Positions 1 to 64,000 of a DNA stretch of 64,000 nucleotides are shown piece after piece. The stretch is taken from positions 62,001 through 126,000 of the IMG/VR virus record IMGVR_UViG_3300029945_000001, one strand, 5' to 3'. A model generated the notes under the pieces. It was not told where the DNA came from, made no database searches, and saw nothing but the letters and a program-made list of their open reading frames with translations. Made by a program: the position numbers and the translations under genes. Every line of letters starts with the position of its first letter. The first letter of the stretch is position 1.

Positions 1-1
1 A

Positions 2-1639
2 ACTGATAATATTGATATTCTAAAAATGCCAGAAGCCACAACGAAAGCTGGTAATAATAAAGTTAAACAACATGTTGCATTGCGATATAAAACAACAGCT
101 ACTACATTCTTGGGGAATGGTGAAAAGGGTAAAAAGAATAAAGGTCATCCTGTTTATATAGAACTTCCTCCAGAAAGTGTTGTTCCTATTTATGTTCCAG
201 GTTCACCTAAAAACCACATTGGATATCTTGTTCTTTTGGGAGATTATGGTTCTCCTATTAACCTAACTGAATCTGTTAAAGATGTTACTTATTCAACATC
301 TAAACGAGTTAATTATGATACACTCTATAAAACATTCGGTTATAATGGAATTAAAGATCCTACCCAACAGTATTTAATGATGCAGACTCTATATGGACAA
401 CTTATTAATGCTCATGTTTCTGGAAAGTTAGAAAAGGTTGGATATAAAGATGTAGAATTTGGAAATATAGAAAATATTTACAAACACATGTTTACTAGAT
501 TCTTAGCATCAAGAAGATCAAACATATTATTTGTACCGAAAGAATTTATGATTTATCATCATTATGATCTAAATGCAGATGGTACTGGTAGATCTAAATT
601 AGAAGATATTAAATTTATATTGTCTTTAAAAATGACTATTATGATTGCCTCTGCACATTCTGCTATTCGCTCTGCTATTGACAAACGAACAGTTGAGGTT
701 ACATTAAATAATAAGATTACGAATGTTGAAGGACATCTTAAGAAGTTAGAAAAAGCGTTTGTTCAGAAAAACATGGTTAAATTTTCAACAGATCCGTCTC
801 AGGCTGTTAGAACTATATCGGAAAAATCATTATCTTTTAAGGCTAAAGGTATTCCTGGTCTGGGTGATTATGAAGTTACAAGTGAAGCTACACCCGATAA
901 TAGTAGTTCTGAATTTAGAGATATTTTAGAGTATTTTGATAATATTATTCAATATCACTTTGATGTTCCCCCATCTGCTTATAATTCAATGAACGAAAAC
1001 GAATTCTCTAGATCGATTGTTATGTCGAATATTTATTTTAGTAGAATTATTCAAGCTTTACAACAACTTACAATAAAACATTTAAATAATTTTATCAGAA
1101 CATATATTAGTTTTTCACAACCTCTTATTGAAGAAATTAATAAAATTATTAATATCAAAGTAGATGGCGAAGATAAACTATCAGATGGTTCTGGCGTAGA
1201 AGATGAAAATAAAACTGAAAGTACCAAAGAAAGACTTGAAGAGATTATTAATAGTATTAGTGTTCATCTACAGGTTCCGAATGTTGGTCCTAACAAAACA
1301 CAATTTGACGATCTTGATACATTCTCTGAGTCTCTTGATAAAGTACTTGATAAACTTTATAGTGTTCCTAAAGAACTTGAAGACGATCCTCTTACATTTG
1401 TTAAGTTTGTTGTTAAAGAAAAGATACTTAGAAAATATCTATCAGAACAAAATGTCATGGACTCTGATGAATTCCCAACAATCGGTGAGATCGATAAAGT
1501 TGCACTTGACGAAACTATTCATGAATGTATTAATCTTATTAATGCAATTAAAACATCAAAGCGTTTATATAAACAGAAAGCTAATAATAATAATCAAGAT
1601 GATGATAATTCTGGTTTCGAAGATAGTGATAAATACTAA
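2..1639 (+). CDS. putative portal protein (phiKZ gp129-like), 5' end outside window
   Basis: Frame is open from position 2 (TDNIDILKMP...). Motifs GHPVYIELPPESVVPIYVPG..HIGYLVLL and VPP..NEFSRS resemble phiKZ-like portal proteins; adjacent to tail tube and sheath. Confidence 0.6.
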   Translation, partial: TDNIDILKMPEATTKAGNNKVKQHVALRYKTTATTFLGNGEKGKKNKGHPVYIELPPESVVPIYVPGSPKNHIGYLVLLGDYGSPINLTESVKDVTYSTSKRVNYDTLYKTFGYNGIKDPTQQYLMMQTLYGQLINAHVSGKLEKVGYKDVEFGNIENIYKHMFTRFLASRRSNILFVPKEFMIYHHYDLNADGTGRSKLEDIKFILSLKMTIMIASAHSAIRSAIDKRTVEVTLNNKITNVEGHLKKLEKAFVQKNMVKFSTDPSQAVRTISEKSLSFKAKGIPGLGDYEVTSEATPDNSSSEFRDILEYFDNIIQYHFDVPPSAYNSMNENEFSRSIVMSNIYFSRIIQALQQLTIKHLNNFIRTYISFSQPLIEEINKIINIKVDGEDKLSDGSGVEDENKTESTKERLEEIINSISVHLQVPNVGPNKTQFDDLDTFSESLDKVLDKLYSVPKELEDDPLTFVKFVVKEKILRKYLSEQNVMDSDEFPTIGEIDKVALDETIHECINLINAIKTSKRLYKQKANNNNQDDDNSGFEDSDKY

Positions 1640-1648
1640 GTATAAAAC

Positions 1649-1680
1649 TGATAGGAATGGGCAAGTGCCCATTCCTATCA
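1649..1680. terminator. hairpin between convergent genes, probable bidirectional terminator
   Basis: TGATAGGAATGGGC-aagt-GCCCATTCCTATCA, 14-bp perfect stem. Confidence 0.75.
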
Positions 1681-1695
1681 TATCCGACAATTGTC

Positions 1696-2565
1696 TTAAC
1701 CCATAGCGTAATAATTAGCTTCAGCATCTTCCTGCTGAGCCTGAATACCCATATCAGCAAGTTCATCAGGAATATCGCTAGCAACCGGAGTAGCAAGATT
1801 GTAATTAACACGATGCAAACCAAGACGATCGGCGATGATCTGACCAGCAACTTTTGTATTATAATTATGTTGAATAAGACCAGTATAAGCAATAGATCTT
1901 TCAGGAACTTCACCATGAGAAATAGTACGTTTCCAACCAAAATTACTTGTTTCGGTCGGGAACATACAAGTGGAATAATAGGCATCAATAATGTTCTGAG
2001 GCTGCATTGTAGGATCAAACTGAATCCATAACACATCCATAGTAAATGTAGACAACAACATAGGATCGATAGCAGTATCGCCACCATTAATAGCAGACAA
2101 CAGAGAGAACTGAGTATCAGGATCTCTAATCATCTTAATCCAATTATAGTGGAAATTCCAAACAACATTACCAACAATTTCATTCCATGTAAACTGTGGC
2201 GTAATCGCTGAGCGCTTAGACACGGTAGGAACATGGAGTGTCTGACCATCGTGGCCAGCAGTAACATCAGTTGTTTCTAATGTAACATTAAAATCAATAC
2301 CAGAAACTTCTTTAGGATGTTGTTCGATAAGCGCCTTAAGAATATCAACCATACCATCAAATTGATAAAACATAGTAGGTGCCCGTGTGACAATGCCATA
2401 TGTCGGGAGGAACACCTGCGGTGTCGCAGAATCGATATTGACGAGATTAACGCCAAGACCATTCTGCGCACCAGCAGCAATGTTCACAACCTGATCAGCA
2501 TCCGTCACAGCAGCAACGCCACCAAGATTGCTCAGTAAAGAGCTGGAGAGCGAGGCCAGTGACAT
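1696..2565 (-). CDS. tail tube protein (phiKZ gp30-like)
   Basis: 289 aa directly downstream of the sheath; motifs such as KALIEQHP..VSGID, WIKMIRDPDTQ and QFDPT..IIDAYY..MFP. Confidence 0.75.
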   Translation of the reverse strand: MSLASLSSSLLSNLGGVAAVTDADQVVNIAAGAQNGLGVNLVNIDSATPQVFLPTYGIVTRAPTMFYQFDGMVDILKALIEQHPKEVSGIDFNVTLETTDVTAGHDGQTLHVPTVSKRSAITPQFTWNEIVGNVVWNFHYNWIKMIRDPDTQFSLLSAINGGDTAIDPMLLSTFTMDVLWIQFDPTMQPQNIIDAYYSTCMFPTETSNFGWKRTISHGEVPERSIAYTGLIQHNYNTKVAGQIIADRLGLHRVNYNLATPVASDIPDELADMGIQAQQEDAEANYYAMG

Positions 2566-2582
2566 TATAGATTATCCCTTTC

Positions 2583-4589
2583 TTAAGAGGCAACATTCAC
2601 TGAGAGAGTAGTATTCCAAACACGATTGCTACGATACCCAGAGAGGGCAACTGTGACGCTAGAAGAGTTTCCGTTCGCCAAGTCAACTGTAGTCTGAGTA
2701 ACCGTTGTAGCACTCGTGATAATGTTATTAAGAGCAGAGCTGATTTCATTATCAATGGACTTTTGTATCTGTTTAAATAACGTTTTTGGCCTAGCATTAC
2801 TTCCCGTAAAACTAGTCCATTTGTCACGAACAATATGTTTAACATAAACAACGTAGTCAACAATACATTCGTCAGAGAGGAGTGAAGAATCTGTTGTATA
2901 AACAGTACGGAGATCAGAGTAAAAAATGACAGAGGGGGTAGCATAGCAAATAATATTAGCGCCACAATCCCAAATCTCCTGAAGAACATCAGGGCTTTCC
3001 GGGATGTAATTGAATGTAGGCCGTTTGAAGACGGTGACTTCGCTTGCGGGGCGAGGTTTAGGCTCAGCCTTAATGGACGTCGTTCCATCGTAAATGCACC
3101 TTTTAATCAATCGGTCAAACGTGGCCGGAACATAGTTAGACCACGAGGCCGTTGTTCCGTCGTTGTTCAACTTAGCGCACTGACCATAGATAGAACCACG
3201 GCACGCCGGAGTTCCCATGATCGAAGATTCAGGATGAAGCAGAATGCGCTGACGCAGAGATGCCATCAGTGCAACATCCGCAGCAGCTGTATTTGGCTTA
3301 AGACTCACGTCCTGAGTAGCCATTGTCAACTGCACATCATCGCGAACATTCATAACACCATCGATAATAGATAATTTATTAGCTAAAGCAAAACCAGAAT
3401 CATAGAAATGAGTAATCGGATAACGATAAACATCCTGAATAGCCGGATATGTAGTACCTTCGAGATAAGCAACAACTAATTCTTCAAACATGTTAACGGA
3501 TGTATCGCCATCAGATCCACCCAATAAATAAAGTGTAACATCTTCATTAATGACTTCGGCCGAATCAGAAGTAATGGTAAAGTGATAATAAGAATTATTG
3601 TTAGAATCCATACCAGTCATGATATTAATCAAATCAGCAGAAGATGTGATTTCAGGAGAAACGTTGAGAATATCAGATGTGATCTTTTTAATATTGTCAT
3701 TATAAGTACAAACATTGTAAGGGAAAGGATTCGCAAAGTTCGTTGTAAGTTCATCACTGATATCAAGATATTGTGTTGTATTGGGATTATAAGCATTATC
3801 AATAAAAGCAAAAGTCTGACTAGGACTACCATACATGTCATAAACAGGAGCAGAAATAGCAGTAGTCGGAGAAACATAAGAAGGAGCAAAGACATAGGTC
3901 ATTGCGCCATTAACAGTTGACAACGAAGCAATGTTACCAGACAGAATAGAATTCGCCTGAGTCTTATCATAAGAAGAATCGTAATATAAGCTAAAACCAT
4001 AATTGTTCATCAGAGATCCAACATCGGCCGCTTCGACGGCCATGATCGGATATGTAGTATATGTAACACCACCATTCGATATTGTGTTCGGAGTTAATTC
4101 ATCAAACTCTTCAGAATCTGTAAGTGCACGAGCAGTCCAATCTAATTCATAACCATCAGCAGTAACCGAAGCACCATTGAGTGTCTGGGGAATAGGGTTA
4201 CTATTTTCATCATAAACTAAAGCACCAGTTGCTGTACGCTGATACTGGACGATTTGCGCCGGAGTCACCGTGCAGAAGATACCAAGAGTGGATTTTGTAG
4301 CGGCCGGATCAACCAGTCGAACAAAACAAATCTGCTGGTACTTGATAGCCTGATTAACAAACAGCGTCTGGTGATTGAAGAACTTCGAGGTGGTATTCAA
4401 GAAGCTCGAACCATAACTAGTCTGAATATCTGTCGTATCGCCGATCAGGGGAAAGTTAGGAACGCCCTTTTCAGTGAACGAGAACATAATAGGCAGATGT
4501 CGAGGCAGGACCGTGAAGGTCTGTCCAGATGCCGCAGAATTATCCTGAACCTGGATATTCAGAGCATTAGGATATGTATATGTCGACAT
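2583..4589 (-). CDS. contractile tail sheath protein (phiKZ gp29-like)
   Basis: 668 aa; N-terminal PRHLP..FTEKG, L.GGSDG, YP....YDSGF, HPES..MGTPACR are typical of phiKZ-like sheaths. Confidence 0.85.
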   Translation of the reverse strand: MSTYTYPNALNIQVQDNSAASGQTFTVLPRHLPIMFSFTEKGVPNFPLIGDTTDIQTSYGSSFLNTTSKFFNHQTLFVNQAIKYQQICFVRLVDPAATKSTLGIFCTVTPAQIVQYQRTATGALVYDENSNPIPQTLNGASVTADGYELDWTARALTDSEEFDELTPNTISNGGVTYTTYPIMAVEAADVGSLMNNYGFSLYYDSSYDKTQANSILSGNIASLSTVNGAMTYVFAPSYVSPTTAISAPVYDMYGSPSQTFAFIDNAYNPNTTQYLDISDELTTNFANPFPYNVCTYNDNIKKITSDILNVSPEITSSADLINIMTGMDSNNNSYYHFTITSDSAEVINEDVTLYLLGGSDGDTSVNMFEELVVAYLEGTTYPAIQDVYRYPITHFYDSGFALANKLSIIDGVMNVRDDVQLTMATQDVSLKPNTAAADVALMASLRQRILLHPESSIMGTPACRGSIYGQCAKLNNDGTTASWSNYVPATFDRLIKRCIYDGTTSIKAEPKPRPASEVTVFKRPTFNYIPESPDVLQEIWDCGANIICYATPSVIFYSDLRTVYTTDSSLLSDECIVDYVVYVKHIVRDKWTSFTGSNARPKTLFKQIQKSIDNEISSALNNIITSATTVTQTTVDLANGNSSSVTVALSGYRSNRVWNTTLSVNVAS

Positions 4590-4664
4590 TGAAAACTCCC
4601 ATTAGAAAGGTTTTTTAGAATAAAACCATCGTATAAGGATAATTCTTTTAAAAGGAACAAAAAA

Positions 4665-5696
4665 ATGAAAAACCGTGAATCTATCTTTGACGTATTTAGT
4701 GTTAAACAAACAGTTAATAATCCACAGTTAACCGAACTTATTAATTTCTTAATGGATAATAGAGATGTTAGACTTGACCACGATATTACTAAACAGATTA
4801 CATCTCGTGATCCCTTGATTAAACCAGGAATCAGTCATATTTTCCGTAGAGCTGTTATGAGTGGTAAAGACAATATTTTTTCTTTCTGTAATATTCCTAT
4901 GAATACAAATGCTCCAGAGATTGTCACTTATGACTATGTCAGTTTTGACTTTGCTCAGCTTGCTGGTAAGCATGCCAATTTATACAAAGACACTACCTTC
5001 ATTCCTGGATTTAAAGATACTGTTTTTTATAATGTTTCATCTGTTATTAAGACAAATAATGAACCTAGTGACATCAATCAATTTCAAGCAAAATGTGTGT
5101 TATCTATGTTATCAAGAAGTTACTATAATAGTGGTGTTTTACCTTGGTTAACACCTACAATCATTAGGTTTTTATGCCGAAGCTATAATATGTCCATTGG
5201 TACTGCCATAAGCAGTTCCTATGGACTTACCTATGCCGAAATGCAAATTATCAAGACAATTTTGTCATTTTATTTCTTAAAATGTGTTGCTTCTGTTCAT
5301 GAAGCAGAGGTTCTAATTAAGACCTCAAAACTCGATTTAGGTCCTACAAATGAGATCCAGGATGTTGTTAATAAAATAAAAGAATTACTCGGCGATAAAT
5401 ACGAAAATATATCATTTGATGACATGTGTTATTGTATTCAAAATTGTGGTATTGGTAGATTGTCTGGCGTTAATAGAAAATGGATGGTTCAGAGATTGAA
5501 AAGTCTTGGTCCTGATATGTTTACAACAAGTATTGCTTTGGAATACCCTCCCTACTTCTGCTATTTATTGTTATTGGCCGAGGCTGGTAAAAAGATCGGT
5601 ATGTTTAATATATTAATGAAGACCGATCTCAAAAGAGAAGTTAATGAATTTATTGACAACATTATTAAATCCCCTTCATTTATTTCTACAATCTAA
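4665..5696 (+). CDS. virion structural protein (phiKZ gp28-like)
   Basis: Divergent from the sheath as in phiKZ gene order; ALEYPPYF motif; similar size. Confidence 0.55.
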   Translation: MKNRESIFDVFSVKQTVNNPQLTELINFLMDNRDVRLDHDITKQITSRDPLIKPGISHIFRRAVMSGKDNIFSFCNIPMNTNAPEIVTYDYVSFDFAQLAGKHANLYKDTTFIPGFKDTVFYNVSSVIKTNNEPSDINQFQAKCVLSMLSRSYYNSGVLPWLTPTIIRFLCRSYNMSIGTAISSSYGLTYAEMQIIKTILSFYFLKCVASVHEAEVLIKTSKLDLGPTNEIQDVVNKIKELLGDKYENISFDDMCYCIQNCGIGRLSGVNRKWMVQRLKSLGPDMFTTSIALEYPPYFCYLLLLAEAGKKIGMFNILMKTDLKREVNEFIDNIIKSPSFISTI

Positions 5697-5711
5697 GAAT
5701 GGAGTATTTGT

Positions 5712-8318
5712 ATGACAGTTTCTAGTTCTACATTAGTCTCCTATCTTAATCTTAATTTTTTAGAAAAAGTATGGAATAGTCCTAGATTTTATTGTTTTGA
5801 AAATATAAGATTAAATCCGTTTGTTGTCGGCACCTCTAATATACTAATGAACTTAATTTCTGATACATATGAAACTATTGCATTACCGAATAACGAAATC
5901 CAGTATAGCGTTTTTACAACAGATTACTTTAGTATTCAGACGTTATTATTATTGGATACTGATGCTTGGTATCAGGCTAGTTCTTTAATAGATGAATATT
6001 CAGAACTAATTACTGTCTATACTGAAAATGGGTTTATGGTACCTAAGAGTTCTATTTATTTAAGATATTCATCAACGACTGAGAAGCTTTATATTGCTAT
6101 CGATAAGTTGGCATTATATAAAGTTGATGGAGTAAATTATAAATCTTGTTACCTTGATGTATTGCGGTTTGCTCCTAGCATGACAAAATCTAATAAGGTA
6201 TTACTAAATTATTATTCTGACATTATAATAAAATCTACTTTCACAAATCAGTTAGCGACCATAACAACTTTATTAACAAATTTAAACAATAATTATTATG
6301 ATCAAACTACATTCATTATTAATGGTGAAATAATCGACTCTAAGTCTAATTATTCTATTTCAATTGGTGATTATATTGAAATCATCACTGACTTCTCTAT
6401 TGATAAAACGGTGACTATAGATATTTCTTCAAATGCCACAAACTATATAGATACCATCAATAAAGGTAATTATACACTATTACATATTCCTAAAGAAAAT
6501 AATCCAAATAATGCTATTTATACATTTAATGATATGTCGATATATATAAAGAATAATGTATCTTCTAAGTCTATATATTTTAATAGATCTACTACAGGTG
6601 CTATAAATCAAATAACTCACAATGATATCTCGATTAATAATCTAGAATTATCTGCTGCACAAGATACGCTCAATACTACCAATATAAGTGTTATTCTTAA
6701 ATTAAGAAGTCACCAAAATAAATATATTATTCAAGATATTAATTATATAAATTATTTATACGAGCTTCCAGATGATGAAATAGTACAATTCTTATTAGCT
6801 AAAAATAGTGATACCTCATTGTCATTCTGGTCGTTGTTAAATTTACAACAATCTTTACAAACAAGTTTATTCTTTAATGTTACAAATGATACATCATTGT
6901 CGACATTAGCTAAATATACAAATGGTTTAGGATATGACTGTATCGCAAACGTTTTAAGTGGTTATGACGATACAACTATTTTAAATCAGAGTAGTACAGT
7001 AACCATCCCTGTTAAAAAGCCTATTATCCTTAGTGATTCTTCTACAAAAAATATTTTTTATATGAATGGTAAGAAGGTTATGGATACTTTATATAAATAT
7101 TCTGATAATGGACTAAGTATCGGTTATACAACACTCAGTAAAGATTTATATATTCCCCCTAAGTCTAATTGTAGAAATCAATTATTTCAACACAACGATA
7201 GTACACATGAGCTCTTTTCTCCTAAAATTGGGGTTACCCAAGTTACTGTTAATATGACAGATTTTAAAATATACTTAATGAATGATATTGATCCCATACA
7301 AGGATTTAATAGAACATATACAAAATCTTTTACAGAAGTTACTCCAGATAATCATTCATTAGTAACAACAATAGGAACAGATAGTTCTATTCTAGCATTT
7401 GGATATCTTTATTATAATAAAACATTTATAATTGTTAATAATACTTACACTTATAGTACATCTATAAATTTAGATACTGATATGAGTGAAGGGAATGTAT
7501 TATATCACGATCTGGATATCCTGTATTCAGACGATGTAACGACTTTACCCTTATTGAATTCTAGTAACATAGAAGCACATCTAAATGGATATTATTTAAT
7601 ACCCGATATTGATTACAATGTTATTACTTATATAGATACAAATGGATATTTTTGTGGTAGACAATTTATTTTAACAAACAATATATTCTTACAAGAATCA
7701 TCTAATATTTTAGAAATTATGAACCATACAGCAAGAATAGATTATCAGACTATTGATTATGTTTTAAACGGCCAATTAAATCAGAATGGTGAAATAGATT
7801 TTGAATTGGTTAATAGTTCAAAAGTATATATCAATGGATTGTTACAGAATTACAATTCTGATATATTTAGTATGACATTAGATGTCCCTAATGGTTCGCC
7901 ATATATTATCAGAAATATTATTCCTAAACAGACAGATGTTTATTTAAGTACATATAATCAGAATTCAGATAACCCAAATAAACAGGCTATTCAAAAATAC
8001 TTCACAAAAGAATTTACAGTTGCACAAGATCCTATATTTGTAAATAAAATGCATATCGTTTTTAGTCCTTATTTTACATATCTTATTCAACAGATTAATA
8101 ATGGATCGCTAGTTTTAACAAACGATCCTGATAATACCAAATTTATAAATCAGGTTAGTCAATATGACTATATAAAAAATATGGATCAGACTTTAAGTGA
8201 TTCTACAATTATCAATTTCAATTTTGTTTATTGGAATATTACATATTCAGATACTGTCATTAATGATTCAACACAATATGCACTATTTAAGAAACTTGTT
8301 ACGCTAATAAGAGGATAG
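5712..8318 (+). CDS. virion/baseplate structural protein (phiKZ gp27-like)
   Basis: 868 aa; VWNSP, QITHNDISI, LNGYYLIPDIDY, H.VFSP motifs; synteny. Confidence 0.6.
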   Translation: MTVSSSTLVSYLNLNFLEKVWNSPRFYCFENIRLNPFVVGTSNILMNLISDTYETIALPNNEIQYSVFTTDYFSIQTLLLLDTDAWYQASSLIDEYSELITVYTENGFMVPKSSIYLRYSSTTEKLYIAIDKLALYKVDGVNYKSCYLDVLRFAPSMTKSNKVLLNYYSDIIIKSTFTNQLATITTLLTNLNNNYYDQTTFIINGEIIDSKSNYSISIGDYIEIITDFSIDKTVTIDISSNATNYIDTINKGNYTLLHIPKENNPNNAIYTFNDMSIYIKNNVSSKSIYFNRSTTGAINQITHNDISINNLELSAAQDTLNTTNISVILKLRSHQNKYIIQDINYINYLYELPDDEIVQFLLAKNSDTSLSFWSLLNLQQSLQTSLFFNVTNDTSLSTLAKYTNGLGYDCIANVLSGYDDTTILNQSSTVTIPVKKPIILSDSSTKNIFYMNGKKVMDTLYKYSDNGLSIGYTTLSKDLYIPPKSNCRNQLFQHNDSTHELFSPKIGVTQVTVNMTDFKIYLMNDIDPIQGFNRTYTKSFTEVTPDNHSLVTTIGTDSSILAFGYLYYNKTFIIVNNTYTYSTSINLDTDMSEGNVLYHDLDILYSDDVTTLPLLNSSNIEAHLNGYYLIPDIDYNVITYIDTNGYFCGRQFILTNNIFLQESSNILEIMNHTARIDYQTIDYVLNGQLNQNGEIDFELVNSSKVYINGLLQNYNSDIFSMTLDVPNGSPYIIRNIIPKQTDVYLSTYNQNSDNPNKQAIQKYFTKEFTVAQDPIFVNKMHIVFSPYFTYLIQQINNGSLVLTNDPDNTKFINQVSQYDYIKNMDQTLSDSTIINFNFVYWNITYSDTVINDSTQYALFKKLVTLIRG

Positions 8319-8324
8319 AAAGGC

Positions 8325-10049
8325 ATGACAGTCATCACAGTCCTAAAAGAGGATGCATCTAACGTAGCAAGTGGTTATGTTAGAGTTTATCCATTAAGTA
8401 AAATATATAATCCTAATTTAAATCAAACATCTGGATCTTATATTGTTCCGCAGGTAGACTCATTGGTTATCGATGTTGACAATGGTGGATTGTTGTACTA
8501 TGTAGAAAGTGTTAATGAAATCACAAATGTTTCTACATTGGTTCCTGCTAAAATCATTACTGATTCAATAGAAACCGAATTAGATCAGATCTCGGTTATT
8601 TCTTATGGAAATGATTTATTTTATCTTTATTATGATCCTTTGAACACCCCAACAGATATTGATATCGATAGTAAATTACATATTGTCGGTCCTGTCGGAA
8701 TGAAATACCAGATTATAGAAAATGTTGGAACTGCTACAGAAAAAGTTATAAGTCAGTATTACGATATTGATGGAAATTATGTTGGTAATGTTGTTCCTAT
8801 GGTTCCTTGTTTTGAAGACGGAACTAAAGGTGTTCATTATTTAAAGAGTTGTTATACGACACAGCCTATTGTTGATGGAACTTCTTATCAGATTAATGTA
8901 TTTAATTCTGCTGGTAAATTAATTGGTGAAGTTAAGAATGTTATTTCTAAGAAATCATACATTTTAAATAATGGTTTTAATTCTCTTCCTGTTATAAACA
9001 ACTTAAGTATTGTTGGAAATCAAATGAGAAACGATAATGAAATTTATATTTATCAGAATCAGAATATAGACAGTTTGAATATTAGAGGTATATTAACATT
9101 TGAAGATGGAAGAACACAAGAAGTTCTCCCAGATACATCTAAATGTGTTTTATATGGATTTACTAATTTCGTATCTTCTTATCCTGGTTATAAACAACCA
9201 TTATTGTTAAAATATATGCTTGATAGTGATGAACCTATTTCAAGAGAACTTATGTTAACAAATGATATATTTATTACTGGAGAAACTAATCTTATTGTTA
9301 TTCCAAATAATGTGTCTTATGGTATTAAATTACTGGTTGTTCCTCAATGGTCGGCAAATTTAAATCAATATACATTAAAGTTCTTCTTATACTCAACAGA
9401 ACGAAATTCATCTGTCGATGTCACTCAGTATGTTACAACGACAAGTCTTGATACATCCACAGGACTTACTAATTTTAGTGGAAATTATTATACAGGGTAT
9501 CAAACATTACAAGCATCTATCGATTTAAATAATTTTGATAATACAACATTTGGAGTTGGTTCTATTTATTTACAGACAATCGTTATTAAGTTACAACCGT
9601 TCAATGCATATAACAGATACATATTTGGAGATAGTATTACTGGAACAATTTATGGTATCGATAATACTCTTGTTCATAGACCTGTTCTATATAACGATAT
9701 CATAAAGAATGTTTATTTTATTCCGTCTAGTTTATTCTCAACAGTTGATAATTTCTTACAAGCATTTTATTATAATACATTACCTGTTTATGATAGTTCA
9801 AATACATCTTCACCTCCTGTTCCTACACACTTCTGCATAAGAGATATTGTTACTGGTAATATGCTAACAAATGACATTATCCCGATTGCAAACTATCAAC
9901 AAGCATTCAACTTTGTTAATAATACTTCATATTTAAATAATAATGTGTTGATTGAATTTATTCAGCAGATCAATACAACAACAAATAATACTCTTTATGG
10001 TGCCCCCATTGATGTTTATTCAAACACATATATTCCAACATTATCTTAA
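8325..10049 (+). CDS. virion/baseplate structural protein (phiKZ gp26-like)
   Basis: 574 aa; VPQVDSLVID, ISQYYD, FLQAFYY..LP.YD..PPVPTHF motifs; synteny. Confidence 0.6.
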   Translation: MTVITVLKEDASNVASGYVRVYPLSKIYNPNLNQTSGSYIVPQVDSLVIDVDNGGLLYYVESVNEITNVSTLVPAKIITDSIETELDQISVISYGNDLFYLYYDPLNTPTDIDIDSKLHIVGPVGMKYQIIENVGTATEKVISQYYDIDGNYVGNVVPMVPCFEDGTKGVHYLKSCYTTQPIVDGTSYQINVFNSAGKLIGEVKNVISKKSYILNNGFNSLPVINNLSIVGNQMRNDNEIYIYQNQNIDSLNIRGILTFEDGRTQEVLPDTSKCVLYGFTNFVSSYPGYKQPLLLKYMLDSDEPISRELMLTNDIFITGETNLIVIPNNVSYGIKLLVVPQWSANLNQYTLKFFLYSTERNSSVDVTQYVTTTSLDTSTGLTNFSGNYYTGYQTLQASIDLNNFDNTTFGVGSIYLQTIVIKLQPFNAYNRYIFGDSITGTIYGIDNTLVHRPVLYNDIIKNVYFIPSSLFSTVDNFLQAFYYNTLPVYDSSNTSSPPVPTHFCIRDIVTGNMLTNDIIPIANYQQAFNFVNNTSYLNNNVLIEFIQQINTTTNNTLYGAPIDVYSNTYIPTLS

Positions 10050-10062
10050 GTTATGTCATTAA

Positions 10063-10094
10063 CTGTATAAGGTGCCACGTGGCACCTTATACAG
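10063..10094. terminator. perfect 32-bp palindrome after structural gene
   Basis: CTGTATAAGGTGCCAC|GTGGCACCTTATACAG. Confidence 0.65.
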
Positions 10095-10122
10095 ATAGAC
10101 AAATCGAAAGGAAAAAACTTCT

Positions 10123-11649
10123 ATGTCGGTATATCAGTATTATCACACATATGTTGTTGAAGACGGACAAATAACAGATACAAACGACGAAACACCATTA
10201 CTTTCTTCTTTCTTACAGAAAAGAGTTTACATCATAGTTTCTAAGTATAATGTCAATACGTTAATCATGTTAAACATAAAGGATTATATATCAAAAGAAT
10301 CTAATATTAATCTAAATCTATCTATAGCTGAATTCTGCGATAATCTTAATGATCTATTGGTTTTAAAATATACATCAAATGATATCCCATTAAAGAATAT
10401 TACAACTGGAGCATTTGATAACAGACTTAATATATATGATGCTAATAGTTTAAAAGATGTAGACATTTCTTATACTTCTATTAGTGATCCTTCAAATAAA
10501 AATAACAAATATAGTTTCTTTCAATCTAATGATTTAGTATTGACATCTGATTCTAATAGAGATTTTACAAATTGTCTTATTACAGTTAATGGTGTATTTC
10601 ATAGTACTGAATATTACAATAATAACTTCTTTGTTAAAAATGGTTTTTCTAATATTAAAAATACAAAACAAAAGAATGTCTGTTTAATAGACACAACTAA
10701 TTTGGGTGGTCATTCTACAATTCCTATTACATTAGAAGATATAGAAATTCCTTCTGGTTCTTCAATTCCTTCTAGCATAACTTTGAATTTTAAAAATGCT
10801 AATTTCTTAAATAAAACTATTATTCCCGTTATCTATGGATATCCACTTTTAAATAAAGACTTTTTTAAAGTCTTAGACAATACAAGAATTAAAATATATA
10901 TTAATAGGATCGATTATATTTACCAATTCTTAAAATCACCCAATACTTTATTTTCAAAATACAATTCTTATTTAATCGATAGGCATAGAGAATTCTACAT
11001 CGATACACCAGAACCAGATATTATTGATTCTATTGTGGATCTCATGACAGTTGAATATACTAAATTTATGACTTATAATGAGCCTCATACTGGTATTGTT
11101 GATTTTGGTAAAAGAGAAGATACTCCAGAAATGGTAAATTCTCTAGATGTATTCTTTTCTGATTTTTATCCTAAGATGGTTTCTGAAGATAGAGACGTTA
11201 ATCTTATTGAATTTGAAAATTCACAATATTACAACCAATTAAAAAATCTATTTAATATTATTAAAAAATCACATTTACAATCTAAAGATTTTATCTTACA
11301 ATTATTAACCATGTTTAATTCATTTATTATAACTATTAATAATCCAGATATATTCATTAAAAATTATAAATGTTATTCATTAAATAATAAAGGATATATG
11401 TATACTTGTAAATCTAAAGATACACCTCGTGGATTATTGGTTTATAATAAGTCATTTGTATTACCATATAACATCTGTACAGATGGTACTCTCAATCATC
11501 ATATTTTAAATATAGATTTCTACGACCACACAAATCTGTTATATGATAAAAATCCATTTACAGATTATTTCCCTAATCCTTTCTATGATCAGAATAATGC
11601 CACAAATTACCCTGTAGAGATTGTAGAGTTCTATTCTAAAGCTATCTAA
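10123..11649 (+). CDS. putative virion structural protein
   Basis: 508 aa; NCLITVNGVFH and SFIITINNP motifs seen in phiKZ-like structural proteins; located in the structural cluster. Confidence 0.5.
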   Translation: MSVYQYYHTYVVEDGQITDTNDETPLLSSFLQKRVYIIVSKYNVNTLIMLNIKDYISKESNINLNLSIAEFCDNLNDLLVLKYTSNDIPLKNITTGAFDNRLNIYDANSLKDVDISYTSISDPSNKNNKYSFFQSNDLVLTSDSNRDFTNCLITVNGVFHSTEYYNNNFFVKNGFSNIKNTKQKNVCLIDTTNLGGHSTIPITLEDIEIPSGSSIPSSITLNFKNANFLNKTIIPVIYGYPLLNKDFFKVLDNTRIKIYINRIDYIYQFLKSPNTLFSKYNSYLIDRHREFYIDTPEPDIIDSIVDLMTVEYTKFMTYNEPHTGIVDFGKREDTPEMVNSLDVFFSDFYPKMVSEDRDVNLIEFENSQYYNQLKNLFNIIKKSHLQSKDFILQLLTMFNSFIITINNPDIFIKNYKCYSLNNKGYMYTCKSKDTPRGLLVYNKSFVLPYNICTDGTLNHHILNIDFYDHTNLLYDKNPFTDYFPNPFYDQNNATNYPVEIVEFYSKAI

Positions 11650-11936
11650 TTTAATTATATGCGCATAGTAGTACATACAACGTTTTAAAAGAAATCTGCG
11701 CACTTATATCTTGTGAAACTAAAATATGTATTTTGTTAAATGATAGAGTGGGCGATAGCCCACTCTATCATCATTTTCTTATATTGATTAACTTTATTGA
11801 CTTGTTCTTATGACTTTAGTTTTTTCAAGTTCAAATGAAACACACAAGATAGATCTGAGGATTAAACGAAGAGTTTTTAAGAAAAACTCTTCGACCGAAG
11901 ATTAATTTATTTATATAAAAAATATTTTATTTATTC

Positions 11937-12054
11937 ATAGTAGTCGTCGTTTATTTACTTTTATTTTCATTAAATCTTTTTATATAAAATTATTAAAATG
12001 TGAAAAAATAAAAGTTTTGACATTATATAGGTTGAAGCCGACGACGACTACTAT
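11937..12054. repeat. 14-bp inverted repeat flanking a very AT-rich spacer
   Basis: ATAGTAGTCGTCGT (11937-11950) and ACGACGACTACTAT (12041-12054). Confidence 0.8.
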
Positions 12055-12325
12055 TCCTTAAGGATTTCTGGATACTAGGATATTTTCGGGAGAAAATAGA
12101 CTAGGAGAAAGAAAGACTTATGGAAGAGAGGAGGAGGAGGCATCAACACACTACAAGATGGTCAGAGAATGTAAAAAATTATAATCATTAAAAACCCTTT
12201 AAAGTAAGAGTATTTTATAAAACCATTAAAATTATATCATTCATCCTCGGAAGAGGGTGGATGGTTTATATTTTTTATTAAAGTCATGATCTTATAGATT
12301 TGTTTTTACCAAAAAAGGAATTGAT

Positions 12326-13048
12326 ATGAAGAAAACACCTTATCTTAAGTCTTATGAAAAAACAAAAGATTTAGATCAATTTTTAGAGTATGATGTTGAT
12401 TTAAAAGAATGTAGATTTATTGGTGATAGCATGACTATCTTTATTCCTATGAGATATGAAGCATATGGATTTTTAGAAGTTTCAGATACTTGTAAGTATT
12501 TAGGATTAGTTGATATAATCGTTAATGATAAGTATCAAACTGGATTTAATATTCTAGCCGAAATAGAAAGTGAATTTACAGATCAATCTAAGATCATGGT
12601 GGGTAATACCCAGTATCTTGTTTTAGAATTATCTCACGGTGATAGATTCATGTGTAATACAAAGCTTGTTAAGAACAAAAATATAGCATTCGCAGTTTGG
12701 GTAGAATCTATTACAAGAGGTAAGTTAATTTACAATATGGATTATTTTGCATTAACTCATTTATTAGATTTGAGTGGTCCTAATTGTGCAGCCGATCTTA
12801 AGATCAATCACAGTATTATAGAAATCATTTACAGTCATCTGAGTAGAGATATCAATGATATCAATGTTCAATATAGACATACTGATATGACAAACGATTT
12901 TCAGTTAATTCCATTAAGAAGTGTTGCCGATGCTACTACAAATACCGCCTCTAAGATTACTGGATCTTATTTAGGAGATGCTTTAAATAATGCTATCATT
13001 AATCCATCCCAGGAAAAATATCCATTAGAGACTATTTTACGAAGTTAA
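12326..13048 (+). CDS. putative virion RNA polymerase beta-prime C-terminal subunit (phiKZ gp176/SPN3US gp244-like)
   Basis: 240 aa; C-terminal LIPLRSV..TTNTASKITGSYLGDALNNAIINP..LETILR resembles the beta-prime C-terminal region; near the prohead protease as in phiKZ. Confidence 0.5.
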   Translation: MKKTPYLKSYEKTKDLDQFLEYDVDLKECRFIGDSMTIFIPMRYEAYGFLEVSDTCKYLGLVDIIVNDKYQTGFNILAEIESEFTDQSKIMVGNTQYLVLELSHGDRFMCNTKLVKNKNIAFAVWVESITRGKLIYNMDYFALTHLLDLSGPNCAADLKINHSIIEIIYSHLSRDINDINVQYRHTDMTNDFQLIPLRSVADATTNTASKITGSYLGDALNNAIINPSQEKYPLETILRS

Positions 13049-13200
13049 GCTAGATGTCAGGAACCCTTACGGGTTCCTGACATCTTAAATTACTATTTAG
13101 ATTTTTGTTTTATTTTATAAGTTCTTCAATGAGGAAATATGTATGTCAAAATAATTCGATGACTACATGTTGAGTATTTTTGATTATAAAGATTTTATTA

Positions 13201-13731
13201 AAGATAAAAGAAAAAGATATTAGAATACATGATATTATTCATGTTGTTAGAAACGGAGATGTTATTCCAGGTATTTCATACTCTTTAGAATTATTATCTC
13301 TTTTTGTTTTATCAAAATAAGAAATACCTTCAAAATGTCCATGTTGTCAATCAACTCTTATTAAAGTAAAAACTTCTCTTATCTGTAACAATGAAGATTG
13401 TGAAGATAAAATTCTATTTAAACTTTATCATTTTGTATCTAAAGCAGGACTTAATATAAAAGGATTAGGATTAGAAAATATTAAATTAATTATGAAAAGA
13501 TACAAAGTGAAAACTTATTATGAATTATTATCTTGCGAAACCTCTATCATACAAAACTATTTAAAAGATCATAAAATCACAATAAATGCATTCATTTTAG
13601 GATTAGGGTTTACAAAGACTCAACTAAAAAATACTTTTAGTAATTATAAAACTTTTGAAGAATTATCAAAATGTAAACAATTAGAGCAGCATCATGATGT
13701 ACTAACTTTTATAAAAGAGGTTCAAAAATGA
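13201..13731 (+). pseudogene. ligA: remnant of NAD-dependent DNA ligase (end of OB fold, Zn finger, HhH)
   Basis: One frame reads KIKEKDIRIHDIIHVVRNGDVIPGI...*EIPSKCPCCQS..LICNNEDC..LYHFVSKAGLNIKGLG, with in-frame TAA at 13318-13320; no adenylation domain upstream. Confidence 0.8.
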
Positions 13732-13838
13732 AGTTTACAGCTATATGTGTTTTTGTGTATTTTGTTTTCTTATTTTTGTTATTATAAAGATAATATTTTT
13801 CATTTTAAATAAATTAAACACAAACAAGGAAAATCTAC

Positions 13839-14288
13839 ATGGAAAGCACTAGAGTGTTCTGTGGTTTTCCCGGCGTTGGAAAATCTACACTAGTTAACAA
13901 TAATCATTTAATATCTCAAAAAGTATTAGATTCTGATAGTAGCAAATTTGATAAACAATATTTTCCAGATAATTATATTTCTCATATCAAAGAAACAATC
14001 GAAAATAATAAATATATTTTAGCATCTACACATAAAACTGTTAGAGATGCTTTAGCCATAAATAAAATACGGTATTTTATTTTTATGCCAGAGTATGGAT
14101 TGAAAGATGAATATATTGAGCGATATATAAAGAGAGGTAGCCCAGAATCATTTGTAAAGCTGATGGATGATAATTGGGATTCTTTTTGGGCTAGCTGTCA
14201 GTCAGATACCGAATGCATCAGTATAGTTTATATGAAACGTGGAGAAGTTTTATCTAAATATATGGAGTTGTTTGGTGTCATTACTTAA
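13839..14288 (+). CDS. small P-loop NTPase/kinase-like protein
   Basis: N-terminal Walker A GFPGVGKS followed by DSDSS. Confidence 0.7.
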   Translation: MESTRVFCGFPGVGKSTLVNNNHLISQKVLDSDSSKFDKQYFPDNYISHIKETIENNKYILASTHKTVRDALAINKIRYFIFMPEYGLKDEYIERYIKRGSPESFVKLMDDNWDSFWASCQSDTECISIVYMKRGEVLSKYMELFGVIT

Positions 14289-14324
14289 TTATGATCTAAA
14301 CAGACAAAACAAAAAGGATAAAAG

Positions 14325-14525
14325 ATGAAAAAGAATATGCAAGGTATAACTATATGGAGATTAAATAATTTAATTGAACATTCTAAAGAAAATTTCGTTA
14401 ATGTTGATAAAGGATGGATTCCTTGCAGACCACTCGGTTGTTTTGGTTTTAGATATAAATTAAAAGCTATTTTAATGGTTCTTAGAGGCGAAGCTGATGT
14501 TGTTATATGGCCAAAGATATGTTAA
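14325..14525 (+). CDS. hypothetical protein
   Basis: RBS AAGGA; 66 aa; WIPCRPLG motif. Confidence 0.6.
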   Translation: MKKNMQGITIWRLNNLIEHSKENFVNVDKGWIPCRPLGCFGFRYKLKAILMVLRGEADVVIWPKIC

Positions 14526-14540
14526 TGATCTTTATGGAGT

Positions 14541-14804
14541 ATGTCAATGAGAGAAGATCTACTACGAAGTGATCCACAAGGTATTATAATAAAAACTATA
14601 CAAGAATGTAGTGAAGTTATTTTAGCACTTACAAAACTACAAACATTTGGAAATGTTGCTACAGATCCAAAAACAAATATTACATATGACAATATAAAAG
14701 ATGTATTAGACGAAGTTAAAGATATGGAACATGCAGTTTCTAAATTAAGAAAAATATTAGATTACAAAACGAACTGTAAACTTGAAACAGGAGAAACGAC
14801 GTGA
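14541..14804 (+). CDS. MazG-like nucleotide pyrophosphohydrolase
   Basis: QECSEVILALTKLQTFG ... DEVKD acidic helix pattern; overlaps thyA start. Confidence 0.55.
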   Translation: MSMREDLLRSDPQGIIIKTIQECSEVILALTKLQTFGNVATDPKTNITYDNIKDVLDEVKDMEHAVSKLRKILDYKTNCKLETGETT

Positions 14805-15766
14805 GACAATATAAACAACTTTTACATCATATTAAAGTGAATGGTAGACCTTTTATGGATCGTACTGGTACCGGATGCCTTGGTGTCTTTGGTAGTATGG
14901 TCCAATTTAATGTCGAAGATTCTATTCCTATTTTGACTGCGAAGTATGTTAATATAAAAAATATTATCCATGAACTATTATGGTTCTTATCTGGTGATAC
15001 CAATATTAAATATCTTGTTGAAAATAATGTTCATATTTGGACAGACTGGCCGTTAAAGAAATATAATAATGATTCCGGCTGTGCTATTTTAAATAGAAAA
15101 GAGTTTGAAGATGCTATTATGACAGTTGCTGGATTTTCTGAAAAATGGGGTGATATTGGCCCTTGTTATGGAAAACAGTGGCGTAACTGGAAAGGTAAAA
15201 TAAATAGTGCTACTCCTATTTTTACCAACAGATCAAAAGACAATTTACATGGTATAATTGATATTGAATATGAATATCACGATCAAATTAAAAATATTAT
15301 TGATGCAATTAATAATAATCCTACTGATCGTGGTATTATTTTAAGTGGCTGGAATGTTGCCGATCTCAATGGAATGGCACTTCGTCCATGTCACACGATG
15401 TATCAGTTTAAAGCATATCCGGATACAAAACAGTTATCTATGATTCAATATTGTCGTTCTCAAGATTTATTCTTAGGGACTCCTTACAATTGGGTTTCTG
15501 GTACTCTCTTATTAAAAATGATTGCTCAAGTTACTGGTTATACTCCATATGAATTTATTTGGGATGGTGGTGATGTACATCTTTATAATAACCATATGGA
15601 ACAGGTTGAAAAATATTTAGATCTTCCTACATTTAAATTACCTAATATTGCTATTGATCAATCTGTTATAAATATAGATTATTTTAAGTTTGAACATTTT
15701 GATATTGAAAAGTTTGAACAAAATTATAAACACGGTCCTTTTATTCCTGCCCCTGTTGCTGTTTGA
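14801..15766 (+). CDS. thyA: thymidylate synthase
   Basis: DRTGTG, ELLWFLSG, YGKQWRNW, MALRPCH, RSQDLFLGTPYN, GDVHLYNNH. Confidence 0.97.
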   Translation: MRQYKQLLHHIKVNGRPFMDRTGTGCLGVFGSMVQFNVEDSIPILTAKYVNIKNIIHELLWFLSGDTNIKYLVENNVHIWTDWPLKKYNNDSGCAILNRKEFEDAIMTVAGFSEKWGDIGPCYGKQWRNWKGKINSATPIFTNRSKDNLHGIIDIEYEYHDQIKNIIDAINNNPTDRGIILSGWNVADLNGMALRPCHTMYQFKAYPDTKQLSMIQYCRSQDLFLGTPYNWVSGTLLLKMIAQVTGYTPYEFIWDGGDVHLYNNHMEQVEKYLDLPTFKLPNIAIDQSVINIDYFKFEHFDIEKFEQNYKHGPFIPAPVAV

Positions 15767-15815
15767 TTCTATCAGTAGATGGAGTGCCATTGGCACTCCA
15801 TCTACTATTTAGATA

Positions 15816-15890
15816 TATATTACACGTTTGTAACGATTTAATTTTGGCGCTTTGAAAAGTGTACTTCCTTTTTAAATAGATATATATTAC
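15816..15890 (+). promoter_or_regulatory. two tandem phiKZ-type early promoter motifs (TATATTAC)
   Basis: TATATTAC at 15816-15823 and 15883-15890, just after a hairpin. Also on + strand at 17635, 25831, 26627, 31566, 35634, 44577, 46707, 50041, 50557, 56484 and 63959. Matches the phiKZ early promoter consensus. Confidence 0.8.
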
Positions 15891-15971
15891 TTAAATGAAT
15901 AAGTTCACTTCTTGAGTGAGCTTTGTTGACTTAAAGGTACGTTGTTACCTATAATCTTGGGAGACTGTATC

Positions 15972-16157
15972 ATGGAAAAACTCATCGCGCGTGCTAAAGA
16001 AATCGGTGTGTGGCAAATCACTATCGATATTATCATAAACAACCATATCTACAATGAAGATGAAAAGATCGCTGAGCTTACCAGAGTCATCGATATGTAT
16101 GGTGTCCTCAGTAAGTCTGATGGTCAAATTGGCTCCGAGAATATGACTTGTCACTGA
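15972..16157 (+). CDS. hypothetical early protein
   Basis: GGGAG RBS before ATG at 15972; downstream of early promoter. Confidence 0.55.
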   Translation: MEKLIARAKEIGVWQITIDIIINNHIYNEDEKIAELTRVIDMYGVLSKSDGQIGSENMTCH

Positions 16158-16320
16158 GTGTATATATAATTCAGATCTTACAAGATAGACAGGACCGTAC
16201 GGTCCTGTCTATCTGTATCTATCATATTTTTTATTTTTTCAAAAAGTGTAGTTGAAGATTATACAAATATATATTGTTATATTGAAGAAGAGATATAAAA
16301 ATATCTCATAACCCTTTCTT

Positions 16321-16650
16321 ATGGTGAATATCATGACCATCATGACCGACGCCCATGCCGCTAAGCAGTACAATGCTACCTTCATCAATTCGGTTATTGC
16401 CGCCAAGGCCAAGACCGACTCCTCCAAGCAGCTCGTCCGCTTCTTCTTTGACTATCTGGTTGCTGCTGTGAAAAGCAAGACCAACGATAAGTCGTACATC
16501 GAACTCCCGATCAGTATGCTGGTTGCTGATTTCAGCACGGTTTACAATGCCGATATGAAATCTGTGTTTTCGACAGTGTTCGAATCCATCCGTTTGCTGA
16601 AGATCAAGAACATCCGCACCATGGACCAGAACATTCAAATCGTCTTTTAA
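16321..16650 (+). CDS. hypothetical protein with strongly C-ending codon usage
   Basis: 109 aa; bounded by a promoter-like motif and a hairpin. Confidence 0.7.
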   Translation: MVNIMTIMTDAHAAKQYNATFINSVIAAKAKTDSSKQLVRFFFDYLVAAVKSKTNDKSYIELPISMLVADFSTVYNADMKSVFSTVFESIRLLKIKNIRTMDQNIQIVF

Positions 16651-16750
16651 GAAGGAGGGAATCTATTCCCTCCTTCTTATTTTTTGTTTTTAACCTTAAA
16701 ATACTATAGACTGTAGCTTTCTTTATTTTTTAGAAAGGATCGAAGGTATT

Positions 16751-17572
16751 ATGGCTACATTAGAAGATGTCTCTCGTCTGGTATTTACAGTTGAAACTCT
16801 TTATACCCAGGATAATAAATCTTTAGGCGTTCTTCGTCCTGATGAAAATGGTTATTATGATACGCCTTTGGCAGCTTTGGGGATTCCCTCTCGTAACAAT
16901 ACTTATTACTATGTTAAGAATTTCTTAGACTCTATGACAAATAAAGATTCTCCTATAAACATCATGTTGACTGGTGGTAATTTGTATGGCGAATGGGGAC
17001 ATCCCATGCGTACGGATTATCCTGATGACGATACATTCTTACAGAGACTTCGTATTATTGATGAAAAGAAATATTCTCATCATATTAAATCTGTTTATAC
17101 TGGAGATACTTTAGAGAATGGTGGTAAGTTAGTTAGAGGATTAGTGAAACCTTATGGTCCTTATGGCCATTGTGTTGAGCAGAACTTTGCTGAACGATTC
17201 ATGAATACTTCATTTAGTTTAAGAGCTATCGTTGATCAACAGATTAAAAACAATTTGGCTATGAGAACTATTAAATCTCTTTATACATTCGATGCTGTTG
17301 GTGTTGGTGGTTATGCTGAAGCTTCTAAGCGTTTCAGTGGTGCCACAGAGTCACTTGAACGAATGGATATTAAGTTATCATTAGATACCATTACAACAAC
17401 TGAGTTTGGTCTTGAGTGTTTTACACAATCAGAAATTAATGATTTAATGAAATCTAAGAAGGTTATTGTTGGTAAGACTACTGTTAATCTTATTAAAGTT
17501 AATGACAGTTATAGATCAGAAGATAAAGCTAGGTCTATCTTTACTGAAGCTATGAAATTGACAAGACGTTAA
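16751..17572 (+). CDS. prohead (head maturation) protease, phiKZ gp175-like
   Basis: LYGEWGHP (His), SFSLRA (Ser), TFDAV (Asp); GATES and GLE self-cleavage-like sites in the C-terminal part. Confidence 0.8.
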   Translation: MATLEDVSRLVFTVETLYTQDNKSLGVLRPDENGYYDTPLAALGIPSRNNTYYYVKNFLDSMTNKDSPINIMLTGGNLYGEWGHPMRTDYPDDDTFLQRLRIIDEKKYSHHIKSVYTGDTLENGGKLVRGLVKPYGPYGHCVEQNFAERFMNTSFSLRAIVDQQIKNNLAMRTIKSLYTFDAVGVGGYAEASKRFSGATESLERMDIKLSLDTITTTEFGLECFTQSEINDLMKSKKVIVGKTTVNLIKVNDSYRSEDKARSIFTEAMKLTRR

Positions 17573-17662
17573 AGTTGACATAGTGAGGATGGCGTCTGCC
17601 ATCCTCACTATGTATTTAAATCTCATTTTAAGTATATATTACATTATTGTACACGAACGATT

Positions 17663-18211
17663 TTGTTCATACGGAGAAACACCATGGCTGTTCTTAAACT
17701 GAGTGAAGTCTTGACTACAGATCAGATTCGTCAGAAATATCGTTATATTGCTATTTTGTTTTCACAAGATCCTAAGAAATACATTTTCAAAAAACAAGCA
17801 CTTTGTGATGATTTGAGATATAGTAATCTTAAAGAATTAGCCGATGAAGAAGAAATTCTCCATAATAGGTTTATGATGGACATTTCAGTTGGTCGTAATT
17901 ACTTGGAATATGAAACTATTCAAAAATTATCGACTGAAACATTTCCTATCATACATGAAAAGATTGAACGTCTTGCTAGTCAGGATGATATTGATATGGT
18001 TGTTATTAACACAACCACCGTTGAAAACAGTGAAGAACTTTTTGAGAAAAACGCCCATATCGTTATTTCATCTGAAGAAGAACATGTTGCAGCATTGGCG
18101 CGCATTGATATTCTTATGAATGCTGAGGAGGGAACTCTTGAAGCTGATGAGTTAGCGACGCTTGCTTCAGCAGTCCAACTATATGAAAAATATAAGTTTC
18201 CATTAGGTTAA
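17663..18211 (+). CDS. early protein with C-terminal HigA-antitoxin-like helical domain, no HTH
   Basis: C-terminus ISSEEEHVAALARIDILMNAEEGTLEADELATLASAVQLYEKYKFPL resembles the N-terminal domain of HigA/XRE antitoxins; likely start ATG 17684. Confidence 0.55.
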   Translation: MFIRRNTMAVLKLSEVLTTDQIRQKYRYIAILFSQDPKKYIFKKQALCDDLRYSNLKELADEEEILHNRFMMDISVGRNYLEYETIQKLSTETFPIIHEKIERLASQDDIDMVVINTTTVENSEELFEKNAHIVISSEEEHVAALARIDILMNAEEGTLEADELATLASAVQLYEKYKFPLG

Positions 18212-18347
18212 TAACTGATTTGAAATATATGTAGGGGGTGACATCATCACCCCCTTAAGATCTATTTATAATTATTGTTTTATTTTTTTAATAAAATAGT
18301 ATTTTTTAATATTTTATAAGAAACCTATTTTTATTAGGAGTATTTAT

Positions 18348-21254
18348 ATGACGGTTCTTTATAAAGAAGATTGGGTAAGGAAAAACGCATTTGTTCATTC
18401 TAATACACAAAATAAGTCATTTATTAGAGCAAGTTTATTATTAGAAAGTATGGGAATTAAGAATTGTCTATTTCCATTAACTATCTATGATAAAGACTTA
18501 ATGAATATAGATCCTCATAAATTAAATGATAATTCAGTAGAATTAAGAATGAGAATAGCTATTGAGTGTAAACGAAATGTTTGGTATTATGTAAGAGAAG
18601 TTGTTAGAGTTGGTGCACAAGGTTCAGATCCTATTCCATTTAATGCAGATCGTGGTAATATAGCCATGATTTGGGTATTTGAAAATAATTTCCATTACAT
18701 GAGTATCCAGCCCAGACAGACTGGAAAAGAACAACCATTAACAGCTAATGTTAAGACTCCAAATGGTTGGATAAAAATGGGTGATATTAAAGTTAGCGAC
18801 GATGTCATTGCCCACGATGGAACAACTGTAAAAGTAAAAGGTGTTTATCCGCAAGGAATTAAACCTGTTTACAAAATAACTTTTGAAGATGGAAGATCTA
18901 CAGAATGCGGTGAAGAACATCTTTGGAAGATCTATAATAAATATGAATTATCACAGAATCCTACAACAGAGGTCGTTTCATTAGATAGAATAAAAGATCT
19001 TATTAATGATTATCCTAATATAAAATCTTTATTAAGTATACCCCTTATTACATCAGAAATAAAAGACGATGTTAATCTTCCAGTAGATCCATATATGTTT
19101 GGTAATTTATGTAGAGGTGAAAATATTCCAGAAGATTATTTAAATGCATCAACTTCTCAGAGGTTATCACTTCTTAGAGGTATTATGACGAATTTATTTA
19201 TATCAAATAAAATAGGAGATATTTCATATTCTGTAGAAAGTTTAAAAGCTGTAAATAATATAAAATATTTAGTCCGTAGTTTAGGCGGAATATGTAGAAG
19301 TGTTGAAAGAGATGATTCTTATGATCTTTATATCAAGTTGAATAACCAACAGAATAAATTAAGTTTAGGTATTTCTAATATAGAATTTGTAGGATATAAA
19401 GAAACACAATGTATTGAAATTGATCATCCTGATCACTTATATGTAACTGATGATTTTGTCGTTACTCATAATACAACATGCGCTGTTGTGTTAACTTCAT
19501 ATGTTATTTATATTAGAGGTAAGAATTTTAACTTTGGATTATATACTAAAGACAGTGATCTTGTTCATGCAAATGTGCAGCGTTTAAAAATGGTTAAAGA
19601 TAATCTTCCTAAATATCTTATTCATAAGTCTACTAGGGATGCTGATAATAAAGAAGGATTGTCTTATAATGTATTAAATAATAACTATATTACGTTTATT
19701 GGATCTAAAGATAAACAGGCCGCCGATAACCTTGGTCGCGGTATGACCGGACCGGCATATCATTTCGATGAGCCAGCTTATACCAATAATATCAATATTA
19801 CATATCCGGTTATGATGTCTTCTACAAATGCTGCTGTCGAATCTGCTCGTAAAAATGGTATGCCGCATTCAAATATATTGACAACAACAGCCGGTCGTAC
19901 TGATACTGATCGTGGTAAATATGCATTTGAATTATTAACAGGATCATTATCATTCAGTGAAAGATTCTACGACTTAAAGAATAGAAAAGAATTGGAAACT
20001 ATTGTTAAAAATAATTCTGGTAATAATATCATCTCTGGTGTATTCTCGCATCTTATGCTTGGATTTAGTAATGAATGGTTAAATGAAAAGATCCGTAACT
20101 CTAATTCAACACAAGACGAAATTAATAAAGATTATTATAACATCTGGAGTACTGGTTCAGAACTCAGTATCTTGAAACAAGAAATATTGAAAAAGATCAA
20201 TGAAAGTATTAGAGAACCAGATCATGTCGAATTTATTCATGGTTATGTCATTAGTTGGTATATAAGTGAAGAAGAAAGAACGTCAGATCACTTTAAGAAT
20301 AAACAATTTGTTTTGGGTATGGATAGTTCAGAAAATATTGGTAGAGATTTTACAGCATTGGTCATGGTCGATATATCAACACTAGAAGTTGTAGCAACAT
20401 TTAAATGTAATGAATCCAGTACAACTAAAATTGCTATTTTTATTAGCGACTTCTTAGTCAAATATAAAAACGTCTTATTTATTCCTGAAAGAAAAAGTAC
20501 TGGTGGTTCTATTACTGATCAGGTTCTTGAAATCTTTGAGAAATATAGGATCAATCCATTTAAACGTATTTATAATAAAGTGGTACAGGAGAGACAGGCT
20601 AATGAATATAAAGATGTTAAAATAGACGATATTGATCTTTTATTAAAATATCCTGCTATTAGAAGGTTCTTAGGATTCACAACTCAAGAAAAGACTCGTG
20701 AATTCTTATATAAGAATGTTCTTAATAAAGCAGCAGAACTCAATGCAGATAAAATCATTGATAAAACATTAGCAAGTGAACTAAGTTGTTTGGCTATTGT
20801 TAATGGTAGAATAGATCACCAGAATGGTAAACACGACGATATGGTTATTGCATATTTATTGTGCTGTTTTGTTATATTCTTTGGTAAGAATTTAGATTAT
20901 TATGGAATTGACATTTCTGCACTGACTGATAATTACGATGTTAATGGTAATAAGATCGATAAAAGATATAGAGATAAACAGATTGCTTTCAGAAAAGAGA
21001 TTTTAAAATTAGAAGATTTAATGGCAAATACAGCAAGTCTCGTACTAAAAGAATATTATAGAAAACAGATAGAAAATCTCAGAACTATTATTGATGAGGA
21101 TCTTGTATTAGAACCTATTAGTGTTGCTGTTGTTAATAGTGTCGTTGAATCTTATGGTAAGCTTTATTCAGCAAATGAAATCAAGTCTAATGATAATTCT
21201 CCCGTTATGTCAGAAACACAAATGTTAAATCTTGTAAAATTACTTCCATTATAA
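18348..21254 (+). CDS. terL: terminase large subunit (phiKZ gp25-like) containing an intein
   Basis: Walker A QPRQTGK|T split by the intein; GRGMT, HFDEP, TTTAG, GMDSSE, RIDH..GKHDDMVIA. Confidence 0.92.
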   Translation: MTVLYKEDWVRKNAFVHSNTQNKSFIRASLLLESMGIKNCLFPLTIYDKDLMNIDPHKLNDNSVELRMRIAIECKRNVWYYVREVVRVGAQGSDPIPFNADRGNIAMIWVFENNFHYMSIQPRQTGKEQPLTANVKTPNGWIKMGDIKVSDDVIAHDGTTVKVKGVYPQGIKPVYKITFEDGRSTECGEEHLWKIYNKYELSQNPTTEVVSLDRIKDLINDYPNIKSLLSIPLITSEIKDDVNLPVDPYMFGNLCRGENIPEDYLNASTSQRLSLLRGIMTNLFISNKIGDISYSVESLKAVNNIKYLVRSLGGICRSVERDDSYDLYIKLNNQQNKLSLGISNIEFVGYKETQCIEIDHPDHLYVTDDFVVTHNTTCAVVLTSYVIYIRGKNFNFGLYTKDSDLVHANVQRLKMVKDNLPKYLIHKSTRDADNKEGLSYNVLNNNYITFIGSKDKQAADNLGRGMTGPAYHFDEPAYTNNINITYPVMMSSTNAAVESARKNGMPHSNILTTTAGRTDTDRGKYAFELLTGSLSFSERFYDLKNRKELETIVKNNSGNNIISGVFSHLMLGFSNEWLNEKIRNSNSTQDEINKDYYNIWSTGSELSILKQEILKKINESIREPDHVEFIHGYVISWYISEEERTSDHFKNKQFVLGMDSSENIGRDFTALVMVDISTLEVVATFKCNESSTTKIAIFISDFLVKYKNVLFIPERKSTGGSITDQVLEIFEKYRINPFKRIYNKVVQERQANEYKDVKIDDIDLLLKYPAIRRFLGFTTQEKTREFLYKNVLNKAAELNADKIIDKTLASELSCLAIVNGRIDHQNGKHDDMVIAYLLCCFVIFFGKNLDYYGIDISALTDNYDVNGNKIDKRYRDKQIAFRKEILKLEDLMANTASLVLKEYYRKQIENLRTIIDEDLVLEPISVAVVNSVVESYGKLYSANEIKSNDNSPVMSETQMLNLVKLLPL
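18729..19472 (+). mobile_element. class 3 intein (248 aa) with degenerate LAGLIDADG domain
   Basis: EQPL..VKTPNGW.KMGDI start; block B CGEEHLW; block F TQCIEID; block G LYVTDDFVVTHN followed by Thr; W-C-T triad; remnants DPYMFG, RLSLLRGIM, LVRSLGG. Confidence 0.9.
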
Positions 21255-21334
21255 ATTCATCTTAAAGATAGGGGAGATATCTCCCCTATCTAAGCCATCA
21301 TATAGCTTTTCATATTGGCGACTGGGGGTCGTAT

Positions 21335-21544
21335 ATGGCCATAATGACTGCATGTTATTTTGCATATCTGTTATTAGGCTTCAGACTTTCTTTTATCCGT
21401 TTCATGGGAATCGATTATACAAATATTGATATTGATAAAATAGGTGTCATTCGTATCGGAGTGACATTTACAATCCTTGCACTACTATTCCCACTGTATG
21501 CTATTTTAAATAAATCTGATCTTGAAAAGATCCTATCTGCATAG
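21335..21544 (+). CDS. small two-TM membrane protein
   Basis: Two hydrophobic stretches; GGGGG RBS. Confidence 0.55.
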   Translation: MAIMTACYFAYLLLGFRLSFIRFMGIDYTNIDIDKIGVIRIGVTFTILALLFPLYAILNKSDLEKILSA

Positions 21545-21559
21545 GAGGAATATGGTACT

Positions 21560-22801
21560 ATGGATCATATTTATCAAGAATTCAATAAATTAAACGTCGT
21601 TATAGATTCTAAGAAAATAGATGCAGTGAACGATATGTTAGTTTGTTTCGAAGTAAGAGGACAACATCCTCTCGTTTTTAATTCTCAGTATTTAGGTATT
21701 CATAAATGCGCATTTCTAGAAAATGACAGTAATGCACTATTTGAAATATTTGGTGTTACGGCAGATCAGATTATAAATCATTTACAATCTATTCCAGCTA
21801 TTAGAGAAATATCTGGTAAAGTAACATCAGATCCATTCAATATGTTTTGTATCTGGTTACTTCATCTATCTTTTATTTTTATTCCAGATCAAAAAGCTAG
21901 ACATGCTTTTATGCTTAACATTTCAAAATATCTCCATTATAGATTCTTTACATCTATTGTTAATTATAATTTTGGTCTAGGTGTTGATGAGAAAACAATG
22001 GTTGCTACTGTCAATAACTTGTCTAAGAAATACGATATTGTTGTTTATGGTACATGGAAGAAAGTGATCGAAGAAAGATGTAAGGATCTTATTTCTGATC
22101 AGAGTATTCATATTCATTATTTGAAAGATGGAAAACCTGATAATAAAATTATTTATGTTTTGACTGATATCAATACAAGAATTAGAGCTAGACTTTACAA
22201 TGTTATTGGTGAGTTTTATATGAATAGAGATAGAGGAACTGCTATTTCAAATAGATCCTCTACTACAGAATATGAAGGTGAAAAAGTATTAGTCCATACA
22301 TCTTCTATTCAAGATGCTATGATCAGTAATTTAACTATGGAAGTTATTAACGAAAGAACCTTTGTTCATAAAGAAACAGTAAAATATATCATTAGATCTT
22401 TTCCAAGTGTATCCGAAAGCATGTTAACAGACGCTTTAGTTAAAATAGCCATGATAGCAGATGCTCAGAGTCATTCTAAAGAACAGAATTTAATAAAAAT
22501 ACAAGACGGGAAACCTTTGTATATTGGTATCAAAGTTCTTATTACAAATCTAATCAAGAATTCATATGCATATTGTAAAAGAAATAAAATAGATATTTCT
22601 AACAGAAAAGAAATATTTGTTAAATGTCTTAATATCTATTCGGCATCTAGAATCTCAGATGACGATATTGCAGCAGTTAAAGATAGCATTGTTCATCTTG
22701 TGGAAATTATGGGTGAAACTAAAAGAGAGGCTACTAAATCTTCTCTCAGATTGGCTATTATCATGTATATTCTTGTTAGAAGTTTTAGATTTATTAAATA
22801 A
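21560..22801 (+). CDS. conserved phiKZ-like hypothetical protein
   Basis: 413 aa; SDPFNMFCIWL and LSKKYDI..YGTW motifs; strong GGAGG RBS. Confidence 0.6.
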   Translation: MDHIYQEFNKLNVVIDSKKIDAVNDMLVCFEVRGQHPLVFNSQYLGIHKCAFLENDSNALFEIFGVTADQIINHLQSIPAIREISGKVTSDPFNMFCIWLLHLSFIFIPDQKARHAFMLNISKYLHYRFFTSIVNYNFGLGVDEKTMVATVNNLSKKYDIVVYGTWKKVIEERCKDLISDQSIHIHYLKDGKPDNKIIYVLTDINTRIRARLYNVIGEFYMNRDRGTAISNRSSTTEYEGEKVLVHTSSIQDAMISNLTMEVINERTFVHKETVKYIIRSFPSVSESMLTDALVKIAMIADAQSHSKEQNLIKIQDGKPLYIGIKVLITNLIKNSYAYCKRNKIDISNRKEIFVKCLNIYSASRISDDDIAAVKDSIVHLVEIMGETKREATKSSLRLAIIMYILVRSFRFIK

Positions 22802-22846
22802 TATACAAGAGGATGGCCCGATGGCCATCCTCTTGTAAGTGTCTAT

Positions 22847-23653
22847 TTAGATACTCATAAGCATAATACGTTCGATCGTATCGGGGTCTAAGAAAGCTCC
22901 GCCTCTAAATTCATCTATTAAATCTTTATATCTATCAAATTCTTGTTTATAATCTTCAATGATATCTTTAAACTTTCCTAATTCTTGACCGCCGCTTAAT
23001 TCAGCTTCATTTATTTTTAAAATAAGTTTTGTATAAATATAACATTTCGTCATGCATAAACCAAGATCTGCTAAAGGAGCAACTGCATCATGGTGTAAAT
23101 TTGTAAATTCTTTATCATATTCTAATCTACACGTCATAACCCAATCAACACTAAAGTTAGTCATAGGTGTCAGTTTAATAACATTACCTGTTTGTAAGAC
23201 AGGAGTTGGTGTAATAACTTCATTGGCAAGTGTTCTGCTGTCAATGGCGGCTTGTGCAAGATTATAAAGATTATTTCCTCTATCATTAAAATCGGTAGGA
23301 TCTGACATTCTACTATAAGCAAAAGGATATGATAGGTCAGTAACAGCCGTAATATTCCTATGTTCTCTAACAGCAGGAGGGATTCTATAAACAGCGGACA
23401 TATTAGAAGTTATAACACCAGAAATTCCAGGAACGGGACTTGTTGGTTCCATAATACATTGACTTAGATAAATACGTTTTGTAGCACCAGCATAAATATT
23501 ACAATCAGGAAGAACATATGCTTCAATAACAGTATCCATAATTCTTTGATCTAGTGTAACTTTCCATTTATTTGGCTCAAAAGCCACATCAAGAATTCCT
23601 TCAGGAATATGTAAATATATTTTTCTAAGTATTTGTTCAAAACCATTTATCAT
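22847..23653 (-). CDS. putative virion structural protein
   Basis: 268 aa; IPEGILDVAF, VLPDCNI, ELSGGQELGKFKDIIEDY resemble a phiKZ-like core structural protein. Confidence 0.5.
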   Translation of the reverse strand: MINGFEQILRKIYLHIPEGILDVAFEPNKWKVTLDQRIMDTVIEAYVLPDCNIYAGATKRIYLSQCIMEPTSPVPGISGVITSNMSAVYRIPPAVREHRNITAVTDLSYPFAYSRMSDPTDFNDRGNNLYNLAQAAIDSRTLANEVITPTPVLQTGNVIKLTPMTNFSVDWVMTCRLEYDKEFTNLHHDAVAPLADLGLCMTKCYIYTKLILKINEAELSGGQELGKFKDIIEDYKQEFDRYKDLIDEFRGGAFLDPDTIERIMLMSI

Positions 23654-23747
23654 AAACAGTACTCCTTTTAGATGAAAAAATTAATTCATAAAATGTTAAG
23701 ATATATATTATTAAAATAGCTTATGGATAATTCCTCGGAGAATTTGT

Positions 23748-24164
23748 ATGTATAATCATAAACTCGATGTCTATGACATAAGTAAAGATTATAGCGTCTT
23801 AAAAGTTAATATAAAATTTGATGTTTATAAATTTGTAATTAAATCTGTAAAGATGAATGCTATGGTTATAGAAAATATTATTGATGAGATTGCTTTTTCT
23901 GATAGAGAACCTATTAAAATTAAAACCATTTATGGTACTTATAATCTTAATATCGATACTATTTATAAATGTGAAATTTCAGATATTAATGGGGATGTTA
24001 AAACAAAGGTAAGAGAAGACGAACCATGCTTATTAAATATTTATATTATTGGTGATCCTGTCAAACCCGATATTAATAAGAAAGAACATGTTAGTTGTGG
24101 TAAAACTATAAAAGAAATTATTGATGCGGTAAATCATAAATTAACTGATAGGCGTGAAGGATAA
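23748..24164 (+). CDS. hypothetical protein
   Basis: GGAG RBS; downstream of TATATTAT motif. Confidence 0.65.
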   Translation: MYNHKLDVYDISKDYSVLKVNIKFDVYKFVIKSVKMNAMVIENIIDEIAFSDREPIKIKTIYGTYNLNIDTIYKCEISDINGDVKTKVREDEPCLLNIYIIGDPVKPDINKKEHVSCGKTIKEIIDAVNHKLTDRREG

Positions 24165-24170
24165 TCAATC

Positions 24171-24530
24171 GTGGATTTCTCTGAATATAGTACTTTAAAA
24201 AAAACCATGTTACGACACGAACGGGTACATTATTATCTTAAAAAGAGAATGGATAGAAAATTAAGTAAGCTTAAAGAACTAACCGGTCCTACAAATTTAA
24301 ATGAACTTATTAATTATTTCAGAACTAGATTAAGTTTAGCAAGTACTGTGTTGATTGCAGGTTATACAGTCAATATTAGTCAACAAACAGTTATATTTAG
24401 TATCGTTAGCGATGATAAAAAACTAGAAAAAATGTTGTATGATGAGATTGTTAATATAACTGGCTTTAATTATAATTTTGAAATTGTTGATTTTGGTTTA
24501 TATAAGCTCTCAATTAGAACAAGGGTGTAG
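24171..24530 (+). CDS. hypothetical protein
   Basis: Tightly packed operon; GAAGGA RBS. Confidence 0.6.
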   Translation: MDFSEYSTLKKTMLRHERVHYYLKKRMDRKLSKLKELTGPTNLNELINYFRTRLSLASTVLIAGYTVNISQQTVIFSIVSDDKKLEKMLYDEIVNITGFNYNFEIVDFGLYKLSIRTRV

Positions 24531-24532
24531 AA

Positions 24533-24856
24533 ATGTATCTAAATTGTAAAGTAAGAGATGATAAAATTATTATTTCTAAAAATGATATTGAACAATATCA
24601 TACTAATATCATCAGAGCTAAAGATATCGGTCCTTGTTACATAATTGTGAATGATGATGAACAATATAGTAGCATCATCAATAATATTAGAATATTTATC
24701 TGCGATGGTGAATTTATTCATATGAAAGATAATGACGTTGAAGACATCACTGTTGATAATTTTAAAGATGGTACAAATATAGTAATTAATTGGAAAAATA
24801 ATAAGAATGCATTAAAACAATATAATAGTTTTATTATGAAATTAGCTGCATTATAA
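24533..24856 (+). CDS. hypothetical protein
   Basis: Tightly packed operon. Confidence 0.6.
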   Translation: MYLNCKVRDDKIIISKNDIEQYHTNIIRAKDIGPCYIIVNDDEQYSSIINNIRIFICDGEFIHMKDNDVEDITVDNFKDGTNIVINWKNNKNALKQYNSFIMKLAAL

Positions 24857-24899
24857 AAAGTCGTAGTATATTTATTTAAATATTTAGAGGAGAACGACG

Positions 24900-25073
24900 A
24901 TGTATGGATCTATCTTTGAGCAAGCGACTAATTCCTGTAGACTTGCTTTATCTGCGGCTAAAACAGAATACCTCTCATTGAAGGATAAAAATATTCCTAC
25001 TAAAAATAAAATTATTGTTAATAAATATATCTCTGTTTATAAAGAAAATATGAATATTAAAACTATTGGTTAA
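24900..25073 (+). CDS. small hypothetical protein (57 aa, below ORF-track cutoff)
   Basis: GAGGAG RBS, then MYGSIFEQATNSCRLAL...KTIG. Confidence 0.5.
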   Translation: MYGSIFEQATNSCRLALSAAKTEYLSLKDKNIPTKNKIIVNKYISVYKENMNIKTIG

Positions 25074-25222
25074 ATAGTGTGATATTGTTAATTAAAATCA
25101 TAAGGATGTGGCAAAATGCCACATCCTTATATTCCTTAATAATTGTATACTTTTTAATATACGCATTTCAAATTTTTTTGATTATATATTATTAATGCGA
25201 TGACTTAAATAAGGAGCGGATC

Positions 25223-25816
25223 ATGAAATATGCTACAAAAGAATCGATGACATATGGATTATGTCTATTTTATATTTTCAATGCTATAGCAGCACCAGTA
25301 ATGTTTGTCGACGTGTTTGCTAAGGGAGGAAAGCAATTATTCAGTATAACTGAGTTTTGTGGAGCTGTATTAGCATTATCGGCAACAATAATACTAAAGA
25401 AGTATAAAAATAAAATAATAAATATATTTCCTATACTCTCTATTTTGGTTGGTATGGGAAATATAATTGTCATACTCGCGACATTACCAATGATATACAA
25501 AATATGGATAGATACAACTATAACCGTATTCTTCCTAGGGTTTACAACAAGCGTACAGGAGGTTATTGTTGCTAGAAAATTTAAAAGTGTTATGGAGAAG
25601 TATATCGTTGAAAAGACAGTTATGAATAACTGCTCTAAATTGTTAGCACTGTCTGGGGGTATATTAGTAACAACATGTATTTCTCTGACATTGTATCAGG
25701 TGTTGTGGATAGAGGCCCTGGCTGATATATCTTGGACATCTTTGGCCATATGGTCTTGGATACAACTAAGAAGAATTGAGAGTGGGGCTTTACGCCACAC
25801 TCCTTTTATTTTTTAA
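25223..25816 (+). CDS. multi-pass membrane protein (about 6 TM, half-MFS-like)
   Basis: Six hydrophobic segments; AAGGAG RBS. Confidence 0.6.
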   Translation: MKYATKESMTYGLCLFYIFNAIAAPVMFVDVFAKGGKQLFSITEFCGAVLALSATIILKKYKNKIINIFPILSILVGMGNIIVILATLPMIYKIWIDTTITVFFLGFTTSVQEVIVARKFKSVMEKYIVEKTVMNNCSKLLALSGGILVTTCISLTLYQVLWIEALADISWTSLAIWSWIQLRRIESGALRHTPFIF

Positions 25817-25861
25817 CAATATCTTAAACATATATTACTTATATAGGTACATCTCGAATTA

Positions 25862-26542
25862 GTGGAGAAAATAAAAATGTCTATGTTAAAGAGTTTTCTA
25901 GAAAGCATTAAAATCATAGAAACAGACGATGACTATTATAAATATATTATTCGTATTGATGAACTTAGAATTTGTAGTAATAGAACTGCATTAGAATCAC
26001 ATCAGTTAAAGATATTAGAATTGATGGTTAACCAATATAGGGCGAATAGTTATTATAAATCAGATATTAATCCCAAATCAAGAAGTGTTGTTCAAGATTG
26101 GGTTAAAGAAAATATGACTCTTCGTCAACAAGCTACTTTGTTATCAGCACTTCGTGGTTGTGATGGTGTATCAAAACACGATCCTGCAAAGAAGTTGACA
26201 AGAGCACTTCGTAAAGTTATGCTTAATCCTGCCGATCCTGATTTTATGAATGACCCCAATAATACATTCATGAAGGGATCTATATCTATCGAAATCATTA
26301 ATGAATTTTTAGGTGATATTGATCATTATCCCACACATTGGTTAATTCATTTTACTCATGCTGCTATGCTTGTGGGATTCTTTCATCCAGACAACGAGGT
26401 TGGTATTATCTGGTTATCTCTTTATCATGCTATTGTTACTAATTTACATATGCATCCTGAAACTAAAGATGAAGTTAATATAAGACTTCGTGATGGCCGT
26501 AGAACTGTTGATGAAGAAATTGGAGCACGCGCTCGCATATGA
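25862..26542 (+). CDS. hypothetical phage protein with His-rich C-terminal domain
   Basis: SVVQDWV..LRQQ..LL.ALRGCDG and HYPTHW..HFTHAA..HP. Confidence 0.65.
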   Translation: MEKIKMSMLKSFLESIKIIETDDDYYKYIIRIDELRICSNRTALESHQLKILELMVNQYRANSYYKSDINPKSRSVVQDWVKENMTLRQQATLLSALRGCDGVSKHDPAKKLTRALRKVMLNPADPDFMNDPNNTFMKGSISIEIINEFLGDIDHYPTHWLIHFTHAAMLVGFFHPDNEVGIIWLSLYHAIVTNLHMHPETKDEVNIRLRDGRRTVDEEIGARARI

Positions 26543-26659
26543 GTTAAGTTGATATATAAGGAGGATAAATCCTCCTTATATATCTAATATTTTTTATAAA
26601 ATCTGTAACCAAATTAATTTTGAATATATATTACTTATAGGAAGCATGTCAAATACGGA

Positions 26660-26926
26660 GTGATTATCATGGCTGTATATGTCGATATTAACGGGCTTAA
26701 ACTTGCACCTATTTATTGTGGTGATGGTCCTATTGTCCGCACTGTTGACAATGTTACCATATATGCCACAGAAGAAGACGATGTCGCTATTTTGGCAGAT
26801 GGCAACGAATTGAAAAGAATCATTCTTCTCTGTACCAACATCAGAACAATTGAGCCAGGTATTGTTCACACAATGCGTTGGGGTGGTGAAGATGCTAGAT
26901 TTATCTTTAACAATTTAATCATGTAG
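26660..26926 (+). CDS. hypothetical early protein
   Basis: Downstream of TATATTAC at 26627; GGAG RBS. Confidence 0.6.
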   Translation: MIIMAVYVDINGLKLAPIYCGDGPIVRTVDNVTIYATEEDDVAILADGNELKRIILLCTNIRTIEPGIVHTMRWGGEDARFIFNNLIM

Positions 26927-26936
26927 GAGTGATGAC

Positions 26937-27215
26937 ATGAACATGCGTGAAGCTTCTAAAGAAGAGAAATTGGAGATTCTCGGTTCTATGGCTGAGTTCT
27001 CCTGGTGCTGGGATGAACACTTCCTCGTTAGGATCGAGAATAAATTGTTTTTGTGGTCTGATCCCGATCACTGCGGAAACAATCGGTTTCTCGAACTCAA
27101 TATTCCATTTACGCAGGCTGTTGCCAAATATAGCGGTGCTACTGTTCGAGATAAAGGGTGTCAGATAGTTCGTGACTATTGTGGCGATAACATCACTATT
27201 CAACTACGAAATTAG
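26937..27215 (+). CDS. hypothetical protein
   Basis: AGGAG RBS. Confidence 0.6.
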   Translation: MNMREASKEEKLEILGSMAEFSWCWDEHFLVRIENKLFLWSDPDHCGNNRFLELNIPFTQAVAKYSGATVRDKGCQIVRDYCGDNITIQLRN

Positions 27216-27226
27216 GAGTAGTAACC

Positions 27227-27619
27227 GTGTCTCTGTTTGTATTTGCTAAAAATTTGTTCAGATATATAACGATGATTCTATCAAAATCATCGTTATATAT
27301 TGTAAATATTAGTAAAAAGAGTAAAACAAAAATAATTACTAATAATAATGATTCATCTGTTACAATTAAAGAAATTATAACAACATATGAACATAGTAAT
27401 GTTCTTAATTATATCGGAATAGACGGTTATATACGTTCACTAGTTTATACTGGAATATGTTCTAATTCTCCTATTGTTAAACGAATTACTTATAATATTA
27501 AAAACGATGTAGAAAAAGAATGCGCTAATAAACTACTACAGTATTTGAAGTGTTATTATAAATGTTCTGAAGAAATAGATCTAATTAATCAGATCGGTAT
27601 AATTATAATTGATTGGTAA
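27227..27619 (+). CDS. hypothetical protein
   Basis: AGGAG RBS, GTG start. Confidence 0.55.
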   Translation: MSLFVFAKNLFRYITMILSKSSLYIVNISKKSKTKIITNNNDSSVTIKEIITTYEHSNVLNYIGIDGYIRSLVYTGICSNSPIVKRITYNIKNDVEKECANKLLQYLKCYYKCSEEIDLINQIGIIIIDW

Positions 27620-27666
27620 TATCACATGCATGAAAACATAAAAAACTACGAACGGAGAAGGAAACT

Positions 27667-27918
27667 ATGTCTACAGACTATTACCCGAAACAACCAATAC
27701 CAATAGATACTTTTGTAAAATTGGCTATAGTAAATGGAGTTAATATTAATTATTGTTTGGAATATCAGAAAGATGAAATAACATATTTTCATGCTATAAA
27801 AACTGTTAATAATAATCCAGGACTCATTGTTGTCGAGATTGATCATAAAGCTGGTGTTATCGAAGGATTTGGCAGATATGGATGTAATCATACAGACTGG
27901 CTAGAGAAATTTCTATGA
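27667..27918 (+). CDS. hypothetical protein
   Basis: AAGGA RBS. Confidence 0.6.
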   Translation: MSTDYYPKQPIPIDTFVKLAIVNGVNINYCLEYQKDEITYFHAIKTVNNNPGLIVVEIDHKAGVIEGFGRYGCNHTDWLEKFL

Positions 27919-27997
27919 AAACATTACAATATTAAATTAAATGAATTAATAGGTTAAATTCAATTCAGTATATACAGAAAGAAAAGGAGAATACTAC

Positions 27998-28414
27998 ATG
28001 GCATATGATACAATTGATAATTTGATGCTTAATGGTACTTATGTGCTGGGAGTTTTTGGTAATAGATATGGTGGTGGTTATATTGCTGCTATGTGTTGGC
28101 ATATGGATTTGTTGTTAGTAATTGAAGATGATTATACTGGCGGTGATGATCGAGGGTGTTCCGTAAGTGAATTCTTCTCTACAAATGATGTATACCCCGC
28201 AGCATGGGGAGAAACACCATCGGCGGCATTAGCGGAATTAGAAACTAAATTAAAGAATATTGTTAGTTCATCGAATTATGATTATGATAAATGGAATACA
28301 TTAGTTATAGGTACAGTAACAGAATATCACAATGCTCGCCAATTGGCACAATACTTAGAATTTCCAAATACACTACAAGTAGCTATAGATGAATGGAAGA
28401 AACAATTACTGTAA
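27998..28414 (+). CDS. hypothetical protein
   Basis: AAGGAG RBS. Confidence 0.65.
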   Translation: MAYDTIDNLMLNGTYVLGVFGNRYGGGYIAAMCWHMDLLLVIEDDYTGGDDRGCSVSEFFSTNDVYPAAWGETPSAALAELETKLKNIVSSSNYDYDKWNTLVIGTVTEYHNARQLAQYLEFPNTLQVAIDEWKKQLL

Positions 28415-28532
28415 GTTATTTAAACTATATAATAAAAAATTTTAAATGGTAATAAAAAAGAGTTAAGTATAGTGGCAGAGAGTAATATCTCTGTACGATA
28501 GTTAACTTTTTATTTTATCAGGAGAAATTATC

Positions 28533-29366
28533 ATGCTTGAAGAAGCAACTATCCGTCAGAAAATTGGTGAAGATATCACCAACGTTACAAATGGTAATTT
28601 CGATGGACCACTCTGGGTCTGGAGAGATAAAAACGAAACAACAGGTGTCTTGGGGTTAATCTCTAAATTGAACCACCATATTCCCGAAGGGCTTGAGTAT
28701 GCATGGTTTCACAATAGTGTTGAGAGATTTATTCAGGACCTTCTCTCAGCAAGTGATTGTAGTAATGAGTCATATGAGACGATTACCAGGTTTATCAACT
28801 CTGTTATTAAGGTCGGTACTGGTGGAGCCGAGTATACGATTTTCTACCATACCCCATTCGATCGTATAACTGGTGCAGATTCATATCGCCCAGCTATTTT
28901 TACTGTAACCCCGGGTGTTTCCAATATCATATTGCATCACAACGTTCCGACATATGACTGCCGGGCACGTGATGAATACATTAAAAATGGTTATGGAGAT
29001 CGTGAGTTCTTCCGAACATATCGTCTCAGTGAGAAGCAGTTGAGTGATGGCAAATTCTGGTTTTTAAATGGAGAAGTCTTCGACTCTTCTGGAGAACCTG
29101 AGTTATTCACTCTTAAGATCGTCACGAATAATGAGGCCGATGTGACATCTGTCACGTTTCCCATTGATGATTATGTGACTGGAGAAATGAATGACGGGCA
29201 TCTCATTATAACGCTCATCAATCCCGATAGAGTCAAGAACATTGATATCAATACCGACGACTTCTCATTTGCTGAACTCGGAGATGCTATTTTCAAACGT
29301 AAACGAGAGCTTGTCATCAACACCGGATACAAATATCCTGATCAAGCGGAGGTTATAGATGTCTGA
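28533..29366 (+). CDS. hypothetical protein
   Basis: AGGAG RBS; 277 aa. Confidence 0.7.
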   Translation: MLEEATIRQKIGEDITNVTNGNFDGPLWVWRDKNETTGVLGLISKLNHHIPEGLEYAWFHNSVERFIQDLLSASDCSNESYETITRFINSVIKVGTGGAEYTIFYHTPFDRITGADSYRPAIFTVTPGVSNIILHHNVPTYDCRARDEYIKNGYGDREFFRTYRLSEKQLSDGKFWFLNGEVFDSSGEPELFTLKIVTNNEADVTSVTFPIDDYVTGEMNDGHLIITLINPDRVKNIDINTDDFSFAELGDAIFKRKRELVINTGYKYPDQAEVIDV

Positions 29367-29535
29367 GAAAAAACCGATCCGTACTACAGAAGAGCTACTC
29401 GAAGCATGGAAACATCTTCGTAATGCAACTCCGAGAGAGCTTGCGGTTGTCGATCCTTACTTTCTTCCAGAAGTAATGTATCGCCTCAAGGAGATAAATG
29501 ATGAACTTACAGATCCACATCTGTGGCCAACATGA
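29359..29535 (+). CDS. small hypothetical protein (58 aa, below ORF-track cutoff)
   Basis: GGAGG RBS; MSEKKPIRTTEELLEAWKHLRNA...HLWPT; overlaps the previous stop. Confidence 0.55.
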   Translation: MSEKKPIRTTEELLEAWKHLRNATPRELAVVDPYFLPEVMYRLKEINDELTDPHLWPT

Positions 29536-29544
29536 AAGATACTG

Positions 29545-29925
29545 ATGCGAGACGAGATCTCGTCTCGCATCAGCTACAAAAAAACACAATACTGGGGTAG
29601 GAGCATGATCATGATTTCGCCTATATATCCACTAAGTCTAGTCTCTGTTATTTTGATTTTTATTATTGTCTATAGAATTCTAATAGAATTGAAAGCGATT
29701 AGTGCCATTAATATGGGATTTTATCAAGGATTGCCGAGCACACATTTACGCCAAGTAGAGCATGCTTGTATTGTTATCAGAACACCAATCTTTGAGAATG
29801 AACTCAAGTCCGTAGTTAGATGTATAAAGAACGATCTGTGGATACAGGCTATCTATCAAAATAAGAAATCAGATTATCCCAATATAGCAAGGTTTGCTAA
29901 ATATCACAACATTGAACTAGAATAA
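29545..29925 (+). CDS. hypothetical membrane-anchored protein
   Basis: One TM segment; likely start ATG near 29605 after GGGAG. Confidence 0.55.
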   Translation: MRDEISSRISYKKTQYWGRSMIMISPIYPLSLVSVILIFIIVYRILIELKAISAINMGFYQGLPSTHLRQVEHACIVIRTPIFENELKSVVRCIKNDLWIQAIYQNKKSDYPNIARFAKYHNIELE

Positions 29926-29939
29926 AGGAGTTTAAGCTT

Positions 29940-30218
29940 ATGACTCTTGACGAAGAAGAACTTGAGCTAAGTAAACAGCTCGATAATATTTACATTGCTA
30001 TTGTGAATGAATATCATTTAAGATCTCAGTATATAGTTAAACGATTATTTGAAATTAAGCAACAGAAGATTTTATTACAACCGCTATCTATATCGTTTGA
30101 TGAAGTACAACCCTGTTATAATAAACAAGAATTTCTGGATCGGATGGCACAGCTTCCAAAATTAGATGACTCCGAGAGTCTCTCTGCTATCTTTAAAGAA
30201 GAAGGAACATCATCATGA
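29940..30218 (+). CDS. hypothetical protein
   Basis: AAGGAG RBS. Confidence 0.6.
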   Translation: MTLDEEELELSKQLDNIYIAIVNEYHLRSQYIVKRLFEIKQQKILLQPLSISFDEVQPCYNKQEFLDRMAQLPKLDDSESLSAIFKEEGTSS

Positions 30219-30539
30219 AACAACTCACTATCTCGACGACATTCGATGATGCACAGCATGAACTCGCACTAAAGGATGTGCTGGATAAGTCAATGCGGTG
30301 TGTAATCAATAAGCAGATGAAAGTGTTATTTGCAGACCCACATCTTGATGTTTCTGATTGCCGGTGGTTTAAAGGACCCCCCGATCTATCTGCTGACACT
30401 AAGCTTATTCAAGGTGGTTAATATTACCAAAGACGGCATAATGTGCTATGACGGTATCCCTGACGATAATATCCTCGTCAAATCTCGCTTGGCGGCCGAT
30501 GCCGAGATCCTTAAGGATCTCTTGAAAGAAAAAACATGA
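30215..30539 (+). pseudogene. hypothetical gene, possibly frameshifted (ORFs 30215-30421 and 30330-30539)
   Basis: Two overlapping short ORFs; the second lacks an RBS and reads like a C-terminal continuation. Confidence 0.35.
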
Positions 30540-30609
30540 TCAAATATATACAAGATAAGTCCACTCTTTGAATTGTGTAATCAAACACAGTTCATTGGAG
30601 TATGACTAG

Positions 30610-30816
30610 GTGACTAAAGAACAAGAACTGAAGTTTTGGGATGCTTTGGGCGATGGCTCTGGCTGGCCTAAAATGACGGACGACCCAGAAGTCAACTTTG
30701 TGGTAGACTGGTTCGTGGCCGACAAAGACGATTGGGATTTCTCCTATACCACATGGGACGAACTCCCTGAGGAGGACAAAATCGTCTACCGTTACGAAGC
30801 AGAGCATATGAAGTAA
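30610..30816 (+). CDS. small acidic Trp-rich hypothetical protein
   Basis: GGAG RBS; followed by a hairpin. Confidence 0.6.
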   Translation: MTKEQELKFWDALGDGSGWPKMTDDPEVNFVVDWFVADKDDWDFSYTTWDELPEEDKIVYRYEAEHMK

Positions 30817-30931
30817 AACTACATAGAGGATGTGCCGATGCACATCCTCTATTTTTTTATTTGTAGTCAATTATATTTCAAATATATATTATTATTATGT
30901 AATGTTATAACAGAAGGTAAGGTGTACTAAA

Positions 30932-31489
30932 ATGTCTAACGTTGACAATGATCTTGTCGCGCCACTCAATGCCAAATATATTGAACTTTATAAGGAGCTT
31001 GATAGCATACTTAAAGAGATCTCCGATGCTCAACTACGAATAACCAATCTCGATAGTGAGCGATTGGAACTTGTAGAACGAATCGCACATATTCGTAATA
31101 CAGCGACCATGTTTAACATAACTTTGACAGAGGTGCTGGTAGAACAGGATATCCCACCAACCGATACGCCAATCGATATCAGTCGGTGTGAGCATGATCT
31201 CGATATTGATAAGACTGGCTTTAATTGGTATAATAAAGTAGCTAATGAGGCAGTTTATCTCAAAAATGGTACTAAACTTACGTTTCTATATAAAGCTAAA
31301 TCGTATTATGCAACAATAATTGATGGTATGCCTGTGACAGATATTGGTGGAATTAAATACTCATCTGTACCATTGTGGTACAAATCGGTAACTTCTGCTA
31401 TCGGGAGTTCGATAGATAAAATATCCGTTAGACTCCCAGGCGATCCGGAATGGATATGTGCTCGACGTCTGTTTCGACCTATATCCTAG
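30932..31489 (+). CDS. coiled-coil protein with putative RAMA-like DNA-binding domain
   Basis: N-terminal heptads; C-terminal LKNGTKLTFLYKAKSYYATIIDG..Y.S..W pattern. Confidence 0.45.
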   Translation: MSNVDNDLVAPLNAKYIELYKELDSILKEISDAQLRITNLDSERLELVERIAHIRNTATMFNITLTEVLVEQDIPPTDTPIDISRCEHDLDIDKTGFNWYNKVANEAVYLKNGTKLTFLYKAKSYYATIIDGMPVTDIGGIKYSSVPLWYKSVTSAIGSSIDKISVRLPGDPEWICARRLFRPIS

Positions 31490-31643
31490 AAAGGTTAATG
31501 CCAGTGGAGTAGTCTATATAGACTACTCCATTATTTTTTATTTGTGATTAAGCATATTTCAGATATATATTACTTAAGTGAAACAAGTTTACTTCTTAAG
31601 TGAACTTTACTGGAATTACAACATACATCCTTGGAGTAACATC

Positions 31644-32405
31644 ATGGAAACAGATACAAATACCACCATTTACACGACTATTATTTCTGGGGGTATCACT
31701 CCGTTGGTTAATTGGCCGATTTCTGGATTCGATAATGCTCGACGTATCAATTTCGATCACGATCGTTATGAATTCGAAGTAGTGACAACCAATCCGAAAG
31801 ATAAAGATCGGCGTATTTTTAAACCATCTGGTATAGATTGGGAATTCGCTGAAGAATACGTTGGTAAAATCGATGAATCTCCGCATGATACGTATGTGTC
31901 ATTGTGGATGAGGCCCCGCCGTGAACTGAAAGACCTTAAGTTCGATAATGATTATCGTCACTATATCTACCACCACGGAGTGGAGAATGTGCGATTTATC
32001 ATTCCAGTTAAGCGACTTCAACAGATTCTGATGATCGCATTTACGACAAGCGATCAGCCTGAGACTGCTGCGGTTTGCAAAATCGTTGAGGGTTTCAATC
32101 GGACTGTTCTCGACAACTACAAGTATCAACTTCAGCCCATTGCACATGAGAATGCATCAGAAACGTTCTATGTTAGCGATCTTGTATCGCTGATGCGGGA
32201 ACTTCCTGATCAGTTCATGATGGTCGACCATTTCAAGGCTGGCGATAAGGTCGTGATTTCTGAAACCAGACACGCCGTTCATGAAGTATTCAAGGTCGTT
32301 GATATCACGGATCTTACTGGGCGTAAGCACCATCAGGATGTATTTTTGAAAGAGATCCCTGATTGTGTGTTTTCTGGCGATAGTCTGATAAGAGCTTATA
32401 AATAA
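31644..32405 (+). CDS. hypothetical early protein
   Basis: GGAG RBS before ATG 31644 (ORF track starts at 31578); downstream of TATATTAC at 31566. Confidence 0.65.
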   Translation: METDTNTTIYTTIISGGITPLVNWPISGFDNARRINFDHDRYEFEVVTTNPKDKDRRIFKPSGIDWEFAEEYVGKIDESPHDTYVSLWMRPRRELKDLKFDNDYRHYIYHHGVENVRFIIPVKRLQQILMIAFTTSDQPETAAVCKIVEGFNRTVLDNYKYQLQPIAHENASETFYVSDLVSLMRELPDQFMMVDHFKAGDKVVISETRHAVHEVFKVVDITDLTGRKHHQDVFLKEIPDCVFSGDSLIRAYK

Positions 32406-32489
32406 TGAGATCTGGGAGGGTGTAATTACACCCTCCAATTTTTCAATAAAACAGAATATACGATCATATCAAACATCCTGGAGGTAATC

Positions 32490-33158
32490 ATGTTTACACA
32501 ATCTGACTTCAAGCACTGGTTTCCTATCGAACAGACCCGTCATTACATCGCCGACATTATTCCCGATGGGGCGAAGGTTTTGGAAATTGGCGCCTGCCAT
32601 ATTCCATTTCCGAAAGCTACGACATATGTCGATTATGTCTATGATCCCAAGATCGACAATGTCGTTTGTGATGTTACCAAAGAACGACTTCCTTTTGAAG
32701 ACAAGTCATTCGACTTCGTCTATTGTCGGCACGTCATTGAAGACCTGTGGAATCCCTTCCTGGTTCTCAGTGAAATGCAGCGGGTGGCCAAAGCCGGTTA
32801 CATTGAAACCCCATCTATCGCACAAGAACTTGCTCGGGGTGTCGGCGCCGGCTCATTTAACTTCCGAGGCCATTGTCATCACCATTGGTTCGTTTATAAC
32901 GACAGTGGTGTGCTGAAGTTTATCAGCAAGCTTCCTTGGATCGAACACGTCGAGTTCGACGAAGAACAAATCGAACATATGCTTAAGACATACCCCATAT
33001 ACTGGAATACATACTTTCAGTGGACGGACAAGTTTGACTTTGAGCATGTCCAGGGTCAATATCCGATGTTGCAGAATGACATCATTTCTGGCTTACATGT
33101 CGGATACCAGAATGCAAATGCTTTTACAGAGACAATCATCGATCACTATAAAGAATAA
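32490..33158 (+). CDS. class I SAM-dependent methyltransferase (Methyltransf_11-like)
   Basis: VLEIGA, LPFEDKSFDFVYCRHVIEDL, EMQRVAKAGYIETP. Confidence 0.85.
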   Translation: MFTQSDFKHWFPIEQTRHYIADIIPDGAKVLEIGACHIPFPKATTYVDYVYDPKIDNVVCDVTKERLPFEDKSFDFVYCRHVIEDLWNPFLVLSEMQRVAKAGYIETPSIAQELARGVGAGSFNFRGHCHHHWFVYNDSGVLKFISKLPWIEHVEFDEEQIEHMLKTYPIYWNTYFQWTDKFDFEHVQGQYPMLQNDIISGLHVGYQNANAFTETIIDHYKE

Positions 33159-33419
33159 TAAAAATATGTGATTGATAAAGAATACGTTATATTGTTGAAA
33201 CTATTTGATCTCTTACTATAGATCACTGGAGTGAGTTTTGTATTCACTCCAGAATTATGTAGTAACTGAAAACTATGGGAAGAATCCTCAATAACCGTGA
33301 AGCACTCGGTTATATCTACAACAAGGAATCTGGAGAGTTTTACTCCCTAGATGACAAAGCTACAGTCAATGAACTCTATGACACCTATAATTGGTGTTAA
33401 ATGAACTTAGGAGATCGAG

Positions 33420-34325
33420 ATGTCACTAGATAGAAAAATTACCCGCAATGCTGATGGTTCTGTTTCATCTCTGAGTGATAAATTGGACGAGGCTATCGAT
33501 TATGGTCTCAGTCGGCTCATGGATGTCACGTATCATAATGCATATAGTGATAGTGGGGAGCTATTATCATTAAAGTCGTTCGGTGCAATATGGCCGCTTG
33601 GGTGGATTCCAAATGATCTTGCTGATGATATCCTGATATTTGGTCCTGACAGCGAACAGATGAATCCGAGTGTACTCTGGCCGATAGATATATCATTGGC
33701 TATTCCACAAGACGATGGTACTATCCAACTGATGCATGTACAAACTATATCCCCAAGAGAACTGCGGGGAAAGGTTTCTAATTTTGCACAGCACATCGTA
33801 AAGGTCTCCACTGCATTCATCCTGAGGAATGGGACTTATACTACAGAAGTTAACTACTTTGGTTATCTCAATAAGAAATGGAGTGCGCTTAAACCAATAA
33901 TACGCATGGTTACATACAATCAGAATGGAGGTCTCACAGCTGGTAAGAACTATGCTAATTTTAATATCAATGTAAATGTGACGATGGCTATGTCTGTTGC
34001 ATTAACTAGGCGGTATATGTGGGAAGTTACCTTTCAAATAAAAGATAGCCCAACTCTCTTATTTCTAACAAACCCATCAGGTATTAGAGAACTCTTTCAG
34101 AATCGTGATGTTCCTGTTGGAGAAAATAGAAAAAAGGCTCTTCGTAACTGGGTTCGTGCACATACACGAGAACTAAAGAATTCTCAGAACGAAGAAGATA
34201 TCGTCTTCGTACGTCGACATTTCAGAGGTAAAACATCTTTTGATTGGCAGGGGTACTCCTGCACTATAACACCTAGTGAATATGATCTTGAAAAGTACTT
34301 CTCTAGTAAAGAAACTAAACAATAG
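33420..34325 (+). CDS. hypothetical protein
   Basis: AGGAG RBS; basic C-terminal WVRAHTR...VRRHFRG motif. Confidence 0.7.
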   Translation: MSLDRKITRNADGSVSSLSDKLDEAIDYGLSRLMDVTYHNAYSDSGELLSLKSFGAIWPLGWIPNDLADDILIFGPDSEQMNPSVLWPIDISLAIPQDDGTIQLMHVQTISPRELRGKVSNFAQHIVKVSTAFILRNGTYTTEVNYFGYLNKKWSALKPIIRMVTYNQNGGLTAGKNYANFNINVNVTMAMSVALTRRYMWEVTFQIKDSPTLLFLTNPSGIRELFQNRDVPVGENRKKALRNWVRAHTRELKNSQNEEDIVFVRRHFRGKTSFDWQGYSCTITPSEYDLEKYFSSKETKQ

Positions 34326-34461
34326 TCATAAACTATGTGCAAGGAGATGTGGTATATACCACATCTCCTTGGATCGCTTATTATTTTTTTAACAATATCT
34401 TACGCATATATTATTTGTATGTAGTTCAATGTCATAACTATAACTTAAAAGGATATGGGTC

Positions 34462-34812
34462 ATGCTAGAAGTATCTCAGAGAAAAGTAACCGATACCATA
34501 TCGGTATTGATCAATCTTCCCAATGACGATTCACCAAAACATAATTTTATTTTAGATATTTTCTTTGAACCGTATTTAAAAGATATAGGTCCACATCGAT
34601 ATATTGTATTATCACAACACAATGATAATATTCGCGTACAATTAAACATGGTTAATACAATTTCAATAGATAGTAATAGTGTTTTTCTTATATATGAATT
34701 CTACAAGTATTATGTAAGAATAACTAATCATTCCGATAATAATGATATTAAACTTATACACGATAAGTTACTTAATTTATGGATAGGTGGACATATGGTA
34801 TCGTTAAAATAG
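34462..34812 (+). CDS. hypothetical protein
   Basis: AAGGA RBS after promoter-like motif. Confidence 0.6.
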   Translation: MLEVSQRKVTDTISVLINLPNDDSPKHNFILDIFFEPYLKDIGPHRYIVLSQHNDNIRVQLNMVNTISIDSNSVFLIYEFYKYYVRITNHSDNNDIKLIHDKLLNLWIGGHMVSLK

Positions 34813-34999
34813 TAGTGATCAAATTATATATTTATTAAATGTATGTTTAGATATGAAATATCCAGAATGACAAAACACGATAGTAGATGAGAGTACTCTC
34901 ATCTACTATCAGTATTTTATTTAAAAATAAACGATAATGAAATTTATTCAAATATATATTATTTATTTGACATATCTAGCATAAAAAAAGGACATCGCT

Positions 35000-35569
35000 A
35001 TGCTTGACTACACACCAGACAAAGTCATATTTCGTCATTATGACACTATTGATCATGACGTATATGATCGGAAGTTCATAACTGGGACTATCCATAATGG
35101 TTCCAAAGCAAACCTCAAACGTTGGGCAATGCTCAATGGTTTGTTGAACATCATGGAAGATGAAGACGGACTTCAGGGAGGGAGGTCTCTCCACGTATCA
35201 TATGGATCGACAAAGCCGGGATGTAACAAACGCATTGCACAAATGCAATATCATCCATGGCTCATTGTCCCTCCAGAAGAATTAAGTGTGTTCATTATGC
35301 CAGTCAGAGGAAATCTATTCCGACACAGAGTAGGATTTATCATAGATTCTGAGTGGCTGAAGAATCGCATCCGCTCAATCAAGAAGTCTTATGGTCTTCT
35401 CGATGAGAATATATACAATCCTCACATCACTGTGAGCGTTGGTACGAAAATACCGGCCAAGTTGTCGAAGCCAAACTTCGCCATCGTGATTATTGGTGAA
35501 CAAACGTTGCCATATGTAACCAAACACGTACAAGAAGAAATATCGAATAGAACATCGGCATATGCATAA
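35000..35569 (+). CDS. 2H phosphoesterase, Acb1/T4 57B-like candidate
   Basis: Two HxS/T motifs (SLHVSYG, YNPHITVS) with typical spacing; stand-alone early cassette. Confidence 0.6.
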   Translation: MLDYTPDKVIFRHYDTIDHDVYDRKFITGTIHNGSKANLKRWAMLNGLLNIMEDEDGLQGGRSLHVSYGSTKPGCNKRIAQMQYHPWLIVPPEELSVFIMPVRGNLFRHRVGFIIDSEWLKNRIRSIKKSYGLLDENIYNPHITVSVGTKIPAKLSKPNFAIVIIGEQTLPYVTKHVQEEISNRTSAYA

Positions 35570-35686
35570 TAAAAGAAGTCTGGTGGACAAATGTCCACCA
35601 GACTCTTTATTTTTTTCATAAAGTTATAAAATATATATTACTAATAAGGAATAGAATATAGATAGATAAATAAATAGGAGTATCGC

Positions 35687-36430
35687 ATGTCTTCTATACT
35701 TGGTAAGGATATTACTTATATTACTGTTACTAAAAATTATACAAATAATTATGTTATTTGTGAAAATGGTAATACCATCATTGATGTTGATACAGAATTT
35801 TTATCATGGTGTGATAACAAAGTATTAGAAGAATTTATTATCCGGAGAACTGAAATTTTTAATCGAAAAGATATTTTTACTAAATATGGATATATACTAC
35901 CCGATATAAATAACATTGCTTGTTATAAAGTTGAGATGGTAGTAGAATCAACTTCATTAAAATATTTTATTAAAACTGGCGAGATTGATAAAATGCGAGT
36001 GATACGTTTTGATATTAAAAATATGCCTAATGTAATTGATATTTCTGATATTAATAAATTTATTTTACAAAAATATAAAATTACTACCGATGATGTCGAG
36101 AATATTTATTGTATATATAATACGAAAACTTATCCGTATAAAACTATGATGGTTAAAAAAGAAATAGCAGATGAAATAAATAAACTTAAAAAGTTTAAAA
36201 GATTTGAATGTGGAATAGTAGCACATCCTTATAGTAGAGAAGAGGTCATTCCTTTGTTTATTAATGAAGATTATAAAAATAATGAAGAGTATATTTCATT
36301 ATCTAAATATATTGAAGATTTTAAGAAAACTAATAAGAAATACAGATTTTATACATGGGTATATTCTTGGTGTGTTTCTTGTTCTAAGTTTTTAAAACTG
36401 TTAAACCCTAAGAATCTTTTTAGAAAATAG
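35687..36430 (+). CDS. hypothetical protein
   Basis: AGGAG RBS after TATATTAC at 35634. Confidence 0.65.
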   Translation: MSSILGKDITYITVTKNYTNNYVICENGNTIIDVDTEFLSWCDNKVLEEFIIRRTEIFNRKDIFTKYGYILPDINNIACYKVEMVVESTSLKYFIKTGEIDKMRVIRFDIKNMPNVIDISDINKFILQKYKITTDDVENIYCIYNTKTYPYKTMMVKKEIADEINKLKKFKRFECGIVAHPYSREEVIPLFINEDYKNNEEYISLSKYIEDFKKTNKKYRFYTWVYSWCVSCSKFLKLLNPKNLFRK

Positions 36431-36436
36431 ATTATT

Positions 36437-37615
36437 ATGCTTGAATTAATAGTAGATTACTTAAAATCAAATATAGTTGCTAGTGGTCTTATTGTAGGTT
36501 CAGTGTCCGGTTTTCTACTATATATAATAAAAGGTATTCCAAAAGCTACATTTGATACTTTTTTAAAATATTTTTCTGTATCATTGACTGTAAGAAATGA
36601 TGATCCTATATTTAGTGATATAGCAAATTATGTAACAAAACTAAGAAATAATGTAAAACATTTTCATTATTCTAATGATAAATATGAATTTAATGAAATA
36701 ATTTATTCTGTAGATAGTAATAGAATTGTTACTATAAATAGAATTACTGAAAATAATCAAATAAGTTGGGGTAGTGGTAAGAATAAGGTAGAGACGATTA
36801 TCATAAAGTGGTATCTCACAAGAAATACAAAGCTAATAACAAAGTTTGTAGAACAGTTAAAATTATCTAATGAAGATAGTAAAATGATAGATGTTTATAG
36901 TAGAAGTAATGATTATTTCGAAATCATTAAAAAGAATAAGAGAAGTATAAATTCTATTTATCTTAATGGTGATATATTAGATAATCTTTTGAGTGATATA
37001 AAATTATTTATATCTAGTGAACAAAAAGAATGGTATGTAAAGAGAGGTATTCCATATCACAGAGGATACTTGTTTTGGGGTCCTCCTGGAACTGGAAAAT
37101 CATCTTCTATATTAGCTATCGCTTCTCATTTTAACTTACCTATATTTTATTGTAATTTTAGTAACATACGTAGTGTTTCTGCATATAACAATAAAATGAA
37201 AATTGTAGTTTTAGAAGATGTTGATACTTTGAATATTGGCAATAAGCGCGATAGTACAGACGATGTTGACAAACGCATATGCGATGATAAATCCAATGTT
37301 CCTCCTGAGCATAAAGATAACAATAATGTTACACTTGTCTCTTTTCTGTCTTTAAGTGATGTGTTAAATGTTTTAGATGGTATCATTGCTCCAGAAAATT
37401 GTATTGTGATTATGACATCTAATCATCCTGAAGTTCTTGATAGTGCACTTATTAGACCTGGTCGTTGTGATGAAGCTATTAAGTTTGATTTATTAGATCA
37501 AAATACCGCAGATAGAATGAAGAAAGATTTTGATATGGATGACCTTGATGTGATAACTCCTATTTCGGCAGCTGCTTTACAAAATGAACTTCTTAAAGCA
37601 AGAAAAGTTCTATAA
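36437..37615 (+). CDS. BCS1-like AAA+ ATPase with N-terminal TM
   Basis: WY..RGIPYHRGYLFWGPPGTGKSS, VVLEDVD, LNVLDG, LDSALIRPGRCD. Confidence 0.88.
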   Translation: MLELIVDYLKSNIVASGLIVGSVSGFLLYIIKGIPKATFDTFLKYFSVSLTVRNDDPIFSDIANYVTKLRNNVKHFHYSNDKYEFNEIIYSVDSNRIVTINRITENNQISWGSGKNKVETIIIKWYLTRNTKLITKFVEQLKLSNEDSKMIDVYSRSNDYFEIIKKNKRSINSIYLNGDILDNLLSDIKLFISSEQKEWYVKRGIPYHRGYLFWGPPGTGKSSSILAIASHFNLPIFYCNFSNIRSVSAYNNKMKIVVLEDVDTLNIGNKRDSTDDVDKRICDDKSNVPPEHKDNNNVTLVSFLSLSDVLNVLDGIIAPENCIVIMTSNHPEVLDSALIRPGRCDEAIKFDLLDQNTADRMKKDFDMDDLDVITPISAAALQNELLKARKVL

Positions 37616-37642
37616 TAAATGGCATGCAGAGGAGAATAACTC

Positions 37643-37960
37643 ATGATACCTACAAAATTTTATAAAAAATATTACGATTAATAATATAGAAATATAGAAG
37701 GACATGATAAACAAGCAGTTAAAATGACATTATACTGTTTTACTTGTACTAAAATTCTTTATTCTTATTCTGTTCAGTGTGCACTTGTTAGAAACAAAAT
37801 GTATAATACAGAAGATTTACATTGGGTAGATTCTATTATTGGTATATCTAAATGCCTTAGTATAAAAAGAATAGCTAGGTTTAATGAAAAATATAGAGTA
37901 AGTAGATTTCTAAGAAAGTATGTTAATAATAGACTCAGGATGATACAACGACACGAATAA
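37643..37960 (+). pseudogene. hypothetical gene interrupted by in-frame TAA TAA
   Basis: GAGGAG RBS before ATG 37643, same frame as ORF 37724-37960, two stops after codon 12. Confidence 0.4.
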
Positions 37961-37982
37961 TCACTTTCCCAAAAGGACTACC

Positions 37983-39788
37983 ATGTCAACGAAAGATGAA
38001 AAGTTACATGTACTAACGTGCTGTTTTAACCCAGAGAATTATAAAGTTCGATATAAGTTGGATCATGACTTTACTGAATATCTTAAAGATTTCCCTAATG
38101 TTATTCATTATAAAATCGAACTGGCATTTGGCGATCAGGAGTTTGTAACAACATCTATTGATAATCCTAACCATATGCAATTACGTACAAATACTATTCT
38201 CTGGTATAAAGAAAACTTGTTAGAAATTCTACGTAAATCAAAATTACCTAAGGATTGTAAGTTTGCATGGATGGATGCTGATATTACTTTTAGTAATGTC
38301 AATATCATTAATGATACATTATCAGCACTTAATGAAAATAGCATTGTTCATATGTTTGATAAGAAGATTAATCTCGGTCCTGATGAAGAAGAACTTAATA
38401 GTAGTACTGGTAGTATTGCTAAGTATATTAACACTAGTAATTTCGGCGGCGCGTCTGGCTTAGCATGGGCAGCAAATAATGAATTTATTAATGCAATTGG
38501 TGGACTTATCGATTGGTGTATTATTGGTTCTGCCGACTGGTGTATGTCAGCAGCTATGCTAGATTGTTTATCTGAATTGGAGTATGATAAATATAATGAA
38601 TACACCAAACCACTACTTGATGCATGGCATGCTAAATTACAGGAAAATGATATTGGTGTAGGATATGTGCATGGTATATGTTATCATCATTTTCATGGTC
38701 ATAAGAAGGACCGTGGGTATGATTGGCGACATAATATTCTTATGAAACATGAGTTTGACCCTAGTAATGATTTACTTTATTTAGATAATGGACTATTGGA
38801 TATTAGTGTAAAGAAAATGGAATTACGTAATGAATTGCGCGAATACTTCCATAGTCGCCAAGAAGATAACGATGTCGAAAATATACTACATGTAGTAACT
38901 ACGGTATTCAATCCATCTGGTTATAATAGTCGATATTTTCTATATAATCAGTTTAAACGATATATGGCTAAATTTAAGAATGTTGTTCTTTATACAGTTG
39001 AATTAACTATTGGTGATCAGCATCATGTTGTAACAGATAACTATAATCCGCGTCATTTACAACTACATACTAACAATGTGTTATGGTATAAAGAAAATCT
39101 TATTAATGAAGGTATTAAGAAACTAATTCCTGCTTCAGCTAAAAATATCGCATACTTTGATGCAGATATGGCGTATTATGATGATAATTGGCCTATGTAC
39201 ATTGTTGATAAACTGAAAGAGTGTGATGTTGTACAATGCTGGTCGTCTTTGGATTTCTTAGATGAAAATTATAATGTATATAAAACACGTAATAGTTTTA
39301 TGTCAGATTATATGTCTGGTCTGCGTCCATCTTTGGATAATCCATTGGGTCCTCCTGGTCTAGCATGGGCAATGACACGCGAAGCTTATGACAAGATTGG
39401 GAGAATTTATGATAAAAATATTGTTGGTGCTAATGATAGGGATTTCTGCCATATTCTTGTTAATGAACATTACCGAATGCCAGAAACATTGAATGGATAT
39501 GATGAACTTATGAGATATAACAATATTGTACGTGCTGCTAATCTATCATACGGATATGTCGACTTGGTCGCAATGCATTATTTTCACGGACATACAAAAG
39601 ACCGTGGATATGGTGTACGAGATTCCATCTTAAATGACATTGATATATCACAAGATCTTAGTTATGATGAGAATGGGCTTCTTCAGATAGTTAACAATAA
39701 AGACCATATCTACTTAAAACTAAAGAAATACTTCGATTCTCGTAATGAAGATGTAGGACATGTGGTAAAAGACGCTGCTGCTGAATAA
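37983..39788 (+). CDS. tandem-duplicated glycosyltransferase-like (GT-A) protein
   Basis: Two ~295-aa repeats, each with LHV.T..FNP, LWYKENL, DAD (DxD), GLAWA, H.FHG..KDRGY. Confidence 0.7.
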   Translation: MSTKDEKLHVLTCCFNPENYKVRYKLDHDFTEYLKDFPNVIHYKIELAFGDQEFVTTSIDNPNHMQLRTNTILWYKENLLEILRKSKLPKDCKFAWMDADITFSNVNIINDTLSALNENSIVHMFDKKINLGPDEEELNSSTGSIAKYINTSNFGGASGLAWAANNEFINAIGGLIDWCIIGSADWCMSAAMLDCLSELEYDKYNEYTKPLLDAWHAKLQENDIGVGYVHGICYHHFHGHKKDRGYDWRHNILMKHEFDPSNDLLYLDNGLLDISVKKMELRNELREYFHSRQEDNDVENILHVVTTVFNPSGYNSRYFLYNQFKRYMAKFKNVVLYTVELTIGDQHHVVTDNYNPRHLQLHTNNVLWYKENLINEGIKKLIPASAKNIAYFDADMAYYDDNWPMYIVDKLKECDVVQCWSSLDFLDENYNVYKTRNSFMSDYMSGLRPSLDNPLGPPGLAWAMTREAYDKIGRIYDKNIVGANDRDFCHILVNEHYRMPETLNGYDELMRYNNIVRAANLSYGYVDLVAMHYFHGHTKDRGYGVRDSILNDIDISQDLSYDENGLLQIVNNKDHIYLKLKKYFDSRNEDVGHVVKDAAAE

Positions 39789-39931
39789 ACTCATAGAGAA
39801 TCAGAAGTTATCGCACGAAGTGTAAGAGACTGGTGCGTGCGCACCAGTCTCTTATTACATTTTATTTAAACATAAGATCATATAAATATGAATAATAGAC
39901 TCTATTATAAAATTATTCTAAGATAGAAGTG

Positions 39932-40057
39932 TTCGATTGCACGTGCCTGGAAAACACGCGTCTCAGCAGTGATGTGGCAATTGGCCTACAACAAGCACAT
40001 CATCTAACGTACCAGGCAATCGAGTAGGTGCTCACCATAATGTTGAGATTTTGAGCA
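39932..40057 (+). ncRNA. candidate doubly pseudoknotted structured RNA or leader
   Basis: GC-rich intergenic island with nested stems and two cross-pairings (see finding). Confidence 0.5.
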
Positions 40058-40095
40058 CTCAACTTTTTGAAGAATTAAACCAGAAGGATCAAAAA

Positions 40096-41223
40096 ATGCA
40101 GATCAAAGAAGCAATACATAATCTATTTTTCAATGTGTTGAAATTAAAAGAGAATGATACTTTATGGTTAGAATTTGATAATCCTTCTGTTGGTAGTCTT
40201 ATGGTTAATACTATTAAAAATTTTAAACAGAACACAAATTTTAAAGTAAATTATGTTGATGTACAAGCTGATATTCTTAGATTATCTATATCTAAAAGTA
40301 ATATTGAAGAAAGAGAATTTGTCGATGAGATGATGCGTAAGATGAAATTGTGTAATAAATATATAAGATTTGTTGACGATGGTGCTATTAGTCATTTTTG
40401 TTCTTTATATGAACAGTTCGGTATTAAAGAACTTGTTGGTAAAAGAAGAATGTTAATGTCTGAAGTTACTCGATATAGAGTTAATAATCTCAAGTGGGTA
40501 GTCTCTGTAATTCCCTCTATACCATTAGCAAATTTTTATAAATGTGATTTTGATGAATTTTCAAAGATGATTATTGATGGTATTAATTTGAATTATGCAG
40601 AACTTGAAAAGTATGCAACTCCACTTATAGATATCTTAAATCAAAAAGGTAAAACTGTTCGTATATATAGCGATGCTCGATTTACTGATCTTACATTCAA
40701 GCTATCTGGAGCTGGCACTGAACTTTGTGCTGGTAAGATCAATATCCCAGACGGTGAAGTATTTACATCTCCTGAATTAAATAGTGTCAATGGTACAATT
40801 ATGTTTGGCCCTAGTTACTATAATGGAGAATTCTTTAAATATATTTATTGTGAATTTAAAGATGGTGTTTGTTATAAATCTCTTGCAGAAAGTGAAGAGC
40901 GTACAAATGCTTTAAATAAGATTCTAGATGTTGATCCTGGAGCAAGAAAAGTTGGTGAATTTGCACTTGGGTTAAATACTAAAATCACTAAGTCGACAGG
41001 ATTTGTTTTGACTGATGAAAAAGTATTTGGATCTATACATCTTGCTTTAGGTAAAGCTTATGAAACTATGTCGGATAATGGGAATAGATTGGCCAATCAT
41101 TGGGACCTTGTTCACAATCAACAATTAAGATATGGTGGCGGTGCCCTTTATATCGATGGTGTTCTTATAAGAAAAGATGGATTATTTGTTCCAGAAGAAC
41201 TTACACCTCTAAATACTTTATAA
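40096..41223 (+). CDS. aminopeptidase, peptidase family M29 (AmpS/aminopeptidase II-like)
   Basis: NIPDGEVFTSP, GEFALG, DEKVFGSIHLALGKAY, HWDLV; GAAGGA RBS before ATG 40096. Confidence 0.88.
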   Translation: MQIKEAIHNLFFNVLKLKENDTLWLEFDNPSVGSLMVNTIKNFKQNTNFKVNYVDVQADILRLSISKSNIEEREFVDEMMRKMKLCNKYIRFVDDGAISHFCSLYEQFGIKELVGKRRMLMSEVTRYRVNNLKWVVSVIPSIPLANFYKCDFDEFSKMIIDGINLNYAELEKYATPLIDILNQKGKTVRIYSDARFTDLTFKLSGAGTELCAGKINIPDGEVFTSPELNSVNGTIMFGPSYYNGEFFKYIYCEFKDGVCYKSLAESEERTNALNKILDVDPGARKVGEFALGLNTKITKSTGFVLTDEKVFGSIHLALGKAYETMSDNGNRLANHWDLVHNQQLRYGGGALYIDGVLIRKDGLFVPEELTPLNTL

Positions 41224-41226
41224 TGA

Positions 41227-42150
41227 ATGGCTATTGTAGAGGTACCAACTAAAGATTTAATGGAACTTAGATTACATACACAAGTTATGATACATCCTGG
41301 CAATGCACTTGGTATTAAGAGTGGCGGAATAGCAGATGCTTTTGAAAAAGAATATCCTAATTCTTTTGATATGTATAAAACAGGTGGATTTGTAGAAGGT
41401 ACTTTTAGAGTAGGAACCGTTCTTGAAACTATAGAGAAAAATCATGTTATTCTTCATCTCATTACGAAAAATCATTATGGCGATGTTATGTCATATGACG
41501 ATCTTAGAGTGTGTCTTAATAACTTAAAAGACTATTTGTTAGATAATTCATTTATAGATAGATCAAAATATGTTTGTTGTATTCCTATTCTCGGGTGTTA
41601 TAATAATCAATTAGATACAGATACTGTTGTTAAAATGTATTATGATATTTTAGATGATATACCAAATATAATTCAATTATGTAGACAACCAGAAAGTTAT
41701 AATAGATTTCCTCAATATCTTGGTCTTTGTGGTCATATACGATTTAATAATAAGAAACTATTAAAAGTTGAATTATCTACTTTTATAAATAATGTATTTC
41801 CTACAGCACTTAAAGCCATAGTGATAACAGATACGAATAATGATTTTAATAGAACAGTCGAAGACGTTGTTGATGAACTTAATATAAAACTTATTAAAGT
41901 ACCAACAGATTTTAAACAATTTAAAAAGAATGGTTTTTATATTAGAAATTCTATTATGTTTAATATTTGTACAGCATTCTTATCTATTAATAAAAACAAA
42001 TTCTATTCGTCTTTATCTTACTTTTTAGAAGAGAAGGTTGTTAAGTATAATAGAAACTGTGATGATCTCAGAGTTATTAAAAAATATAATGAACCAGATC
42101 TTTTTGTTCCAGATAGAAAAGTCTTTATTAATTCAAACATATATTACTAA
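41227..42150 (+). CDS. macrodomain fused to degenerate SLOG/YspA-like domain
   Basis: GIADAFEKEYP, LITKNHY, PILGC (macro); CGHIRF ... VPTDFKQF..GFYIRNSIM (SLOG-like). Confidence 0.6.
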   Translation: MAIVEVPTKDLMELRLHTQVMIHPGNALGIKSGGIADAFEKEYPNSFDMYKTGGFVEGTFRVGTVLETIEKNHVILHLITKNHYGDVMSYDDLRVCLNNLKDYLLDNSFIDRSKYVCCIPILGCYNNQLDTDTVVKMYYDILDDIPNIIQLCRQPESYNRFPQYLGLCGHIRFNNKKLLKVELSTFINNVFPTALKAIVITDTNNDFNRTVEDVVDELNIKLIKVPTDFKQFKKNGFYIRNSIMFNICTAFLSINKNKFYSSLSYFLEEKVVKYNRNCDDLRVIKKYNEPDLFVPDRKVFINSNIYY

Positions 42151-42176
42151 TCTGAACAAACAAAAGGAAAGATTGT

Positions 42177-43304
42177 ATGGATTTCGGAGAAGATTCTAAT
42201 TTCGATTTTAAATTATCTTCGGATGTAGCAAAAGGTGTTGTTATAAATAACAATAATTCCATTGGTCAATCCCATACTTTTGAATTAACATCATCTAAAG
42301 ACAGTAAAGAACTTATATTACGACCCATTAAAGATTTTACAACTCCTAAACGTATCTATGGTAGAGATCTTATTGTAAAGAGAGATCGTGTTTTAAATAA
42401 ATATAAGTCTACAACGACGACTCTTGGTGTATTGGCGGTTGGTGAAAAAGGAAGTGGTAAGTCACTTCTCCTCCAGATGATTAGTATTCTGGCGTGGGAA
42501 AGATACCAACTCAATACAGTTGTTATTGCAGACGATAGTTTAACGTATAATAAGGCTGGTGAATTATTGCTTGATTATATTTCTAAGTTACCCCCATGTG
42601 TTATCATTATCGACGAATTTGAAAAGATATTTAACATTTATGATCAGAAACGACTTCTTACACTCATGTCTGGTTTGTATGCTACTCGAAAGATTTTCTT
42701 ATTATCTGCTAATGATAAAAATCGTATTGATCAACATATGCTCAATAGGCCTGAAAGAATTCGATATTATTATCAGTTTAGTGGTGTTGGTGAAGATTAC
42801 ATTCGTGAATTTTGCGAAGAACGACTTAATGATAATATCTCTGATAGAATTAATAAGAATGAAGAAATTAATGATATTGTTTCTATTGCAAAAACATTTA
42901 GTGCATTTAATCACGACATGTTGCAGGCGCTTGTTGAAGAGATTAATGAGTTTAAAGAACCTGCATATACAGCAGTTAAGTATCTGAATATTAATCCTGA
43001 AAATGCTAATAAAATGAAATGGTCTATTGGTATATTCGATAAAGACAATAAACCATTCCAAGCTGTTAATCCTAATGTTCATACAAAACATCCTCTTGAT
43101 ATTGAAAATTTAATGGTTAGTTATTCTGATGGTAATAGTCCTTGGAATAGTATTGTTTTGACATCTGCTGATTATGTTGATGCTCAGAATGAAAATACTA
43201 TTTATGTATACAAACAAGGTGATGTGACTGTTAAGTTTATTAAAGTTGAAGATAAAATTGTTGATTATTTAACCGGGACAATTCAAACAGGAGAAAAGAA
43301 ATGA
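42177..43304 (+). CDS. AAA+ ATPase
   Basis: GEKGSGKS, IIIDEFEK, MLNRPERIRY. Confidence 0.85.
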   Translation: MDFGEDSNFDFKLSSDVAKGVVINNNNSIGQSHTFELTSSKDSKELILRPIKDFTTPKRIYGRDLIVKRDRVLNKYKSTTTTLGVLAVGEKGSGKSLLLQMISILAWERYQLNTVVIADDSLTYNKAGELLLDYISKLPPCVIIIDEFEKIFNIYDQKRLLTLMSGLYATRKIFLLSANDKNRIDQHMLNRPERIRYYYQFSGVGEDYIREFCEERLNDNISDRINKNEEINDIVSIAKTFSAFNHDMLQALVEEINEFKEPAYTAVKYLNINPENANKMKWSIGIFDKDNKPFQAVNPNVHTKHPLDIENLMVSYSDGNSPWNSIVLTSADYVDAQNENTIYVYKQGDVTVKFIKVEDKIVDYLTGTIQTGEKK

Positions 43305-44071
43305 TAGCTTTAAAATCGACAGTTGGAAATGTTTATATATTAGAAAGTATTGGTATTATTAAACAGCTTAGTACTTTTAAAAATGGTAATGAAATACGTA
43401 TTCAGGTCGTATTAGATAATAAGCATATTCCTATTAATGATAATCCGTGTACTATTGATATTGATTGTGAAGATAGTAATGAAGTGAGATCTACTCTTGA
43501 TATATTATTTGCTCATGCTGATAATAGTAACGATATTACGGATATTATCTATAAGTGTTCAGGAGATTTACAAGTTACTACTAATAACGTGGTTACTGGC
43601 GGAACTGGCCTCACTGGATGTGATATCGGTAGTGGTAGTAGTACTACATTTATCGATATGGGTAATTCTGGTATTAAAGAAAGCGATAGCGAAGGACCTA
43701 CGTTTCTCAAAGGACTGGATAATTATCACTTTAATTTCTCTATCGTATTAGATGAAAATATTATTAGTAGTATTACAACAACTCCTAATTTTAGACAAGA
43801 ATTTATAAATGGCGATGATGATATTATTTGGAACATGTCTGCGGATAACGATAAAGTTAATATGAGTATTTCTGGGACAGAATTTGAAATACAACTCAGT
43901 TCTATCAATATAGGTGTACATAAACTCATTAGAACTATTAGAAATGAATTGATAAAGATGTTTACTGAGTTTAATAATGCTGAAGTAATTATTTTATCAA
44001 ATGATAGTGGAAATAATCGTATTATTGATCTTTCACCATATTCTACTAAAGCATGCTTAGTACTGAAGTAA
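43301..44071 (+). CDS. hypothetical protein
   Basis: AGGAG RBS; overlaps the upstream stop. Confidence 0.6.
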   Translation: MIALKSTVGNVYILESIGIIKQLSTFKNGNEIRIQVVLDNKHIPINDNPCTIDIDCEDSNEVRSTLDILFAHADNSNDITDIIYKCSGDLQVTTNNVVTGGTGLTGCDIGSGSSTTFIDMGNSGIKESDSEGPTFLKGLDNYHFNFSIVLDENIISSITTTPNFRQEFINGDDDIIWNMSADNDKVNMSISGTEFEIQLSSINIGVHKLIRTIRNELIKMFTEFNNAEVIILSNDSGNNRIIDLSPYSTKACLVLK

Positions 44072-44514
44072 TTATTTTATCAAATAAAGAAGATATTGAA
44101 AAAGTCATAGAAGATGTCAAACCACTTATTATAGAAAGTATAAATAGTATTAAATCAAGAGAATATGGTGAAATGTTTGTTTTGAGTGAAGACAGAATTA
44201 TAACTATAATTAAAATGAATACATTGGTTATCCTAAAGAACAAGGACAATAATGATATTATCGGTTATGCTTCTATTATTAAACTTGAAGCATTCAAAGA
44301 TGCTATTTTTATTAATGATATTTTTGTTAGATATGAATATAGAGGACGACGTTATGGTCACTTATTAATGGATGAAATAATTGATGAATTCAGAGATAGT
44401 TGTTCAAATATTATCCTTAATTCTGATATTGATAATTATATCGCAAACAGATTCTATAAAAAGTTAGGATTTGAAATAACAAATTATACACAACGTTTAA
44501 AACTTTTGCCATGA
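44053..44514 (+). CDS. GNAT acetyltransferase
   Basis: IFVRYEYRGRRYGHLLM (motif A), N..ANRFYKKLGF (motif B). Confidence 0.88.
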   Translation: MLSTEVIILSNKEDIEKVIEDVKPLIIESINSIKSREYGEMFVLSEDRIITIIKMNTLVILKNKDNNDIIGYASIIKLEAFKDAIFINDIFVRYEYRGRRYGHLLMDEIIDEFRDSCSNIILNSDIDNYIANRFYKKLGFEITNYTQRLKLLP

Positions 44515-44636
44515 ATATGGGTACTACCTGGGTAATTCCAGGTAGTACCATTTTTAATTCAATATCATTTTAAGTATATATTACTTTATTGGTCAAATCT
44601 TGACTAATTTTGTTTCTCCTTTTGAAAGGACATCAC

Positions 44637-45689
44637 ATGTCTCTGAACGATTCTAAAGTTGCCCCCGGTATTCCGTCTTTTATTGTTTCTACCCAGCGGC
44701 GGGCACCTGAAGTCCAGACGATCATTGCTGCCAAAAATGCTCCTACGATTTCGTTTTATTTCTGTGGTGGTACTGGCATCAATACTTACAATCGTGTTTC
44801 GATGTTGCTTCCCGAATCTGCCCATATTCAGATCTTCGATACTGCCGATAAATCGAATCGCATCGACACCAATATCGATGTTACGATTCTGACGCCGGCC
44901 GCCGTCGGTTCTGGCGGCGATCGCAATGAAAACAGCCGTACTATCGCCGCTGCCTTGTCTGAAGTCGACCACGTGAATGAAGACATTGCATTTGTCGTTT
45001 TCGGCAAGTCTGGCGGTTCTGGCTCTGTGATCGGTCCGTTGTGGGCCAAAGAACTGCATCGTCGCGATCAGAGCATTCGTATTATCGGCATTGCCATCGC
45101 CGACCACGAATCCTCGCAGCAGCATTCCGACAACATGAAGGGTGCCACTAAGTCGCTGATTAGCATCTGCGAAAAGAATGGCATTTCTATTCCGCTCATC
45201 ATCTACGACAACAAGTATGGGCGGAATATCGTCGACAAGGAAGTCACCAATCTGTTCAAGATGTTTCTTCAGATTTTCACGACGCAAATCAACGAGATCG
45301 ATCCGTCTGATTTCCTGAATTTCATCGCGCACAAGTCGACGACGCCCGGCATCAAGTGCCTGAATGTGCGATGCACCAATTCAAACGAGATCGTCAGCTC
45401 TGCGATCCAGGAAGATTCTGATGTCTATGAATCCATTCTGACTATCATCGGTTCTACCGATGCAGAGTCCGAGTTCAAGCAGGTGTCGGCGACCAGGTCG
45501 TTCAGTGGCATCTTCGAATCTCCTGATTTCCCGTCTATTCGTCTGGCCATTTCCGAATTTTCTTCAAAGTTCGAAGAGCTGGCCAAGGAGACCGAAGATC
45601 ATCTGAATTCGCTTAAGCAGGCCAAAGCCGCTCAGAACAAAGCTTCGGTCTGGAAAGTTTCCGGCGACGAAGATGACCTGATCTCATAA
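44637..45689 (+). CDS. phuZ: phage tubulin PhuZ
   Basis: FCGGTGIN, GSGGDR, tubulin signature GGSGSVIGP, IDPSDFLNF, acidic C-terminal tail; GAAAGGA RBS before ATG 44637; early promoter at 44577. Confidence 0.9.
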   Translation: MSLNDSKVAPGIPSFIVSTQRRAPEVQTIIAAKNAPTISFYFCGGTGINTYNRVSMLLPESAHIQIFDTADKSNRIDTNIDVTILTPAAVGSGGDRNENSRTIAAALSEVDHVNEDIAFVVFGKSGGSGSVIGPLWAKELHRRDQSIRIIGIAIADHESSQQHSDNMKGATKSLISICEKNGISIPLIIYDNKYGRNIVDKEVTNLFKMFLQIFTTQINEIDPSDFLNFIAHKSTTPGIKCLNVRCTNSNEIVSSAIQEDSDVYESILTIIGSTDAESEFKQVSATRSFSGIFESPDFPSIRLAISEFSSKFEELAKETEDHLNSLKQAKAAQNKASVWKVSGDEDDLIS

Positions 45690-45916
45690 GTATCAGTGTC
45701 TTCGCTTAGGGGGAGGTTTAATCAGACCCTCCCCCTTGTGTGTTGGTTATTATTAGTATTATTTTACCATAATGGGACTATCTTATGAAAGATATTAGAA
45801 TTCCTTAATAAGGAACTTTAGTGTCTTATATCCATATCTTTATTATCAAAACCAAAACTCAACGAGGTGATTAGCTCTTTGCCAGAGAGCTTACAGAGTA
45901 AGGAAGGAATGTACGG

Positions 45917-46630
45917 ATGAAGAATTTTTGGATCAAGCATCCTAATCCTATTGGTCTTGTTATAGGTATTATTATTGGTATTGTTATTAATGTCTTTTTC
46001 TATTCCGACATTTTATTTATTAAACTTATTAATGCCCAAATTGTTGATCCTTCTTTTAGAATTGTAAAAGAAACACATCCAATCGAACCATTTAGTTATA
46101 ATGATAAATTCAAGACAAAAAGTAACTTGACTTTCTTAACAGTTGGTGGTATAAATGAGAATATTCTTAATGATCGAGAATATACTTTGGCCGATGTACC
46201 AGCTAGTCAGAGAAAAGATATTAAAGCTTTAGCAAATACCGTTTATTACGAAGCTCGTGGTGAAGAACGAACTGGTAGAATTGCTATTCAATATGTTGTG
46301 AAAAATAGAGCTGCTCAACTTAATAAATCCTATTATGATATTATTCATCAATCAGCGGTTATCAAGAAAAATAATGGAAAAAGTGTACGTATTTTTCAAT
46401 TTTCATATCTCGGCAACAAACACACAGGAGGGATCAAAGAACCAGAAGTGATGAAACAGATTATCTCTGATATCATACATGTTGAAAAAAATCCTACAGG
46501 TATATTTAAAAATCCAATCGGAAAAGCAACGATGTACAACGATACAATTCCACAATCGTGGAAAGGACATGTTGTCGTTGTAGCAACACTAGGCGCTCAC
46601 AAGTTTTGTTATCCTAAAAGAGAAGCTTGA
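45917..46630 (+). CDS. cell wall hydrolase (SleB/Hydrolase_2 family) with N-terminal TM
   Basis: LANTVYYEARGE..G.IA..V.NR, FQFS, GAHKFC. Confidence 0.85.
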   Translation: MKNFWIKHPNPIGLVIGIIIGIVINVFFYSDILFIKLINAQIVDPSFRIVKETHPIEPFSYNDKFKTKSNLTFLTVGGINENILNDREYTLADVPASQRKDIKALANTVYYEARGEERTGRIAIQYVVKNRAAQLNKSYYDIIHQSAVIKKNNGKSVRIFQFSYLGNKHTGGIKEPEVMKQIISDIIHVEKNPTGIFKNPIGKATMYNDTIPQSWKGHVVVVATLGAHKFCYPKREA

Positions 46631-46755
46631 TTATGAACATAGCGATGAGATCAGCCGTAATGGCTGATCTCATCATATTCTTATTTTTTCATTGTTAATA
46701 CAAAAATATATTACTTAATTGTATAGTTAGTAACCCATCACACAAAGAGGATACG

Positions 46756-47037
46756 ATGGATAAGACCAACATTCAGATCACCGTTGCTGGAGGGTCTATT
46801 ACCAATGTCAATGCGGATAATCCTGCGCTGATCGGCGAAGTCGTTATCACCGATGTTTCGAAGGAGCTTCCCGTTCATTGTATCTTCGAGAACGACGTCG
46901 AGAAAACCGATGTCGCTGCACTGATCACCAGTCTCAGTGCAGCTTCTGATGAAGAAGTCATTGCCGAAGCTGCTCCGCAGACTGAAGTGATTTCTGCCGA
47001 AGTCGATGTCGAAGAAGAAGAGGAAGTCGCCGAGTAA
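46756..47037 (+). CDS. small highly acidic early protein
   Basis: Glu-rich C-terminus; own promoter (46707) and hairpin. Confidence 0.7.
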   Translation: MDKTNIQITVAGGSITNVNADNPALIGEVVITDVSKELPVHCIFENDVEKTDVAALITSLSAASDEEVIAEAAPQTEVISAEVDVEEEEEVAE

Positions 47038-47326
47038 TACGGATTCGATATACAGGAGAAAGGATGTCCTTTCTCCTGTATATTTATCTTATTTTTTATA
47101 ATTTTAGATACTCTCATTACTGTTGTGACTGTTCATATTTTAAATAACTGAAGTATAAATACATCAATGACACTAGCTTATATTTACTTGTTTTTCAATG
47201 AAATTTGATATCATCGGATATCTATATTCTTGTATTTATGAATAAACTATATTTTGAAATTTAAATATTTCTGAGTCGGATTATACTATGAATTTTTACT
47301 TGTTTTTTAAAGGAACGGTCAGGAAA

Positions 47327-49978
47327 ATGACTTCAAAAACTATCTTTACAGACCCGCTTTCAGTCGATGTGTGGAATCGCACATATCGATATGGTGACGA
47401 ACCAACTGTGGATGATACTTTCAATAGAGCTGCTATTCATTGTGCTAATATAGAAAAGAATCAACAATTAAGAACAAAGTGGACTAAGAAATTTAATTCT
47501 ATTATGACTAATTTTGGCTTTGTTCCAGGTGGTCGTATCTTAGCAAATATTGGAACTAAATTTACAGGTACATCCTTACATAACTGCTTTATTAGCCCTC
47601 TTATAAAATTCGATGTTGATTCTATTGAAGGTATTTATACGACACTTATGCATCAAGCAATGACTCTTAAATCAGAAGGTGGTTGGGGATTTAATTTTGG
47701 CGTTTTTGGCCCTCGCGGTCGTCATATTCGTGGTTCTGGCGCCGAATCTCCTGGTATTGTTTCTTGGATGGAATTATTTGATAAATCTTCAGATGTTCTC
47801 ACTCGTGGTTCTGGAAATGATTATAAAAATTCAGATGTTAAGAAGAAGATCCGTAAGGGCGCTCAGATGGCTATTTGTCCTGATTGGCATCCTGATGTTA
47901 TTGAATTTATTGTTGCTAAACAGACTCCTAATTATCTAACTAAGTTCAATATGTCGGTTGCACTATCGAATGAATTTATGGAACGATATACTACTATAGA
48001 AATTAAGAAAGAAGTTATCAATAGTTATAACGATCTAATCAAATCTGTTCCTCAAGATGAAGTTCATGACGAAGTTGTTTCCTTATATATCGATAGAATT
48101 GAACAGTTAGAACGTGATATTAATACATCAAATATTTGGTTATTGGAATATCCTGATACAAAATTTGATAAGTATAAAACTGAATGGGATGGTAATCTTA
48201 ACAAGTGGAAAGCTGCTGGATATCCTGTTATAGTCTATAATGAAACTACAGTTATTGAACTTTTTGATATCATTACAGAAAATACATATAAGCGTAATGA
48301 GCCTGGTATCCTATTCTTAGACCGTGCTCAACAGTTAAATACATTCTGGTATGGTGATAATATCTTTGCTTCCAACCCTTGCGGTGAACAGTTGATGTCT
48401 GATGGTAATGTTTGTAATGTGGGAAATACCAATGTTGCTGCTTTTTGTGAATTCGATGGTACTAAGTTTGTATTTAATAGAGATAAATTCATCGAGGCTG
48501 TTAAGACAAGTGTTAGATATCTTGATAACATTATTGATGTTGCTAAATATCCTCTCCCTGAATATGAAAAGAATTCCAAAGAAAAGCGCCGTATTGGAAC
48601 TGGTCTGTTCGGTATTGGTTCTGCTTTATATCTATTAAAACTTAAATATGGTTCTAAAGAAGCTATTGCTTTTTGTAATAGTTTCTGTAGTGATTATGCA
48701 GTTGCTGCTTATGAAGCATCTATTGATCTTGCTGTAGAAAAAGGTATGTTCCCTCTTTGTAATCCGTTGGAACATGCAAGTGGTATTTTTATAAATAGAC
48801 TTAATCTCAGTAAAGAATATATGGAAAAATTACTTAAGCGTGGTATTCGCAATAGTGCAGTTCTTTCATTCCAGCCTACTGGAAATGGATCTTCTTTTGC
48901 TAATGTTGTAAGTAGTGGTATGGAACCAGTTTTCAGTAAAGAGTATGATCGTTGGGTTATTATGGATGTTATTCCTGAAGATATTAAAGATGTTACTCCA
49001 AACTTCTTTAAGAATGAATTCTTTGAAACTTCTATGTTTAAATTTGAAAAACGTGGCGATGACGATGTGTTGGTCGGTACTTCTAAAAACGGTAATAGTT
49101 ATATGATTGATAAAAATCGTGGATTGACTATGAAGTATGCTTGTAAAGATTTTGCTATTCGCTTATTGGACGACTATGGTATTCGTGATCAATACGAAGA
49201 TGTTTTAGTTACTGCTGAGGATCTTACAGTTCAAGAACATATTGATATGCTTTCTGTATTTGCATATTGGGTTGATAGTTCTATCTCTAAGACTATTAAC
49301 GTTCCTAATGATTATCCTTATTCTGATTTTAAGAAAGTTTATCTTGAAGCATTTAAAGGTGGTAATATCAAAGGATTGACAACATATCGTTCTGGTACTA
49401 TGATGGCTGTTCTTGAGACTTCTAGTAATAAAGAAATTATTGTTGAAGATGAAATCGTTGAAGAAATGAAACTAGCCGATACGCTCCCTGCCGCTCGACA
49501 TGTTGTAAATTCTGAAGGTAAGAAGTGGTATATTCATATTACTCTTGATGAAGATAATAATCGCCCAGTAGAAATATTCGTCGATACAAATGCCCGTGAG
49601 AAAAATATTAAGCATTCAACAACTACTGTTATTAGTCAATTATTAGCATTTGCACAAGAAAAAGGTGTTCATGCCTCTCAGATAGAATCTATTCAACAGA
49701 AGATAGATAATACTACAGCTTACGTACATAAATTATGTAAAGTTCTTTCACTTATTCTTAGACATGGTATTCATATTAAAAATCTTGTTAAAGAGCTTGA
49801 TAAAATCGATTGTGATCTAGGGTCGACCATTTTCCATATTAGAAAAATCCTTAGTTCTTATATTAAGGATGGTGAAAAAGTTGATGGTGAGTCGTGTCAG
49901 AATTGCGGCTCTACTATGATTGTTTATGAAGATGGTTGTAAAACATGTAAGAACTGTGGTTCGAGTAAGTGCGGCTGA
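47327..49978 (+). CDS. nrdJ: class II (adenosylcobalamin-dependent) ribonucleotide reductase
   Basis: PGGRILAN, NCF, SNPCGEQ..CNVG, RRIGTG, RNSA..QPTG, DSSISKTIN, KGLTTYR, C-terminal CxxC..CxxC; no nrdB nearby; ORF track start 47288. Confidence 0.9.
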   Translation: MTSKTIFTDPLSVDVWNRTYRYGDEPTVDDTFNRAAIHCANIEKNQQLRTKWTKKFNSIMTNFGFVPGGRILANIGTKFTGTSLHNCFISPLIKFDVDSIEGIYTTLMHQAMTLKSEGGWGFNFGVFGPRGRHIRGSGAESPGIVSWMELFDKSSDVLTRGSGNDYKNSDVKKKIRKGAQMAICPDWHPDVIEFIVAKQTPNYLTKFNMSVALSNEFMERYTTIEIKKEVINSYNDLIKSVPQDEVHDEVVSLYIDRIEQLERDINTSNIWLLEYPDTKFDKYKTEWDGNLNKWKAAGYPVIVYNETTVIELFDIITENTYKRNEPGILFLDRAQQLNTFWYGDNIFASNPCGEQLMSDGNVCNVGNTNVAAFCEFDGTKFVFNRDKFIEAVKTSVRYLDNIIDVAKYPLPEYEKNSKEKRRIGTGLFGIGSALYLLKLKYGSKEAIAFCNSFCSDYAVAAYEASIDLAVEKGMFPLCNPLEHASGIFINRLNLSKEYMEKLLKRGIRNSAVLSFQPTGNGSSFANVVSSGMEPVFSKEYDRWVIMDVIPEDIKDVTPNFFKNEFFETSMFKFEKRGDDDVLVGTSKNGNSYMIDKNRGLTMKYACKDFAIRLLDDYGIRDQYEDVLVTAEDLTVQEHIDMLSVFAYWVDSSISKTINVPNDYPYSDFKKVYLEAFKGGNIKGLTTYRSGTMMAVLETSSNKEIIVEDEIVEEMKLADTLPAARHVVNSEGKKWYIHITLDEDNNRPVEIFVDTNAREKNIKHSTTTVISQLLAFAQEKGVHASQIESIQQKIDNTTAYVHKLCKVLSLILRHGIHIKNLVKELDKIDCDLGSTIFHIRKILSSYIKDGEKVDGESCQNCGSTMIVYEDGCKTCKNCGSSKCG

Positions 49979-50052
49979 TCTGATGATCGGTATAGGATGG
50001 GCAATTGCCCATCCTATACCATATAAAAAATTTATAGATATATATTACATGT

Positions 50053-50469
50053 TTGAAACATCTAAAAAATATCTTAAAAACAATAACTACTATTGAGACA
50101 ATACCATCATGGAGGATTAAAATAATGGAAGATCTAGATATCGTAAATGAAGCTACACTCAGGATAAAAATATCTATATTTAAAGCTAATATTGTAATAT
50201 TAGAAAATAGTAATATACCTGATGATGTATATTGTTTTCTAACGGATGATGAACATCCTGTCAACCAAACATCTTATTTGAAATATATAATTAGACAAAT
50301 AGTTGATATAGCTGATATGATTCTTATAACACACGACGGGAAAGTTAATTATGAACTCTTACGTGAGTTAAGAAAAGATAATATTAAAATAGGACCTGGA
50401 GAGAAAGATAGTTTTGGTTGGTTAACTGGAGTTATTTATACCAAAAAAGGAAAAATAGTATACGGTTAA
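50053..50469 (+). CDS. hypothetical protein
   Basis: C-terminal GEKDSFGWLTGVIYTKKGKIVYG; likely start near 50125 after GGAGG. Confidence 0.6.
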   Translation: MKHLKNILKTITTIETIPSWRIKIMEDLDIVNEATLRIKISIFKANIVILENSNIPDDVYCFLTDDEHPVNQTSYLKYIIRQIVDIADMILITHDGKVNYELLRELRKDNIKIGPGEKDSFGWLTGVIYTKKGKIVYG

Positions 50470-50617
50470 TGATTAAACAATAGATGAGGGTATGGAGCAT
50501 GTGCTCCATACCCTCATATCTTTTTTATAAAAGTGCATTTCCGTTTTAAATAGATATATATTACTTTATTGACTTAAAGGTATTAATTTACCTATATCCT
50601 TTCTAGGAGATCGGATC

Positions 50618-51346
50618 ATGTTGAAGATTATCATGAGCGTGATGGTCGCCATTACGTTAAGTGCTTGCGCTGCTCAGCAAGAGTCGCCCAAGACTGTCAA
50701 GCAGGAAAAGTCTGAGGAAGTCATTCAGGCTATGCCTGATTGGGTTAAGAACCCTCCGACGGGTGAAGGTTATGTGTTCGGTATCGGAAGTGGCGTCTCT
50801 GCTATTTCCAGCTATGCTCGGGAACGAGCTATTCACGATGCCATCTTGGATCTTGCTCGTCAGCAGGATTCTGAGATGACCTCGAAACAGCGTGAGTATA
50901 TTTCCGAAACCGGAGACGAAACACACCGCAAAGCAAACTCGACATCCGATCGTGCATCGACAATGACCATCAAGCGGATGGTCGGAGCTTTCTCAGTCAT
51001 TAAGACTGAGTTCTATTCGATGCCGAATGGAAACTTCAAGGTATATGCTCTTGTCAAGTGCGAACTTGGCAACGGCGATACCGTCGATACCAACAAAGCT
51101 GCTACTGATACAGTGACTGAACAGAAGGCCAAGGAGGCACATCAAAATGAAGATCCTGACGCGTCGAAACAACCGGAAAATGATCCGCCTGCTGCGCAGC
51201 CTCAAGTATCTAGTGACGATAGTCCCGATACTGGTCATCTTGTTCCTCATAAAAATAAGTACCAGGTCATCTCTGGTCCTGTGAACAACGAACCGCCACC
51301 TCCTGTGGCAGATCCACTTCCTCCCGTGAAGCGATTGGCCCTTTAG
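50618..51346 (+). CDS. LPP20-like lipoprotein
   Basis: Lipobox LSAC; PDWV..P, G.GSG...AR..A...A...LA pattern. Confidence 0.7.
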   Translation: MLKIIMSVMVAITLSACAAQQESPKTVKQEKSEEVIQAMPDWVKNPPTGEGYVFGIGSGVSAISSYARERAIHDAILDLARQQDSEMTSKQREYISETGDETHRKANSTSDRASTMTIKRMVGAFSVIKTEFYSMPNGNFKVYALVKCELGNGDTVDTNKAATDTVTEQKAKEAHQNEDPDASKQPENDPPAAQPQVSSDDSPDTGHLVPHKNKYQVISGPVNNEPPPPVADPLPPVKRLAL

Positions 51347-51378
51347 ATCTGATCAGATGGTCAGAGAAGGAGTAAATC

Positions 51379-52170
51379 ATGCGTGTATTACTATCTCTGA
51401 TCCTTATGATCGCCTGTGGTTCTGCAATGGCCGAGACACAGTATACCACCGAGAATGGTACTTATACTCTCGGTGACAATGACACCAAAGCGCAGGCCCA
51501 AAAAGCCTGCATCGAAAATGCCAAACAGTCGGCTATAGAAAAGGCCGGTGTATTCGTGAATTCGAATTTTCAAGATCGGAAACACGAAGGAGAAGAAGGA
51601 TACAAAGAATCATCTTCTGTGTCTCTGAGCTCTATTTCTGCTGGTATTGTTTTGGCAGAAGTTCAAAGCCAGTCTATGATGATCGAACCATCGGGTCATC
51701 AGGTTACGAACTGTGTAGTTCGTGTCGGAATTGATCCCGAAGAGATCAAAAAAGCATCTACTACTGCTTCTGTTAATACAGATCAGTTGAAGAAGCTGAA
51801 TGAAGAAGTTGCTGCTCTGAAGATGCAAATCGCAGAGCAGCAAAAGAAACAAGCTGACAATCAGGTACCTTCCAATGTTTCTCAGAACACTCAGACTACG
51901 GCCGTTAGTGTTCCTCGGATCGTTGACGAGGATAAGGTTGTTTACACATATAGTCCCGCACCGCCTCAGGTTGTGTATGCGCCCCCTCCAGGATATGTGG
52001 AACGACAGACTTATACCTTACAGCCCCCTCCTCCCGTTCGTCATCAGGAGAGAGTCTTCTATATTCATCCTCAGACGGTACCGTATGGCTATTATCAGAC
52101 GGTACCGTATGGCTATTACCAGCGGAGTGTTTCTTATGGTGGATGGGGTGGAGCTAGGAGGTTTCATTAA
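51379..52170 (+). CDS. secreted protein with LPP20-like domain and Pro/Tyr-rich tail
   Basis: Signal peptide (AMA); A...C...AK..AIEKAGVFV pattern. Confidence 0.6.
   Translation: MRVLLSLILMIACGSAMAETQYTTENGTYTLGDNDTKAQAQKACIENAKQSAIEKAGVFVNSNFQDRKHEGEEGYKESSSVSLSSISAGIVLAEVQSQSMMIEPSGHQVTNCVVRVGIDPEEIKKASTTASVNTDQLKKLNEEVAALKMQIAEQQKKQADNQVPSNVSQNTQTTAVSVPRIVDEDKVVYTYSPAPPQVVYAPPPGYVERQTYTLQPPPPVRHQERVFYIHPQTVPYGYYQTVPYGYYQRSVSYGGWGGARRFH
52072..52119 (+). repeat. 24-bp tandem duplication encoding QTVPYGYY twice
   Basis: CAGACGGTACCGTATGGCTATTA(T/C) x2. Confidence 0.9.
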
Positions 52171-52285
52171 GGGTAGGGACTGTGGTGCATGTGCACTACA
52201 GTCCCTCTCTTTTATTTTTTTCTATTAAATTTGAAATATTTAATATTTAAAGAGATGATATAGAAATACTGAAAGGTGATTTCTA

Positions 52286-52807
52286 ATGTCAATTATCATT
52301 TCTGACTATGATATTGTTTTAGGATGTCATATTAATCAACCTGTTATTTATTTTACACCCATACAAATAAAAACAATGAGAGAAAGAATATTTAAATTAG
52401 ATCAGACTGATTTTTCTAAGTTGTTAGGAATGAGTAGAACTTCTATTTGCCAATGGGAAAACGATAGACGATATTGTTGTTATAATACTTTAATATTATT
52501 AAATATGATTTATAGACTTTATTATAATGACATCGACAAGGTTAAAAATGCTATAAAAGTCATTAATAATTATAAGAATAAAAAGAAATATGCTAAAGAT
52601 CTTATTAATAAAATATTAAATGATAATAGTTTATCTCATATACAATTAAATAAGTACATGTATAATTTTGATATTAATAATAGTGCTGTTAGAACATGGT
52701 CTAATTCAAAACACGAACCTCGTGGTAGTGCATTGATATTATTAACTATGTTGGATATTTATGGTATTGATTTTATCAACAACACTCTCAATATAAGGAA
52801 AAATTGA
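52286..52807 (+). CDS. XRE-family HTH protein, probably two HTH domains
   Basis: IKTMRE..LDQTDFSKLLGMSRTSICQWEN and AVRTWSNSKHEPRG. Confidence 0.7.
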   Translation: MSIIISDYDIVLGCHINQPVIYFTPIQIKTMRERIFKLDQTDFSKLLGMSRTSICQWENDRRYCCYNTLILLNMIYRLYYNDIDKVKNAIKVINNYKNKKKYAKDLINKILNDNSLSHIQLNKYMYNFDINNSAVRTWSNSKHEPRGSALILLTMLDIYGIDFINNTLNIRKN

Positions 52808-52811
52808 GGAT

Positions 52812-53666
52812 ATGTCAGAGATGTATGAATCTACTAAAATTTCTCAAAACAAAATTGTAGAAATTATTAGAGAACTTTTTACTTATGGAGAATTGTGTGT
52901 CGATAGAGACGATAATATTCATAATCTTAGAACTCACAAAGTCTATAAATCTTTTGGATCTTCGTCGGCATATATGACATTTTCTTATAGTAAAGATGGT
53001 ATTGGAAAAATAAAGTTTCCTAAAAGATTGGTTGTCTGGATGCATTATAACGATATGAATCCTCCACCGGACAATAAAGTTATTTTAACACACAGTACTG
53101 AAAAGAATGATTTTAGATATAGATATATGTTTTTAGATAATGATTCTGGTGTAACGAAGAAAAGAGCTTTGACAGAAGAACAAGTTCTTAGATATAGAAA
53201 GGCATATAGTGAAGGAACTATGTCTCTTGGTGAAATTACTCTAGTTTTAAGTGATGTATTAAAGAAATCTGGTGTTGAATCTATGTTACGTGGTAAAACA
53301 TATAAAGATTATCAAATATTCCCTACTCCGGTTAAAGAAACAAAAATAACTCTTAATAGACTTGTTAGAGAAAGAAAAGCTACTAAGAAAATAGTACATT
53401 ATGTATCTGATGATCTTGTATGTGTTACAGATATACCATATGAAACACCATCACCAAATTCTCTTAGACAGATCATTATTTATCATATGCATTTTGTTAA
53501 GAAAGTACCACTTGTATATGTTGCAGAAGTTTTTCATTATGAATTAGATTTTACAAAAGAACAATACGAAGCATATCAAACTGAACATTATGCAAATGAT
53601 ATTAGAAAAGTTAGAGTAAAATATGGTAGAAGAAAAGATGTCTGTGAAAGATATAAATTACTTTAG
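52812..53666 (+). CDS. DNA-binding protein resembling a degenerate HNH homing endonuclease
   Basis: RLVVW.HY..P and LTEEQV..YR...RGKTYK patterns, without an intact HNH motif. Confidence 0.4.
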   Translation: MSEMYESTKISQNKIVEIIRELFTYGELCVDRDDNIHNLRTHKVYKSFGSSSAYMTFSYSKDGIGKIKFPKRLVVWMHYNDMNPPPDNKVILTHSTEKNDFRYRYMFLDNDSGVTKKRALTEEQVLRYRKAYSEGTMSLGEITLVLSDVLKKSGVESMLRGKTYKDYQIFPTPVKETKITLNRLVRERKATKKIVHYVSDDLVCVTDIPYETPSPNSLRQIIIYHMHFVKKVPLVYVAEVFHYELDFTKEQYEAYQTEHYANDIRKVRVKYGRRKDVCERYKLL

Positions 53667-53753
53667 GCGTGGATATAACAAGAGACGCCGTATGGGGCGT
53701 CTCTTGTTATATTTTTTATCATTTTATAGTTTTAGTCGTATGAGGAAACTGTC

Positions 53754-54515
53754 ATGTTTAATAGGTCTCTTATATATCACACATGTGAGTTAGAAAAGAC
53801 AAATATAAATTACATACAACCTAGTGACATTGATGTATTTGGTACTGAATCTTATATAGAAACAACAAACACACATTTATCTGGACATATTGAAAGATCA
53901 AATCATATCCTAAAACACATTGATAATTTTATTGAAGAAATAGAATCAAATATGTCGAAAAAACAATTTAGTGAAGAAAAATTCAAGTTATTGAAAACAA
54001 AGAAAAATACATTAAAATGTAATGATCTATTATCTGGATTACAAGAATCATTTAAGTTAGTAAATATTACAAAAAGTATTTTAAATATGCCTATTTCTAA
54101 AAGTGAAGAAGATTTGAAAAAGTTAATTGATAAAATAAAGAATATAAATCTTAAGATGTTTACTTCTGTTGAAAAAGATCATGGACGATATTACATCATT
54201 GTTCCTAATGATAAAATCAATAAAGTATCTTCTGGTAAAGATGTTACCTATACCTCTTTAGGATATTCAAAATTATTTATTTCTAAAATTACTGATGGAA
54301 ATTATAAAAATATATTGACATCTCTTATTAATTTAAAATCTGATTTTGAAAATGTTACTAAGAAATATGAATCTTCAGATAAATCTAAATATGCTAGAGC
54401 GCATCATTTTGCAGTATATGAACTCTACAGATGTAATCTTGAAAGAAGTTGGTATTATTATTTTGATAATGCTTTGGCCATTGCTAAGACGATAGTAAAA
54501 GGAAGTTATATTTAA
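53754..54515 (+). CDS. hypothetical, possible internal head protein
   Basis: N-terminal GTES resembles the S/A/G-X-E cleavage motif of phiKZ-like prohead proteases. Confidence 0.4.
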   Translation: MFNRSLIYHTCELEKTNINYIQPSDIDVFGTESYIETTNTHLSGHIERSNHILKHIDNFIEEIESNMSKKQFSEEKFKLLKTKKNTLKCNDLLSGLQESFKLVNITKSILNMPISKSEEDLKKLIDKIKNINLKMFTSVEKDHGRYYIIVPNDKINKVSSGKDVTYTSLGYSKLFISKITDGNYKNILTSLINLKSDFENVTKKYESSDKSKYARAHHFAVYELYRCNLERSWYYYFDNALAIAKTIVKGSYI

Positions 54516-54575
54516 ATTACATATTAAATAATTTAAACATTATACGAAATGTAGTAGAAGAAAAGGTATAGATAT

Positions 54576-54956
54576 ATGACAACACATAAAGAATTTGTTG
54601 ATATTATTAATGATCTATCAAGTTTTATAACAACATTATTAGAAACAAAAGACACTAGCACTAAGAATGATATTAATTATGTTTATATTACTAGTTTGTT
54701 TTATGATACAATATTAACTCATTTTAAAACACATCTAGGTAATTTTTATAAGATTGAATTTAAAGAATTTAATGATGGCTTAGATAATCATAGACAATCA
54801 GATAATATAAATATTAGAGATAGTATTATATATTTCATCAATTTCTATAAAGAACTAAAAGCAAGTAATGAATTTATTACTACTTTAACACATATGGATA
54901 ATAAACTTATTATATTAATAAGGATTAAAGAATTGGATTATTTGTCTATTTTATAA
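54576..54956 (+). CDS. hypothetical protein
   Basis: AAGG RBS. Confidence 0.55.
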   Translation: MTTHKEFVDIINDLSSFITTLLETKDTSTKNDINYVYITSLFYDTILTHFKTHLGNFYKIEFKEFNDGLDNHRQSDNINIRDSIIYFINFYKELKASNEFITTLTHMDNKLIILIRIKELDYLSIL

Positions 54957-54982
54957 ACTCCAGGAAACACGGAAGAGAAAAC

Positions 54983-55435
54983 ATGAGCAATATAGTAGCC
55001 AACAACAACAACGTCTTGTCTTTTGACGGAATGTCGAATGTTATTAAGAACGCATTTGATAATTTTAATAATATGATTTCTGATGAGAATGATACTAATT
55101 TTAAGATCATTAGTCCTGCAATTATTGATTTTATTAAACGGACTGTTTCTCGTGAAATCGTAAACGGTGTTTTAAATTCATTATCTAATAGAACTATTAT
55201 TCCGTATGTTATGTTTACCAATATGATTCAGCAAGAATTATCCAAAAATCAGTTACTTAATATTGATAAGACTTTTGTAAATGCGCCTATGACATATTTT
55301 ATTAAGTTGTACCACGAACTTAATAAAGAATTTAGTAGAGATCCTGATAAAACAAAGGTGGTTGTTGGTTATGGTCCTGATGGTATGTTATGTATTGTTA
55401 TTACAATAAACTATGCTAATCTGACTGGTATGTAA
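54983..55435 (+). CDS. hypothetical protein
   Basis: 150-aa ORF in operon. Confidence 0.6.
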   Translation: MSNIVANNNNVLSFDGMSNVIKNAFDNFNNMISDENDTNFKIISPAIIDFIKRTVSREIVNGVLNSLSNRTIIPYVMFTNMIQQELSKNQLLNIDKTFVNAPMTYFIKLYHELNKEFSRDPDKTKVVVGYGPDGMLCIVITINYANLTGM

Positions 55436-55438
55436 TCT

Positions 55439-55861
55439 ATGAAAGTTTTTCTTGGAGGAACATCTTGTTCAAATTGGCGTAATAAAATTATTCCACTCTT
55501 GAAGATAGATTATTTTCATCCTATCGTTAATGACTGGACAAATGAAGCATATCGAAAAGAATTAGAAGCTAAAGAAGAATGTGATTACTTATTGTTTGTT
55601 ATTACTCCAGAAATGCAAGGTTGTTATTCAATAGCAGAAGCTGTTGATTTCAGCAATAAGAATCCAGATAGACTTATGTTTTGCGTATTAGATAATTACA
55701 ATGATAAGAAATTTGATGAATTTAATGTACGTTCTTTACGTGCTACTATTAACCTTATTAAAGGAAATGGTGGTAGGATTTTTAATACTCTAAAAGCAGC
55801 AGCTGTTTTCTTAAATGATAAAGCAGGAATGCATATACAGGAAGATAGTGATGCCGAATAG
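55439..55861 (+). CDS. nucleoside 2-deoxyribosyltransferase-like protein
   Basis: KVFLGGT...WR..II..L.IDYF.P.V.DW, ITP.M.G.YSIAE. Confidence 0.75.
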   Translation: MKVFLGGTSCSNWRNKIIPLLKIDYFHPIVNDWTNEAYRKELEAKEECDYLLFVITPEMQGCYSIAEAVDFSNKNPDRLMFCVLDNYNDKKFDEFNVRSLRATINLIKGNGGRIFNTLKAAAVFLNDKAGMHIQEDSDAE

Positions 55862-56426
55862 ATACAATATTGCTATAGATACTGAGTTTTATGAAGATGG
55901 GAAAGGTACTGTAAAATTATTATCCATTGGGATGCAAAGACAAGAAGATAGAAAAACACTTTATCTTGTTGTTCCTAATTATGAAGATATCTTGAATAAT
56001 ATTCCTGAAGGTCATTTTGTTCATGAGCAAGTAGCTCCATATTTGTTTGAAGAAGCTCCTACTATTAATTTTAGACATATGACCATTGACATGGAAAATA
56101 AACAAAAAATATTTAGAGAAACTATTAAAGAATTTATTGGTGTAAAACAACAGTTTATTGGATATTGTACGGCGTATGACATTGTTGCTTTTAAATCTAT
56201 TTTTGGAGACTTTGATAATATTCCTTCTACTCTTCCTTATACATTTAAAGATCTAGCATTCTTTATACCGCTTGTTGGTAAAGTTAAAAAAGACTTTGCT
56301 CCTGTAAGTAATTATGGAAATCTTCATAATGCTCTTACTGATGCTAAATGGGCACTTGGTGTATATGAAGAAATTTATAGAAACAATTTCAATATTAGAA
56401 GCATTATGGATATTGACTGGCGTTAA
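55851..56426 (+). CDS. DEDDh 3'-5' exonuclease (RNase AS-like)
   Basis: IAIDTEF, AYDIV, HNALTDA; ORF track start 55815. Confidence 0.8.
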   Translation: MPNRYNIAIDTEFYEDGKGTVKLLSIGMQRQEDRKTLYLVVPNYEDILNNIPEGHFVHEQVAPYLFEEAPTINFRHMTIDMENKQKIFRETIKEFIGVKQQFIGYCTAYDIVAFKSIFGDFDNIPSTLPYTFKDLAFFIPLVGKVKKDFAPVSNYGNLHNALTDAKWALGVYEEIYRNNFNIRSIMDIDWR

Positions 56427-56521
56427 TTGGATGGAGGTGTGGGCAATAGCCCACACCTCCATATTTCATTATTGTATTACCGATATATTACTTAAACAAA
56501 GTAAATACATGAGGATGAAAA

Positions 56522-57034
56522 ATGTCTGATATTCAATTTGATCGTGAAAAAGTCACTGCTTTCTTAAAAAAAGTATGGTAAGTTTAATAGAATAAGTCCC
56601 ATTACAAGAAAGATAGTTGAACGAGGAAAACGAAAAGCGTGTTTCTCGAACTCACTAACATATGCTATTTTAAATTTTGAAGATGTCGGTTACATCGAAG
56701 GATTAGTAGGTAGTAATTTTGTTGAAAATCCTTTAGAGAAAGCAAGACTTCATGGTTGGAATGTATTTAAAAATATGGATGTTTTTGAGCATTGTTTTGA
56801 TAAAACTCCTATTTATTTTGATAAAACATGGACTATCGTGGGCAGTGTAGTGGACTGTTTTACTATGGTGTTGAAATATGTCCTCATTTTGCTCACATGG
56901 TTATTGGTTTACAATTCGATAAAGATAGAAGCAAACCTGGTGGTTATTCTGTTTTAACATACGAACCTTTTCTCAATGGAGAATTTAAAGAATCGGAATG
57001 GCGACCGTATGGCTATGAAATAATAGAATCATAA
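56522..57034 (+). pseudogene. phage gene with Cys-His-Asp-like motifs broken by two compensating frameshifts
   Basis: MSDIQF..FLKK, +1 shift at the A7 run 56566-56572, then KYGK..KACFSNS..YIEGL..LHGWN..DKTW, then -1 shift near 56830 to DYRGQ..YYGVEI. Confidence 0.6.
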
Positions 57035-57099
57035 GAATATAAGGGGGAATAATATTCCCCCTTAAAACATTGTATAGATTCTTTTTATTAGGAGGATAC

Positions 57100-59214
57100 A
57101 TGTTTTCTATCCTAAATATTTTTTCTATAAAAGTAGAAGAAACTCCAGGTTCTAAATTTGTTACTCTTTCGAATATACAATCAAATAATTTAAGACGAGA
57201 TTTTGTTAAGACATTAGGGTCTCCACTTATTGAAAAATATATGTTACATAAAGCAACATATAATAAATTTGTTATTCATAAGTTTTTTATACCAGATCTC
57301 TACTATATATTAACTAAGATCTTGCTGACAAAAGGGCATATATATACAACTAGATCACACATTAAGGATCTCTTAAAACAAATAGAATTACATACTTGGT
57401 ATAAGTCTGCTTTTGAGCCACCAAAATCAGTACCTTTAAATCTAAGTAGATTGTCTGAATTGTCTAGGCCATTACTTCCTATTCAATTGGAAGCATTAAA
57501 AGAATATAATTTAAAGATTCCTAAGTTAAAATTAAGAGGTTTCTTACTGGATGCAGCGACTGGTAGTGGTAAATCTGGTATGTTACTTGCTATGGGTTTA
57601 TGTTCAGAAGCTAAATTCAAAGTTATTATTTGTCCAAAACATACGATTTCAAAAGTATGGGTCGATGAAGAACTTCCAAAGTCTTTTGGTAAGAAGAATA
57701 AGTTGAAAGTATTTAGGTCAGATGAACAAGATGAAATCGTTCCTGGTTATGATTGGTATTTTATTCATTATGAAGCTATTGGTAAACTATTACAATTCTT
57801 TCATAAACATAAATATCCTTCAGTGTTTATTGGTATAGATGAGTGTCATAATCTTAATGAATTAGGTTCTATGAGAACCAATATTTATATTGAATGTTGT
57901 GAAGCATCAAATGCACAAAACATCGTTCCGGCATCTGGTACTCCACTGAAAGCACTTGGTAGAGAAGTTGTGCCATTGTTACAAGTTACAGATCCGTTAT
58001 TTGATGATTATGCTAAAGATAGGTTCTTAAAAATCTATAGTAGATCGGCAGGATCTGCTGCCCATATCTTACAGAATAGAATATCATTAGTTTCACATAC
58101 AATTCCTAAGTCTGCTATTATGGGATCTGAAAAACCCATTGAAAAAACTATTTCTATTACATTACCAGATAGTGACAAATATACTTTACCGTTTTTAAAA
58201 ATAGAGTGTAAGAAATTCTTTATAGATAAAATGACAAAATATGATAAAGAGATGGATGTACATGAAAAACTATTTATATCGGTTATAAGAGATCACGAAA
58301 GAACATTAAAATCGAAAGAAGATCTTCATGAGTTTAATGTATATCTCGATTATATTAATAAGATAAAGAAAGGATACGATCCTATTACCATGGGTTTCAT
58401 GTCTATTTATTGTAATACTTATGAAAAGACTAAGATTATACCCAATCTACCTAAGGATATAAAAGATAAGTTTATTAAATCTAAATCAGTTGTTAAATAT
58501 GTTAAGATGGTTGTTATGGGAGAATGGTTAGCAGAAATAGGTAGGAAAAGAGTAGAGCTACACAAAGAACTTATTAGACATGCAGGCCTTGATGAAATTG
58601 TTAAAAATGCTGAAAAGAAAACTATATGTTTTAGTAATTATGTTGATGCTATTAAAGAAGGTGAAAGATATTTTAAAGAAGCCGGGTTTAATCCTCTTTG
58701 TGTTTATGGTGATACGAATGCAGATCTTGGTAATATCATAGATAAATTTAAATCAGACAAAACAGTAAATCCATTATTAGCAACAATACAATCTATGTCT
58801 ACTGGCATAACTCTCATTGTTGCAAATATTATTATTTTCTTTAATCTTCCATTTAGAGATTATGAAATGGAACAAGCTATTGCGCGAGCATTTAGACTTG
58901 GACAAGATACTCAAGTTTATGTTTATAAACTATTACTCAATACTAAAGAAGCCAATCTAGCTACAAGACTTGAAGAAATTCTCGAATGGAGTAGATCTTC
59001 TGTTTATGATCTCATGGGACATACTAATAATGAAATGACTAAAGATGAAGATATATTCATTACAGCTATTAATGATAATAATAATATTTCAAGTGATGAA
59101 ATCAAGAAATTGGCTCATAAAGTTGCAGCGAATGAAAATTATGAATTCAATACAAATGCTCACTATTATCAAAATAAATCTTTTTATAATCTTATGTTGA
59201 AATTAAGGGCTTAG
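57100..59214 (+). CDS. SNF2-family (SF2) helicase
   Basis: ATGSGKS, IDECH, ASGTP, QSMSTGITL, QAIARAFRLGQ; AGGAGG RBS before ATG 57100. Confidence 0.9.
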   Translation: MFSILNIFSIKVEETPGSKFVTLSNIQSNNLRRDFVKTLGSPLIEKYMLHKATYNKFVIHKFFIPDLYYILTKILLTKGHIYTTRSHIKDLLKQIELHTWYKSAFEPPKSVPLNLSRLSELSRPLLPIQLEALKEYNLKIPKLKLRGFLLDAATGSGKSGMLLAMGLCSEAKFKVIICPKHTISKVWVDEELPKSFGKKNKLKVFRSDEQDEIVPGYDWYFIHYEAIGKLLQFFHKHKYPSVFIGIDECHNLNELGSMRTNIYIECCEASNAQNIVPASGTPLKALGREVVPLLQVTDPLFDDYAKDRFLKIYSRSAGSAAHILQNRISLVSHTIPKSAIMGSEKPIEKTISITLPDSDKYTLPFLKIECKKFFIDKMTKYDKEMDVHEKLFISVIRDHERTLKSKEDLHEFNVYLDYINKIKKGYDPITMGFMSIYCNTYEKTKIIPNLPKDIKDKFIKSKSVVKYVKMVVMGEWLAEIGRKRVELHKELIRHAGLDEIVKNAEKKTICFSNYVDAIKEGERYFKEAGFNPLCVYGDTNADLGNIIDKFKSDKTVNPLLATIQSMSTGITLIVANIIIFFNLPFRDYEMEQAIARAFRLGQDTQVYVYKLLLNTKEANLATRLEEILEWSRSSVYDLMGHTNNEMTKDEDIFITAINDNNNISSDEIKKLAHKVAANENYEFNTNAHYYQNKSFYNLMLKLRA

Positions 59215-59230
59215 AAAAAGGAGCATCTTT

Positions 59231-59668
59231 ATGGATAAAGATTTTGAATATACTTTTGATACTCTTCCATTTACAGCACCATCCGATGAAGGATTTAGAG
59301 CTGGTGAAACTGATAATTTAAAATGGTATATTAATTGTGAATTACATGAAGTTGTTTCTTACATGGATAATGCTCTTAAAAAAGGATTCGCATTAAAGAC
59401 CGGTAGAGCATATGGTTCTGATGGTAAATTAACTGATCCTAAATATACTGGTCTTTATTATACAAATGAAGATCTTAATAGATATATTGAAAATACAAAT
59501 CAATATCTTAAAGAACATCCAGAACTCAAAGATATAACTGATTCATCTGCTATGATGCCTACTGTTGATACTATTATTAGATCTATGGCAAAGCTTCCAG
59601 ATGATAATATTATTAATATCGAAAGATATAAAAGGCCTCGTCGTGCTATGAGAAATAAAAAAATATAG
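59231..59668 (+). CDS. hypothetical protein
   Basis: AAGGAG RBS. Confidence 0.6.
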   Translation: MDKDFEYTFDTLPFTAPSDEGFRAGETDNLKWYINCELHEVVSYMDNALKKGFALKTGRAYGSDGKLTDPKYTGLYYTNEDLNRYIENTNQYLKEHPELKDITDSSAMMPTVDTIIRSMAKLPDDNIINIERYKRPRRAMRNKKI

Positions 59669-59707
59669 ATAGTATTTATTATATGTTTGTGAAAATGGAG
59701 TCGAAAA

Positions 59708-60031
59708 ATGATTGAAAAAAATATGGACGTCACCGATATCAATGGTGCTAAAAAGAACATCAGCGATCTGAAGGTCTTTGGTAATGGCGATACCTTCCAA
59801 CTTATCTGCAAAGCTAGTTCCCAGGAACAGGGTTGGATGAAGTCGACCAAAGCTATGGAAATCGTTGGTGTTGGCTGTGTTGTCCAGGTGACAACGCAAC
59901 AGCGCAGTCCTGACGGATCGTATGCTGTGGCAGAAGCCGTGACTTTTGTTCCAGGAACAAAGATCATCGGTGATGCTATCAATGGTCGTCGGATCGTTAT
60001 TTTCAATTACAATGATACCGATATCGAATAA
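59708..60031 (+). CDS. conserved phage protein of unknown function
   Basis: GNGDTFQLICKASS..GWMKSTKAM..GC.VQVTTQQ..AEAVTFVPG; GGAG RBS. Confidence 0.7.
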   Translation: MIEKNMDVTDINGAKKNISDLKVFGNGDTFQLICKASSQEQGWMKSTKAMEIVGVGCVVQVTTQQRSPDGSYAVAEAVTFVPGTKIIGDAINGRRIVIFNYNDTDIE

Positions 60032-60057
60032 TATTTGACTCAGTTGATATGGAAAAA

Positions 60058-60147
60058 GGATGGGTGGCCGAGTGGTTTAAGGCAACGGTCTTGAAAACCG
60101 TCGTAGGTGTGAGCTTACCGTGGGTTCGAATCCCACCCCATCCGCCA
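60058..60147 (+). tRNA. tRNA-Ser(UGA)
   Basis: GGATGGG/CCCATCC acceptor, CTTGAAA anticodon loop, long variable arm, TTCGAAT, encoded CCA. Confidence 0.97.
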
Positions 60148-60216
60148 TGTTAAATAAGTTTCAAAATATTTATACATATATATTAATTTATTGGAACCTG
60201 ATCATAAAAAGTTAAA

Positions 60217-61639
60217 CTACAGTTGAATTTCACAGTGTAGCAACCTTCTGCTCTGATCCGCACCGCCCCGCTGTGATCCGTTCTCCAGGAAAATGAGTGT
60301 CCTTTCTCATTTTAGTGTATTAGTCAACTGTGGGCTCTCGACCAAGGTGATGAAAATCATCTAAACCTGGGTATATGTTGAGAGTATAATTAAGATAGTG
60401 TTGTGACGAAGGTAACATCCGCGCCCTTCGCGTCAGGACGGCTAACCACATGCAGGTCAGTGTGCTAGCACAACACCGTAACATCTGCCACTAACATGCA
60501 ATCCGGCGACTATCAGTTTTCGAAGCATGTTTTAAAAGTCCTGATAATGCAGATGTATAGCAAATATCAAGTCGACTTGTAGAAATACAACATTCTGGTC
60601 AAGGTGCATGGAATTAACGGACCTAAACACCTTGTTGCGTCGGTTGACTTGAGAGTTCTCGTGTGGAGTTGTTGTCAATGCCGTGTCCTGGTCCTTGGAG
60701 GGGATGACGCCGTAGAAGATACCAATATGGAATACCGGAATATTCCCACATGAGCACGCTTTGTTTTCATGAGTTTTCTTTCTTTGTCCAAGTTACTGAA
60801 GATGATCTATAGCCATAGATCGAAACCTAGTTACGACGATGGTCTAACAGGCAGGACAAAGTACTGACCAGGTGTGCTGGCGCTGATATTATGCGACGTT
60901 TTATCGTTGCTGTAGATGCTGGCATATCGAAGATGTTTGTTGTGGTAAACACGCCGTTGAGATCAGCTATAGATGATCGATGATGTGGCGGTGTGCAATG
61001 AGATGATCATACGATTCCCAAGAAGGGAACTGTGATTATCTATGACTTATACACGACAGTGATCCATATGTGATCCATTGTGTGTTTGTTCTTTACATTG
61101 TTAATACCACGACGAACGTAATAACTGTGTGTTGTCTGGATAAGGGTCATGTATCCCGCAATCTGGTATCGCACTAACTCTGGTAGATATACAGTTGAGA
61201 CCGTGTCTCTAAATCTACAAGTGAGCATGTGTCTGGTGGGTTTGGGCTGAAAAAATGCCATCTGATCCACCAGACACATCTCGCGAAACCTCTTAAGTGG
61301 CGATACCGTTAGACTGAGACCCAGCTTGCTGACTAGCATTTTGTGCAGTTGGCTATGCGCGATTTATTTCGGGCATCTTCTGGCAGATATGTCGTTCTCC
61401 ACGAACCCTCCAGATCAGAGGACTTGCTCAAGATTGGTATCGTAGAGCAGGTAACTAATTTGTCCTGTAAACTATGTGATGTCGGAAAAGTCAGATCCGA
61501 TGATCTGATCAACATCATACTATCGGATGTAATGCCCCCATGGATGTTAATAGCATTTGCATTATGAGATCGGCAGATATACACATCTGATAGGAGTCGT
61601 ACCCCACACGATGAGCTCTGTGGAATCCAGAGCATCTGC
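60217..61639 (+). ncRNA. structured non-coding block A (back-to-back RNA modules)
   Basis: No credible ORF; about a dozen consecutive domains, each closed by a stem, mostly of 8-13 bp; promoter-like TATATTAA at 60179. Confidence 0.7.
60782..60861 (+). ncRNA. type I hammerhead ribozyme
   Basis: GTTA-CTGAAGA-t-GATCTAT(agcc)ATAGATC-GAAA-CC...GG-TC^TAAC, with stem I extended by CTTTGTCC/GGACAAAG. Confidence 0.85.
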
Positions 61640-61641
61640 AA

Positions 61642-61730
61642 GCGCGTATGGCGAAGCTGGCTGAAACGCATCAGACTTAAAATCTGACACATAAGAAACA
61701 CCGTGGGTTCGATCCCCACTACGCGCACCA
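61642..61730 (+). tRNA. tRNA-Leu(UAA)
   Basis: GCGCGTA/TACGCGC acceptor, TCAGA-CTTAAAA-TCTGA anticodon arm, T arm, CCA; variable region long but weakly paired. Confidence 0.9.
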
Positions 61731-61789
61731 TGAGGGGGTGTAAGTTATAACTTACACCCCTCCACCAACAATTTTCGATGACATACAAT

Positions 61790-61865
61790 GAGCACGTAAC
61801 TCAGTTGGTAGAGTACTCGACTTTTAATCGAGATGTCATGGGTTCGAGCCCCATCATGCTCACCA
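61790..61865 (+). tRNA. tRNA-Lys(UUU)
   Basis: CTCGA-CTTTTAA-TCGAG anticodon arm, 76 nt, CCA; one C.A mismatch in the acceptor stem. Confidence 0.92.
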
Positions 61866-61938
61866 TTTTTTTAAAACAAGAGACGAGCTTATCTATGTCT
61901 TCTTTTAGATATTGATAAACTCATGTTATAAAGGAAAT

Positions 61939-62014
61939 GGACGCGTAGCACAGCGGTTAGTGCCGACCGCTCATAACGGTCTGGTCGTAGGTTCGAATCC
62001 TACCGCGTCCACCA
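61939..62014 (+). tRNA. tRNA with CAU anticodon, probably tRNA-Ile2 (reads AUA after lysidine modification)
   Basis: GGACGCG/CGCGTCC acceptor, GACCG-CTCATAA-CGGTC anticodon arm; lacks initiator features. Confidence 0.85.
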
Positions 62015-62029
62015 ACCTTTTTCCATAAC

Positions 62030-63174
62030 GGTCTAGTTGGAAGTTCAGATCTCTCCGTACTGTAATAGGTAACCTCAGGAGATATAAGCATGACCAGATC
62101 ATGCAGGTTCGTTCTTCATAGATTGAACTTCTAAGACCACATCTGAGGTGCAATGCCTCGGCAGAGATAGCTATGTCATGTAGCATAAGTAAAAAAAACA
62201 CCAACGATGAAGTTGTACTCTCTAAAGAGTTAATGAACATGTTCAGACATCTTAGGTGAACATTTACACCTTCAAAAAGATGGTAGCAACAGTATGGGTG
62301 AGAACAAAGCCATCATGCTGGATATCTGGTAACAGTGTCCAGACCCATGTGCCCCCAAGAAACCATTGCGCTACGAGGATCTAGTGGAATTGATGCCATG
62401 CTTCGCATGCGCACAGGTTATAATAACCACATTGTCCTTATCTGAACATTTTTATTGACTCTCTCGGAGAAAACCCTCGTTTGTTGAAATGTTTATCACA
62501 AAGCTGTTATGACTCAATGACATAACAGTTTACCGCTTAAGGTTAACCATCTATCCCTCATCACCGTAGTACGCCTAGGAGTTGTCCTATGTGGTCCAAA
62601 ATGATGAATGATGAGCGGTGGCGAACAGCCGGGTTTGGAGACTGTGTGATATGGCCTCCTAACTGGGCTCTGTTGTTCTTTCATGCATTGACACCCAGTG
62701 TATCGAGAGAATATCGGTCCGTCTCGAACGGACAACTTTCCTGCTTTAGATCGTATGTTTTGGCATATGTCTTAATCCGCACCGGTCCGGCCGATGTATG
62801 GATATGGGCGTAACTCGTCAACGATCTGCTAACAGGCTGAAGAACATGGAAGGTATACCAGGACTACGATCGCCGGCTCTAACTTAAGTCATCTGGAGTC
62901 ACTCAGGGACTATCCTGCGGTGAACATACGATGAGAGTTATCTTGGGATCATTTCCGTATACACACAACTGCTGTGTCCATAAGTGTTCTGTGTCTGAAA
63001 GCAAGGCATGAAGTGATTTTGTCACCGCCAACCCGCTATGTGGGAGATCCGTGAAAAGGTCTCCCACTACGGTTTCTTTAGTGTAGATTAAGGTGAACAC
63101 CGAACACGGAATGGGCCTCCGCGCAACACAATCCCCCGATGTTGCTATGTTCGGTGTTCTCCTTAGTTTATACA
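62030..63174 (+). ncRNA. structured non-coding block B
   Basis: 20/21-bp stem 62227-62247/62441-62461, 12-bp stem 63095-63106/63148-63159 and many internal hairpins. Confidence 0.65.
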
Positions 63175-63242
63175 TATTAAATTCTTCAGGCAGCTGCTTA
63201 TTTTTTATTTCAAAGATAAATATATATTAATACATTGAATTC

Positions 63243-63322
63243 GCCGCAGTATCTCCTTGGCCTTCTAAGCTATTGAAAGAGTAACTGGACACATGGGGGT
63301 TCGAATCCCTCCTGCGGCGCCA
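63243..63322 (+). tRNA. atypical tRNA-Arg(UCU)-like RNA lacking a canonical D arm
   Basis: Perfect acceptor GCCGCAG/CTGCGGC+GCCA, T arm GGGGG-TTCGAAT-CCCTC, anticodon loop CTTCTAA; only 8 nt between acceptor and anticodon stems. Confidence 0.7.
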
Positions 63323-63393
63323 ATCATTTAAAATATTCTAATCCGGGATCGTCGGTCTGAGTCTGACCTGGAGACCACTAAGATACCATATAT

Positions 63394-63438
63394 CTTCTAA
63401 GCGGCAGGTCGTAGGTTCGAGTCCTACTGGGATCGCTA
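63394..63438 (+). pseudogene. 3' half of a canonical tRNA-Arg(UCU); 5' half missing
   Basis: CTTCTAA-GCGGC-AGGTC-GTAGG-TTCGAGT-CCTAC-TGGGATC-GCTA with no matching 5' acceptor, D or anticodon strand. Confidence 0.7.
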
Positions 63439-63872
63439 AGCTGCCATACATCTTCTTCAGTTTCGGGTCCTTCTGAGTAAGGCATTTGAGTATGCACACC
63501 GATCCATGAAAGTGGGGACAGTGTATCGGTTCTTTTAAAAGTTTTGGCTCCGTTAACTGAGTCTGGACTGCTCACCGGCATGTATGTGTCAGTGTTGTCG
63601 GAAAAGCATACAAATGCATTAATGGTTAGAGGGTGTCCATCTTCGGATCGGCATTTTGGCCATAGTCGCTAGAAATCAGTGAAACGGGCTGGTCTCGGGA
63701 TAAATTGTAAGTCTGACGACCGAGATAAGATTAATGACTTACCAAAGTCCTGGTGTGTTAAAAAACTTATGGTGATGTAACCAGGGATGCGAACTATGTT
63801 TGCCATCGGACGCCAAGCGATCGATGAAACCATTCTAAATTCCACTTAACTTTTAGGTCGATGTTATCGGGC

Positions 63873-63909
63873 TGTCACATGCATGGACGTAATGTCCATG
63901 TATGTGACA
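63873..63909 (+). terminator. hairpin ending the RNA cluster
   Basis: TGTCACATGCATGGAC-gtaat-GTCCATGTATGTGACA followed by TTATTTTTT. Confidence 0.75.
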
Positions 63910-64000
63910 AGTTCATTTATTTTTTAATACATTTTGAGTTTTATACAAAAAATAAATATATATTACTTATTTAGAAATATGGAGTGACTATCATGAATTA

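What the first reader, a model, noticed from the sequence alone, without database searches (positions are those of the whole stretch)
63243..63322. tRNA-Arg(UCU)-like RNA with the D-loop motif apparently moved to the 3' side of the anticodon arm
Seen: perfect 7-bp acceptor stem, G discriminator, CCA, canonical T arm and 7-nt CTTCTAA anticodon loop. Only TATCTCCT (8 nt) lies where the D arm should be, and a 22-nt segment TTGAAAGAGTAACTGGACACAT follows the anticodon arm. That segment contains AACTGGA, like a tRNA-Arg D loop, and its GAG or GGA can pair with CTC or TCC of the short 5' linker. It sits directly behind its own promoter-like motif (63223). Known: G18G19 contact the T loop, and A20 is a major ArgRS identity element. 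Inference: a topologically rewired tRNA that keeps the L shape and Arg identity, perhaps evading host tRNA-targeting nucleases. Intact ends argue against random decay.
Basis: partly seen in the sequence, partly recalled or inferred. Interest (0 to 1): 0.8.

Follow-up and report, generated by a model that had tools for sequence, protein, structure and literature searches.

The report
Rewired phage tRNA-Arg, new architecture
This is a real and conserved phage tRNA whose D-arm half has moved to the other side of the anticodon arm; more than 100 phage genomes from soil, sea, gut and peat carry this unreported tRNA shape, which standard gene finders miss.

Summary
Window 63243-63322 has a perfect 7-bp acceptor stem, G73, encoded CCA, a canonical T arm and a CUUCUAA anticodon loop. 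It has no local D hairpin. ARAGORN misses it, and Rfam's tRNA model only reaches its threshold (29.2 against 29 bits).

It is not decay. The same layout occurs in more than 117 viral contigs and in cultured Streptomyces, Microbacterium and crAss-like phages. Among 185,579 species genomes it occurs in only 10 MAG contigs; six of the eight checked lie in dense tRNA arrays.

Covariation shows that the 5' linker (C-U-C) pairs with G-A-G downstream of the anticodon arm (99% paired, five Watson-Crick combinations). This makes a D stem whose 5' strand and D loop (A14, A15, G18G19, N20, A21) now lie between the anticodon arm and U48.

Identity elements follow the anticodon. All 16 Arg-type copies have A20 and all 78 Ile/Met-type copies have U20 and A73. 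These tRNAs fill empty anticodon slots in phage tRNA sets. Here it is the only Arg tRNA seen, and AGA makes up 49% of the phage's Arg codons.

Most likely it is a working tRNA-Arg(UCU) with a rewired core. Expression, charging and any role in evading host nucleases are untested. I found no prior description.

The parts
63215..63238 (+). Phage promoter-like element (core TATATATTA at 63221-63229, followed by ATACATTG). It ends 5 nt before the tRNA 5' end.
   Evidence: 19 of 20 copies of the core in the window are on the + strand, mostly just upstream of ORFs or RNA genes. It resembles the phiKZ/201phi2-1/OBP promoter consensus TATATTAC...GTG (PMC7058600). Function is inferred.
63243..63249 (+). 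Acceptor stem, 5' strand (GCCGCAG; tRNA positions 1-7).
   Evidence: Perfect 7 bp with 63312-63318. All 7 pairs show compensatory changes in the family.
63250..63251 (+). U8 A9 equivalents (TA), invariant.
   Evidence: Invariant in 48 diverse copies.
63252..63256 (+). Strand equivalent to the D-stem 3' strand (T-C-T-C, positions 22-25) plus C26. 63253-63255 pair with 63279-63281. 63252 lies opposite 63282 (U.U).
   Evidence: 99.3% and 99.2% of cells paired. All three pairs show double changes in the larger set. U.U becomes A-U in L028:1331-1407. RNAalifold predicts the helix de novo.
63257..63273 (+). Anticodon arm: U.U plus 4 bp, and 7-nt loop CUUCUAA with U33, anticodon UCU (63264-63266) and A37.
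   Evidence: The 4 pairs are 100% paired with compensatory changes.
63274..63278 (+). Linker T-GAAA (position 44 plus an invariant GAAA). It takes the place of the first part of the variable loop and leads back to the D stem.
   Evidence: GAAA is invariant in the main family. Other subfamilies use GA, ACTAA or CGTTAACA. Its tertiary role is inferred.
63279..63282 (+). Strand equivalent to the D-stem 5' strand (G-A-G-T, positions 10-13), here placed 3' of the anticodon arm.
   Evidence: Covaries with 63253-63255.
63283..63293 (+). D-loop equivalent AACTGGACACA: A14, A15, G18 G19 (63287-63288), A20 (63289, the arginine identity base) and A21.
   Evidence: TAA, GG and CAT are invariant. The base after GG is A in 16/16 Arg-type copies and T in 78/78 Ile/Met-type copies. 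The same holds in the divergent subfamilies.
63294..63294 (+). U48 equivalent, the likely Levitt-pair partner of A15.
   Evidence: Invariant T directly before the T stem. The pairing is inferred from canonical tRNA geometry.
63295..63311 (+). T arm: GGGGG / TTCGAAT / CCCTC.
   Evidence: The loop is TTCRANY in 94 of the 95 unique copies.
63312..63322 (+). Acceptor stem 3' strand (CTGCGGC), discriminator G73 (63319) and encoded CCA (63320-63322).
   Evidence: The discriminator is mostly G or A in Arg-type copies (13 of 16; T in 3) and A in all Ile/Met-type copies. CCA is encoded in only 16 of 95 copies.
63873..63920 (+). Intrinsic terminator-like hairpin plus T run. It probably ends the transcription unit that starts at the 63221 promoter.
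   Evidence: 17-bp stem. RNA contigs matching 63543-63809 within this unit are present in peat metatranscriptomes.

Best explanation
Window 63243-63322 encodes a functional elongator tRNA-Arg(UCU) of a peat phiKZ-like jumbo phage. It belongs to a widespread and essentially phage-restricted family of tRNAs with a rewired core.

Shown:
- The block made of the D-stem 5' strand plus the D loop (positions 10-21) does not lie between A9 and position 22. It lies after the anticodon arm, directly before U48.
- The gene order is: acceptor 5' strand, U8 A9, [22-25, 26], anticodon arm, [44 + GAAA], [10-13, D loop with G18G19 and N20], U48, T arm, acceptor 3' strand.
- The D stem therefore forms between two distant strands and encloses the anticodon arm. 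The secondary structure is a three-way junction.
- Every nucleotide that builds the canonical elbow and core is retained: U8, A14, A15/U48, G18G19, A21 and the T-loop T54-Psi55-C56-A58 positions.

Inferred:
- It folds into the usual L shape. The three new chain junctions (9 to 22, 47 to 10, 21 to 48) join residues that already lie close together in a canonical tRNA.
- It is transcribed from the phage promoter 5 nt upstream and trimmed by RNase P and 3' exonucleases to the encoded CCA.
- It is charged by the host ArgRS through A20, C35, U36 and G73.
- It reads AGA, the phage's most used arginine codon.

Why phages keep this shape is open. Evasion of host enzymes that recognise the canonical D-arm or variable-loop geometry is one possibility.
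For: 1. All canonical tRNA parts except a local D hairpin are present.
2. The layout is conserved in more than 117 IMG/VR contigs and in cultured phages of Streptomyces, Microbacterium and Bacteroides.
3. The structure is supported by covariation. 98.4% of cells are paired and the covariation score is 0.85, against 0.20 for shuffled and at most 0.17 for slid controls. The trans D-stem is 99% paired with CG, UA, GC, AU and UG variants. RNAalifold finds the same structure unaided.
4. A covariance model of the family scores the window copy at 89.7 bits and every canonical tRNA in the window at 23.6 bits or less.
5. Identity elements track the anticodon. Arg-type copies (UCU, CCU, UCG, ACG) have A20 in 16/16, and a G or A discriminator in 13 of 16 (T in 3). 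Ile/Met-type copies have U20 and A73 in 78/78. Divergent subfamilies follow the same rule. This matches the published identity sets.
6. The tRNAs are non-redundant. In 29 arrays with 8 or more canonical tRNAs, the rewired anticodon is duplicated in only 5, and 4 of those are CAU. L042 has 21 canonical tRNAs but no Arg. Stanimal's canonical Arg tRNAs are only UCG and ACG, while its rewired ones are CCU and UCU.
7. In this phage it is the only Arg tRNA found in the 22 kb examined around the island: Ser, Leu, Lys, Met, [Arg], Thr, Asn. AGA makes up 49% of Arg codons.
8. It sits behind a phage promoter motif, in a unit whose downstream part appears in metatranscriptomes.
Against: - There is no direct evidence of expression, end processing, modification or charging. 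The four metatranscriptome runs gave no contig over 63175-63341. They also lack phage-specific contigs over the canonical tRNA-Lys and tRNA-Met, so this says little either way.
- The single-sequence fold is not more stable than shuffles (z = -0.79), and its minimum-energy structure differs in the core.
- The 3D argument rests on known tRNA geometry and was not computed.
- The link between A20 and the Arg anticodon may rest on few evolutionary events. The tree is unresolved and a single origin is not excluded.
- U.U at positions 27-43 and 13-22 and only three Watson-Crick pairs in the D stem make for a weak core.
Confidence: 0.75

Rival explanations
1. It is a tRNA-shaped RNA that is conserved but not used for decoding. 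It could be a decoy that soaks up a host tRNA-targeting nuclease or modification enzyme, a regulator, or a primer or processing signal for the neighbouring non-coding RNAs.
For: - It lies in an ORF-free island that yields abundant non-coding RNAs.
- Phage tRNAs are known to counter tRNA-targeting defences (eLife 2023 PMC10264068 and Nat Commun 2024 PMC11555353, listed).
- Charging has not been shown.
- A decoy would also keep an anticodon loop and identity-like features if the enemy enzyme reads them.
Against: - The family keeps everything needed for translation: a 7-bp acceptor stem, a discriminator matched to the anticodon class, U33 and purine 37, and T-loop and G18G19 elbow partners.
- Its anticodons complement the canonical tRNAs of the same arrays rather than duplicate them.
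- The window copy matches the phage's top Arg codon.
- No partner protein is conserved nearby. The most common neighbour is an HNH endonuclease, in 22 of 91 loci.
Confidence: 0.13
2. It is a decaying tRNA-Arg pseudogene that lost its D arm and gained an insertion in the variable region.
For: - ARAGORN does not call it.
- Rfam's score is borderline.
- A clearly degenerate tRNA-like remnant lies 60 nt downstream at 63382-63435.
- The single-sequence fold is unremarkable.
Against: - The same odd layout, with invariant motifs and compensatory changes, is found in more than 100 unrelated phage contigs from different environments.
- The copy is identical in at least four IMG/VR assemblies, and the surrounding 801-nt stretch is held in at least 18 peat runs.
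- Both ends and the encoded CCA are intact.
Confidence: 0.02
3. The gene is a scrambled precursor. RNA cleavage and ligation swap the two internal blocks and produce an ordinary cloverleaf tRNA, by analogy with permuted or split tRNA genes.
For: - Swapping block [22-47] with block [10-21] would give a normal cloverleaf with a 4-bp D stem, an 11-nt D loop and a 6-nt variable loop. This follows from the sequence.
- Some carrier phages encode RNA ligase and polynucleotide kinase (Stanimal).
Against: - Known permuted tRNA genes are circular permutations resolved through a circular intermediate. That mechanism cannot exchange two internal blocks while keeping both termini.
- No splice-like motifs (bulge-helix-bulge or group I) are present, and no Rfam intron family matches.
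- Most carrier loci show no ligase nearby.
- The invariant linker GAAA and the alternative linkers in the subfamilies look like structural solutions for a direct fold.
Confidence: 0.03
4. It is a D-armless tRNA with a long, type II-like variable arm. The 22-nt segment would form its own hairpin rather than pair with the 5' linker.
For: Rfam's alignment treats the segment as a variable-region insertion. The length of 22 nt is in the range of type II variable arms.
Against: - No internal pairing of the segment is conserved.
- The segment's GAG covaries with the 5' linker instead.
- The segment carries D-loop signatures (A14, A15, G18G19, N20), not a stem-loop.
Confidence: 0.02

Closest known systems
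Canonical class I bacterial or phage tRNA (Rfam RF00005), specifically tRNA-Arg(UCU)
   Same: 7-bp acceptor stem, discriminator and CCA. 5-position anticodon stem with a 7-nt loop (U33, A37). T arm with TTCRANY. All conserved core nucleotides (U8, A14, A15/U48, G18G19, A21). Arg identity set: A20, C35, U36, G73.
   Different: The D stem is not a local hairpin. Its 5' strand and the D loop lie 3' of the anticodon arm, so the secondary structure is a three-way junction and the chain connectivity of the core is changed. The usual variable loop is replaced by N-GAAA on one side and a direct A21-U48 link on the other.
D-armless mitochondrial tRNAs (for example metazoan mt-tRNA-Ser(AGY); PMC9427863, PMC4013460)
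   Same: Three-helix secondary structure with no local D hairpin. Still thought to reach an L-like shape.
   Different: Mitochondrial forms have lost the D stem, the G18G19 elbow contacts and most conserved core bases, and they need co-evolved partner proteins. The phage family keeps a covarying D stem and the full set of core and elbow nucleotides, only in a different order. It presumably uses ordinary bacterial enzymes.
Circularly permuted and split tRNA genes (red alga Cyanidioschyzon merolae; Nanoarchaeum). Cited from my own knowledge, not checked here.
   Same: Segments of the tRNA are encoded in a non-canonical order.
   Different: In those cases the mature tRNA is canonical after processing, and the permutation is circular or in trans. 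Here two internal blocks are exchanged, both termini are in place, and the RNA is predicted to function as encoded.
tRNAs with novel cloverleafs (allo-tRNAs with 8/4 or 9/3 acceptor/T branches; Mukai et al. 2017, PMC5389517)
   Same: Non-canonical tRNA architectures found by mining genomes and metagenomes, some of them in phages. Supported by comparative analysis.
   Different: Those change helix lengths within the normal strand order. They have long variable arms and Ser-like or His-like identities. The present family has a normal 7/5 branch and changes the strand order of the core.
Phage tRNAs that escape anticodon nucleases through anticodon-loop changes (van den Berg et al. 2023, PMC10264068)
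   Same: Phage-encoded tRNAs that differ from host tRNAs in ways that could defeat host enzymes.
   Different: The documented escape involves point changes in the anticodon loop of otherwise canonical tRNAs. Here the anticodon loop is ordinary and the body is rewired. No link to defence has been shown.

Membership tests
tRNA (canonical cloverleaf, Rfam RF00005) | 7-bp acceptor stem with an unpaired discriminator (and CCA, encoded or added) | tested here: met
   63243-63249 pairs with 63312-63318 at 7/7. G73 and CCA are encoded. 80 of 95 family members have 7/7 pairs.
tRNA (canonical cloverleaf, Rfam RF00005) | T arm: 5-bp stem and 7-nt loop with T54, Psi55, C56 and A58 | tested here: met
   GGGGG/TTCGAAT/CCCTC. 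The loop is TTCRANY in 94 of the 95 unique copies.
tRNA (canonical cloverleaf, Rfam RF00005) | Anticodon arm: 5-bp stem and 7-nt loop with U33 and purine 37 | tested here: met
   4 Watson-Crick or GU pairs plus a conserved U.U at positions 27-43. Loop CUUCUAA.
tRNA (canonical cloverleaf, Rfam RF00005) | D arm as a local hairpin between position 9 and position 26 | tested here: not met
   Only 7 nt lie there. Rfam's alignment deletes the D arm. The D stem forms with a strand 3' of the anticodon arm.
tRNA (canonical cloverleaf, Rfam RF00005) | Score at or above the curated gathering threshold; detection by standard finders | tested here: inconclusive
   29.2 bits against a 29-bit threshold. ARAGORN calls neither this copy nor any of the 8 relatives tested.
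tRNA (functional definition) | Processed to mature ends, aminoacylated, and used by the ribosome | not testable with these tools
   RNA contigs do not cover it or the neighbouring canonical tRNAs. This needs tRNA-seq and charging assays.
Bacterial tRNA-Arg identity set | A20 in the D loop, C35, U/G36 and A/G73 (PMC9976931) | tested here: met
   A at 63289 directly after G18G19. C35 at 63265, U36 at 63266, G73 at 63319. All 16 Arg-type relatives have A after GG, against 0 of 78 Ile/Met-type. Calling this base '20' relies on the D-loop analogy.
D-armless (mitochondrial-type) tRNA | Loss of the D stem and of the G18G19/T-loop elbow contacts, with a short connector instead | tested here: not met
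   A covarying 3-4 bp D-stem equivalent and an invariant GG are retained.
Type II tRNA (long variable arm) | The variable region forms its own stem-loop | tested here: not met
   No conserved internal pairing. The segment pairs with the 5' linker instead.
Permuted or split tRNA gene | The mature RNA is canonical after circularisation or trans-splicing; processing motifs at the junctions | not tested
   No intron or bulge-helix-bulge family matched. The sequence of the mature RNA is unknown.

The most novel reading that the evidence does not exclude
Phages maintain a separate tRNA architecture, a topological isomer of the L-shaped core. It is charged by ordinary class Ia synthetases (ArgRS, IleRS, possibly MetRS) and decodes AGA/AGG/CGN and AUA/AUC. 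Because its D-arm and variable-loop connectivity differ, it would be invisible or resistant to host enzymes that read the canonical tRNA body, such as tRNA-targeting defence nucleases, modification enzymes or quality-control factors. This would give the phage a protected supply of decoders for its preferred codons.
Probability: 0.25. Interest if true: 0.95.

Novelty: new variant of a known kind. Interest (0 to 1): 0.88.

Why it matters
The cloverleaf strand order is among the most conserved features in biology. Known exceptions are degenerate mitochondrial tRNAs, or gene-level permutations that are repaired before use.

A family that keeps every core nucleotide but changes the chain path would have three consequences if it is functional:
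- It would show that the tRNA L shape can be built with a different topology and still serve bacterial synthetases, EF-Tu and ribosomes.
- It would give a natural test bed for which enzymes read tRNA connectivity and which read tRNA shape.
- It would offer a new scaffold for engineered tRNAs.

Practical points:
- These genes are missing from phage annotations, or mis-called (tRNA-Phe in Mildred21, tRNA-Leu in EGole). Phage tRNA repertoires and codon-compensation analyses are therefore systematically incomplete for Ile(AUA) and Arg(AGR).
- The model built here (R1) separates the family cleanly from canonical tRNAs.
- Several carriers are cultured phages, so the idea can be tested directly.

Tried and rejected
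- **Megablast of 62000-64000 against GenBank phages:** no match. The phage itself has no close cultured relative; helicase identity is at most 35%.
- **The search for related loci with the neighbouring helicase:** it returned only four identical copies of the same phage, which is no use for comparison.
- **Single-sequence folding:** uninformative (z = -0.79).
rejected (66% paired).
- **Long-variable-arm reading and pseudogene reading:** rejected by the covariation.
- **Search for a conserved partner protein within 4 kb in 91 loci:** none found. The top cluster is an HNH homing endonuclease in 22 loci. The other clusters are terminase, portal and GroES-like genes of one marine phage group.
- **Metatranscriptome contigs:** no coverage of the tRNA, but none of the canonical neighbours either. 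This is no evidence in either direction.
- **Tree of 48 copies, to count Arg/Ile identity switches:** too few columns. The result was 4 changes, with a single origin not excluded.
- **Literature:** nine full-text searches found no description of this architecture. The library covers open-access papers only, so a description elsewhere cannot be excluded.
- **Rfam 15:** no family other than tRNA matches here.

Full report
**What is at the coordinates**

The sequence at 63243-63322 reads as follows:

| Segment | Sequence |
|---|---|
| Acceptor 5' strand | GCCGCAG |
| 5' linker | TATCTCC |
| Anticodon stem 5' | TTGGC |
| Anticodon loop | CTTCTAA |
| Anticodon stem 3' | GCTAT |
| Linker | T GAAA |
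| Pairing strand | GAGT |
| D-loop-like segment | AACTGGACACA |
| U48 equivalent | T |
| T arm | GGGGG TTCGAAT CCCTC |
| Acceptor 3' strand | CTGCGGC |
| Discriminator and tail | G CCA |

- The acceptor stem is a perfect 7 bp.
- The T arm and the 7-nt anticodon loop (anticodon UCU) are canonical.
- There is no local D hairpin.
- ARAGORN finds four ordinary tRNAs in the window (Ser, Leu, Lys, Met) but not this one.
- Rfam's tRNA model scores it 29.2 bits against a 29-bit threshold. It gets there by deleting the D arm and treating the 3' segment as an insertion.

**Genomic setting**

- The window is an AT-rich (about 30% G+C) phiKZ-like jumbo phage. It has a phiKZ-type tail sheath, virion proteins, ribonucleotide reductase and an SNF2-type helicase that is at most 35% identical to cultured jumbo phages.
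- It comes from peat. Identical contigs are in IMG/VR, and the 801-nt stretch around the gene is held by at least 18 peat metagenome runs.
- The gene lies in an ORF-free stretch with higher G+C (43%), at 60150-63900, which also holds the canonical tRNAs.
- Five nucleotides upstream ends a copy of the motif TATATATTA. That motif occurs 19 times on the + strand and once on the - strand, typically just before genes. It matches the published promoter consensus of phiKZ-group phages, TATATTAC (PMC7058600).
- A strong terminator-like hairpin follows at 63873-63909.

**Homologues**

A sensitive blastn of the region against GenBank phages matched more than the T arm. It matched the whole odd middle part, in unannotated gaps of tRNA arrays of:
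- Streptomyces phages (Stanimal, TunaTartare and about 80 others);
- Microbacterium phage Zooman;
- the crAss-like Kehishuvirus tikkala.

I then searched with a pattern that fixed only the 3' segment and the start of the T arm.
- It hit only 10 contigs among representative genomes of 185,579 bacterial and archaeal species. All 10 are MAG contigs. Of the eight I scanned, six sit in dense, phage-like tRNA arrays and two have no ARAGORN-called tRNA in the 8 kb fetched.

I parsed 95 unique full-length copies. All share this layout:
1. acceptor 5' strand;
2. TATCxyC;
3. anticodon arm;
4. N-GAAA;
5. y'x'G-TAA-NN-GG-NNN-CAT;
6. T arm;
7. acceptor 3' strand.

The acceptor strands were not part of the search pattern. 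They still pair 7/7 in 80 of the 95 copies.

**Structure**

The dinucleotide xy in the 5' linker covaries with y'x' after the anticodon arm:

| xy / y'x' | Copies |
|---|---|
| TC/GA | 34 |
| CC/GG | 35 |
| GG/CC | 10 |
| CG/CG | 6 |
| GC/GC | 2 |
| CA/TG | 1 |
| AC/GT | 1 |

On a curated alignment of 48 diverse copies (A3):
- The four-helix structure has 98.4% of cells paired.
- Its covariation score is 0.85, against 0.20 for shuffled and at most 0.17 for slid controls.
- The new helix is 99.3% paired.
- RNAalifold predicts exactly this structure with no input from me.

On 83 distinct model-aligned copies, all three pairs of the new helix show compensatory changes. This includes C-G to A-U at the otherwise invariant pair. 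In one copy the flanking U.U becomes A-U, which suggests a 4-position stem.

A covariance model of the family (R1) scores the window copy at 89.7 bits. Every canonical tRNA of the window scores 23.6 bits or less.

Divergent subfamilies keep the same topology with different linkers: GA, ACTAA/ACCAA or CGTTAACA in place of N-GAAA. The conserved feature is therefore the topology, not just one sequence.

**Reading the structure in tRNA terms**

This section is inference from established tRNA geometry.
- The strand after the anticodon arm looks like the D-stem 5' strand followed by a D loop: y'x'GU = 10-13, then A14, A15, YU, G18, G19, N20, N, A..A21. The invariant U before the T stem is then U48.
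- The 5' linker is U8, A9, then UCxy = 22-25, then C26.
- The block 10-21 has therefore changed places with the block 22-47.
- All nucleotides that make the conserved tertiary contacts are kept: U8-A14, A15-U48, G18/G19 with the T loop, and A21.
- The three new chain junctions (9 to 22, 47 to 10, 21 to 48) connect residues that are neighbours in the canonical fold.
- A duplication of 10-47 followed by two deletions would produce this order.

I could not compute a 3D model with the tools available.

**Evidence that it works as a tRNA**

*Identity elements follow the anticodon.*
- The 16 copies with Arg anticodons (UCU 6, CCU 5, UCG 3, ACG 2) all have A right after G18G19. Thirteen have a G or A discriminator and three have T.
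- The 78 copies with UAU (65), GAU (7) or CAU (6) all have U there and A73.
- The divergent subfamilies obey the same rule.
- These are the bacterial identity sets: Arg uses A20, C35, U/G36 and A/G73; Ile uses A73, U20 and others (PMC9976931).

*The rewired tRNAs are not redundant.*
- In 29 loci with 8 or more canonical tRNAs, a canonical tRNA with the same anticodon is present in only 5. Four of those are CAU, where several genes are normal.
- L042 has 21 canonical tRNAs and no Arg except the rewired one.
- Stanimal has canonical Arg(UCG) and Arg(ACG), and rewired Arg(CCU), Arg(UCU) and Ile(GAU).

*The window copy fits its phage.*
- The island encodes Ser(UGA), Leu(UAA), Lys(UUU), Met, the rewired Arg(UCU), Thr(UGU) and Asn(GUU). 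No canonical Arg tRNA was found in the 22 kb examined around it.
- AGA is 49% of 593 Arg codons in 50 ORFs.

**What is not shown**

- Four peat metatranscriptome runs contain exact-match contigs for other parts of the island, and none for the flanking protein genes.
- Nothing covers 63175-63341. The canonical Lys and Met tRNAs also lack phage-specific contigs, as expected for libraries that lose small structured RNAs.
- Expression, processing, charging and the 3D fold all remain to be shown.
- A tree of the 77-nt sequences is too poorly resolved to say how many times identity switched between Ile and Arg.
- No partner protein is conserved next to the gene.

**Comparison with known systems**

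- It works like, and is best classed as, a tRNA. It fails one defining feature of the cloverleaf, the local D hairpin.
- It is not a mitochondrial-type D-armless tRNA, because the D stem and elbow contacts are kept.
- It is not a type II tRNA, because it has no variable-arm hairpin.
- It is not like the allo-tRNAs, because its 7/5 acceptor/T branch is normal.
- It is unlikely to be a permuted gene that is repaired, because an exchange of internal blocks cannot be undone by circularisation.
- Rfam 15 has no separate family for it.
- GenBank records leave it unannotated or mis-call it: tRNA-Phe(gaa) in Mildred21 and tRNA-Leu in EGole.
- Nine full-text literature searches found no description.

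**Verdict**

Most likely (about 0.75) this is a functional phage tRNA-Arg(UCU) that belongs to a previously undescribed, phage-specific family of Ile/Arg(/Met) tRNAs with a transposed D-arm segment. The suggestion that the rewiring protects against host tRNA-targeting enzymes is attractive but untested (about 0.25).

Noticed in passing
window 60150-63900 (pieces 60845-61247, 60875-61725, 62632-63036, 63543-63809): The ORF-free, relatively GC-rich tRNA island yields abundant exact-match RNA contigs in four peat metatranscriptomes, while the neighbouring protein genes (59000-60000) yield none. Adapter sequences mark discrete ends at 60845, 61240, 61725 (the 3' end of tRNA-Leu), 62733, 63017 and 63805. 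No Rfam family matches. The 60845-61240 piece folds much better than shuffles (z = -3.7). These look like unknown, highly expressed structured RNAs of a jumbo phage.
   Followed up: partly
window 63382-63435: A second, much shorter tRNA-like element lies 60 nt downstream. It has an acceptor-like stem (6/7 pairs), a perfect T arm (GTAGG/TTCGAGT/CCTAC) and a 23-nt connector that contains CTTCTAA with no flanking stem. Rfam tRNA scores it 24.7 bits and R1 20 bits. It could be a decayed tRNA-Arg(UCU) copy or a minimal tRNA-like RNA. I found it only in this phage.
   Followed up: partly
window, 19 sites on the + strand (e.g. 15814, 17633, 31564, 44575, 50555, 60177, 63221, 63957): The motif TATATATTA(C/A)T...TTG recurs almost only on the + strand, just upstream of genes. 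It matches the phiKZ/201phi2-1/OBP promoter consensus. It would allow a promoter map of this uncultured phage.
   Followed up: partly
L137:27114-27191 (Stanimal 87113-87190); L128:7407-7480; L129:1377-1450; L076:310-387; L014:11632-11708; L061:4235-4314: These are divergent subfamilies of the same rewired topology. They have other linkers (CGTTAACA, GA, ACTAA/ACCAA) and lengths of 74-80 nt, and they score 32-54 bits with R1. They keep the rule A20 with Arg anticodons and U20 with Ile anticodons. The true family is broader than the search pattern.
   Followed up: partly
L136:396-471 (Streptomyces phage Mildred21 91367-91442); Streptomyces phage EGole 75271-75334: GenBank annotates the rewired Arg(UCG) gene of Mildred21 as tRNA-Phe(gaa). 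The EGole copy is annotated as tRNA-Leu. In about 80 sister phages the same genes carry no annotation.
   Followed up: yes
L137 (Streptomyces phage Stanimal 73923-74530, and genes 129, 201, 205): In Stanimal the rewired Ile(GAU) gene starts 10 nt after a 'nucleotidyl transferase' gene. The phage also encodes a Ro-like RNA-binding protein, an RNA ligase and a polynucleotide kinase, that is, tRNA repair and quality-control functions. Any link to the rewired tRNAs is unknown.
   Followed up: no
window 18348-21254: The 968-aa ORF matches terminase large-subunit families only at its N terminus (residues 3-129) and again near residues 696-840. In between it has DnaC-like and primase-like ATPase matches. 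This suggests an inserted or fused domain.
   Followed up: no
L030 (IMGVR_UViG_GVMAG-M-3300007345-3_000001): One rewired Ile(UAU) copy lies on a 5.6-kb contig labelled as part of a giant-virus MAG. It is probably a mis-binned phage fragment.
   Followed up: no
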